DNA of 63,888 bases, counting the filler, from Choristocarpus tenellus KU-1152 (Eukaryota; Protista; Phaeophyceae): NCBI GenBank assembly GCA_964200185.2. It is 12 parts of 12 records of this genome, joined end to end, with 100 filler letters (N's around TTAATTAATTAA, not from the genome) between each part and the next. Parts side by side here need not be neighbours in the genome. Positions count along the whole stretch, not along the records: positions 48,325 to 51,449 come from CAXNAD020022141.1; 11 more parts are not named here. One strand, written 5' to 3'. Shown piece by piece: positions 1 to 63,888 of this stretch. The first letter of the stretch is position 1. The number at the start of each line of letters is the position of its first letter. A program made the translations under genes and the position numbers. The notes below the pieces were generated by a model that was not told the origin of the DNA, did no database searches, and worked only from the letters and a program-made list of their open reading frames with translations.

Positions 1-210
1 AGGCTTGACATCCCATGGGGTTTTTTATTACATTTTCCTACTCCAAAATGTTTTGGAATAGGTCAAATGTCTATGTTATGAAAAGGTCTGTCCGGAACAA
101 GGATACTGACACTTCCTAACAAACACGATAGCCAAAATTACATCAAAATCGCAACGTTGGATTTTGGCCCCCAAATGGACGCGGCCCTGCCCTCTAAGAT
201 ACTTTGGCTC
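1..210. mobile_element. MITE family A, partial copy at contig start
   Basis: Ends in CCCTCTAAGATACTTTGGCTC; interior matches full copies such as 9611-9867. Confidence 0.9.
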
Positions 211-3044
211 TGTCCTGGTCCTACCTATATAATAAAAAGGCAGCCCAACCCAAAGACAAAATGACCAGATGAGCTTCTCTCCCAACACGCATTAAGACTC
301 TGCACCGAAAAACATCGACCAGTGATGTCACTAGTAATCATCCGAATCTCTGCATCATGTGCAAGTACACTACTATAATAGTTCAATGATTTCCTATGAC
401 AAAAATGTGAATGTTGACAAGAGACTAGTTTTGATTGATGGTAAAACATAAATATCCATACTCCAAAGCATGCACCTAGAATTTATGTAGTGTATTGCTA
501 CAGTGCAAGATTTTGACAGAATACATTGCAGAAGCTTTCCAGATTTTCTTGTACGTCTGTGTTGACATACGTTAGCAGCATGGTATGGAGGACCCCTAAG
601 TGCTGAGTATTTTGGAAGGTATTTACTGCCTCCAATCAAACAGAAGTGTTGCGGAGCACAAATTGTGTCTCGGCTGCTGCAAAAAAACAAGACAGTGTTC
701 AGTCTTGAACAGGTCTCAGGCACCCCTTACCAAACATGTTGCATATAATTTCAACACAATTGAAGAGATCAAAGTGTGTGTATGTTTACCATAGGTCTCT
801 GGCATCACTATGATAATAGTGCATGAAAGAGTGAATGGCAAGAAGTCCAGATATGTTCTTCGCATCGAACTGTATGCATATCAACCAAACTTCTTTAGAA
901 TAGAGTAGTGATGGAGGATATGGGGAAGCAGGTTAGGTGATGCTTTTGATCCGCTCCGGAAGATATCCACCAAGAAAAAAAACAGATCACCTCACACACA
1001 CCCTACTACACGACCAAAACAGAGTATCGCAGGAACTAGAAAGTACGATTAAGTACTCAATATAATAGCATAGAATAGTAAAATCTAGTACGTATCGAAG
1101 ATCATGAGAAAAGTTCAGCCTTCAATAAAAATGTTTACATGCTTAATTTTTCCTGATTCTTCCATAAATAGCTCAGAAAACTTGATCGTGTGGGTTGCAC
1201 AGTTGCATTACAGTACACAAGCATTAATACACTCACCCTGAGAGTGAAAATAGGGCTGCAACCTCCCTGGGTCCCTCGAGAGCCAATTCCTCGACTGTCT
1301 TGATGGTGTCTAGCTTACTCTGGCGCCTCCGACTCAAATCGTTGTCCGCGCGATCCGCCAAAATCATAGCCTAAACGTTGGTTCAAGTTGAGATATTTAT
1401 CTGGGCAACTCTCTTGGTACAAGGAGGAATCAAGCACTTGACTAAACCGGTAATTTCACATTGAGGAATCCTAAGGCGGTAGGTCAAAATACGACAATCT
1501 AGCAAAGCACTTGGGATATTTTTCTACAGATAGTTAGCACACCACTAATGTAGATCAGTAATGTCTTTGCTAACAGTGCGTAAATATACATAAAAAAATG
1601 AACATTTCATTTGAGAGCATCTCTTCTCATTCAATATAGAAAATTTATGTCAGTCCCTGTAGCCCTCGATCACCTCTTGAACCCATTATCCTCGCACCTG
1701 ACAACCTGGGGTATTGATCCCAGCCAAGTATCGGGGAGCAAAATGTGCAAGGCATCTCCCAGGGGCATATAATACGAACCCACCTCCATCACGACTCCTT
1801 AGCAGTGACTGCCATTCATGAGTGCCTGAGAGAATGCAATGGAGACAAGGGAGGGGAGTTCGGGCCAATATCTATGCAATGTCTGAAATGAAAAGGAAGA
1901 ATAGCTTCAGAATGGGGACGTGGATCAGAAATACACTTGGCAAGCCAGGGCGACCATGCCAGCAGAGGAATTCAATGGTGAAAGAGGTGAGGTGGGAACA
2001 GTATGGTTAGATCATGGTTGGAACACATTGTGTGGTTAGTCGTTGACAGAGCATCTGAAACTCAGTATCAGTGTAGTGGAAAATATTAATGGATAGGTAC
2101 TACAGTATATATTGAAGCAACGGTGTCCAAATACCAGAACAGCACAGCTCCTCTAGCTAGGGTTCCAATCCTGCCTCAAAGCGTTAGGAGGATAGCCCTC
2201 CCTTCAAATCACTATCACATCGCAGGAAAAATATGTGTAGTACCTACACCCCTAAGTCAGCTAATGATCATGTGAAGCGGAAAACACACCATACTTGTGG
2301 AAGTGTGTGCTTGCAGGAGCACATAATACACAGCAGTAGCCTACAGTAGCAGCCTATTATCTGCTTGGTGTGTCTAATGTTTGCAGGGGGCTTCTGCATT
2401 GGATGAACAACAACAAAACTGAAATATACACTATATGAGGCTGATGGTATTACAATCATATTGCACTCCAACAAAGCAGATGCCATGATTAATAATACTT
2501 AATTTGGGTCGAAAAATACTCACTGCAGCATCCGATTGGCATTAACAGGAGCATTACAACTTGAACCATATCACAGCGTTTTAACTCTAGCTCCAGAGTC
2601 AGAGTAAACAAGAGGTACAAAGGTTTTGGTCATTTTGCATCTCAAGTCTGCCCTTCAATCTTTTTCAATTCACCCAAGTTTCTATGAATGAGGCTCTAAG
2701 CTTGACTTGAGACCAATCATTTCTCTAATGTTTGAAACTTTTCTGACACAATTCACACAATACCCTTTGATACAGTGATAAGCCTTAAGGCACCTTTACT
2801 GAATATCATGAAAAAAATTTCCATCTACGTATGTATCCATAAACATTGCACAGGCAGGTTTTGAGCAAATCGGCGCCAGGAATCAAATGATGTTTCTCAA
2901 AGTCACATTGTAGGGACTTCAGTATGTTGTATGGAGGGTATTCATACTGGAATCCTATGTCATAGTGCATTGGTGGCATCCGAAGATGTACCAGGGAGAA
3001 CTGAACCGAATGAAAGGTTTAGGGGGATCAAACCACACATCTGA

Positions 3045-3310
3045 TCCAATGCATTTTAGAGGGTAGGGCCGAGTCTGTTTGGGGTCATAAATCCAATGTT
3101 GTGGTTTTGATGAATTTTGACTATCGTGTTTCAAGCATCAATATCCTTGCTTTGGACACGTCATTCATAGTTGTGTACGTTTTACCTACTCCGAAATGTT
3201 TCAGGGCAGGTACCTGTCTTCACAGAAAACCGAAAATAGGGCATAAAAAACCCATGGGAAGCCAAGCCCCTAGCGAAGAAATAGGGTAAATACCTATCCT
3301 CTGAAATACC
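3045..3310. mobile_element. MITE family A, old diverged copy (ends approximate)
   Basis: TTAGAGGGTAGGGCC...AATCCAATGTTG...TTTTACCTACTCCGAAATG...CCCATGGGAAGCCAAGCCCC is colinear with other copies; TIRs eroded. Confidence 0.75.
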
Positions 3311-5200
3311 AGGAACCAAGCAAGGCATAAAATTGTAGGTTGTAGAGGTCAAGATTTGGGCTTGATATTGCGCTCCACATTTAGGATGGTCAAAATTAGT
3401 GGTTAGTGTGTGTCTTCCCTCCCCTTAATCCATAGAATTTATTTTAGTGAATCACCACAAGAGGAGGTGCCATGGAAGGAGAAGAAGATATTTTTTTCGG
3501 AGGATGCTACAAACTGCACAATGTTGACATATGCCGCCTGCGAGTTGTTTTTCAATCATACCTCTGTTCAGCATCAGGTTGAACAGTTTGCTGGGATGTC
3601 TTTATACCGCAACAGGAAGATTCTCCTTATGACTTTGCAGCGGGTGGTGTAGAACAAGTCCGATTTCGTGGATAATCTAAAGTTATGGTTAGGTCATTTT
3701 TATTGTAACCTCACAATGAATTTTGTAAGAAAACTCCCACAAAAAGGGATGCAATCTGATACATCTTGTACATTCATAAGTTGCCTCGCAAATTGTTCAA
3801 GCTGATGCTGAAGAGTATTAGGGAGATGCGAAATCTAAACAGGCTACCCTCTAAGATGGTATACTTCACTCCGTTTCCTGATTGATATCCTACAACACAG
3901 CAGTCGCTAGGATCTGTACTATATAGGCTACGTATTCTATAGGATCTTATGTCTTTAGTCACTAGTACTATATAACAGAAGTATTGGCTGAGTGAAGCAA
4001 GTGTCCAGAACTTGTTTCCGTGTACTTAGAATAGCAGGTTCAAGTCTCGATGGATTGAGTTCATATTTCTGTTTAATATAAGTGGCCGACGTAGTGTATC
4101 TGACACAGTTGATGGCTGACGTAGTGTAATGTTCACCACCAGGAGGTGAGACGGATAGCACGGAACGTAGTAACTGTCACAAGCATATTTCCGACGTGTT
4201 TGCTGACGTGTGCGCATTAGATAACAAGGGAGAGCACCCCCCCCAACCTCGAGGGTAGTGCTCACTCTATTAATAAATACATCCATACAACATATTGAAA
4301 AGGCTCTATTGGAATAGCTCTCTTTTGCATAGGATCAAGAACAGTTTTCGGCCATTTTACAAGTGAAATCAAGGACTGGAGTAATAATATTCTCCGAGCA
4401 GTGACACAAACTCTCTATTGCCTCACAGGTGTTCATAGGAGCATTAATTATATTTCAAATGGTTTATATGTAGTGAAACATGCCTGATGGAGACTATATC
4501 TTTGGTTGAAAGGTGGATGTAACCCAAATATGTATCCAGCTGATATTTTGTTGACGACCTTCCATCAATACAGGTGAAATGACATTCAAGATCCACATCC
4601 TGATTATTCACCAAAAAAAATAAATTAGATTCATAATGATGACCTGAACTACAACTTAAGTGCAGCAGTATAATTGTTACTTGCTGAAAGCATCCTATCT
4701 TAAAAATGTGTTGTTTGTACTCAATGATATACCGAAGGACTGTTACCAAACTCCATACAAGGTAAGGAAGATTTGAGCACATAGCCAACTGACCACATTC
4801 TGACTATTTTGTCACTTCGAAAGAGTCAACACAGATACTGCATTGTGGAAGTCCCTTGCCTATTTTAGTACAAAAAGATTTCAAACTAATCTGCGGCGAA
4901 AGATTGTCTCTTGCAAAATATATATTCCATGGGCAAGTTCCTCAAGGAAAAATATGACCATCAATAACCTAGGGGCATTCCTTCAAAGTTTATTGAACTC
5001 TGCATGTTAGGTCTTCATAATTGAGAAGGACCTTTGGTCATCTGTGTGAAGTCTCTCTTGTGGTAAGTTTATTATGGACCACCTTATATTTAGCAAATAT
5101 TTTGCACTAAGAAGTCCCACATCCAAGGTATATATGGTTTCATTATCACTTTCCTAGTCCGATAGAAGCATACTATTTCTCACTATGAGAGAAGTAATTT

Positions 5201-5539
5201 CCATGAACTACTTTTCCCTTAGAGATACCTATTGAAAGTCTCCAATCCGCCGCACAACCTTCAACTTCATTATACCTCCCCAAGAGAACACGGATTTCTC
5301 ATCTGGAAGAAACTAATTTAACCTGTACTGGTTAGATCTAGCCAACTGAGTTCTGATCATGAATGTACCCTGACCCTCCATGAACTACTTTTCTCTTAGA
5401 GATGCCTATTGAATTTCCCCGATCGACCACATAACCTTCAACTTCATTACACCTCCCCAAGAGGGAATGGATTCCCCATCTGAAAGGAACCAATTTAACG
5501 TGTACTGGTTGAATCAAGCCAACTGAGTTCTGATCATGA
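5201..5539. repeat. Diverged tandem duplication, period 177 bp
   Basis: CCATGAACTACTTTTC...GCCAACTGAGTTCTGATCATGA at 5201-5360 and 5378-5539. Confidence 0.85.
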
Positions 5540-7403
5540 CTAATCTGACCTACCACTAGGCCCCACCACCTCTCACTAACTGCAGGTTCTTCCTGTCACC
5601 CTTTTGTTTCCCTCCACCTGTGCATCTTCACAAAACATCTTGGCAATCCTCTTACCAGGAAAATGACTGTCTCCAAACACGCCTGCCCATAATGAAACAT
5701 TCACTTTGCCCTTCCCAGAGCCTACATCCTTGCGCAGAGTTTCCACAGCAGAGGGGCAATCCTTTCCTCCTCTCCCTCCTCCATTACCACCTGCCTCCCC
5801 TGTGCCTATCCCCTCCTTTCCTTTCAGCTTAGCTGCCCCTGACACCAGTCCTACCCCATGATCCTCCAAGAACGGGTCAGTGATGTGAGCCATCTTGGAA
5901 TTTTTTACTTCAAATTTGAACGTCACTGCAGTGCGGATTCTGGTAGAACAAGAACAGCAAGATGGTAAATTTTCCAGGATTGGGGTTGGAACAGTTGTTG
6001 GAGCGCGTATGAAGAGTTGTCTACAGGGGTGGGTGGAGGTGGAGGTGGGGGTAACGATCGGAATCGCTTTTTAGGTGTTGAAGAAAAGAGATGAGAAAAA
6101 AGGGTGAAGGAGACATGAAAGAGAGAATATGTGGGGAGCAATGGGAGGTAGGAGGACTGTTTCCAGTGAGGGGGTGGTGGAAATGCACTTCAAGCAACGT
6201 TTTTCAACAATGTTGTATCCTGTATGTTGCATTGAGCCAACAGCATGCATGCCTTGCAATATCCCCCATTGGACCACTATCATCTTAGCAACATCCATAG
6301 GTGCAGAGGGTAAGGTTTAAATCCTGCCTAACAGAGAGCATTATGGAGTGGGGGAGTAGTATGTAGTGACTACAGAAGCAAGTTTCCTTCACCTTTGTCA
6401 GCATTGACTGATGATCGTGCGCTATGGTGTCATAGGTGCAACTAAGTGGAGATATAGAGTGCAAGGTCATAGTTCCAAAGGGTAAATATATTGGAACTTG
6501 AAAAATGATTGTGCTTCCCATGTTGCCCAAAACATAACAATAGTAAGTGAGGAATTATGACATTGGAACAGGGTAGTGGATCAAGTAATGCATCCAATTG
6601 CCTCAATGTGAATACAATGTTACCATACTATAAATGAGGTTTTCATGCAGTGTCTTTACATTCTCTACCTTATACTTTCTCATTTCTCTAGCATTTTGTC
6701 AGTATGTGTGAAAGCTATACTTAGACAGTACATGATACTGTACTTCATAGAACATGCACCATGGATGAAATCATATCCATGAACAAATAACATTTAATAT
6801 CCCCACATCTCTAGTATCCAGTCCCCTTATCCTGCTTCAAAACATCCCTGCTCTAATAGTAGAAGAACACCTGTGGTTGAGGAGATGGAGACTAAAGTCC
6901 CTTGATAAGGCAGGTAATCCCTCAAAAACTGAGCATGCCTCCACGGGAAGTTCGGAAAGATTGTCGTCCAAAAGAAGAACCAACGATGTTCCAACAGTTC
7001 TGCATCGGTCCAGGAAGGGTCCCAGCCCCTGATGCACACAGGTGGGGTTTCAGTACCTCCATCCCACTTTGGTGGTAGAGAACATTTGGTAACAGAATGA
7101 ATGCTATATATGGACATGGTGTTCTGGACAACTATATCACCTAGTCAGAATATTTTTCAAGTACAAAGACTGTGTCACATAGTTGTATCATCTGTCCTTG
7201 CAGGGATATGGTGTTGCACACAGGTTCATAGCCCCAGTCCCCCCTTCTCTCCACACACAAGCAGTGTACCTACACACATGCACAGCTAAATGCATGATCA
7301 TTACATCATTACTTACCCCAGAGGTCCCCTGTCCCCACAGTGGAGACAGTAGTTCCTCTGTTCCCCTTCTTAGGGTCTCAAACTCTTGGTCACAAATTCT
7401 CGC

Positions 7404-7503
7404 NNNNNNNNNNNNNNNNNNNNNNNNNNNNNNNNNNNNNNNNNNNNTTAATTAATTAANNNNNNNNNNNNNNNNNNNNNNNNNNNNNNNNNNNNNNNNN
7501 NNN
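7404..7503. other. Artificial contig linker; also at 11902-12001, 18993-19092, 29041-29140, 35003-35102, 39236-39335, 42936-43035, 48225-48324, 51450-51549, 54501-54600, 61221-61320
   Basis: Identical 100-nt N44-TTAATTAATTAA-N44 spacer with stops in all six frames, repeated 11 times. Confidence 0.98.
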
Positions 7504-7669
7504 GGGGGGGGGGGGGGGGATGGCTACCCCAGGGTGTCCATTTGGACCAATATCAGGAAAAGTGTATTTACATCATCCATCCGACGTATGCAACCAAATC
7601 ACCTAAAAATTGCGACAAAAAAATTGACCCCAAATGGACAGCCACTACCCCCCCCAGATACATCGAGCC
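7504..7669. mobile_element. MITE family B, nearly complete, at contig start
   Basis: polyG-CAGGGTGTCCATTTGG...CCCCAAATGGACAGCC-polyC-AGATACATCGAGCC. Confidence 0.88.
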
Positions 7670-8137
7670 TCATTTTAACCCGTTTTGAAGTCGTTACCTT
7701 CAAAATTGCTCGGAGATAACCCCCCGCGTTTTTGTCATTATTTCGTCGAGATATAGCTCCCATTCCCCGAAGCCTGGACATTCGTGGATACAACCTTCGA
7801 AAGGTCTTGCCATTCCCTTTCATTTGATATATGTATATTGTTGTATATCTGTTGTGGCGTTCCAGTTAAAAATCTACGGTTGCTGCAGAGGGCGAAACTA
7901 CTGGTACCACCTTAGTAGGAGTAACAGAATTGTTAGGGGTTAGAGATAAGGTAGAGTTAGGACTAATATGAGCTGGGGTACTTCGATAAAGTTCGGTATG
8001 TGCGTGCCTAATAACCTCCACCCCATAAGGCCATGTCTTATTCGTAGTATCTACTTATGCTATATTTGTGGAGGTGTACTTGTGAAAACTGAGCGTGACA
8101 ATTCCAAGACCACAGCACGAAAAATTACAAAAGAAGT

Positions 8138-8220
8138 ACCAAATCACCAAAAAAATCACGACATGAAAAAAGGGTCTCAAATGGACAGCTGCCACCCCCC
8201 CCCCCGAGATACTTTGAGCC
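8138..8220. mobile_element. MITE family B, half copy
   Basis: ACCAAATCACC...CAAATGGACAGCTGCCA-polyC-GAGATACTTTGAGCC. Confidence 0.8.
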
Positions 8221-9610
8221 AAAACTGAAAAAAAGGAAGAATTTAGTTGACAAGAAGTTAGTAGCTTACAGGGATGGTCAAGAAAGTTGAAGATGAAAAA
8301 CAAAAGTAAAGTGTATAGGAGACGAACTGGTGGATGGGCGTTCAAGACGATCTTGAGAAACTAGGGATCAGATTTGAGGGATGTTGTACAAAGGGAACAA
8401 ACCAACAGAGGCGACTGACAGCACAAAGAATTTCATGGATTAGTAGCATGCCATCCAAAATGTGGTAGCTGGCGTGTTATATGCTAAAACAGCAGCGAAG
8501 GAACCAAAGGAGATTTTGGCACATGCATCATCACCTCTCCATCCTAAAAGGAGTTGTTCTCATTGTGTCTCTCTTGTTGAGTTGATAGAAGTTCTTCTTG
8601 CGTTCCTGCTATCAAATCTTGTTTTTCTCTGGCGTTGCGTATTGTTTTTCTCAGACTATTTTCGACCAAGGGTTTGGCACTTTCAGGCTGATGTTAATAG
8701 AAATTACTCTATATATTTTTTACTTATTGAGCTCATGCGCTCAACCAAATCAATTGATAGGAGGCAGGATTGCATTTTAAGGATCTCAACAAAGGGCATA
8801 AATACTCCTTTTTGTACAACTCCAGGAATAGCATTTGCTTAATTGTGGTGTCACTTTGTGGAAAGAGGGAATATCAACTTTATGTGCACTATTGTACACA
8901 TACAGCAATGAAATAGTGTATTGCTCGGGGTAAGAAAGATGGCTTAGAGTGCTAAAGGGTCCAATCTTGCCTACTTCTCAATTGTTTTTGGCACAAAGCA
9001 CCAAAATTTTATCAAGTAAAGTCAGACAGGAGCCTACAGATGAACCACAGCACTATATGCTCGCACAGTAGACTGGTACACCTTGCATTCAGGTCTCTGG
9101 AACCGACATGCTGGGTTAGCCTCTCTTGCCCTAACATGTCAGACAAGACTGTGCAGATGACTGTGAACTCAATGATTCGATACTGCAGGTGATGGTGTAA
9201 TGTTAAAAAACAGGCCCAACTATTGCTGTGCCACTGACTGCCACGATACACGTTTTCAGATAGATCAACTCACATATGCAAGTGTACGTATGCATGGTGG
9301 GGCGAACGTTAGGTGAAGCACCAATAAGATCTAGTATATATCTCAACAAGACCTATCTATGAAGAATGGCTCATAGGTCCAATGGGGCCTTGAATCGCTA
9401 AGAGCCAAAGTAAACGAGAGGAACCCAGATTTTGACCGTTTCGCATTATAAGGCTGTTTTTCAATCTTTTGCAAGTCATCCATATCACGATGCTGGAGTG
9501 TTTTGCTCTTGCTGGATATGTTCTTCTTTCTCTTCTATTTTCTCTTGTTTTCTTTCATTGCCCTTATGTTGGCTTTTCTCAAGTGTGTACTGCCTTTCTA
9601 CCATGGGTCT

Positions 9611-9867
9611 GAGTGAAAGTATCTTAGAGGGTACGAGTTTTACCCTGTTTGTCCGTTTGGGGCTTGGCTTCCCATGGGTTTCTTATGACATTTTCCTACT
9701 CCAAAATGTTTTGGAGTAGGTAAAATGTATACGTTATGAAAAGGTGTATCCAGAACAAGGATACTGACACTTCCTAATAAACACGATAGCCAAAATTTCA
9801 TCAAAATCGCACATTTGATTTTGACCCCCAAATGGACACGGTCCTACCCTCCAAGATACTTTACCTC
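9611..9867. mobile_element. MITE family A, full length (257 bp), 4-bp TSD GTCT
   Basis: TIRs GAGTGAAAGTATCTTAGAGGGTA / TACCCTCCAAGATACTTTACCTC; GTCT at 9607-9610 and 9868-9871. Confidence 0.93.
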
Positions 9868-10490
9868 GTCTGGGATTCCCATATTTGGGAGGATGAGATT
9901 CACGATCGGGTCGAGGACCGACCTGGACTCCTGTCCGGTTGGTCGGTTCGGTTTAGTGGTTGTACCTGCTCTGAGCTAGTGGTAGCACTTCAAAATGAGG
10001 CAATTCAATAGGAAAATGGATGATAGGTACAATTATTTCAGGGCAAAAGTGTAGTAGTAGCGGGGTATCTACTTTCATGCACACTACACCAATAGTTTCA
10101 GTAGTATCCTGAATGTTAATGGAAGACTCTGAGACCCTTGTATACTGACGGATTATTCTCTTGTCGGAGTTTCAAGTATCAAACATTCAACGGCCATGAG
10201 CCACAATATGAGGAGTATCACTATAGATCTTGCTTGGAAGATGAATCTACGGGCATCTTTTAATGAGTCAAACCAATTTAGAGGTAGGCAAGTTTAAACT
10301 CTTTGGAGTCAATGACTCTGTGTACATGTATTATATAGCAGCATAAAATGTTGTTATCAACTCAGAGAAAACTTCCCGACAAAATATATTTATGATGTTG
10401 TTGTAGTCCGGCATACGTAGCACAAAATGGAAGATTCACAATCTTGATTCTCCATGCAAGTAAATTGCGCAGGTATATGGGAGTGGTGTA

Positions 10491-10749
10491 GGGCAAAAGT
10501 ATCTTAGAGGGTACAGCCGCGTCCATTTGGGGGCCAAAATCAAATGTTGCGATTTTGGTGTAATTTTGGCTATCGTGTTTGCTAGGAAGTGTCAATATCC
10601 TTAGTCTGGACACACAATTTCATAACGCATATATTTTACCTACTCCGAAATACTTTGGAGTAGGAAAATGTCACAAAAAAACCCATGGGAAGTCAAGCCC
10701 CAAATGGACAAACAGGGCAAAACTCGCACCCTCTAAGATACTTTCACTC
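10491..10749. mobile_element. MITE family A, full length, TSD TGTA/TGTG
   Basis: GGGCAAAAGTATCTTAGAGGGTA...CCCTCTAAGATACTTTCACTC. Confidence 0.92.
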
Positions 10750-10972
10750 TGTGCTTTGCAGTTGTTGATTTCAACCTCAAACAGTCGAATTTTCGCTGCA
10801 AGACTCTTCAAAAGCCTTAGAAGAGGGTCCATTTCAGCATGACAGAGGTCTGTATCATTGGAGGTTTCAAGCTATTGACAGAGATACTTCATATTACCAC
10901 ATATGTGTATGAACCCCAGTCAACATAGCGGACATTAGTTATGTCTAACCTACTGCAACATCCACCAATACA

Positions 10973-11139
10973 GGCTCAAAGCATCTGAGGGGGGTGTGTG
11001 GCGGCTGTCCATTTGGGGCCAATTTTTTCATACCTGATTTGGTTGCATACGTTGGATGGATAATGTTACTGCACTTTTCCTGGTTATGACCCTAATGAAC
11101 ACCCTGGTGTAGACCCCCCCCCCCCAGATAGTTTGGGTC
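10973..11139. mobile_element. MITE family B, full length (167 bp), 3-bp TSD ACA
   Basis: GGCTCAAAGCATCTGAGGGGG...CCCCCAGATAGTTTGGGTC flanked by ACA on both sides. Confidence 0.92.
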
Positions 11140-11725
11140 ACAATGCGGTGGAATTCTCATAACACATTGCGGTGAGGAATATACTACATCAAGAACCACA
11201 GGTATCACGTTGAGATCGAAAGCACAGCACCTCAACCGATTGGCAAGAAAAACCATATACTCAGCTGTTGACATGTCCACTTTCTCTAAGTTGAGGTTGG
11301 TTCTGAGGGCGGGTCTTCACCTCTCAAATAAAGACATCAACAGTCTCAATGGCCTTCCACACAACAAAGGCCCGAAAATCCTCTTAGGGATGTCGAGAAT
11401 ACTCTGAAATGTTACATCTAAGGGATTTGGCATGGAAATTCTTTCGGACTCACAGATATAACGTATTCCCACGAAGAAACACCGAGTGTCTCGTAAGAAG
11501 GATGTGTACAATAGCCTGGGCTGCGGCATTATCCTGATGGAGTTGTTGAAACAGGTGCATGCACATCTCCCCCAAACCTTGATGATATGTTGGCAACTGT
11601 TTCTCCCCCACAGATTGACGGTTTAACATCACAATATCCCCATCTTGGGAGCGGAAAAATGTGAATATCTTTGAAAAACTGGACATAGATAGGAGGACAG
11701 CCCTGCTCTTCTACATCACAGAAAG

Positions 11726-11901
11726 GGCTCAAAGTATTTTTTTTGGGGGGGTGGCGGCTGTCCATTTGGGGGCAATTTTTTCATGTCGCGACTTTTGCGT
11801 GATTTGGTTGCATACATCGGGTGGATAATGTAAGTGCCCTTTTCCTGGTCATGCCCCAAATGGACACCCTGTTGTAGCCCACCCCCCCCCCCCACAAGTA
11901 C
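11726..11901. mobile_element. MITE family B, runs into contig end
   Basis: GGCTCAAAGTAT...GGCGGCTGTCCATTTGGGG...CCAAATGGACACCCTG-polyC. Confidence 0.88.
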
Positions 11902-12001
11902 NNNNNNNNNNNNNNNNNNNNNNNNNNNNNNNNNNNNNNNNNNNNTTAATTAATTAANNNNNNNNNNNNNNNNNNNNNNNNNNNNNNNNNNNNNNNNNNN
12001 N

Positions 12002-12062
12002 GAAGGCAAGCCCCAAATGGACAAAATGGGAAAAACTCTTACCCTCTAAAATACTTTCACTC
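12002..12062. mobile_element. MITE family A end at contig start
   Basis: CCCCAAATGGAC...ACCCTCTAAAATACTTTCACTC. Confidence 0.85.
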
Positions 12063-12340
12063 TGAGGAGTCCCCGACTCAGCTTTTAGTCTTGCAGAGGC
12101 ACATGAAACACTGGTCGAGATCCTTGCCAGTTTCCATCGTACAGTGCTCAGAGCAGTGACGAACAGCACTTATCCGTTGTTCCATCGCAGATTCGTACTT
12201 GGACTTCAGGGTGTGCCCATGGCGCTAGACTGTTGTTGATGTATGGTTTGCCCCCTCGCCAGAGTCCATGAAGGTCTTGCACAGGCCCATGGTAGGTGGC
12301 AACGAGACTGCGTAACAGCTGGTCCTTGGCTTCTTCGTAT
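12063..12340 (-). pseudogene. Probable decayed Ty1/copia gag remnant
   Basis: Minus-strand TLKSKYESAMEQRISAVRHCSEHCTMETGKDLDQCF resembles copia gag (W..LK.KYE...R...L....M..G.D.D.yF); stops and frameshifts present. Confidence 0.4.
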
Positions 12341-13690
12341 GGGATGGTAGGTGGAGTGGCAGTGGTGACAAGACTAGAAGCGGACTAGATCAAAATTCAC
12401 TGGGCCCGAAGGGGCCACACAGCTCCATATGCTCAGGGAGCAGAGTTCGAACGCGTTTCAGGGGGATTCATCAACAGGGAAAATAGGTGGTGTTAGCTTG
12501 CGTTCCATGGCGGTACAGTGGGTGTATCTAGGGTGTAGTTGGTGGAAGTACAACAGAAGCTCAGGCAAATATGTTGTTGTATGTGTCGATCAAGTGTTGA
12601 GGCTCGTGACCTGTTGAAACCTAAATTGAACGCATCGTACATGTAAGCAAAATGTGTAAACTACGAGCGATGAGGAATCATGGTGTTCCAAAGCATCGAC
12701 GAGTGAATATATGTTATGGATAGATGTGATTGTGCCTCAAAGCACCGATTCATTTTTTCTGTTGTAACTGAGGTCAATGATCTCTCAGTTAAGAATGATG
12801 CGATGCGCATTCAGTGTTCTGTCATGAGATACTCAACGAAAGAAGTCCATACTCTGTGGAGAGACTTGTTACCTTGGCTGGGAGGGTTTCCGCGGATGGT
12901 TTTAACTCTGATTATATTACATCCATATGTGTGTTTGGTACACTTTTTGCAGAGTAAGCTTGGTGCATTACGAGAGGTTTATAGCAGCCATGAAAAAAAA
13001 TCAACAATCAACGTACAGCTGTCATCTTCTGCTGATATGAAGAAAGAGTGAAGAAAAACAAACAAGGGAACAACAGAACAAACTTGAACCAATGTGTGAT
13101 GCAACTGAAGTAACGTATACTATTGCATGTGGAATGCGGAGCGACTGTTCTGAACTACGATGTTCTGATGGTAATTGATGTAGTGATGAACTTGTGACAG
13201 TAACGTCCAAAGCGTAACAGACCAATCAACAGTCAATGTTGACTGGTGGAACTGTATCTTATCAAGGAACAGATGAGTAGCCTATGTTATAACAATTGTA
13301 GAATGCTGTAATGAATAGTTGGGATTGTTCATGATTGATCTCTATCATTACATTACAATGAATCAAACAAGATTTCTCTGGCAGACAACATCATTCTTCT
13401 GTTCAACGCCGAAATCGCCTCACAATGCATGAACACAAGCACAACACCATGACAAAAAGGATCTTTCCACGACAGGTATGTGACAGTACACCCTAGCCTC
13501 TTAAATCGTCAATTCTATGAAGATTTACAAAGAAAGTTGCAAGCTAGCATGTTATTTTGTCTCTATATTATTGGCCATTGGTTTGTTTCCTTAGCCAAGT
13601 GCGAGTCTTAAAAAAGCATTGCATTATGATGCTCCAACTAGGTGTACATTATGTCATTCATTTACTGTGAATCAATTCCTGCTCTGCTCC

Positions 13691-16600
13691 TTACGAATGT
13701 AAGGCATGGAGCTGCTTAAAGTCTGTGCCCAGAATACCATTGACCCTGTAGTCTTCCTCCCCCCCACGGATCGAACCCATCCCTTCTAGGATAGGACTTC
13801 CATCCTTGTCCTTGTTGGGAACAACAGTCTCACCCAAAATACCCTGAGGCATGGACCCAAGGCCCACTTCCACAAATCCGAGGTTCATTTGGTATGTGAG
13901 ATGATCTGGAAGGTCAAAGAATCCAGACGGATCCGGCATTGCTAGCTGATGTAGTTTACCGTGATTTAAGCGAAGGGTCATTGTAGGGGTAACAATTTGG
14001 AATGATACGTGCTCAGATTGGTGGTTAAAGAGGTTGCCTTCTTCCTCGGCGTTCCGAACGTATGATTCACATTCGTCAGGATTGGTCTTGGCAAGGTCGC
14101 TAAGGATCCACTCATCCATGTCCTTCACGTTCCGCAGTGTTCGACTGGACTGCTCACTTTGAGCGGCGAGCTCGACTTCATGAACCTTCCGTTGCCAGTA
14201 TTTCTCAAATCCAAAAGGTCTGCACTCACCAGGAAGGTTTGCAGCACTAACTTCCACACCGTTGCCTACAAGGTAATGGCCGGGAGCTGTCACCTCAATG
14301 CCATTTAGGCGAACGGTAAGTGCACCATCTGCAAGGCACGACTTTCCATGACCGCAGAAGGTCTGAATGTTGGTAGTGTCATTGACCAAGATTTCTACTG
14401 TTTTCATGTATCCATCGAAGTCAGGGGTACGAATGCCCAGTCCAGTTATGTATGTGATGATCGGGAGCTCGGGTACTGGAGTAGTCACTCTCATGTTGAT
14501 TGTTACACGCCCATCAGAAACCAGGTTGTACCAGCCACCACTCTCCCCTGTGAACTGGAAATGCTGACCCGAAAATCCTGTCAGGTGAGGATCACCAGTT
14601 GCACCTAACTCGATACAAAAAATTAGCATTTAGTCGTAGGCAAAGACGGCAGCAGTGTTAAGTTCTGTGCATCCAATATTTCATAGGTTGCGTGATATCA
14701 CCATCGAGTGTTTATTAGTTAAATCCCAACAAAAAGTGAGCAGTGTATGTGAATTGAACTTTGAACTTTCCACCTCCTATCCTTATCGAATAACACAACA
14801 CCGTTGCATGCATCAAGCTTTGGAACAACCTATTTTTAAGAGTACCTGGTTTGGCAGTATCTCATACTTCTCCAAAATTCCCAACAAAGTGGAAAATAAA
14901 GTTGAAATGATAATCGATTTTAGCGAACACACTGTTACTTCCACACATCGAAAGAAAAATAGAACTAAGATAGACCCAAGTATATAGAAAAAATGGACGA
15001 ATACAACTGCAGCACAAGCAAGACACAAGAACTTGTCGACAATATACTCGATCATGCTCAACAATACCGAAAATACTCCAACAGATTCTGTAGCTGGTAG
15101 TGTTTGCTTCGTGAACAAAATGCAATGTAAAATTTTAGTGCTCTTCACAACATATTATCAGAACCATCAAACACCAAAGGCACTACTGGTTTCTATACTG
15201 CATATTGTAGTACAAACATGCATTTGTGATTATGTAAACATGTGGTCATAAATAGCACCCAGGTAATCTTGCAACTCACCAAGTTCGCAAATTCCACCGT
15301 TGCACACGCCTTCACAACAGAGTGCTACATCACATGCTTCCCCTAGATTTGGACATGATCTAAAGTTGGCAACGGTGACCTGCAAAATATGTTGTTTAAA
15401 CAAGCAGAACCTAGTACTTAGGGATATTCATGGTAAGGTCTTCTGGGCGCCCTCTGTTTTCCTGTTTGCAATTTTTTCAATTATCTTGAGCACAATAACA
15501 TACACTCTCACCATAGCATCTCGGAGCCTTTGGGCATTATTTGCTGTGGCATTACCAGTGGGAATACCGAGATAATCAACGTCAGGATTTGACCAGTAAT
15601 TTATTTCGTAGACATCTTCATCATTGCAACCATCCGGGTAGGACATGATGGTCAGGAACCTGGTAGTTTGGGATATGAGGGAAATAGATAAAGAGGGTGA
15701 AAGGGCTGCAAATGTATGTTAGGGTCAGAGTGTGAGCAAAAAAGAAGAAACAGTCGATCACACGTCTTCAGAAAGAGGAAGAAAAAATGACAAAGTTGTA
15801 TGGATTATCAATGCTCCTTTCTGTTACACTCCTTCTAGTTATTCTCTAATATGTCTTCCTTGTGTCAACCAATAATATTTTCTGTTAACCCTCAGCATAT
15901 TCATGATCGATTCAAGTCTTCAAAGACAATATAATCTAAATACGTTTTGATGAGGTGGTGATTGTCCAAAAAATACAGACCTTCAAATTGAGAGCAACTT
16001 GAACTTCACTTGGATCGCCAAAATTCTGGTGAGTATACAGATACATCCATTAAAAGTCTTGAAAAAAAAAATGACCACAAAATAAATGCAAATATATTCT
16101 TTAATGTTCTAAGTGAAAAATGGTGGATACTTACACAGTGGGGCCTTCACAGACACGATGACCGTATGCGTAACCGTATCCCGGGTCATCATTGTTCTTG
16201 TCGTGGTTGCACCCCAAGTTGTGTCCAATCTCATGGCTGTGAGTGAACTCTTCGATGCAAGTAACATCAACTGTTGACACACCATCATCTTTCATGGTAG
16301 CGTCTACTGGATTCAGGAATGCCCTGGACAACAACAAGGTAGTACATATGTTAACTTGGCGCGATACACCTGTTACTGAAGTCTTCATATACCTTTAGAT
16401 AAACTTAACTATTTGATCGAAATAGTTGTATGTGTTAATTATGAATTAATAGGAAGCGTGGGAGAAAATGATGCCGTGTAGCATATACCTGACTATGGTT
16501 TGATAAGAGCATACAATCAATCTCTCTGGACTTGCTAATTGCCAAATTCAACCATTACAAACTTCACCTACACAACCTGATATGAAAAAAAGTATAGATA

Positions 16601-18361
16601 CTGGTTTCTCCATGTGCATGGACTTTTTTGAGCATCTAGAAGAGAAATGTACTGCCTCAAGAAAAAGGATCAGCCACTCGTCCTTACCCTAAACCACAGC
16701 TATCTTCAAAGCTGCCAATGATCTGCACAAGATCAGCACTGTGTAGGTCACGCAGGGTGTGTGACCCTTCCACAATTCCATATCTCAAGTCGTTGATGGC
16801 CTGTTCAGAATCATTGATGTCTTCATCATAGTTGGTCTGTATATTCGCACCATATTGGGAAGTGGTGCAACAAAAATTTGAAGAGCAGAGAATCAACCGT
16901 TGTTCAAGTTTGAGTGCGGAAATAAAAGTTATGCATCACGTGAGCCTTCCTTCTAGTGGGAAGATACAATGTGATCTCAATGCGTGAAATTTTCTTGATA
17001 GAAACGTCTATCTTGTGTACAAGCAAGTGATCCTACGAAACATGTCCACTACTATTTTTTCCACACTTTTTTTCTTCGGAGTGCATGATAAACTCTAACT
17101 AAGGTCACCTACACCATCATGATGCACATAAAATTGTACATGTAGCAACTACTGCATACGGAAACCTCAATTTGAGGTGGAACCCACTCCTACGTTGCGT
17201 GGAAATGTACTAGATCAAGTAGACCGATCTTACACTATTCCCTGCTGCAGTACTCTATCTCAGCTCCAGCAGGTGGAGCGTGCAACTCACTCTGCACTGA
17301 TCTTCGAACATTAGAAATACTTTTGACCCCTTAGGCTCAGAACTCATTGTCATAGTTTAACTGCCTCCCACCTCTACACCTCACATACATCATTCCTTGC
17401 CTAAAAAACTTGTATACACAGCCACATGACCTCTCTACCACCATGAAGAAGTGCTCTCACTCGAGAGGAGTCAAGTCTTGTTGAACTCGAGGAAAATATC
17501 CTATCAAGTGCAGAATCTACAAAAAAATATATATTCATGGGTGACCTAATTCGTCAGATCTAATCAAATATCGGGTAGAGATAGCCTCTCCATACGAACA
17601 ATCACTATCTTTTCACAGCACGCGTTGTACCTACCTCACAAAGAAATTATCGAAATTCTGATTAGTGCACAACATAGACTTGACTTAAGGCAATATGCTG
17701 GTCAGAACTACTTATGGCGTGACAGACACTTCAATATCATGCCTACCTAGTGATCCGACTTGGAGATATTAGATTAGATATTATTTTTGTATATCCCCAC
17801 TCATACTTGGGATGAAACACCAATGCGGACTTCTGAACAGTCAGGCTATGAGCAACTCAAATAGAGTACCTATAGTATTACTGCCGTGGGCTATGTACTC
17901 CATTACCATTAATGAATAAGTCAAAGTATCTTAAAGGGCGGAGCTGCGCCCAGTTTGGTGCCAAAATCCAATATTCCGATTTTGATGTAATTTTTGCTAT
18001 TGAGTGTGTTAGGAAGTGTCAATATCCTTCTTCCGGACACACCTTTTCATAATGTATACATTTTACCTACTCTGAAACATTTCGGAGTAGATGAAACGTC
18101 ATAAAATACCCATGGAAAGCCAATCCCCAAATTGACAAAAAGGCCAAACGTCGTACCCTTAAATAACATACTTTCACTCGAATTTGTTTCACATCTTACC
18201 TTCGCTATTTTGACAACATTGAAGGTGAGATCCACTTCAGATCTTTGAAGGCCAACATTTGACCCTTGAAACGCTTCAGCGAGAAAAGATTCCAACTGGG
18301 ATTCCGTAGGAGAGGAGTGAGCAGCGACAGCTTTGTTTGTGTAGAGAACCAGAATATCAAT
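13691..18361 (-). CDS. Zinc metallopeptidase (reprolysin-like / peptidyl-Asp type) + Cys-rich linker + GDPH-initiated VWD-like domain; 5' end missing. Exons 18361-18200, 16836-16688, 16323-16135, 15659-15512, 15379-15280, 14604-13691
   Basis: IDILVLYT, ADLVQII..CGLG, HEIGHNLGCNHD zinc motif, Met-turn TIMSY, NYWSNP, VANFR; CPNLGEACDVALCCEGVCNGGIC; GDPHLTGFSGQHFQFTGESGGWYNL. All introns GT-AG with matching phases. Confidence 0.9.
17918..18179. mobile_element. MITE family A in a peptidase intron, 4-bp TSD GAAT
   Basis: AAGTCAAAGTATCTTAAAGGG...ATACTTTCACTC; GAAT at 17914-17917 and 18180-18183. Confidence 0.92.
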
Positions 18362-18648
18362 CTTTAGCCAAGAGAGCAGAGCAGAGCAGAACAGAGGGGC
18401 ATACGGGAGGTAAAGTTTTGATCTGTATTGCGAAATTTCAACTATCTCTTGACAACCCAAAGATTGAACTATTTTCTCTGTGCCTTTTCCGCGCCTTTAG
18501 AAAGATACCGATTTGAGCATGAGATATACACCTTTTGACATTCTGTCATCAACGGTGAGGGGGCAGGTACAATAGGGCGAGATCTACCCTCTCATCCGTG
18601 TTTTAGATGCCCTGTTAACATCTATGGGGGGTTCGAGGTAAGCCTGCT

Positions 18649-18992
18649 GACCCAAAGTATCTGAGGGGGGGAGTGTCTACAACAGGGTGTCCATTTGGAT
18701 CATAACCAGGAAAAGTGAAATTTCATTATCCATCCACCAAATCACACAAAAATCGAGACATGAAAAAATTGACCCCAAATGAACAGCAGCCGAGTGAAAG
18801 TATCTTAGAGGGTACGATTTCTGCCCTGTTTGTCCATTTGGAGCTTGACTTCCCACAGGTTTTTAATGACATTTTACCTACTCCAAGATGTTCCGGAGTA
18901 GGTAAAATGTATCCATTATGAAAAGGTGTGGGCGGAACAAGGGTATTGACATCTTCTGACAAACATAATAGCCAAAATTTCATCAAAATTGC
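18649..18992. mobile_element. Family B copy (18649-18791) interrupted by a family A copy (18792 to contig end)
   Basis: GACCCAAAGTATCTGAGGGGGG...CCCCAAATGAACAGCAGCC followed directly by GAGTGAAAGTATCTTAGAGGG. Confidence 0.88.
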
Positions 18993-19139
18993 NNNNNNNN
19001 NNNNNNNNNNNNNNNNNNNNNNNNNNNNNNNNNNNNTTAATTAATTAANNNNNNNNNNNNNNNNNNNNNNNNNNNNNNNNNNNNNNNNNNNNCAAGCAAT
19101 CTCGCCGGGTTTATCACCTTTATCCTCTTTGATGATTTT

Positions 19140-19187
19140 GGGGATACTTGAACAGACCCCCTCCCCACCTCCCAGATACTTTGGGTC
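19140..19187. mobile_element. Family B-type terminus
   Basis: C-rich tract + AGATACTTTGGGTC. Confidence 0.65.
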
Positions 19188-19910
19188 TGAAGTAGGATCG
19201 GGTGGTTTGAGGGAACTTTACAACCCCCCCTGGTTCAGTTACCACCTGAACACTCTTTGCCTGAATGATCTTCTGAGGAATTGCTCTCCCTTTTTGACTT
19301 GTCTCTCTTGATCCTGCCTTCTGTGGGTCTTCTTTCTCCTCTTCATCACGAAGAACCTGTCGGCTTGCTTCCATCTGTTCACACACGAATGTCTCTCATT
19401 ATTTATTCTTTCAATTCGGGTATTGTCCTACTACTGTATTACACCCATAGACCTTTATTGTCTTCAACACTTACCGTACTACACCATCCTCTCCCACACT
19501 ACTCTGTTGTTGGGTGGGCCCAAACCCAGGGTGTACCAAACAAGGTGTCCCCTTCTTCGTCTCAGTCCACCTTCTTTCCTGTATCCTTGGTGATCTTGAT
19601 AACGCTCATAGTCCTGGACTTGTCCCGACAAGACGTCTGTCATCGTAACCGCCCCTTTCACTTGAAATTTGTTCAAAAATTCCGGTAAAATGTGGATATT
19701 CCCTCGTTATTTATTTTTTCAATTCAGGTATTTTGCAGGATATATATTGCACCGAGAAACCTGTCTGTGTCTTCGAAACTTACCGTACTACACCATACTA
19801 CACCATACTTTGTTGTCGGGTACACGCAACCCCAGGGCTTACCAAACAAGGTGTCCCCGTCTTCGAGTCTCAGTCCGCATTTCTTGCCTGTAGCCCACCC
19901 TTAATCGGAT

Positions 19911-22900
19911 ATGGGTTTCGATTTTCATGACGGCAAGTTGTTGGTGCAGGAGAAGGCTGGCACGGCAAACGAAGCTGCAGAGGCCCTTGCCAAGGGTTGG
20001 ATTGACACCAAAATCAGGTTTTGCGGCTTTGACCAAACTTTCCATCTTGGCCTTTCCTAAAATACACCTCGACTGGCAATTGTATAGGGTATCGTAGACA
20101 TTGGACGTGGGGTGTATCCATGAGAGATGCAACTGAACTTGTTCTTGTAACCTCATACTGATATTCGCAGCTCTAGCGGAGACTCCCAGATGGGAGACGC
20201 AGATCTCAAGGAGGTGTACCTCTCCTCCGTGGACGAGGAAGGCCGTGTCTGGGCAAGCGCTGTCATGGGGCACAACCCTGGCTTCCTGGTGTATGCAGAC
20301 CATGATGGGTACGTTGGGTGGATCACAAGAACTAGATGCCGTACTCATCCCACAAGATCTGTTCATACAAAACGCATAAACTACCTTTGGTGTTGGATTT
20401 ATTGGGTATGGTTGAGGCTCGATGAGAACAACAACACACAGAGGTTTGGCTGATGGCTCCAGTATTGTTAACTATACGACCTGCCAACTCTGTGCCAACC
20501 CTAAACGACTATCTCGATCTTTCAGGAAGACGATAGTGACCATTTCCACCAGCAACAGGAATTTCGTTACGTATCGAGGAGATCCTCTTGAGCTGAACAT
20601 TCAGCACAAACGAGCACCGCTCGGCATGTTGCTCATGGGTATGAAGAATCGACGTCGATACAGGTGACCGGGTGATCCTTGTTGGATTTCTTCATAATGT
20701 GAATCGTAACACATAGAATTGAATCAACCAGATCTAGATGCTGCAATTATCGATCACCCTTTCACATTTCTCTCTCGGTCTAGGATTAACGGGGTCATTA
20801 TCGCTGCGGAGTCCAACAGCAACGCTTTGCGATTCGAGGTAATCATGGCCATGGGTAACTGCCCGAAGTATGTTCATGTAAGGGAGCTTGTGAAGGAAAG
20901 TGAGATGCTGCGGGAGCCGCACATAAAGGTGAGAAAATTTGTCCTTAAATGAGGTTATGCTTTTAATCCTTGCTAAATGCTAGTGTCATCTCTCACTAGA
21001 GGATAGGCCTCGGTCTCCTGGAACTCTTTCTCAACAAGGTGCGAGCCCACACCTACCGAATCCTTATATTTCTATATGCTCAACAACCTGGCATCCTCCA
21101 CCTGTCCCTGCTGTACCCTTGATATTCCTTGGCCTTCTTTCCACCAGAGGTGAACTGTCTTGTCGCAGGCGCAGCAAAGGTGGATATCCTCTGCTGAGAC
21201 GTTTGTGCTCGCAACTTATACCGACACGGTCAATGGTGGAGCAGATGCTTCGAACAAAGGTGGAAATCCAGGCTTCGTGAAGGCCACAGACGAACGCACG
21301 ATCGTGTTTCCAGATTACAAGGTCGGAATCCAAAATCACCTTCTGGCAGTGACTGGACTCCATCTATCCTATCTGTAGAATTCTATCCCTTTATTTTATT
21401 CTCATGTCGTGTAGAGGGAATCCCCCTTCGCAGGTTGGTTCAGTATTTCCACAGGCACGACCCCAACTCGAGTGTCACAGTGCCTGGTGTTATGCCATTA
21501 TAGTCTTCATTGTCATGTAGAAAACGCTTTTGAACGATTTTCTCTTTCCCATGCCTCTCAGGGAAACGACTTGTACCTCAGCCTTGGCAACATTGTTGCC
21601 AATCCGCGGGCAGGTCTACTCTTTATTCAGCGTGACACAGGTGCACATACATGATGCCACCTCACCGTTGAATATATTCTGCATTGCAACAGGAGTGTAC
21701 TATGACTCAAATATGCTGCACTTGAGCAGCGGATAGTATATTTGTAAGCAGCAAATATGTGATACCAACTGGTGTACATTAAGGTTTCATAACCCAGAAG
21801 TGTGTTTTGTGCCCTCTTTATTCAGGCGATTGTTTCACATTGGAAAGGATGTGTGCCTTGACTATGTGAAGGGGATGGTAAAGAATATCTCAACAAGGAA
21901 GTTAATCTTTTTTCACCGTGCTTTCTTGCCCTCCCTCTTTCTCCACAAATAACCATTAGGTGATGTCCTCCAAGTCACTGGTGAAGCCCGAATTATATGG
22001 GGTGGCGATGACTTCCCTGGCATAGGAAGTGGACCAAGCAAGCATGTAGAGATTAAAGTCCTTGCTGTGATTGAGGCCCTTGCAGCAAATCCCCATCGCA
22101 TGAGAATGGTCGAAATGTCACCCTTCAATCCACCCCTTCCTCGACCATCTCCTCCTGTGACTGGTATTGGGGGCAGAATCTTGTCGACCTCTGTTGTTGG
22201 GGGTGAGAGGGTTAACTCAACTTTGCAGCAGGGGCAGCTGATGAGGTGTACGGAGGTGATTTCAGTCGCAGATGGGATCAAGAGCTTCCGTTTTTGTCCT
22301 GTATCAACACCAGCAAGTGGCAACAAAGGGGAAATAGAGTGGACTGGCGGCCAAGTGAGGACCTAGATTTGGGCACACTCCCGGCTCTTGCTGGTCTAAA
22401 ACCCTTTACATACTGTGAATGCACATGAAAATTGTCCTTGTACAGAGAAAGTATATTATAGTACCCTTGAAGACAATGTTTGCTCACATTTGTGTTGAGA
22501 TATACTAAGCTTATATATATATACATGCTGGTTGTGCAGTCCCTTACCTGACCTTGCCCACTGTCATGTATCTCTCACATCTCAACACTGTTGCAACTCT
22601 TTCTGTTACAGTACGCTACATTATTTTTACCCTCAGGTGGCGAGGGCGCAAAAGCACAAAGCCAAGGGCTATTCCGCTTACCACCACAGGGTATGGGGGA
22701 AAGGAAGGGGAGGGATGACGGAGGAGAAAGTGTTGTCGTCAGGAACTGGACAATTACATCAGTTGGGAATAATTGTGGTCCGCTTGAGATAACTGTGAAA
22801 GCTAAGGTGAACGATATGCTGTGTGCAGACTGAAGAATGAGTGTTTGGACTCAAATTTGGCTCAAAGTATCTGAGGGAGGATGGGGGGGTGCTACACCAG

Positions 22901-24747
22901 GGTGTACATTTGGGCCCTGACTAGGAGAAGTGAACTTACATTATCCATCCGATGCATGCAACCAAATCACCCAAAAATCGCAACATGAAAAAATGGGCCC
23001 TGAATGTACTGTCGCCACTCCCCCCAGATACTTTGAGCCTTTAGCTACTACATTCGCTGTACTGTTCAAAGCCTGGGCAGGCAATTTCATTGTGCTTATC
23101 TCGAAATCATTCTCAGGGAACAACAAACAGTATCTGTTCTGCTCTGTACCTACAAAGCACAAGTAGATGTAGACCATTTTCCCTTTATTACTTTCAATAT
23201 GTACTGCTTGAACATACTTGTAGGATATCTTAAATCAGCTGTTGTATAGGAACACATCTTTGATTGTAAGCAATACAGATTCTATTCTTGTGCTTGTTGT
23301 GCTCTCTTGCACGTCCCCCATCTCCCTGACAGAGTCTGCAAATGTCATTAGACATGTTGTACGATAGTGTACTGCAGTATGTACAACTTCTGTGAACTGT
23401 AATTCATATTCTTAAACTAACATGAGTGCTTCGAAAAGCTTTGAAGTAAGGTATTTTCGGTTCGTTTGTTCCCCACTGCTAACACGAAAACAAGACTGGA
23501 GGTGTCTCAGAGCAGCTGCACAGGGAGTTGCGCCCTGGGGACCTGGTGAGGGCTACAGTGGGCGGCAATTTTACCCTGCCTTCTTGCCTTGGAACACAAC
23601 CAGCCCGTGAGGATAAGATCCTTCTCTTGAGCGCTGGTATTGGAGTCACGCCTATGCTAGCTGCTATTCGCTGGCTGGAGGCAGAAAGGGGTGGAGGGGG
23701 AAAATGTGGGGTAGTTACAAGCGATTTGTCAGAGTAAGTGTTATGTCACCCCTAAAATGCTGCGTGTATTTCTAAGAGTCGTGTAATACTCAGTCTGCAC
23801 GTGTGTATGTTGGCTTAGAAGATATTTGTGAAGCTTAAGTTAATAAAATACTGGGCAGCATTCCTCTTGGATGTAGCTAAGTCTTGCTACACTTCCAGAG
23901 TAGCACTGATGGTGTTGTAAAAAGTAGTTGTTTGCAGTGGACATTAAAAGTTGCAGAGGAAGAGAAGGCTCAAGGTTGGTGGGCTCTCAGTTCCCTGCAT
24001 ATATCGCAACATTGTTACATACTTGAAGCATCAAATGAACACATGTTCCATGTACTGTGCGCTCTGATAGTGCCAAGTGACAACTAGTAGACCATTGAAT
24101 GAGTGACTATTATGTATAGAGATGTCTACATTACTATTTCTCACCTTTTACTACCCATTTCACCCTCTCATCAGACATTAAGGTGAATTCCACATGCTAA
24201 ATGTGCAAGTACGATAAGTAGATCCCCTCTTCTTTGTTTTTTTTCCTTTCTCGCTCCTCGCCATCCCTTCACCCTACCCCGTTTTCTGACTTCTTAACCG
24301 CTACTGACCTCAAATGGTTACAGCAATTCCTGTCTGTCTCCAGGCTTCCCTGATGTCATCTTGATCCATGCCACACGATCCATGAACAGTGTACCGTTCA
24401 TGGATGAGTTAGAGCGGGCTGCATCAGGCATCCCCTTGTCAAGGTCTTCTCTGTCTTCAAGGCATTCGTGGCTGCAAGTAGTCATTGCTGTCACTGGAAC
24501 TGAAGCTGACGCCTCGTCCGCACGGAGAGGTACTGATGATGAAGACAAAAAGAGGAGGAATGGAGTCAGGGTTTCCATTGTAAAGGGGAGACCAGATACT
24601 GAAATGTTGAAGAGCCATGCGCTCAATTTGTCAGAGAGGCATGTCATGATGTGCGGCCCAGGGTCATTCATGTCTACAATGGAAGGCATGCTTAGGGGGA
24701 TGGGGGTCCCGGGCTCACGAATACACTCTGAAGAGTTTTACTTTTGA
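19911..24747 (+). CDS. Multi-exon oxidoreductase: two pyridoxamine-5'-phosphate-oxidase-like FMN split-barrel domains fused to FNR-type FAD- and NAD(P)-binding domains
   Basis: Exons encode MGFDFHDGKLLVQEKAG, SSVDEEGRVWASAVMGHNPGF, GDPL..NRRRYRING, GNCPKYV, DASNKGGNPGFV, FPDYKGNDLYLSLGNIVANPRAGLLF, VRNWTITS, LLLSAGIGVTPM, MCGPGSFM, RIHSEEFYF*. Confidence 0.92.
22859..23039. mobile_element. MITE family B, intronic, 3-bp TSD TTT
   Basis: GGCTCAAAGTATCTG...CCCCCAGATACTTTGAGCC flanked by TTT. Confidence 0.92.
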
Positions 24748-27185
24748 AGGAGTGCATTTCTGAGGGGCAAGGGACGTACATCACTGTTCTCCTATTTTGT
24801 CTTTTTTTATTGGGGGAGAAAGTGGAGGATGAGTCCTGGAGTTTCCCGCACTTGTAGATAATCTTTGTCGTGCTATCAATCTTGTATTGTAATCTGTATG
24901 AGTATACCAATATGAATCTCCATATTCTCCTATTTTTAGGCAACAACACAAGAACATTGGTGTATAGGAACGTCTTCGCTGGCAATTCCTTGCTGTAAGC
25001 AATGCCCCAATACTTTGTGTGTTTGCATAGATTTTGTAGTGGCTTTGGTGTGTAGTTTTTCTCTGTGTACTTACTAAAACACCATGCACAACATAGATGA
25101 GTGTTGGTCTATAAAGTAGCACTGGGTATTATACTACTTGTCATCATGTACCATAATGACACACAAACAGTCCAACAGAACGATTGTAGCACAAAAGTAT
25201 AAACTAGAGACGTTAAACAGTATACCGGTGGATGCAGATCCAGAGTCATCTCTTATCAAGTTGATGTGAGAGTGAGGCCTTTCCCTTGATTGACACAACA
25301 AGTATGCACAGCTGACGCGTGGACTGCACAGTAGTTAATGGTGCACTCTTGTGTATTTTACATAATTATTGGTGATGTTCAAATGTGTATTCTGGGGCAA
25401 GAATGGATTAGACTACATATGATCTGTTGAGCTTATCCACTGTATGGGGTGTCTACCTTCGATAAGGGGGGACATTGATGCTTCCACATAAAAGTAAAAC
25501 CTTCTCAAACATGACTCAACACCTACAGTGTAGTTGAACAGATTGAGGTTGTGCTGTATGTACTACTATATTTACCGTATATTCCAACACTCAGCAGGTC
25601 GAAATTTTAAAGGAAGGCGATGCATAAATCCTCTGTGCCCTGCAGAGAAATTTTCGAGGCGTTTGCTTGGAAGGAATGACCGTCAGCCATCCTCAATGCA
25701 GTTAAGAGTCAGTTGTATAAACGTAAGTATTGCCACACTGTCGCACTGACAATCATCAACAACTGCACACACAAACGCATTGGCATGGGTGTAAGAAAGG
25801 AGGGCATCAATGTTCCTTTTGTACCTTCAAACCATGGTGGTATCCATGCTTGCTGAGGGTCATAAAGAAGGTGTTAAGGAGTTTCGAGGGACATCATCGC
25901 AGGAAGGGTTCTTGGCGAAATGAAAAGGGTCATCAGAAGGATGTAAGGAAAAAGGTTAATATTTTGTAATTGTTTAAGTACCTTATCATAAAATCGTATA
26001 ATGACAAAGATGTGTAAACAAAAGTTATCAAAGCGAAAATGGACTATAAAAACGAAAAATGAAACTCGTCCGAGAACAAGACCAGCGATAACACGATTTC
26101 ACCATTTACTGCCACCATTTTGGAAGTTGAAGCATAGTTATCAAATTAGATGGCACGTTGAATTGTGTCAGCAAGCTAGTTGACAATTCTCGAGAAAACC
26201 ACCACCAGCTCGTTCGTGGACAAAGTCCGATAGATAGGAATAAATGGAGTTGCCCAGAAGTACTTTGTAAATAATAATATCAAGCATATTCGGTGGAGCA
26301 CCTCATGGAGCCAGCAGTCAATAATATGCTGCGTACCCTAGTTACTTGATGACTATATCAAGTACCATTATGTCCTCGTAGACTCTCACTTTTCTCTTGT
26401 TGGTTCAGGTAGTAGGTAAGTTATGTACGGGAGGTATGTGAAAAGCAGATAATGCTATTTACGTGAAAAGCAAACAATCATCTACTACTTGTATCGATAG
26501 GAGGATAAGTTGTGTGTGCATCATGACGCTACTACTACTGTGAAAAAACCGCCATGAGAGGGACAGCCAGCACCTTGTGCCTAGAACAGGCCAATTCCAC
26601 CTTTGGTAGGTAGCTTGGGTTTTCTGGTATGAGCGAATTTCAAGACAGAACAGGAGTACTACTTTGAGCAATGGTCGTGTCCCTTCTTCGAGCTCTTCCA
26701 ATAACTTAGTGATAACAACTATTAATACATTGTTAAATTGTATAATGGCATGGAAGAGGAAACTCTACTTCTTAATAGTAGCACCTTTCAGAACTCCCCT
26801 TGATGTGTCTTGTACTGTGTCATTTCAACTTGATCCGTGTCGGGTAGCAACAGTCTGAGACCGAGTGAGTGCATATGTCAAGTTCAATTCTTGACTCGGT
26901 TGATAAGCAGCAGCACGGTTTCACATTTCATCCCTCTTTCGAAACAAGATATTAAATGCTCAACAAATATGCCAGCTTACAGTCCGTAACAAGGCTAGAA
27001 CATACAGGTGTAGCACACATGAAGACGTTTTTACGTGGGTTAGAACTTTTGGTTGGTAGGGAATATGCAGGATTGTGTAGTCTGAAAGTAGTAGTGGTAA
27101 TCGTTTTTGGTACGGTGATGATGAACCTATGCTTGGCGGATTACGATCATTGAAAGTCCTACTCGGCTCATTTTCCCCAAGGAAA

Positions 27186-27365
27186 GACTCAAAGTATCTG
27201 GGAGGGGGTGGCGGCTGTCCATTTGGGGTCAATTTTTTCTTGTCGCGATTTTTGGGTGATTTGGTGCATTTCGTCGGATGGATAATGTAAATGCACTTTT
27301 CCTGATTTTGGCCCAAAAATGGACACCCTGGTATAGACCCCCCCCCCCCCCAGATACTTTGGGTC
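27186..27365. mobile_element. MITE family B, full length, TSD AAA/AGA
   Basis: GACTCAAAGTATCTGGG...CCCAGATACTTTGGGTC. Confidence 0.92.
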
Positions 27366-28987
27366 AGAGCCAAAACAACTGACAGGTAGCCAGGTTTAGG
27401 CCCCCTTTGCATTCCAAGCCATCTTTCTTGCCCTGTGCAATACACCTTGTTTCATTGATTTTTGTGTACAATAGTGGACCCAAAATTGATGTTTCCCCTT
27501 TCCACGCACAAAGTGATTCCACATTTCAGCAAAGGCCCTTTTTGCAATTGTAAAAAATGGCATCATTTTTCCATTTCTTGGGATCCGTAAAATGCAACCA
27601 GTTCACAGCCAGGCAGCAAAATACATCATAGTACACCGAGTATATGATAAGGATAAATGACAGTTGACGCGCATTCCAAATGATATGTTCCAGGTACAGC
27701 ATTCGGTCATGCTTTGAACTGTGAGTATTTTTGTGGAGAGTTTATACTATTATAGATAGACCCACATACTATACATGCTTTGTACCATTCGAAAAGATTT
27801 TGGAGAGAACTTGTACTGTAGACAACAGACTCTTAGAGGTATACCTCTTCATTCTTTTGATAGTGGAAAAATCGATTTTTGAAAAAATACAGTGACGAAC
27901 ACCTATAATACCATACGATAGTTTTCATTAGTTTTTTTTTCCTGTGGCAGATCTGAAAAATATCAGAGTATGCTTCTTTCTTATTTCATACGATTTTATT
28001 ATTTTGCCCACTGACATTTTCCAAATGTGTCAAGGGAAAAACCAATGAAAACTATTCACATGTCAGAATGATTCGTACATTATACATACCTCCAAATTGA
28101 CATGCTGCATTTTATTCATATTTGTGAAGTATAGAGTGCTCATAAAATATTTGTGGGCAAAAGAGGGGTGGGTCACCAGAACCCCGTCCCATCACAGAAG
28201 AACCAATAAATTAGTATTACATGATAAATTGCAGGAGATACGTCAGGCTTACGATTACTTCCTTGCCTGCATTCCCAATAATTCCTGGGTTACCAGTAAC
28301 AAGTTGGGGTTGGGTACAAATTCATTTTGTTCCATGGTTAATATTTTTCCACGATCGACAACTTTCTCTTTTTTTTGTTGTGATTAGCAGACATGGCTAG
28401 GGACCAAAACGCTGGGCAATCTAACACCTCCACTGCCTGCAGAGAAGATGCAATGTCATTTTATGAAAGGAAAAGCACTGCTTGAGGATTTGCGTTGGGC
28501 TCGTTGCATTGTAGGCTAGTTCTACCACCATTCATTGAGGTGTAGACATGCAGCAATAGGCTTGTACTCCGGAGTACATAACCACCTGTATTGCTGCTTA
28601 CTTTGAAGTATATATATTCGGTGCACCTGCTGAGGGGTGGTCATATGTCACCTTCACGTACAACACACAGTGATTGGTAATGGCGAAGTTAACAGCTAAA
28701 GACCACAAAGAACAAGCAAACCTGGCTGGCAAGGACTCATCATCAGTCCTTGTGGCAAAGGAAAGACGACACTTTCACGCACTGAATATGTTTTTCTTCT
28801 TACTTTTGCTTTCAATATTTGACTCTGCATGTATGTACGAAATCATGGTTCAATATTGGTAATTTGGTAGCATACGTGCAACCAAGTGCTACTGAGGTGG
28901 ACTTTCACACCCTGTCCCGTGTCACCACCACGTAGCAGACAATCTTCTACTTCGAAGTAGTATTATATGCAGCACTACAGAGTACTA

Positions 28988-29040
28988 TGTTCGATTAGAC
29001 TCTTCCAACTCTATCGGACAGTTACGGTAAATTATTTATG
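28988..29040. repeat. Terminus of a third dispersed repeat; reverse-complement copy at about 43052-43095
   Basis: TGTTCGATTAGACTCTTCCAACTCTATCGGACAGTTACGGTAAA is identical in both copies, each at a contig edge. Confidence 0.85.
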
Positions 29041-29140
29041 NNNNNNNNNNNNNNNNNNNNNNNNNNNNNNNNNNNNNNNNNNNNTTAATTAATTAANNNN
29101 NNNNNNNNNNNNNNNNNNNNNNNNNNNNNNNNNNNNNNNN

Positions 29141-29230
29141 GAATCGTTTTGATCAAAAATAAATAGAAAACCACCGCGCGAACACACGTGCCCCCCCCCC
29201 CCCCCCCCCCCCCCCCAGATACTTTGAGCC
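29141..29230. mobile_element. Family B-type terminus with a different interior
   Basis: polyC-AGATACTTTGAGCC preceded by sequence unlike family B. Confidence 0.7.
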
Positions 29231-30469
29231 TAGCCCCCCCTTCAAAGGCTGTTGCCGTAGAAAGAAAAAACAAGTGTTTGTCTACTACACCTGTAGCGCT
29301 AGGTTTTTACACGTGCTAGAAGGCGTTCACGAGGGCCACAAATACTTCCTCACATCCCTCTGTAAGATAGGATAGCTTCCATACAAGCCCTGGGTAGGAC
29401 TTCAATGTAATGCCGTTGTAACTCTACTACACTGGTCTCTGCTTGCGTAATTCCACCATATTCAAGGAACCTGACTGCAGTGTGTTGAGGGCTTGCATTA
29501 TGGACCTCCACACTTGTTGTGTTTTGATTACAACCGTTGCAAGTCATGTGCAGGATAGGTGATCATATTCCTCTGTGGTGCCTTTTGATTCCTCTTACAC
29601 ATAAATGCAATACCTTCATTATTCACGCCACCCCAAGTCTCAATTGCAGGTGTGAGAATGGCAAGTCTCCAACACCGTACAAGACGCCATAGGAATGGCA
29701 CTTTAAGGAGTTGAAAGTCTGGAAAAGCAAACAATTCGTGCAAAGAGCTTTTAGTGACCTCTGTTGAAGATGTCTCGAGCAGCGAAGGTTTTTTGTTCCA
29801 ACCTTTTCTTTCTTTTTTTGCGAAGAGACCCAACCTAGTCAATCACACATCACAATTTTATTGAAGTTTCAGTTGCAGCACCCGACAGGACACACCTCTA
29901 TTGCCTTTAAAGTGACATCATATAGAGGCACTTTTTTTGGGGGTGGGGGTGGGGGGGGAGGGGGGATTACAGATATGCGTTGGCGGTATGTATGCTCTTT
30001 CTTGAAGAAGCTGAAGGAATCAAATTCACCCGTAAGTTTCATCTTCCTCCTCATGTTGCTGAGGTTATTATTACTAGACCAGCAGGGATGAATAGAAGGA
30101 GTGCAGGGGAGTTGAAGGATGTCCAGTAAGGCGTTCCACTCCAAGGTGGAATACACGCCTTTTCTGTATGCCTATGTACTCTTTTGAGCACCTCTTACCT
30201 ATAGTGTTAGAATTGTCCCTGTCCTAGCCCAACCTCACTGCTGCCCCCAACTCTGTACATTGAACTACCCTTTCATAACTCGAGGTACAGTATGGCCGCA
30301 AATGCTTGTGTCCAGAGGTACTGCACGACACCAGAGCAGGAAGGACACGGCGGCCCTGATGCCTCTGCAGCCTGATAGCCTTTTAGAGACGCTGTGTTAA
30401 AAAAAACAAATTGCAGGGGATCCATCTGTGGATGGTGGCACTCTTTTTTGAAGGAACCTGCCCACTCAC

Positions 30470-33380
30470 CTTGTTAGTAACGGTTCCAGGGAGATTGCAC
30501 TCTGAGCCGCCTCCACGCTGGATGAAGATGGAATGCAACTTCTGACCCTCTTTGCGGATATCGAATTGTGTCCCTCCTTTTGCAACTTCTGACCCACCGG
30601 TCATCTCAGGCTCTGCCTCAACCACTGGATTGCCATCACCAGTCCCACTGCCACCCTTCGCCTGTCCCAGCATATTGTGGACCATCACCCAGAGGTCTAG
30701 CCCCTCTTCAGCGTACTCCAACACAAGGTACCTACGGAACCAGCCTATCCCTACCTCGGATGTGAGAACCTTCTGCAGGGATAGATCACCTAGGAACTCA
30801 GCAAACTGCAGCGGGGATGACTGGGTGAGTAGAAGTGCTTGGTGTAAAGGGGATACCACGAGATGTCAGTGTTGATTGAGTCAAACAAGGTTTAGCTAGA
30901 AGAAGAGGAGGAGCAAGGCCTAAGTTCCTCCAAAAGAAAAGGTCGGAGAAGATAGGGACATCGCATCAAACAATTCACGGCAATAGAGAACTAGGGTAGG
31001 GCGAATTTTGCATATCGGACGGGGGGTTAGGAAGGCGGTGAGGGAAATTAAAAAACTGAAGGGGAGGTGTTGAGCATAGTTGTGTCGAATAGAGCTCTGG
31101 GTTTACCAGTCAGAAAAATACTGTTTTGGCAACAAAGGGTTGAGGGAGGGGGGGGGGGTGATGGGAAATCTAGATGAAACGAGTGCAAGGCATTCTTTCA
31201 ATAGCACTTGGAAACATATTAAACTCTCTCTTAACGAGATCTTCTACAGATTGATCAAGGCAATCTTGTGTAACCAAGGACCCGTGTCAAACTTATTTTA
31301 TTTTATTTTTGTCAGATAGGTCAAATTGTATCTTGAACATCTACAGTACTGTGCAAAAAGTTTAGTACAAATTCAAAATTGGAGTTCCAGACTGGACGAC
31401 GATCCGAAGCATACGACAAAGAAGAACATTTTGCCTATTTGAAAAGAACCTTTTTTGCCTATTTGAAAGGTGACCGGTGGCCTGCGACCTTGATGGAATG
31501 ACCTGCACAGTCGCCTGATTTAAATCCCATTGAGAACCTATGGCATCATCTAGACTCGCAAGTTCGGAAGAGGTCCAGAAAACCGAAAAACCTGGATGAA
31601 TTGTTCAATGCATTACGAGAAGAGTGGGAAAACATAAATCCGGAATTTCTCAAGAATCTCGTGCACTCTATGCTTAAAAGATGCAGAGATGTCATGAACG
31701 CTAAAGGATATTGGACCAAGTATTAGAAGAAGAAGAACTGCTTTAAACTTGGTTATAGTATAGTTATAGTATAGTTATAGTACAGTTATAGTATAGTTAT
31801 AGTATAGTTATAGTACAGTTATAGTATAGTTATAGTATAGTTATAGTCAGCTTACGGCGAAATGAAAAAATCGGTTATTGCGAAATTCACAGTATAATAG
31901 GAACCAATGAAGTGATTTCTTCCATAACAATTTAGGAGGTCCTTATTAGACATAATAACGTTAAGCATGGCAAAATTTCCCGTAGGAACGCACAGAAAAG
32001 TGAAATTCATGTTTGTACTAAACTTTTTGCACAGTACTGTATGTGCTGGAGTTCCCTATACATGAGAGTTTCTCTATTGCCTCACATGTCCATCATTTAC
32101 AAGGTGTATCATGTTCAAGGTGAATGCCCTTTGATGAGGCAGATGAGGGCGGCCTGTGTACGCCCATTGACATTCGAGGCAATTGAAGCACTTCAAATAA
32201 AGAACTCTTGGGTAGTCCAACACTGCAACTGTGCCATATGCGAGAATAGTGCAATGATATTAGGAATGGTACTCTTTCTCCCTTCACCTCTCTGGACAGG
32301 ATTTCCTTAATATCTTTGATATCCTTTAGCATCAGCTCCTCAAGCTCCCCCCGGTCTATTCTCTGTTTGAGACCAGAATACATGCCTGATAGCAGGAACT
32401 CGGGCAGAAAGTCCCTCTCCACAATGGAAAACGTCATGTTATATGCTCCATCGAACATGGAGGGCTCCGGAGCATTCGAGCTAATTGCCTGTATCAGTCA
32501 CCGATAAAGTTCAGAGGATGGTGAAAGAAAACCCGGTGTATATTTAGCTTCAATTGATATCAATCACATTGGAATCATCACAGTAACGGAATACTTCGAG
32601 TGTTTGACAACATCACTTCTAAAAAGGAGCTCTATTCTGAAGTTGTGACAACACAATGCATCATTGCCTGTATTCTAGTAGAGTACCACGTATCTTGGGT
32701 CGATGGGCTAGCTTGCCTGCTTAATTCGAGTCTGGACTTCGTCTTCGAGAGCGACCATCAGAGGCGCACACTCTGTAATGTACAGGTTATAGATCTTGTT
32801 TGCTGCCTCTATGGCAGACTGCTTGGTAGAAGGGAAATTATGCTTAAAGTCACTGGCGGCCTCCAAAAACTCATAGTTTTCACTGCAGAACCTGGCATAC
32901 CGTAAACGGAGGTTTAGGAGTGAGTCTTGGCGGGTGGTGGTATCATGTTCGTTCGAGCAGTCATTCTAGGACGAACGTGTCTTAGTTTTTGTTGAAGATC
33001 CGAGACATGATTGTATATCGTCTAATCTGAAAAAAAACGCCTGGATGACCTTAACCAACAAGTTAATAGGCACTTCCTGTGGCTGACTTGCTAAGTCCCC
33101 ACCTCTGAATTGCAGGGCATTCTTCGAACCCCATTTGATTCCTTGCCCCTATTGATGTGCCCTGTCACCTTGTCGCCAGGAATTTGTGGAACTCCATAGC
33201 GTACAGGACATTCGATAGTACAGCTGAAAGAGTTTTCGGAGCCTCTTGCATATCTTGGAGCGTCGACTTTCCTTCTTCAAGCGATGTTGTCCTCGTGGAT
33301 CCCAAGTTCTCAACAAGTTTGGGGTTTTGCCCCTGTTTGGCCTTTGCCAAGACCGGGGCAAAGAAGGCACAGTTACCCAT
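30470..33380 (-). CDS. Protein with two RGS (regulator of G-protein signalling) domains; exons 33380-33169, 32891-32717, 32488-32288, 30805-30470; 3' exons unresolved
   Basis: MGNCAFF start; LSAVLSN..EFHKFLATRFCSENYEFLEAASDFK..ANKIYNLYITECAPLMVAL..MFDGAYNMTFSIVERDFLPEFLLS; second copy SLQKVLTSEVGIGWFRRYLVLEYAEEGLDLW..LHSIFIQRGGGSECNLP. Phases consistent. Confidence 0.88.
31344..32039 (+). mobile_element. Internally deleted Tc1/mariner element in an RGS gene intron
   Basis: Perfect 28-bp TIR CAGTACTGTGCAAAAAGTTTAGTACAAA, TA flanks, and transposase C-terminus PAQSPDLNPIENLW...RCRDVMNAKGYWTKY*. Confidence 0.95.
31752..31847. repeat. 11-bp tandem repeat (GTTATAGTA[T/C]A)n inside the Tc1
   Basis: About 8-9 tandem units. 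Confidence 0.9.
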
Positions 33381-33689
33381 TGGCTTGCCGTTGTGCCTGC
33401 TAAACAACGTCCCCTGCCGGGACGGCTACCCTCCTGTTTGGTTGTTGCTCGATTATTGCACCAAAATGAGGGCCGACATAAGTCGGCAACGTGGTAGACT
33501 TTGGTGCGCTTCATTGAGAGCTGACAGGACACGACAAGAAAGAAAGACGAAACCGTCGAAACAAATACAATTATGCTGTACCGTAGACCTGTAAGAATCT
33601 ACTTCTCTCTCGTTCCTATATACATTCTTTCCATTCGTGTTCTTCAGTTGGTGTTGAGTTTGAGCTCCAGAGGAGGGATTCAATCGTTC

Positions 33690-34493
33690 ATGGCGACGGA
33701 AGAGAAAAATGTTGTTGGGGATCAGAGGAACTGGGAGCAGCGCATCAACACCGAACTTGAGAGCGCAAGAATGTGGGCAGAAACCTGGGGACCCCTCTTC
33801 GACAAGACCAGTACAATGGATGAGGAGATAAAGCACCTTGAAGAGAAAGTGAAGACGTGAGATATGAATTGTTACAGGGATTTTCTCTGTAATCAAAAAG
33901 TTATCCTCAATGTACGCATACAACCCTCCCGCTCATTAACCGCTTGTTGTTGCTGACTGCCCAACTCCATCAGCAAGTTCGGGTGGACTCGTCCAATAGC
34001 TCTTGCAACTAGCTTTACTTGTCGGTGGCCCACACATCGATACTTCTTGTATACTTTCGTAGATGTCTTGAGCAATCCCGATAACGTTCTAACCAACAAG
34101 CTCCACAAAGAATCAAGGTCCAGGCACGTTTTTTTCACCTCTGACTGTGGGAACTTTCGCGGTCCGAAAAGACATGGCCGTTGGTTGCACCGACGAAATA
34201 TGGGCTTGTGCGTCCAATTTCGTTATGCTGACAATAGTAATTACCATTTGCATGATATCCGTACTTCGTTCCCATCACATGCCACCCTTCACAGGCTCCC
34301 TGGACAGGGGGTTCAAACCAATAGCCAACTGTCCTACGAGAAACAGAAACCCTTCCAGGAGTACCCTGTGGGCACAATGTGCCAGAGGAATTTACGTATA
34401 GAGGATGTGGAGGAGCTAGCCAGAGAGATGATGGCCAAGCAGACAAAAGAGACAACAGTCGGGCTACCAACCAGTCCTAAACAAAAAACCTGA
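33690..34493 (+). CDS. Small two-exon protein, C20orf85/CIMIP1 (LLC1)-like ciliary protein; exons 33690-33856, 34295-34493
   Basis: NVVGDQRNWEQRINTELESARMWAETWGPLF matches the family pattern N.V..D..W...l..E..a...W...WG.l; phase-2 GT-AG intron fits. Confidence 0.6.
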
Positions 34494-34883
34494 TGCATGT
34501 GTGTAGCAGTCGTTATAGTAGCAGTATAAATAGAGGTAGTTTTATAGATGACGTACGTTTTTGTCTTGTTTTCGGGAAGGGTGCATGTTCAAATATCTTT
34601 TCCTGATCTATCTGGTTGAGTGGTTGGAGAGAACGTACTTATGCCTATAGCTTTGAAGGTGAATGGGTGGATTAACTACTGGCTAATTTTCCATCCAACA
34701 AAAATACTGAGAAATACGGGGAATTCATGATATCTTTTAGATGCAAGGTGGAACAAAACTGCTCGACTGCCAGAGCCTCTATTTGTTTTCCTCGAAGGCC
34801 CTAATCCACTGCTCTGTTTATAAAGATTGCGTTGAAGCTGAGCAAGGTGATGCCTATGACAACATACATCACATTCGATTCGA

Positions 34884-35002
34884 GAGTGAAAGTATCTTAG
34901 AGGGTACGAGTTTTTCCCTGTTTGTCCATTTGGGCCTTGGTTTCCCACAGGTTTTTAATGACAGTTACCTACTCCAAAATGTTTCGGAGTAGGTAAAATG
35001 CC
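34884..35002. mobile_element. MITE family A, partial at contig end
   Basis: GAGTGAAAGTATCTTAGAGGGTACGAG... Confidence 0.9.
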
Positions 35003-35380
35003 NNNNNNNNNNNNNNNNNNNNNNNNNNNNNNNNNNNNNNNNNNNNTTAATTAATTAANNNNNNNNNNNNNNNNNNNNNNNNNNNNNNNNNNNNNNNNNN
35101 NNCCCCAGATACTTTAACCCAGTGCAACTCCCCGTGTTACACATTCAATACCTCAACCACAGAAAACCCCCACTTTGAAGGAAAGATCATACAGAAAAGG
35201 TCCAAGACCATTTCCACCATACAAGGCTGAATCTTTGCACTGCTTTGCCTCTGCAACTCCTGTTACAAAGCATGTGCTCTTGTCAAAACCCCGTCGCACT
35301 CTAACTTCACAGAGGTTGACTGGCTTGCCCTCCTTTTCTTCCTCCCCTAGTCCCTCCCCTTGACTGTGAGGCAGTCTCAC

Positions 35381-38343
35381 CTCTCGGCCTCCTCCCTCCC
35401 CCACTTTCCACGTATTGTGACTTGAATCCTGATGGCTGCAAGGCGTTCGATGTTTGACTTCCGGACAGCAAGGAATACGCGACGGCCCTCTATGCCACGG
35501 AAGAGCCGTTGAAGGCCAATTGCCATCTATTCTCCACGGGGTGATGGAAGGGGGAAGTTGAGTAGTGATGAAGGTCTAACTCCACCATTTGTTTTGGTAG
35601 ATATTGGACAGGGAGGAGAAATCCCTCACCAACATACAGTATACACCAACTAGGTGAGTGAAAGTATCTTAGGGTTAGGGTACGAGTTTTCCCCGTTTGT
35701 CCATTTGGGGCTTGGCTTCCGACAGTTTTTTTTTATGACGTTTTACCACTCCGAAATGTTTCAGAGTAGGTAAAATGTATACAATATGAAAAGGTGTGTC
35801 CGGAACGAGGATGTTGATTCTTCCTAACAAACATGATAGCCAAAATTACATCAAAATCGCAACATTGGATTTTGGGCCCCAAACGGACGCGGCTCTACCC
35901 TCTAAGTTACTTTGACTCAGGCCCAATACAAGTTGGTTGGGGCTGATCATTGGGGTTGAGAAAACAGGGGAAAAAACAAGAAATAGGTTTTGGCTCATAT
36001 TGAGGTGGAAGAGGATGAATAATAGAGATATCCACCTATAGTGAATGAAAGATGAAGCATCTCTAGGAAATGAGTCTTAACAAGGGTTTAACATTGCTCT
36101 ATTTCCAGTGCCTACTTGCATCCCTGCGCTAAAAACACTCCCATTTTCTCACCTGCAATCGTGCCCTTTCCATCCTTCTCCTCTGAGCCATTCTCCTGCC
36201 TAGCATCCCCCGAGCAACACGTCCAAGAGCAATTGCAGCCCGTAACCTTGCTGCGTCTGCCAGCTGCCTGCCTATCTGAATCCGAACAATTTTTCCTCTG
36301 GCATGCTTGGTAATGGTTGTTGCTGCTTGCTCCCGCTGTTCCACCCAGACTTGCTCAGCAAGTTGGCGCCGTAACCGTCGAGCAGAATATCCACGCAATG
36401 CTCGCTGCAGCTCAACTGCTGTAGCCTCCTCTAACCGCTGGCGTTCAAGTGCTCTGGCCCTAGTCACAAGCTTATTCCAGGTAACCCAAGCGATGGCCAG
36501 GTGTCGAAGTAGAGACCTATCAAGAACATAGACCATCTTGACGACTCCCTGGTAGCGAAGGTATGCCTCTGTGCGCTCAGCCCTTACCATGGCACACACT
36601 GTCTCCCGCCACCGGTCAAGCGCCCCTCCCCGCCGTGAGAGCATCACTTCATCCACCAGGGCAGCCAGCCGCTCACATGCCCACACTTGCAGGAAGCGCT
36701 GGGCGCGAGGTTGGCGTACAGGGCAGGCACGGGCAACAACTAGTACATCTTCCTTGACTGCCGTAGAGAGAGAACACACTTGTCCAACACTCCTTCCCAG
36801 TTCTTGCCTGAGAGCATGGATGTTTCCTATGCTTGCGCCTGTTGCCAACAGCATTGTTTGTTCTGTGGTCAGTTTTTGTTGCCTGCCAGTCCGCCCAGAC
36901 TGATCTACACAGCTCAAAGGGTTTCTCCATGTTTTTCCCAGTGTGGTAATCTCCCCAAAGGTGGAATTTAGTGTTGCTGATGCTCCCAACCCCAGCTGCA
37001 GATTTATTCCTGAGCAACGTGAGTGCCTGAGCACACGGGGGGTTGGGCGATCAAGTACCAATCCCCCAATTTCAACGTCTGCTCTATTCTCTCCAGCTTG
37101 AAGACGCTGTCTACCATGTGACTGTTCCGCTGATGTGCAACTGCATTGGCCTCCAGTCTCACGAGCAATACAGTATGGTTGGTTGCAGCGTTGAATACAC
37201 AGATGATGCGCCTTGCCCCTCCACTCCTTCTCAGACTTTGATGCCCTGTGTTGCTCAATGAAAGCACTATGGTATCTCTTACTTCCGCACTCCCTCTCTG
37301 TCTTTGATGTCTTGTGTTGTTCAATATAAGCACTATGGTATCTCTCACTTCTCCCAAGCTCTATCCTCTCAGTAGTACCCTTGTCAGGTGACGAACCATG
37401 ACCTGTGGTTCCTGCACTATGATGAGAGAGGGCTTCATATGGTCCTTTGTCAAGATCCAACACAACACCATTCCCTGGATCATTATCGCCCCCACAATTG
37501 GAAAATAATGTGAGACTGCAGATGTTTCCTCGCTGAAAGAGATTGCTCTCCAGCTCCACTAGTTGATCGCTTGTCAACCCCAGAGCTAACTTCATCCGAC
37601 TGAGCTCCTCTTCCTCCCGCAACCTTGTATTGCGCTCCCTCTCACTCTCTTCCCTAGGCAGTCGCCTCAAGAAGCCTCCTCGAGGACTTAAGCCCACATC
37701 AGGGAGGCGAAAAACAGGAAGCATGTGCACCTGCCCCAGCCGATGATTGCCCTTGAGTCTCTCCATCACTAACTCCTGTGAGAGACCAACCTCCAAGGCA
37801 GCCTCCCCTTGTGATTGGGGTTGTCAGGAGGGGCACGTGGGGTACTGCTGCCGTAGATTTGAAGAGGAGAGTATGTGAGAACGCGCTGGAATTTTGCAAC
37901 ATATCAATTGGAGGTAATTGGGGCAAGCAGTGGGCCTCACCGGTTGATGCCAATATCGGTAGCATGTCTATTCTTGTTACAGCTGCAGGTCTGTACACAT
38001 CAGGAGTCGCCGCCTTAGGTCCTCTCCTTTCCTTCTGCCGAACCTCGTCTGTATCCATGGCAGCTTCACTTCGGCTTCGCTTAAGGGGTGATACCCGACT
38101 GTTGCCTTTTATGCGACTTCGTTCAATCTTCAATCTTCTTTGTTCGTGTGGCCCACGTCTGCTTCCCAGTCCTGACTCATCTTCGCCTGTAGACAGTTCC
38201 TTGGTAGTGAATGGAGCGGGTTCATCCATGGCCAACCCCCTCTCCTGTCGAGCTTGTAATTCTTTTCGGAGACGGCGTTTTGTTCTCTCGAGCTCCTGGA
38301 GGAGGAGGCGCTGCTGCTTGCTGAGCTTGCCCAGAACTTCCAT
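35381..38343 (-). CDS. IQ-motif / coiled-coil protein, 3' end missing; exons about 38343-37941, 37807-36151, 35527-35381
   Basis: Long ORFs with repeated IQ-like motifs ATAVELQRALRGYSARR, AATTITKHARGKIVR, IGLQRLFRGIEGRR, AAIRIQVTIRG. Confidence 0.8.
35656..35918. mobile_element. MITE family A, intronic, TSD AGGT/AGGC
   Basis: GAGTGAAAGTATCTTAGGG...CCCTCTAAGTTACTTTGACTC. Confidence 0.92.
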
Positions 38344-39169
38344 CGTCAAGTCTGGTTCCTCGTCCTTTCAGGCCGTGGTTTGGGCACATTCCTTCAGATT
38401 TGCATATAACGCGACAAGAATATCATCAAAATATCCTACGACTTGTGAGGGTGTAAAAAGGGGGGGATATTTGTCCTTTTCTCACCACCAAGGAGGAGGC
38501 ATCGGGAAAGGGAGACAAACACGACATCTCCACTGATTACACCAGCGAAGGCGATCATGGCCAAGGTGGACTTAGCTCGGACCTGCTCTGCCCTACTTCT
38601 GAGTCTACGCGCTTCTCCCTACTAATAATACAACATCGGTCATATGCAGAGATTGGGATCAACAGTGGTCCATACTGTGTGCTTTTCGGTGGTAGTCTGA
38701 TCAAATTTGTGCAACCAAAATATCATGAAACGATTTTTATATCTTCATTTCTTCTTTCCCTCACCCTAATTTTTCTCTTACTATATTACGCAATAATGGA
38801 GTAATGGGTCATTTGTCGTGAAAATAAAGTGCAACATGTTTGAGGTTGGTACAAAATGGTGTTATTTCGAGCCACAAGGCGAGTGAGTACGCTCAATGCT
38901 TCAAACCAAGCTGAGCTGGCTGCAGCGAAGCACCATGGTCCATGCCATCGTGATGCATATGACCAAAATGTCGTGACCTTGTGACCCACCTGGAGAAACT
39001 GAGTGTGGGGGCACTGCTACCTTGATTTGGGGAAGGCATTGAAATATATTGAGATCAAGGTTGGCAAGTTCCCAGGCTCAGGAATGGGTACAAATTCAAG
39101 AGCAGGAGGATGTAGTGAGGAAGCAGGCCTAAGTGATGAGCTAGCTGAGGTAGCTTTTGTGTTGCAAAA

Positions 39170-39235
39170 GAGCGAAAGTATCTTAGAGGGTACGAGTTTT
39201 GCCCTGTTTGTTCATTTGGGGCTTGGCTTCCCGTG
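39170..39235. mobile_element. MITE family A, partial at contig end
   Basis: GAGCGAAAGTATCTTAGAGGGTACGAG... Confidence 0.88.
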
Positions 39236-39986
39236 NNNNNNNNNNNNNNNNNNNNNNNNNNNNNNNNNNNNNNNNNNNNTTAATTAATTAANNNNNNNNN
39301 NNNNNNNNNNNNNNNNNNNNNNNNNNNNNNNNNNNGGTCCTTTGTTTGGCCTGAGGCTGTTGTTTATTTTTTGTCATCCCGGATGCTCTTTGTCAGCTGT
39401 GCTGTGGCCATTTCACTTTTATTCTTGTCTGCAATATATATTTTTTTCTACCTTTTTTGAATGGGATCAATATCGGACATGGTTTTTCGTGAAGGGTCTC
39501 TGAGGTGGATAAGGTTAGGGCTTAGTCCAAGTATGTGAAGGTGACTGGACTCTCCCAGCTTGGTTGATTGAGTATGCGCATGAGTCCTCCTGTATGTTTT
39601 CTGTGATTTAAGTCCTGTTACAGAACGACTGAAATAGTGTATGCATATATGTATGTATGTAATATTATCCAGTTGGTAGAAAAAAAAACAGACTACAAAG
39701 TAAAGGTACACCTTGTTCTCGGTGAGTTCGTATTTTTCCTCCTTTGAGAGTGACGGTTTCATTGTTTTTGTAATTTTATTTTGGAGTAACACTTATAATC
39801 CGGTCATACCTCATGTATGTATATATGTTGCACTTTAAAACCCTGTGCAAGGTATACAAAATGAATTTTACCCTGCTTATCCAATCAACCTGACCCTAAC
39901 CTTTTCTCTGGATGTTTGGACATTTGGTTGGTTGGTTGGTTGGTTGGATGGATGGATGGATGGATGGATTGATTGATTGTTTGAAG

Positions 39987-41157
39987 AGCTTTACGGCTAC
40001 GCTCAATGGGAGGAAGTTCTTTGACTTTGGTTATGGGGACGGGAATGGGTACCAGGACATGACCCTGCGTGAGGATGGTAACCAAGTCCCTGAAGAGTTC
40101 AGCAGTTACATTGGACGGTACTCCACTGATATATTCACTGATCATGCAGAGAAGGTACTGGAGGGGAAGGGGTTAAGAAGGCTGAGGAGAAACCTTATGC
40201 ATCCATTTTTGTATTGTTCCTTATTGAACAAACAAAGAAGTAGGCAATCTTCTCTCTTTCGAGGAAGGTGACGTTTGAAAGGTTTAGTGTTCTCACTAGA
40301 GTTATAGGGTTAAGGCTTAGCTTCTCCTTGTCGCTCTTTATGTAACTGTAAGGTTTGACCCTTGTTATGTGTGGAGGTACAATCCACATTTCAAACCAAC
40401 AGTAGCATGTATATTTACATATATTGGAATTATATGGCACGGACCTTTTCAGCATTGAGCACCTAGAAATAACTGATATGTGTGATAGATTCACGTTGAC
40501 CAGATTGTTCATTTTTTTATTTTGATGTAGCAGATTGTAATTTTTTTCATTGATTGGGTTCAAATGTTTTTTGTAACTGAATTCTTGAGTTAGCACTGCC
40601 CAATGGATATTGTTGTGTTTGGTTAGATACTCCTTGTGTGGGGGTTAAGTGTGGTCATCTTTTAATCTTATCATATCTGTTATCTATGACCCCTCATTGA
40701 CCTCAATCCTCACCCTCTCTATCCCTATTCCATCCCCTAACATAGACCTTTCCAAAATATGAATAATGACATACTGCAGATTTTGATGAACAAGAGCCCC
40801 TATGACGATAGCCCACTTTTCATGTACATGTCCTACCAGGCAGTGCATGAACCTCTGGGACCACCTCCGGACGGTGTGTTTTGACTGCCGATGCCCCCTC
40901 CCCCCCCCCCCCCCCCCCCCCCCCTACTCTCTTTGCATGCAGCATTTCTTTGAGTATCGTACCAATCTTGTGGTGTCTTTTGTTAAGTTGGTGGTGCTTT
41001 CTATGTGTGTGTGATGTATCTAAGTTTCTCGTGTGTGATGGGCTTTTGCTAGTTGATGGTTTCAATTTGGTGACTAATATTTTTCATACCGATGTTATTC
41101 CCCCCTCCGAGAGGTAGGTACTGTGCCTGTCACCCTTTTTGTTCGCCCATACCCACA

Positions 41158-41194
<37 letters not shown>

Positions 41195-42920
41195 CCAGTC
41201 CCTGCGGTTGTTGTACAGTATTTAGTAGTTGTGCCAAGAGTGATTGTTCATTTATTTTCTTCACTTTACAGAGTAAGTGCACTAGAATCCTTCAGAGGAG
41301 TAAAGATTGTGATGGGATACATAATATACCCATTCTATTCTGTTACTTGCTCTTTTTGCTTAGTTAAAACATCAAAAATATTGTAATTGCGTGAGTCCTT
41401 GATGCTGTACACACTACTGTGTGTCTTGCCTCTATGTGTTTTTTCCATTGTAGACCAACAGTTGACACTGGTTACATCTCTGTGACAATTTTTTTTTCTT
41501 CTTAAATTGTATACTCAAATTGTATACCATTCTAAATTGTAGTATGTATACATGTATATGTTTTTTTTTTCTGCCTTCACGAGTGTCACCTGTATGTAGA
41601 ACAAAGATATGAACAATAATGCACCAGAGTAGAAACAAACAGTATCCAGTTTGTGTGCCTATGATATGTTGTTTACATGGCAGAGTACTAACACGATACA
41701 AATCAAATACGTGTATGATGATTCATACGTATATGTACAAAATATATGGTGTTGGTGGGACAGATGCCTTCACTCCAAAGGAAAGGGAAATCCTTGACCG
41801 TATCCTCATTAGCGACCTGACCAGATACAGGTTTGCCAAGGTACTAATGTACCTTGATAAGCGCATTGGACAGTTCGTGGACCTCCTCGATACTCAAGGC
41901 TGGCTTGAGAACTCAATATTGGTAGTAGCCAGTGATAATGGGGCCTGTCCGTTATCTGGGGGTACTAACTATCCCCTAAGGGGTACCAAGAACATGCTCT
42001 TTGAGGGCGGGAGTAAGGTGGGGCCTCTGTTATTACTACTATTATTATTATTATTATTATTGCTTGTTAGAGTAGTGAGTGTGTAGTTGTTGTTTTTGTA
42101 GTTGAATTCTTCTGACTTGTTCAGTGTATAGATGAGAGTGACATACAGCGGCTTCTCGTTCGAGAAATATATATTTTTGCAATGTTGTGAAAGGAAATAT
42201 ATATATATATGTGTGTGTACAAATTGAGTACATGTGAAAAGTATTTTGTTTTTATGATTGCATGTTGTCAACGGGAATATCGAGCACATGTGTTTGAAGG
42301 ACAGGATGACTGTGATGGTGTCTGTGTGTGATGATGATCAATCTTTGAGAGTATTGAAAATCTATTGCCATATCTGTTTCCATATCTACATGTTTCAATT
42401 ACATTTCATCTTTTCTTTTTTAACAGAAAGAAGAGTATCTGTACATGTATATATATATATATATATATGAGGAATCACACCCTTGCTTGTTGCTTCAAAA
42501 TGTACCTATACCTGTGGTTATCGTAGCACTCCTTTCAACCCTAACCCTAACTCCATCTATCGCTGTTACGCTAGGTATATTTATGTATGTATGTTGTTTT
42601 TGAGATACAGGGTACTTACTGTTTGATGTAATTCATTTGTGCATCTCACTCTCACAACTAGGCTACCAAACAATGCAGGTCTGATTTTTTAATGTGACAG
42701 CAAAGGTTAGAAATGACATAAACATGTCCACCCCCTTGCCATGTGTTGTGTTTGAATGTTTTATGGTTGGTTTTCATTGGTATGCATCAGGTGCCTGCCT
42801 TTGTGTACTCCCAGAGTCACATCCCCCTTGAACAGAGAGGAACAGAATACAACAAGCTCATGAGTGTCACAGACTGGCTGCCTACACTTGCCTCAGCTCT
42901 GGGATGGAATGCCACCGAGG
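39987..42920 (+). CDS. Sulfatase (family S1, arylsulfatase-B-like), internal exons only
   Basis: RYSTDIFTDHAEK, PLFMYMSYQAVHEPL, LDKRIGQFVDLL..LENSILVVASDNG..NYPLRGTKNMLFEGGSK, VPAFVYS..LMSVTDWLPTL. Confidence 0.9.
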
Positions 42921-44018
42921 GCATGTGAGCTTGAGNNNNNNNNNNNNNNNNNNNNNNNNNNNNNNNNNNNNNNNNNNNNTTAATTAATTAANNNNNNNNN
43001 NNNNNNNNNNNNNNNNNNNNNNNNNNNNNNNNNNNATTACTCCATACATATTTTACCGTAACTGTCCGATAGAGTTGGAAGAGTCTAATCGAACAGCAAT
43101 TGCGTCTCCCCCGTAAGTAGTAAGGAGACCAGTTGGAGGCGATATGTACAAGTTATTGGTCCCAAGATTTTGGGTTCCGATTAAGCTGCGAGTATCTCAG
43201 ATCGCACCAATTCAATCGATACGACCCACAACACAACAAGAATAGTAGTAGTAGTGATGTATGTATCATAGGTACTATATACCAATGTATGACCACGAGG
43301 AAGGTACAAAAAGTATAGTCTGGAGTATATTTATTCTATGTCACCCCCTATGGGTATCCTCGTCCCTCAGTGATCAACGTGGTGGGAGCCAGTATCGCAT
43401 CAAACCCCTTACACCAAATTCTCTTTTCACGAAAATGAGTTTGTTGAAGATGCTATTCCGTCCCATCGCAATGACAACGAATGGATGATCCACCTACAGC
43501 TGTACTATACTATCCTATCTGCCTTACATCACAAAAACTTACACCAAAGATATGATGGAAAAACTATGGGGTAGATAGGTTTAGAAGTTTTGATGGACAA
43601 AAGGACAGATGAGTGTTGGCAACAAGTGCGAAATAAAATGGTCGAAGTCAGCAGTGTGAAGTATATCACTGAGTAGATATTAGAACCAGTTTTAACGACT
43701 TTGAATAGTGTGTGACGAATAGAATATTAGTAACAACCTATTATTATCTTGGAAAGAAATATTAAATACATTCCGATATATTTTTGTGTAATTTTTTATA
43801 CTTCACAAACTACTGTTGTTGTTTGAAATGGTGTGTGATTCTGAAGAGGAACGAGGGAAGTCACGCACGTTCTACAAAATGTGAGAGGACAAAAAAATAA
43901 AAGTGTAGTAGTAGTGATTGAATCAGTTCGATTGTTGGTATTCACCCGAAACCTTGATTTTCACCACACCAACAATTGATTTGAGATACGAGAGTACTAG
44001 AACGGGGAATTGAAGGTC

Positions 44019-47000
44019 ATGACAACTGGGCTAGACAGCTGGAGCGAACAGGAGTGGTTGTTGGGGGAGATACTTGGCTGGATTGGGAATGAAGAGTTCT
44101 TGAATCGGACCTGGAGCGTGTGCAGTGCTTGGAGAAAATGGTAACACCGCAACTTCTGGTCCCATGTTTTCAAAGACAAGACTGCAGGCTAATTGAAAGG
44201 CACACCACACTCACGGAACAAGTCTTACCCCTAAATTTAGGCATTTATTGCAATGATACAGCTTCTGTGCTACAATTCAAAGCCAAACCACTCTCATGGA
44301 ACAAACACAGAACAACACTTGTCCTGTTGATGCTCCCTGGTTATTGATACTGACCTGAAATCGCGAATTGCAAGGTTCCATACGAACCTCAAGGTGTTGG
44401 AGGTTGGCAATGGGTTCCAACGTCGCCCTGGTTTAAGGTCAGGGCTGTGCTCTCCTCTGTTTTTACCCATTGTGCCGTCGAACCTCTGTGAGCTGAACCT
44501 GTCTGGAACCTGGACTGCTGTATCCGCACGGGAACTTGGTGTAATTCGACGAGGTTGTCGATTGAAGAAGCTTATGTTATGTGGAGTAAGGTAAGTGCTT
44601 CGGGGGCTACATGGAGAGTGCAATGATAGTTTTTTTCGATGTTGTATTTTAGTGTGTTTGTGACGTCCGAAATGTCTTTTAGCTAGAAAGTTAAGGCTGT
44701 ATCTTGTTAGCTCTGCAGTATGCATTTTTCCAGTCAATTTTTTTTTGTAATTTGACCTCTTGATACCTACCTCTCACCCATTTTCCGTGTCTCTCCCCAG
44801 GCTGTACTCCTTTTCGTACCGAGAGTTAATGCTCTTTGAGCACCTCGAAGGTAAGAACTCCCCCATACAATCGTAAACTGCATATATGCTTTTTTGTGCA
44901 CTAGTGCACATGTTGCCGTATATGGGTGTGGTTTTGCTTGCACAGCGGTTAAACACTTCTTTCGACCGTACACGGTAGCAGTACAATTTTCTTTGTGTCA
45001 GTGCTGTGGTGAGACTTGGTGCACTTCCGATGTTTTGTTCAGGCACTCTTGTACCAGCTATTACCACAGAAGCCAGTACACTTCAGTAAATGCATGTGCT
45101 ATGTGCGCAGGCTCCAATTGGCCGAGTTGTTACCTCTCTATTTCTTAATGCTCTAGAGCAAGTAACAGAGATCTCAACAGCACAATCTATTGCTTGGACT
45201 CTTTTCTCATTCGTCGGTTACAACAATATCTTGAGCCCCATGGGAACTAGTTCCAACTCCTCGTGGTGATGCCCAAATGATATTACACAGGCTAAGAAAA
45301 TACCCCTGCTGACCTTTAACCAGACCTTTACTTACCTTCCCCCCTTCTCCGAAACATATCTTTTCGTCCAGACCTCGACATCTCTCACACTGAATTGGAT
45401 GTTAAGCTCCCCCCATTGCTGTTCCCGGAGCCTGCCGGATCAGCCCCTGGCCCCCGGATCACCTCCCAAGGCCTCCACCCAATCTCCGGTGAAGATCCAC
45501 GAGGAATCACATGCCCTGATACCACCTACGATACTCCAATGTTTGCACCAGTACTTCGGCGCCTAACGGCAGTTTCAACTCGGTTGTGGAACAAGTGGGA
45601 TATGTCGTTGTTCCCAAGACTTGTGGCGCTTGAGATCTCATGGGCAGGGAGCGTTCTGTTGGAAGAGCTGCATAGAAGGGTGCGTGTAGTTCCGTGAGAA
45701 GGGGTGGTTGATAGTTGAATGGTTTTACAATTGATCTGAGTAGGGGAGACAAGTGTGAATGGCGTATCGATTGCACATACAGTATTTGGATGCATGGACT
45801 CAGCAGTTGGCTATTTCACTACTAATCATACAGGAAATGTTTTGAATTGATATTTCCTGGGCCTTGAGTCCTCTACTTTTTAGGTCGAGATACCCGAGAG
45901 ATGAGCGGCCTTTCCGTGTTTGATTCTATGTGTCAGCCCAGCACCTCCTGTGCCAGACACCTTGACTGTCACTCTTCTAATGTGCTGTACCACACCATTT
46001 ACTGCATGGCATAAGCATACTGTCTTGGCAAAGTATTTCAGACCATCCGGTATGAATGCTGAGTGCTTGTCCGAGCTTCTTTCCTGTCTCTGCCCTTGCC
46101 TGGTTAAACCCTTATAAATGTATGCCCTCTGACCCCAACCCACCCCTTTTCCCAATTTATGTACCATTTAGGCTGAAAATGGGCCCAGCCTGACAGAGCT
46201 TTCGATATGCGACGTGTGCCTCCGTAACCTGGTCCGCGCCACCAACTTTCACAAGCTTGCTTATGTCAGTACTCTCTGGTTCAAGAAGCTGGGTCTGATC
46301 TTAGAGGGATGAGGGGAGCATTCCTGGTGTTTCTTTAGGGGGGCGCAGCCCAGGCACAGTTGGCAGGCATCAAGTAGTGCGTTTTGAGAGAAACCTTCTA
46401 GAGGATAGTGGTGTATGTTTTGTGGAAATTTGAGACTGGAGGTGGGCCGCAAACATTTTGTCTAGCAAGATGTAGGGTTGCAAGAGGTGGAATGTCATGG
46501 GGCAGCGGGGGGGGGGTAGGTTCTTATTGAACAGCACGCATTGCCAAAGTTTAATAATATATATTGCCTGAGCTTTTTTCAACTGAAGCAAGGGAGGCAG
46601 GCAGGGTTGATGATGCCTGTCTAATGGGGTGGAAGTTGTACTTGAGGGGGATAGTGTCTTCCGCACGTTATGATGATTGTCCTTGGTGTAACACGTTATG
46701 ATGATTGTCCTTGGTGTAACACGTCTTTTCTTTGTTGGTACAGTTAGATGAACCCCCCCCTTCCAACCTTTCCATGCCACCCCTCTGAAGCCAATTCGCC
46801 GTTACTACTTCACTGGTATGTACTGGAGTATTCCACTATGTATTTCTAATACTACACTAATAGTATTGTACTATTATGTTTCTAATAATATTGTGCTAAC
46901 ATATTTCTGATGATACTGTACTACTGTGGTGGCTGTTGAGCAGCATGATATGAACGTTTTAATCTATCTCGATGTAAGTATCTCGATGTAAGTTAAAAAA

Positions 47001-47352
47001 AATAAATGTAGGTAATTGTATGTCCACATTGTGTCTGTACCTAAGTTGGATCCAGAGTCCTCTCTCCTTTCCCGATACGCAGAATGTTCCATTTTTGTGT
47101 GTATATGTCTATATGTGTACATGTGTGTATGTCTATATGTCTTTATATTAATGTATATGTATATATATATGTATGCATGAATACAGGCTGTGGGTTCACT
47201 CTCAGTCTTTCGTCTTCGACGTGTGGATGTGGTCAAGCATGTGTCACAGTTCGCTTATCTGAGGGCAGTCTTGGCACGCCTGGAAAGGTGAGATCCCCTG
47301 TATGATATGGCAGGGAGAGGGGGGGGGGGGGGGGGAGGTGGGAGCCGGGGGG

Positions 47353-47392
<40 letters not shown>

Positions 47393-48224
47393 GGTGGCGG
47401 GGCGTGGTTTTGCAAAAGACAACGATCAAAGAACTAATCCTGCCATGCATATGGAACAGCCCCATTGAGGTTCCAAGAAGATGGAGTAAATTAGAAATGA
47501 TGAAAGTTCATTGTGAATTCCTCCTATTGGCTCATTGTGGTATATCGGACGATTCTGTTGGCCAATAGGATGCTGTACGCACAATAACCCTTACCCAGTC
47601 TTCACACTACTCACCCTATATCACGGTTATTCCTTACCCCCCCTTGCAGCTGTAAACCACCCTACTATTTTTGTCTCCCTCCTTTCTCTCAGCCCCCCAT
47701 TCCCCATCCCAGCCTACCACCTCCTACCACCTCAGACTCATCCTTAACTGCGTTGCTTAACCCCACCCCCTGCCCCTGCCCCTGTTTTTCTTAGCCTCCA
47801 GGTATTGGAGCTCACGGGGGTGTCCCTAGATGATGACATGCTTGCTGTCATAAAGGAGTGTCTGCCCAAGGCCCTTTGGCATACAGCCAATGCACCTGGT
47901 TATATCCACACTCCCTGCCCACCCCCCTGCCAGCACTCCTCCGGTTGCGCTGGCAGTTGCAACAGCAGTAGTATTAGTAGCGGCAATGAACTGCACTCCG
48001 AGAAGAGAGGCGAGGGCGATTTCATTGCTCCGCCCTGTGCTGACGACCGTGATGGGAGCAAAGGCACAGCTCTGGATGCCCTGGAGCCGAGAGGTTGTGG
48101 TGGACTGAAGGCCCTAATTCTGGGGGAATGTGGCCTAGTGACAGAAAAAGGATTCAAGGATTTCTTCTCACTCCCGTTGAGTCAGGAGGGAGAAGGGGAT
48201 GGGAGTATGAAAGTTGGTTGGGGG
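44019..48224 (+). CDS. Probable F-box / leucine-rich-repeat protein, multi-exon, 3' end missing
   Basis: F-box-like EWLLGEILGWIGNEEFLNRTWSVCSAWRK; LRR units NLKVLEVG, NLCELNLSG, LKKLMLCG, SLTELSICD, LQVLELTGVSLDDDML, LKALILGECGLVTEKG. Confidence 0.65.
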
Positions 48225-48774
48225 NNNNNNNNNNNNNNNNNNNNNNNNNNNNNNNNNNNNNNNNNNNNTTAATTAATTAANNNNNNNNNNNNNNNNNNNN
48301 NNNNNNNNNNNNNNNNNNNNNNNNATCGTACTTCCATTACACTCTCCCATTTTTTACGTCACCATCGTCCCCTCCTCTCCTCAACGACGTCCTCCGCCGT
48401 CTCCACTACTAGATTATCGAGAAGGACTCGTCTCTACGCGCTTACCTCACCACCTGGGAGGGTAAATACCAGGATGTACTCAACCAGGTCAACCTCCACC
48501 AGGTTCACAGCGGGCGGGGCTGTGATGGCGGCGGCGCAGAAGTTGAGATCAAGAACGGATCGGCATCAGATGGCCGTGAGAAAGAAGATGAGAGAGGGCG
48601 CGAACACCAAGGAGGGGATGGAGACGAAGGAGGGGACGAACACCAAGGAGGGGACGAAGACAAGGGAGGGAACGGACTGTCAGACAGGGAGGATACGGGC
48701 GAAGGGGGTTCTGTCGGTAATGTTCCTGGTGCAGAAGAAGAAAAAACGGCCATGGAGGGTGGAACGCGGGCGTT

Positions 48775-49382
48775 TGCTGTACTGAATGCAATCCTCCACC
48801 TACGTCTCGGTGAGTAATGTAGTTGTAACGGTGCATGTGTAGGGCGGAGTGTAATTAATAGCGTAAGATTGGTTTCCATCCAATCCCCCGAACGGATAGA
48901 TATGTTGTATCTTTTCAGCGGCGCACGCCATTGAATCCATGGTATGTTGCGGGGTCCCTCTATGTGCGGCGCTGTGGTCGCTACCTCCGTGTCTCTTTAT
49001 TTGCCACTGTCCGATTGTGTGTTAATGCATGTATACCACCGACTGTTGCATCTCACCTGCACTACTTCGTGCTGTTTTGCGCGGCCAATTTGGTGGTCCT
49101 TTGTAACCGTGGATCCCCGCGTTGCGTTGTTGCGCCCAATTAATGATCTGGAAAAATACTATACTGTCTGTTTAACGCTCTGATTCGATGACACGCGCGA
49201 CAGGTATTCATGCCCAAAGTGCTCCATCATGCATATGGGTGAGTGTGCCTACGAGGAGGTTAGAGACGATGAGAGGCACAAGGATCGATTATGTATCAAT
49301 TGCCCCATGGCACAGGAGGGCAGTGAAGGGTCTGGATCGGTGGGGAACCAAGCGGTGGGTCGGGGCAGGGGCAAGGGCAAGG
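48775..49382 (+). CDS. PHD-like Cys/His zinc finger split over two exons (to 48809; 49204-49382); 5' part unclear
   Basis: Spliced CCTECNPPPTSRYSCPKCSIMHMGECAYEEVRDDERHKDRLCINCP; GTGAGT donor and CAG acceptor in phase. In-frame TAA at 48718 upstream. Confidence 0.5.
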
Positions 49383-49850
49383 GTAAGGCTCGCGCAAGGA
49401 GCACGGGTGGGTCACCCTAGACGCTAACCCTTTTACGTTCCCCCTCAAACAGCGAAACGGCCGACATGGAGAAGTGCATGTGGGTCTCGGCGTGGTTGCA
49501 CATTATACGGACATACAAGTCGTCTCTGCGTGTTTGTTTTCGCGTTGGTTTGCACATAGGTCTTGGCTGCTTGTACATCATGTGGATTGCTCGTCCTTTG
49601 TACCTTGGATGTGTCGCTTTTTTGGAGGGTTCCATTGGCCATGGAACTTGTTATGACGTCTACCCTCCTTCCACGAGATGAATCTGATGAGTCTTGCGTT
49701 GTGGAGGGTACGGCCTGACATTTTGGAGATGCTGTGGAAATACTGTCAGGAACTCACTTAATGAAAAGATTGCCTGCACCGTAGCTTACTACGCCATCCT
49801 TCTTGTCGTGCTGTCTGTCTACTGTGTTGTGTGTCATGGTGTCCAAGCAG

Positions 49851-51379
49851 GAGTGAGAACACTGCACTACACGACCTTCGCCCTCTCAACCCTACGGTAT
49901 CCTTAGACAAACTTGTTGATTTGGCCTTCTGCAACGCGCCAAAGCTCGCCATAGTGTCCATTGCCGCCGAGCCAAGACTCCTCAACGATGAAGAGGCGAC
50001 CAACACACACCTGCGCGAGGTGCTTCAGTGCTTGCGGCCTAAGATGCATCCTCAGGGCACCATCGCGCTCATTGTGCCCCACCCGTGGAAGGTGCAATTA
50101 CACCGCCTAGTAGGTGAGTTGCAGAGTTCACAAGTGCTGGAATATGGGGTATATTGCGGGAGACTGATGCGATCCGCCATGGCCATTATCATTCCGTCTG
50201 TGTGCCGATCGAATATTGTGCGACCGTTCAGGAGATGCGGATTAGGTCGTGTGTATTCCTTTTTCAGTTTCCCCATGTTGTTTCATGTCCTTTGTACCTT
50301 CTACTTCCTTTTGTCTCGCTTGCTCTTTCCCTCGGCAACTATGTATTTCTTTGTTTCATTGTCCACGAATCGCATGCTGGTGTTACTCGTCTTCACTACA
50401 TTGTTTTTGCCATATTTACTTCTGTTATTACTTAATTTCCTATTGTTTGCAATTTTTGCATTGGTTATTTGCCTTACGTTCCACACTCATAGTACTATTA
50501 TAATGTTTGTGGTATGAGATTTCATGAATCCCTACGATAACTACTTGTGTGATGTCACTGTCAAGTTTGACACATGCCGGACCCACGTGCTCGCTCCCGC
50601 CTTCTATTCATTCAGAGGCTCTTACTGCGTTGAAGGTAGGCTTGGTTGTGGAGGATCATCCCCTAACCCTAATATACAAGACGAGGGGGGGGGGGCGCCC
50701 TCAATTAGGCACAGATAACCATCTCAGATGTTGTCAGGACGTGATTCTTCTCGCGTACAACGATGGGACAACGTCCACATGCAGTAAGCGAGTCACCGTC
50801 GACGACATCTTCGGCCACGGGCGTGATGCATCTCCTCCGGTACTCAAAACCACGTTGGACGTCGAATATGAAGGTTCTGCAACGGACATCCCCATGAGGG
50901 CCCTCCACTTCCTCGTTAACAGGTTCGTTAATAACGTCACACACATCCTTCTTCACAGAAGCAGCGATTTTTTTTTGTATAGGTGTAGGACATCGTTAAA
51001 CAGTAACAGAACGAGCTGGGTGACGGTTCAGGGGCGTCAATCCATCCCACGAGTTTGTTTCCCGAATCGGTACGTTAAGCGTCAAAACGCACCAAGAGTG
51101 TGTTGCCCTGTATCGGAACGTTACTCATACATTGCAACATGATGAATCCGTGCGCAATACAATATACTACAGAGGGATAATTAACGAACTGCCCTCCTAT
51201 GATAGGTACACGAATGCTGGGGATACCGTCGTCTCCTACAGCGCAGAGAGGCACAATGTGGTGGAGGCGGCCCTTGAACTGAGCAGGAGGGTGGAGGTGT
51301 TCATGTCCAACGCGGCGTCAAAGGACGAAGGGAAAGAGAAGGTGGACACGTCCTTCGGCCAAGCCTACAAGGACAGCAA
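49851..51379 (+). CDS. Beta-class N4/N6 DNA methyltransferase-fold protein with degenerate motifs; exons 49851-50113, 50616-50922, 51206-51379; cut by a MITE
   Basis: Colinear with the N6_N4_Mtase consensus: VDLAFCNAP, LREVLQCLRPKMHPQGTIALIV, GLVVEDHPLTLIYK, QDVILLAYN, IPMRALHFLVNRYTNAGDTVVSYS, VVEAALELSRRVEVF. Intron phases 1 and 2 join in frame. Confidence 0.65.
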
Positions 51380-51449
51380 GAGTCAAAGTATCTTAGAGGG
51401 TAGAGCCACGTCCATTTGGGGGCCAAAATCCAATGTTGCGATTTTGATG
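51380..51449. mobile_element. MITE family A inserted in the MTase-like reading frame
   Basis: GAGTCAAAGTATCTTAGAGGGTAGAGCCACGTCCATTTGGGG. Confidence 0.9.
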
Positions 51450-51549
51450 NNNNNNNNNNNNNNNNNNNNNNNNNNNNNNNNNNNNNNNNNNNNTTAATTA
51501 ATTAANNNNNNNNNNNNNNNNNNNNNNNNNNNNNNNNNNNNNNNNNNNN

Positions 51550-54456
51550 TTGCTGTGGAGTGTGTGTCGGGCCTACACTAGGTATTTCATCTGGGGCCAT
51601 CCAACCAGAGGGTGGGGGTATACACACTGGCAGACTTTGATCCTGGGAACTACTGGGTGGTAACCAGCCTCTAGCGCCTAAGCCTCGATTATCAGGTCCC
51701 GTGTGACAGTCTTGCAGGGCTGACAGTATTCCTGAGAGTGGGGCATCAGCTGTTTCCTTAAGTAACCTCTGTGCTACACTTAGACTCGGTTCATCAAGTG
51801 GGGGAGGAGTACACTCTAGTTCTGAATCTACCAACGCACAGAGAGAGCAAGGGGACAGTGTGGGGTGACCTGGGCTTAGGTCTGATGTACCTAAATCTTG
51901 CAAACATACACCATCTAAGACAGGTCCTCATGGTCCAGCGTAGTTCTTGTTACAAGCTACTGACGGATCGTCAGGAAAAGAATCGTCGATATCCAAACCT
52001 TGATCTGAGGGTGAGGAAAGTCGTGACTGTCCATCTGGTAGTTGGTGCTTCGAACCGGCTCGCCACTTAAGTTCCATGTCATGGTCCATAAGACGGAGGG
52101 CCCACCTGTGGAGCTTGGGGCTAAGTTCACGACTCTTCAAGAGTCAACTCAGTGCGGAACAGTCAGTGACTAGGGTGAAATTCCTACCCCAAATGTAGGA
52201 GCGGAAGTGCTCTACAGCCCGCAAGATAGCCATGCATTCCCTTCAGTGGGTGCTCTCCTACTGTCTGATTTAGACCATCTATGGCTAGCATAAGCTATGG
52301 CATGCTCTTGGTCATCATCCTGTACCTGGGTCAGTGTTGCTCCAGCCCCTTCCTCGCTCGTATCTGTATGGAGGAGGAACTTCTTATCCCAGTCAGGAAA
52401 GACTAGGATTGGTGGAGGGACCAGACGCAACTTAAGTTCTTCAAAGGCTTTTTGCTCCTCTGGTCCCCAAGGGATACTCTTCTTCCTGTCTCTTTTGGAA
52501 GCATACCCTTTATTCCGGAGGATGTTAGTCAGAGGAGCAGCTACTTGGACATAGTTCGGAACAAACTGTCGCATGTATCCTGTCATGCCTAGGAAACTTC
52601 TTAACTGCTCGACTGTAGATGGGGGATCAAGTTTTGCTACTGCTATCATTTTTGATGGAGCAGGACTCAAGTCATCTCTACCTACCTTCATTCCTACAAA
52701 TTCTTGTGAGAGCATGCACCACGAGGATTTGGGAACGTTCGCAGACAGACCGTATTGCTTGAGTCTGGTAAGAAGAAGGCGAAGTTTGGTCATGTGTTCA
52801 TCAAATGATGAGCTATAGGAAAAAAGATCGTCTTGCCAGTTTTCTACATCGTTTCCTTTGAGATCTCCTAATGCCTCTCTCATGTAGCTAGAGAATACTG
52901 CAGGTAGGATTTTCAACCCCAAATCACACCTGTTATGTTCCCAACGTTGTCCATGAGCGTCACGAAAGGCTGTCTTATGTTTGTCTACCTCTGCGATTTC
53001 TAGTTGAAAGAATCCCGATGCTAGATCTATGGCAGTGAAATAGCTAGCACCCTTAAGCTTATCAAAGATGCTGGTGATATTTCCGAGACCTTCACTATCA
53101 CTACGCGAGAGATCATTAAGCATCCTATGGTCTGTGCACAACCTCAGGGTCCCATCTTTCTTACATACTGCTACTACTGCTGCTGCCCATGCCGAGTTGG
53201 AGGGTCTGATAATACTGCGTTCCTGCAACTGCTTAGCCTCGGCCTGAATCATCTGCGTTTCTTCAGGAGAAAAGCGCCTTTGTTTCGCTGCATAGGGTGT
53301 ACAGTTCTCGTCTAATAGTAGTATATGTAGTACTCCTCTAGAGCATGGGGGAACTCGTTTGGGATCTTCAGGGAATACCCCTAAATTTCTAAATTCTTCC
53401 AGCAATTCCACCAACTGTTTCTTCTGCCCTGGTGTCAGCTGTCCTATATTGGCATCGCTGAGGCTCACCGATTGATGTCGGACCTCCTTGGCTTCACCTG
53501 AAGGGGTGTCTTCTTCTTCTGCTACCGGGCAGTCACCAGTCTCGTCCGCTTCTGGGGAATGCCTTGTCTGAAACCCAGTCTTGGCAAGCAGAACCTGTGC
53601 TTTTTGAGGGTCTTTGGGTGGATGGGCTAGTGACTGAAAGAGTGCAACCACCCTCTCTGTATCCGTAGTATTCAGAGCAATCGCCTTTGCATCTGGCAGC
53701 CCTGCCTGAACACTATTGGGCTTACTGTACGTACCTACCAGCTTGCAATAAATAGGGGTTCCTGGGTTCCACCATTGTACACCTCTGGCAACTCCGATAG
53801 CATTCCCTAATTCCAGGTTATACTCTGCTAAGGGCTCAATCATCACCAACCTTCTGGACTGTGGTTGTGACCCCTTAACGAATCCTTTGCAGCCTTTGCT
53901 GACAAACCCTTCTACATGTTCTATTCCTGACAGACGCAATTCGCATTGCAGAGTCCCATCATCCTCCCACGCTACCTCTACTGGAAGGGGTACTACACCT
54001 GGACTCTCCAAGGATCGGGTCAGGGGATCCTTGTCCTGGGTAAGATCTATTGTGGCGATACCTGCCTCTAGATCCGTATCTTGGGTGCCTGCTTCTGGTT
54101 CTACATAAAAAAAAATTGCATGTTCCTTTTCTGGTGGTGTATGCTCACCAGTTAGAGTACTAGTGCATCTTGGGGGTCTAGGGAATGTGTCAGGGGGGGG
54201 TTCTCTACATCCAGCTGATGTGGGGTTATTAGGAGGCAGTCTGTGGTACTTGGTTGGTCGGATTGTGGGTGTCATTGATGCTTGCCATTCTCCTAGGACT
54301 GACAGGGGTGCATTGTTATCACGAGATCGGGGTGTCACAGCTCGATAAAAAGGTATCCATGGTGAGTTTGGAGCTGGTCGAAAGCCTTCCCCCTCTCTAA
54401 ATGACAGTATGCTCTTGTTCTGCCTACAGAATGCTGCTCCCAGAACCATCCCGTAA
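51550..54456 (-). mobile_element. Ty3/gypsy pol fragment (end of protease, RT, RNase H), disrupted
   Basis: 745-aa ORF with IIRPSNSAWAAAVV..KKDGTLRLCTDHR, IDLASGFFQL..DKHKTAF, WQDD, QLRSFLGMTGY, FLLHTDTS. RNase H continues after a frameshift (FTLVTDCSAL, KLHRWALRL) with a stop. Confidence 0.95.
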
Positions 54457-54500
54457 GAGCCAAAGTATCTTAGAGGGTAGAGCCGCGTCCATTTGGGGAT
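54457..54500. mobile_element. MITE family A inserted in gypsy pol
   Basis: GAGCCAAAGTATCTTAGAGGGTAGAGCCGCGTCCATTTGGGG. Confidence 0.9.
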
Positions 54501-55038
54501 NNNNNNNNNNNNNNNNNNNNNNNNNNNNNNNNNNNNNNNNNNNNTTAATTAATTAANNNNNNNNNNNNNNNNNNNNNNNNNNNNNNNNNNNNNNNNNNNN
54601 GGGGGGGGTATTTGTGTGGGAATTTTCAGGACATATAACTTTGTTCCTGTGGACCACACGCACGAAAGACTCGACCACATATTCTATTTAAGTATCAAAA
54701 GAAAAAATGTGTATTGCACACATACAGATGACTGCCTCGCCACATTACATCTCACAGAAAGAGAGAGATATGGACATGGTGAACAACAGACAAAGGCAGG
54801 CTCCGTGGTTTTGTTGAGACAACAAGCAGACAAGAAAAGGAGGAAGAAGAGAGAAAAAAAATGCTGAACTGCCAAAGAAACCATCAAAAACAAGATAACT
54901 CTCTTTCCAATTGGTAATCCTCACTCATCAAGGTTTCCTACCAGAACAGGCGAGGTGTCCCACAGGCTGACACCATACCAAACAATTGCCAAATCATCAC
55001 ATCAAATCGAGACTGATCGTGTTGAATTCCACCTGGCA

Positions 55039-55140
55039 TTCCATCCATCCATCCATCTATCTATCCATCCATCTATCTATCTATCCATCCATCCATCCAT
55101 CCATCTATCCATCCACCCACCCAACCAACCAACCAACCCC
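55039..55140. repeat. Compound microsatellite (ATCC/ATCT/AACC)n; similar tract at 39924-39980; (CA)n at 41160-41191; (TTA)n at 42031-42062
   Basis: Directly visible. Confidence 0.9.
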
Positions 55141-55387
55141 ACCCCTTAGTCCTTGCCAAGCAGTTTTTGTTGAAATAAATTTCTTAGCAATTGTTACCAG
55201 TGATCCGGCACCGCATGCAATGGATAGTCAAGGAGTACAAACTAAAGAAAAACACAGTTTGCTACAAACGTATCCTGTCACAGTACTACATGTAGAATGA
55301 AATCACCACTTTACACCACTTTACAAATGTAGCCTTCTCCCCCGCACACACATACTTTTTTCCTGCAATATTCTTGAGAAATCTGAC

Positions 55388-58300
55388 CTAGAGGATGGCA
55401 CCGACACTGGTGAAGTCAACGATTGCCTTGGGTGGGAGACCTTCATGGGCAATGCTGAGAGAAGGGGACTTATAAGAATATCAAATGCTGTTAGGATGAG
55501 TTACATGCTCGAATGGTGTTGATGAGAAAGAGACGGTAGAGGGTGTGACTGAGAGAACTGGAGAGGAGGATGGAGAGAAACTGAAGGTGCCATAGACCAG
55601 GAAGGCGATGTCAGAGGGAGTGTTTGAGATAATCTCATTCTTTTTGGAGCATTTAGGGTCTCAAATGGAAGGTATTTCCCATCTACAAACAGACTCTTTA
55701 GGTTCTTGCAACGGAAAACTACGCCAAGGTTCAACTACAACACATCACTACCATAACTATTCGTAAAATCCCGCTAAACTGTTGAGCTTGAAATAAAGGA
55801 AAAACACCCCCCAAAGTCTATGATAATTATTACAGTGCAGCCCCAAAAAGGTGATCTCTTCTCACCTAAAAACCCCCCAAAAAATCAACAATAAACTACC
55901 CTGGTGGCATATTGTGAAGGTGCACTGGGATAGACAGAAACATACATCCCGATGATATGAGGTCTTGAACAGAAATTGACAGCAACGAATTGCGCTGTCA
56001 TAGTGAGAGCAGTCCATACATACATACATACATACAAAATAGGCACCACTGGTGGTATAAGAGGGAAGGTTTTGATAGAGAAAGTCATGCTACTATGGTC
56101 CAGGGATCTGCTCATCAGCCCTAGTGTAGGACCATTCAGTGACGTCTCACATGATGTACATAATATGATATGTTACGCGTAGTATATATGTGTTCAATTC
56201 TAGATGCATTGCTTGCATATCATGACAGGCAGGTACAAAGCGATGGGAACATAAAGAATCTTCTGTGCTATGATATACTGAGCCATGGGTCCATCCACCT
56301 CACCAGTTCAACAGTACGCAGAACCACACATCTAACACTCAACAATCAACAATCAGCAAATATGACATCTGACACTACAGAGAGGGAAAATGCACAATGC
56401 ACTAAATAGAGGGCATGACTAGAGTGAAAATGACATACCCCAGCTACATCTCCCTGCATAACATACATACATGAATGGAAAGAAAAAAATCCTTCCGCCC
56501 ATACAAAACCTCTCACCGGTAGATCGTGGTCATCAATGGAAATGATTCTGTGCACTTCCTCCTCTCAATCACAGAAAAGGCCTCTCGGGCGGTGCTTGGT
56601 CCCTGCAGCTTCATACCCCCAAGCTCTGCCTCTTCCAGCTCCTCCCAACCTCTCCTTCCTCCCTCCCGAGCAAAAATTTCAGCACAACTGAAAAGGGGGC
56701 CCATGTAGTGGAGGTTAAGTGGGGGGCAGGCAGGGGTTGGGCTTAGGGGGGCGAAGTATTGTGGTTGGAGGTAGGATCTTTGGGGGGAAGGTTTATACTT
56801 ATATTGGGAGGCGGTGAATGAGAAGGGTGAGGTTTGTAGCAAGGATAGAAAAAATAGGAAAATTGATGTTTGCTTACAGCATAGCTATGCGGACTCTATC
56901 TTGCCACACAATTTATGCAGTCAACAAAAAAATGTCCCTCATAAGAATGCCTCTTCAGTCTCTCATTGAAGAAGAATAAAATGAAGTCCAACCATGTCCC
57001 TGTTACCCTCGCGATCAAAACTTTTTGAGTACTGACCACACCACTTTCTAGGAAGCATTACAAAACATGAGAACCATGGTCATACCAACAAAAATACAGC
57101 TTTATTGGCAGTTCCAGCTATCTATGAGATGCAATCCCTCAAATTGCAAACTGGCGAATTGGACCAAACCAGTACGAATTGACATTTTCTCTCAACAATT
57201 TGCTTTTTAATCCCCCTACAGAGTACTTACAGGGATGTGAAGAGGTTTGTGCATACAGCATGACTGTGAAAAGAACCAATGAAAGTACAACAAATCTAGG
57301 TCACATCACCAGCTATCCTCATACCATCGTATCAACCTGTCGACCTCTCCTCATATTGACCAGCAGCAGTCTCTGATACTTGGGTCAAGAATTACTGCCC
57401 CAATCTTTTATTTTGCAATTTTTCGTTTATTTCCGATATTACAATAACTTACTCAATCAGTTCAAGAAAGAAATCCGAGAAATCCAAAAATATATTGTTC
57501 CAAATCCTTCTGACGTCGATGATTTTTTTTTGTCTGCTTTTCTCACCGTCTGTTCCTGCTGGCTCCATAGCAGGTGGTCATCAAATCACCTACACCACAG
57601 CTCTCTAGGAAAGCCCGGGAGGAGGCAGTGGCATCAAAGCTTGTGTCATATCTCATCCTAGAAAACACACAGAGCACAAACACAATAGAAACTCACACAG
57701 GTGTTGAACCAAGAAACACTTCAGCATATCCTCACGACAACAATCAGCATTAACATGAACATTCATTGAAAACATTTGTAGCAAGATCATCCCTCATCTA
57801 GCCACTCGTTCCACGTGGCCATTTCTTGTCACCTACATGCTGCTTAAACAACAGTCCCAGAAATCCCCTAGTGTTACAATTGCAACACAATATCCTTATC
57901 TCTCTCCTACAAATGAACCACTAAAAATGTTCAGTACACATTTTTTTTCTTTTAATAATATTCAAGCATGCTTATTTTCATAGTAAAACAAAGCATTGAT
58001 GAAACAGTTACCACTAAACACCTGCAAGCATTCCTGAGAGATGACTGTGTACTTATCATCTCTGGGTATATGCCATCTCCTCCCCTCTGCTTGCTACATG
58101 TATTCATCCCATGTATTTCCCCATTAGTAATCCACCTCCCCCCCCTGCCCCCCCTAACCTCCTTTACCTCTCTGCAAATCGGCGCATTTCCATCAGCCCA
58201 GTGCGGACAATAGCAGCCTTAGTGTTTCCCCCATAGCCAAGACCATCACAGAAGGCAGCCCCAAGCGCTACCACGTTCTTGAGGGCACCACAGAGCTCAA

Positions 58301-60494
58301 CAGTGGCTGGTGCATTTCTCACCACCTGGGGAGACGCGAGAACAAACACACCACATCATGGACGCAAAATTACACAAAGGCGCACATAGATCTACACAGA
58401 ATCCCACCGAAGGTCAGGGTTAGGGCCAGGGTCTTGCAAAAAGAGGCATACATGAACCCCTTCGCAGGCACCACCTCCTGAATATTCCAAAACAATTTAT
58501 TTATTGATTCATCGAGGTAAGTTGCCTTGACTACAATCATGTGTAACATTAAATTACTCTACGTATGTCCAAACACCTTAAAACAATGTTAGTCTTGTAC
58601 CAGAAAAAACATGGGAGCACCCGGGGATTCTGCATGACTCACCGACACACGGAAGGTCGTCCGGTGGAAGAGACGGTACAGGGTGGTAGCATCTTCATCC
58701 GCACTGACCTCACAGCCCGCTTCTCGACAATTGTAATAGTCCGAGTCTGCCAGTCCAATCTGAGTAACCCCCCCACCCAGAAAAAAGGTTCACGAGTGTA
58801 GGGTCATACAACAACACATCAAACTGCAAGGATTCGACATGTTGTAAGAGTATCTGAAAAATTTGTCAACTTGCGTAAGCAAGCTCGGCTCTGACTGAGA
58901 GGAAGGGAAACTAGCCTAGATTTTGGGGGGGCCATCTGTTGACCAACCTTTGGTTTGAGAAATATTGGATATGAATCAGAAAAAGTCCACAATCCACGAT
59001 ACATGATCAGCATTACAATTCCAAATCAACAAGGGAGTAAACAAATCTCTTCGCATAGCAACGCATGTGACTTCTTTCAAGTCTCCCTAAAAAAATGTAA
59101 ATCAATTTCTGTTGGGGAGTCTTATGCAGTTATCAAGGGCTCTTACAGTAGTCTCGCAGAGCTCATCTCTTGCCACCTCATTGGCGACATTGGCACCCAT
59201 GAGGACATTGACAGGCACAAGTCCTCCCAAACCCTCCCTTATTTTGTCTGAGATCAGTGTCAGTCCATTGGGCCCACTGTCCACCCCCTTGATCAGAGAA
59301 ACAGCCCGTACTCTGCAGTTGTACACGATAAAAAAATAATTTGTGAACATCATCAATGGCATCTTGTCCATGGCAGAATTATACGTACAAAGATCACGAT
59401 CGATTTACATAACTAGACACTCTTAAGCACTGTATGTATTCATAGATCACCTGCTGGTTATTCCCTGTGTGGTCTCATCGCCTGCTACAGTCCTTAGCCC
59501 CAGAGACTCTGCCACAACAGGTAATACACGCCCAAGGAACTGAACATATCAAGATGGTGGGTTGGGTGCATGGTGGAATTGGAAGTACGGAAGCATTAGT
59601 GTAAAGTGGATTCCTGGTATGCTAATGGTTTTGCTTGGTTATACCACCCATCTTCACAATCTAATATTCGTAACTCTACAGGTAGCAAGGGCAAAGAGTG
59701 GCACCATGGCAGATGTTGTTAATAGGCAGACTTCACCTCACCTGGTGAGGCAAGACAAAGACAAGAATTGTCGCCCCCTTCACCGCTGATGCGAGATCAC
59801 CCTCCGCCACTATGTTGTCAGGGAGTTTAACTCCTGCTAGATATTTAATGTTTTCATGCTCGGCGTTGATGACATCCGGGAGGCTCATCTCTTTGTCTTT
59901 ATATGAGACCATTTCTGGGAAAACCCATTGCTTAACCTCGCGCTCGAATCCAACCTACCATGCAATACAAGGTTAGGAGAGGGGGTGCTCATTATATCCT
60001 TTCCCCGGCATGCTAAAACCTACGTCTACTGTAGAAGACGCAGTTGGGAGGACGGGGGGGTTACGAGGATTGTCAAGAACTTTCTGGGTGTCTAGTTGTC
60101 AATAGCAGATCTTCACGGGGTTAGGCTCATGCGCACGCACCAAGAAAATTCCAAGCACAAGAATACAAAGGATTGGGAGCATAGAAAACCTATGGATGAG
60201 CGTCAAGGAATGGACCGTCTAACCTGCCCAGAAGTTTTGTGTGAGAGGTACGATAAGAACACATTCCTACCTAAGAGGCTTCAAATACCGATTCCTGGTC
60301 ACCTGTTCTGTGACATTGCGACCAATGATACGTGCAATGGCGGATCCCCAGTTTCCAGACCCAATTATGGCAACACGATCCAGTGAGTCGCCCGAAAAAA
60401 CTCCGAGAACATCGTTGTCGGAATCTAAGAGACTTTCGCAACTTGTCCTGGATCCGAGAGAGGACTGTGAGAACAGTACGCGGAAGGGCACCAT
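55388..60494 (-). CDS. GPD1: NAD-dependent glycerol-3-phosphate dehydrogenase, about 9 exons
   Basis: [123 protein letters not shown]; stop at 55390-55388. Confidence 0.96.
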
Positions 60495-61320
60495 TTAGAG
60501 GTTCAGGAATCTTATCCCAGACGATACAACCGCGGAGGTTTTGAATAACTGCTCAAAATAGGTAAAATCAAGAACCAAAGGTCAGAAAGGATATGTAGGA
60601 GCAACAAGAGGAACCTGTCACTTGTAGTCCATCTACATAAAAGTGACACCATCCCTCCTTTACCTCTTCGACGCTCTGGTTTTCTGCCATGCCTCTCTCT
60701 TTCTTGGTTTGGAGAGTTTATGAAGATGCTGCGAGAGATGTCTGGATGTTATGTACTCCTCAAGTCTTCTCAGTTCCGACACGTTTCAGTTTTTTTCACT
60801 TTACCTTTGATCTTTCAGTTTTACATGATCTAGCAAGGTTTACAGGTTTATATGGATGACGTGTACACCCGTCATACATGACGTATACGTCATCGCTTAT
60901 ATGCATTCATTTATTACGTCTTCGGATAAGTGGCATCTGGGGAAAAAAATAGAGGTAGTATATACTTTTTGTCATTGAAAATATTCCATTTGTGTGAAGA
61001 ATATAATTATTAACCCCGTTAATAAAACAATATTGAGGTTTTGAAATGAAAACAATAAACTATATATATCTGTAGGGGTATAAAATAAAATTAGGTAACA
61101 CAAAAAAGAACTAATGAAAGGTCATAATAGAGTGGTAAGCATAGAGTGGCAAGCAAGCGGAAAGCTTCCTGGATGAGCTGGCTACCCACATGGTAGGAGG
61201 GAGAGGAGCGGGAGGATATGNNNNNNNNNNNNNNNNNNNNNNNNNNNNNNNNNNNNNNNNNNNNTTAATTAATTAANNNNNNNNNNNNNNNNNNNNNNNN
61301 NNNNNNNNNNNNNNNNNNNN

Positions 61321-63060
61321 GGTTAAACTCATCCTCCATAGTATGCTCCATCCTCAATTTTGGTGATCGACTGTTATTGCTGTGGCATCTGAGGCTCAGG
61401 CATCACATCCTCAGCTTGGCATGACCTTGCAACCATGTGTAAAAACGGTTGCAACTCTTTGCATCAATGACTTCTGAGAGTCTTTGGTCTAATGAGGTAG
61501 GTGATGGCCTGACAAAGTTATGTAGGGTGGAGGCGCTGCCCACAGTAATACAACCACTGTTTTCCCTAGTTTGTTGATTGTGTTTGACCTTGATCGCATA
61601 CTCATCCTTGCCGTCCATTCGTGCTCTCAATGTTTATTCTCTCTCTCTTGCATTGTGATCACGACTCTCCAGGTTTTGTCAAGCCTCGATGCATGGATGT
61701 GGTCCGTGGTAGTATCCCCTACTGTCCAACACCAAGCAGTCAGTATAGTAGCCACAAGACGTCGAGAGCAGGAACTAGGACCCGCCCCCATGTTTGAAGG
61801 GGTGTAGACGTCTCAATCTGGCTTTCTTCTCCCAATCCCCCCCCAGAAGAAGGGGTTAATCGCCAAGAAATTTCCCTTTTCCAACATGATTGTCCACCTG
61901 ACTGTTTCTCCTCTTGAATCGACGAAAATCAGCAGTGTTATTGATGTTAACTCTCCACTTTCCTTTATTTACTTTTTTCTTCCTCTTCCTTCTGGGGTTT
62001 TGTCCAGAATTATTCGATCCTTGACCATTCACTCCAACAGCTCCAGCGCGTTTAGGACAGCATTAATCCTTGTGTTCTGTCACTCTACAAACATAACAAG
62101 CGCCTGTGTAGGATCCGGAATGTGAGGAAACAGCAGTGGGGCAAGAAGGTAAAAAGTGTGGTTCACCACACAGCCAGCACTCCGTAAGTCCTGATTATCG
62201 ACCCTTTCGACACCCTGTAGTTCCACTTCTTGCATGAGCTCCACCCACCATAAGTGCCCCATCATTGCTCTTCGGTCTTGTAGGTGTTTGGGCATGTAAT
62301 TTGCCTCACAGGCTCATCTCTGAACATCGAGTCTGGCAGCGCACCCTGTCCCAATAACCTGTCGAATCTTAACAAAATACTCCTCAGAAAGGCAATTATG
62401 CATTACACTGAGTTAGGCCTCGTTGCTAGGCTCATCATCAATCGACCTCATCTCCTTTACCAGTCTGTCCACCTCCATATTGACCATGGTCGGATCTTCC
62501 CTCACAAGTAGATGAAGAGAATTAAAGTTGGACCACATGATTGCTCTATCAGTAATCCCATTCCTGGCAAGATGGTTCCTCATAGCTTAGAACGCTTCCA
62601 AAGGACCGTTGTGATTGTCTGCAATTTGCTTGGCGAGTTCACCTAAACCCATCACCAATACTGCCATAGCCATACTGACCTATTGAACTTATCTCGCTGT
62701 CCATCTCGTTTCATCAAAAATAGCACAGCTCACTCTGGTATGGTCTCCTGTCAGAAGGACATCCTTCCATCCGTTCACGGTGGCACATGCAAGGAAGGTT
62801 CTCTCAGACGTTGGATATCCTCACTCATTATCGTCATCCTTACACGCTTCAAACTTTGACGGAAGTGGGGTGAATCGCCACAGGTTCTCTCCGGCAGTTC
62901 TTGTATGGCACGCGGTTCTGCTAACCGCCTCTTCGTCTTCGTCCTCGAATTCTGACTCGACTTTCATCCCACCATTTTCAACTGCTGTTGCAGCTGTCAT
63001 CTCTCTATATTCTACTATTCTCAAAGGACGTCTGCTGTTACCGATTGCCGCCTCCATCGA
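61321..63060 (-). pseudogene. Decayed Ty1/copia-like gag(-pol) fragment
   Basis: Stop-interrupted gag-like PLEAF*AMRNHL..DRAIMWSNFNSL..EDPT..DRLVKEMRSI..NCLSEEY, then zinc knuckle CWLCGEPHFLPSC. Confidence 0.55.
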
Positions 63061-63888
63061 AACTCCCCCTCCACAATCAATTCATGCTAGCCTCGAAAAC
63101 TTAACACACTTCAATAAGTAATGCTAGGTAGCATGTTAAAGAAGCTGATGTTCCCAAGACTTGCTATATATAAATTACTTGATTAATTCCTTAGTGTTGG
63201 ACAGGTTGTGGTTGAAGTAAGGAAGAAGGAGCGAACCTTCAAGCCCAAGAGTGGGATTCTCTTTAACCAAATCTATTCTGTGGATCACTAATCACTAATC
63301 ATAGATTACTTGCTGTACAGATAACTTGCTACAATAATTCCTGTTCCTGAACTCTTCCATATTCTACTACATCAATCCATACTTATTATTATTATGCCCT
63401 CTGACATTTTGCAGATGAGTCCTATTCCTCACATAATTTACTTTTACACAAGAATAAGAAGCATATTCTTGACATTAAGCATACATACTACCGCGGCTAT
63501 TACATCATTATAGTCTTGGCAGTCGAGTCTCCTGGATCAACTTTGTCGTGCCATAACTTTTGATCAACAACGATTTTTTTCATGAAAATTAGGTTGTTGT
63601 GGTTGCATCAGCATGGTTAACCTTATTTGATGGGTATCGGTTGGTCAACTTACAGTAATCGTGAGAAATACAGGGCCATACTCTAATCAAGTAGTCCGCT
63701 CGCGAACCTGGCTTTTGAGGATGATTTTGACACCAGAAGAGGCCATCTTCACCCGGAGATCATGAGCGTTGTTGTCTCTCCATTCTCTTTCCATTATTTC
63801 CCGTTTATGCGATGTTGTCACCTGCTGGCTAAGGCTCACTTATGGGGGCCCAGGCCTCTGAACCAGACAATCCATGCCAAGTCAAATG

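Follow-up and report, generated by a model that had tools for sequence, protein, structure and literature searches.

How a spliced gene in a brown alga came to carry the fold of a bacterial DNA methyltransferase (MTase), and what its protein does if the catalytic residues have gone, is the question raised by a locus of Choristocarpus tenellus KU-1152. The window analysed is a stretch of 63,888 nucleotides joined from parts of this genome, and the locus lies on a 3.1-kb piece of it (48325–51449, CAXNAD020022141.1). A sequence-only reading had joined three exons into a protein said to follow the PF01555 consensus, with both key motifs eroded, and proposed a domesticated pseudo-methyltransferase or, as a second option, transposon cargo. 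The answer we favour, with moderate confidence, is that the stretch holds a decayed copy of an accessory gene, carried by a giant Sola1-type DNA transposon of brown algae, whose product would bind the element without catalysis.

The three exons (49851–50113, 50616–50922 and 51206–51379) all have open frames, and removal of the GT..AG introns between them, the first in phase 1 (G/AG) and the second in phase 2 (AG/G), links them in frame. Sequencing data matching the stretch came from four public runs of one 2024 study. Contigs of run X3, which is presumably of RNA origin, omit exactly 50114–50615 and 50923–51205 (spliced joints 50113>50616 and 50922>51206) and, upstream, 48810–49203 and roughly 49480–49850; depth in this run is greater across the exons. 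These contigs derive from related copies, about 90–95% alike, so that splicing at the sites proposed earlier is demonstrated for the family and not for the window copy. Intron positions and phases are identical in eight homologous loci (L001, L002, L004, L007, L012, L013, L015 and L018). The gene is larger than the three exons and extends on both sides of them, with the following features in the piece:

48413–48809, plus strand: upstream exon encoding the end of a helical region, an acidic/Gly linker and the first CxxC pair of a PHD-like finger (donor 48809 from the spliced joint; acceptor predicted from the sequence and L002)
49204–49479, plus strand: exon with the remainder of the PHD-like Cys/His finger (CPKC..H..C..CINC) and an RG/KG-rich basic stretch (acceptor from the spliced joint 48809>49204)
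49851–50113, plus strand: exon A of the pseudo-MTase, with the motif-IV strand KLAIV and then S-I-A-A (49942–49971) replacing D/N/S-P-P-Y
50047–50088, plus strand: motif VI region of exon A, HPQGTIALIVPHPW
50114–50615, plus strand: GT-AG intron, phase 1 (X3 spliced joint, position conserved)
50616–50922, plus strand: exon B, with two core strands, a putative target-recognition region and the helix preceding motif I
50923–51205, plus strand: GT-AG intron, phase 2 (X3 joint and loose ends; P0004 spans the intron)
51206–51379, plus strand: exon C, with the motif I strand and YSAERH replacing FxGxG (51219–51254)
51285–51308, plus strand: strand 2 in exon C, without the acidic SAM-ribose residue
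51380–51449, plus strand: end of a MITE of ~258 bp in exon C, cut by the piece edge; a separate, very high-copy sequence

The acidic/Gly linker is encoded by an 18-nt tandem repeat (48586–48675). Exon C is truncated a few bases short of its normal donor: other copies run past 51380 for two codons and a GTAAG donor, in agreement with the exon ends in L001 and L012.

Sequence searches were run per exon, and fold work was done on a natural Ectocarpus homolog, P0033 (671 aa), which covers all three exons with 32–38% identity to each. Individual exons gave no meaningful E-value in Pfam, PDB sequences or PHROGs, and PF01555 was not matched in Pfam at E ≤ 10 by the exons or by full homologs. The sole SAM-fold-like match in PDB-sequence profile searches was weak (3iv6, E 0.8–1.8); with exon B alone, Atlas features were uninformative and a metagenome scan returned no locus. 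Exon B holds many family-conserved residues, judged from alignments and model; 30 relatives matched it at E ≤ 0.001, of which two are noise from repeat proteins. P0021 was discarded as ankyrin noise, and P0006, which matches as 19 short repeats, was ignored. MAFFT misplaced exon fragments, and folding used alignment A2, in which exon A is represented by Ectocarpus rows only. The AlphaFold model of P0033 is of low confidence (pLDDT 54, pTM 0.45), and its strand order is that of the beta class, with motif IV before motif I. PF01555 appeared in 25 of 30 Atlas feature matches of residues 410–671, mostly from phage (0.92, 172 shared features), and in all 10 Atlas structural rows. Foldseek with residues 413–667 retrieved CcrM (E 1.4e-6), then M1.HpyAVI, M.PvuII, M.BceJIV, M.MboIIA and M.RsrI, and VIA-align placed eleven beta-class enzymes on top (Z 12.5–8.7 over 180–217 residues, with M.MboIIA at 12.5). 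On this model, the beta-class N4/N6 amino-MTase fold claimed from the sequence is a sound assignment. The family has the fold and the motif order in common with beta-class amino-MTases (PF01555: CcrM, M.MboIIA, M.PvuII, M.RsrI and bdelloid N4CMT), with 180–200 residues aligned, and differs from them in lacking the catalytic and SAM motifs, in an identity of 9–14%, in its introns and in being transposon-borne.

That both key motifs are lost was correctly read from the sequence, as was the place of motif I, but motif IV is SIAA and not NAPK. The segment LVDLAFCNAPK falls on a helix and loop ahead of the motif-IV strand and is not conserved. In the P0033 model this strand is AKLVLL, followed by NVGA, and it aligns with KLAIV-SIAA of the window (49942–49968); motif IV is therefore SIAA at about 49957–49968, where the conserved strand KLAIVS is followed by I-A-A. 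In the eight exon-A rows this motif takes the forms SIAA, SIAT, SFAA, SFSK, NFSR or NVGA, with the first residue (S or N) kept and PPY lost in all eight. Motif I reads YSAER, CGESN, FSAER, GVETT, GADNN, FGAEH or PIETS; FxGxG and the acidic residue ending strand 2 are absent from all nine exon-C rows, across which GDTV and a later R-x-V-E are conserved. The loss is thus family-wide, spanning subfamilies with only 25–60% identity, and not decay of the window copy. Paralogues with intact motifs, suggested earlier as something to look for, were not seen in protein searches, which were limited by length and word so that a blank does not equal absence.

These substitutions bear on whether the protein could be an active, highly divergent N4/N6 methyltransferase that marks the transposon carrying it, an activity proposed for Sola1-1_Ec32 and PAG2 (PMC12477816; 10.1101/2025.02.11.637652). 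Such an enzyme would agree with that published prediction, with the retention of the whole fold and of S or N at the head of motif IV (8/8 rows), and with the purifying selection described below. We nevertheless regard it as unlikely: no copy retains PPY or FxGxG, and the substitutes vary among copies, unlike a re-tuned active site, the acidic SAM-ribose residue is missing, and PF01555 stays unmatched even at E 10, whereas PAG2 was detected with this profile (Petroll et al., 10.1101/2025.02.11.637652). From the motifs, placed on a low-confidence model, we infer that the MTase domain has ceased SAM binding and methylation.

The dN/dS check suggested by the sequence-only reading, pooled per exon, gave 0.26 between the window and L012 (p 3e-15), 0.33–0.46 among Ectocarpus copies (p 0.002–0.016) and 0.53 between the window and L002 (p 0.06), and four of the five comparisons of MTase exons gave a ratio significantly lower than 1. 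Values of 0.26–0.53 indicate that the dead-looking domain was under purifying selection, and motif loss combined with such selection suggests a pseudo-enzyme that has been conserved. Catalytic death of a whole family under such selection was not found in the literature searched and appears to be new here. A functionless, hitch-hiking relic whose fold survives by inertia would fit the many broken copies, among them that of the window and L002, and the just moderately low dN/dS of close copies. This we consider improbable, given that such divergent subfamilies have kept open frames, intron phases and core residues, that the ratio is significantly lowered in most comparisons and that spliced forms exist.

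The copy in the window is a decayed pseudogene, broken by a frameshift, a stop and a MITE insertion. A one-base deletion near 48740–48746 shifts its frame; other copies have an extra base at 48740/48742, and L002 reads through the site. An in-frame TAG follows at 49418–49420, through which L002 and the annotated homolog P0001 read, and exon B has private changes at family-conserved residues (His, Phe and Asn). The description of scaffold and frames as intact is thus true of the three exons but not of the gene copy as a whole. At 51379/51380 depth climbs about 40-fold, and hundreds of contigs with unrelated flanks begin there. The MITE has GAGT..ACTC-type inverted ends, which we take to resemble those of Sola2/Sola3, and is flanked in L002 by a 4-bp target duplication (GTTC); its portion in the piece matches L002:1267–1346 at 95%. 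Its copies at window 51380–51449, L002:1079–1336 and L002:2707–2894 make three insertions in two gene-family copies, and it is extremely abundant in organism A of the read data.

The piece as a whole is a dispersed repeat of high copy number and matched 17,265 contigs of run X1, most of them 90–95% alike (depth does not equal copy number), and E. subulatus has at least four copies that are 87–99% alike, introns included. Homologs with a named source are all brown-algal: Choristocarpus tenellus (P0001), Ectocarpus sp. CCAP 1310/34, Ectocarpus sp. 12 and Pylaiella littoralis. The remaining homologs, on contigs of assemblies or sequencing runs, share their introns. The C. tenellus contig L002 is 82–83% identical to the piece over 2.2 kb at the nucleotide level, introns included, and has the MITE in common with it. 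Contamination, which had been named as a possible source of the contig, is rejected on the strength of this match, the spliceosomal introns and the brown-algal relatives, and a brown-algal origin is upheld. CpG depletion was set aside as a sign of 5mC, the ratio in the piece (o/e 0.91) being uninformative.

Neither a transposase nor element termini lie inside the 3.1-kb piece, and the element was recognised from the homologous loci. In Ectocarpus L004, a Sola1-type transposase remnant (E 2e-6), found with the Pylaiella DUF7869 transposase as the query, lies head-to-head with the gene on the opposite strand, ~300–550 bp upstream. DNA homologous to this remnant is also head-to-head on the opposite strand in Ectocarpus L003; the 4.7 kb or so between it and the gene contain a gap and retrotransposon-like sequence. 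The DUF7869 transposase adjoining the Pylaiella copy (L014) matches that of Sola1-1_Ec32 by eye. It shares the gene's strand and lies directly upstream of exon B (L014:4269–9487), with exon A absent within 10 kb, and this locus is suggested to be a rearranged or nested element. Enclosing TIRs (AACCG..CGGTT) with a 4-bp TSD were not found at the homologous loci, which are short or gapped, and these loci have no host neighbours in common. Other sequences were seen around the copies: a piggyBac transposase fragment (L003:62–418, minus strand) and gag-like retrotransposon pieces (L003, about 1700–5050, minus strand) are nested around one Ectocarpus copy, a Ulp1/Peptidase_C48 gene, either host gene or cargo, lies downstream of another (L004:20883–24195), and in L001 a part of the element's 3' region is duplicated internally in inverted orientation (5150–5956 versus 8122–9121).

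A domesticated single-copy host gene, acting as a reader or scaffold, was the first option of the sequence-only reading, and spliceosomal introns conserved across distant brown algae would suit it. We judge it very improbable, since the sequence is a high-copy repeat linked to a transposase, is without shared host neighbours and, in the window, is disrupted three times. High copy number, transposase linkage and disruption together argue for the second option, transposon cargo.

From overlapping Ectocarpus models the family protein is estimated at about 1,100–1,200 aa. Its parts would be, in order, a ParB-like segment with an HTH, a helical region, an optional PHD-like finger, the beta-class N4/N6 MTase fold and possibly a SET-like fold. 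The putative ParB-like part comes from homologs and would lie upstream of the 3.1-kb piece; the Ectocarpus homologs start with it, an ILDGAHR motif being recognisable by eye in P0038. A PDB search with this part of the homologs gave no match, and the match of KorB (HTH) to Ectocarpus homologs was weak (E 0.03). The PHD label is a pattern match made by eye, without a Pfam match. The Cys/His finger (window 48770–48809 and 49204–49305) stands between the linker and the MTase fold, with a spacing one residue off that of a typical PHD; a similar finger occurs in L007:1632–1997 and L015:863–1234 and is absent from the Ectocarpus models. A conserved region follows exon C in homologs. Its model is poor (pLDDT 45), SET/PR domains make up at least 8 of 20 VIA rows (Z 2.1–2.7) and Foldseek gave no SET match, so that a SET-like C-terminus in homologs is suggestive only.

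Genes of this kind are already known from Ectocarpus: in the 21.5-kb element Sola1-1_Ec32, a gene on the opposite strand, tabulated as Ectocarpus-specific, encodes 1104 aa that include ParB-like and N4/N6 MTase domains (PMC12477816). Its protein, a predicted 4mC/6mA writer, was proposed to attach to the element that carries it and to modify that element (Dinatale et al. 2025, PMC12477816). Both cases have a brown-algal host, a spliced gene opposite a Sola1 transposase, the MTase part, a ParB-like part (putative in the window family) and a similar length (1104 against about 1,100–1,200 aa), and the window family, compared by description, is very probably the Sola1-1_Ec32 accessory-gene family. 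It differs in that the motifs are lost in all copies, in its extension to Choristocarpus and Pylaiella, and in the PHD-like finger and possible SET-like tail, which are unmentioned for Sola1-1_Ec32. This wider brown-algal range, the extra finger and the possible SET part were not found in the literature searched and appear to be new. In red-algal Plavaka elements, PAG2 combines PF01555 with SET and PAG3 has a ParB-like N-terminus, self-binding being proposed (10.1101/2025.02.11.637652). These too are cargo of giant DNA transposons, compared by description only; they are two genes on EnSpm/Plavaka, whereas the window family is apparently one fused protein on Sola1, is not Pfam-detectable as PAG2 is, and has no 2OG-oxygenase that we could see.

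Conserved pseudo-methyltransferases are also found in DIRS1 retrotransposons, whose inactive MTase domains were suggested to bind RNA or serve as scaffolds (PMC4738411), and in METTL14 and MTA9. DIRS1 is transposon-borne as well (PMC4738411); these proteins belong to PCIF1-like or MT-A70 lineages, however, and to a retroelement or host complex, not to a DNA transposon. The DIRS1 precedent raises the alternative that the dead MTase binds element RNA or scaffolds host proteins. The RG-rich stretch in exon 49204–49479 would suit such a role, and the structures closest to P0033 after the beta-class enzymes are the METTL3/14 and MTA1/9 folds. Their Z of 6–8 compares with 10–12.5 for the DNA enzymes, which are the closest folds, and the host element, a DNA transposon, moves by cut and paste without passing through RNA; we think this role quite unlikely.

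The working parts being lost in every relative read, the protein probably binds DNA rather than marks it, and on sequence, model and analogy we lean towards a non-catalytic accessory factor of Sola1 elements. Beta-class enzymes act as dimers on DNA, and the pseudo-MTase may have been kept as a DNA-binding or dimerising module. Acting jointly with the ParB part, it would bind DNA of the very element that encodes it, and the bound protein might shield the element from host silencing or aid transposition. Such a factor would be VANC-like while working without writing a mark, the anti-silencing role being drawn by analogy only. VANC of VANDAL, an accessory protein thought to bind its own element, is a working analogy with no homology expected; it removes 5mC, which most brown algae lack. 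A bolder version, possible but doubtful, is a counter-silencing protein in which the ParB module loads and spreads while the dead MTase and a dead SET serve as DNA and histone readers or decoys. The protein would on that same tentative reading be an ancient, non-catalytic and independently evolved counterpart of VANC on brown-algal Sola1 transposons.

The silencing of transposons in brown algae is for the most part not understood, Ectocarpus being without 5mC and the usual repressive histone marks, H3K9me and H3K27me3 (PMC12477816). Choristocarpus belongs to the Discosporangiales, of which D. mesarthrocarpum retains DNMT1 (10.1101/2024.02.19.579948), so that a test of the protein against 5mC silencing may be feasible in this lineage. 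The pseudogene in the window matters only as a pointer to its family. If the domain is dead family-wide and yet conserved, the published idea of self-methylation needs revising, to the extent that the window family is that of Sola1-1_Ec32, with which it is matched by description. If the reading favoured here is true, one more phage or bacterial DNA methylase fold would have been reused as a eukaryotic pseudo-enzyme, and the protein would offer a way to identify the silencing factors of the host against which the element works.
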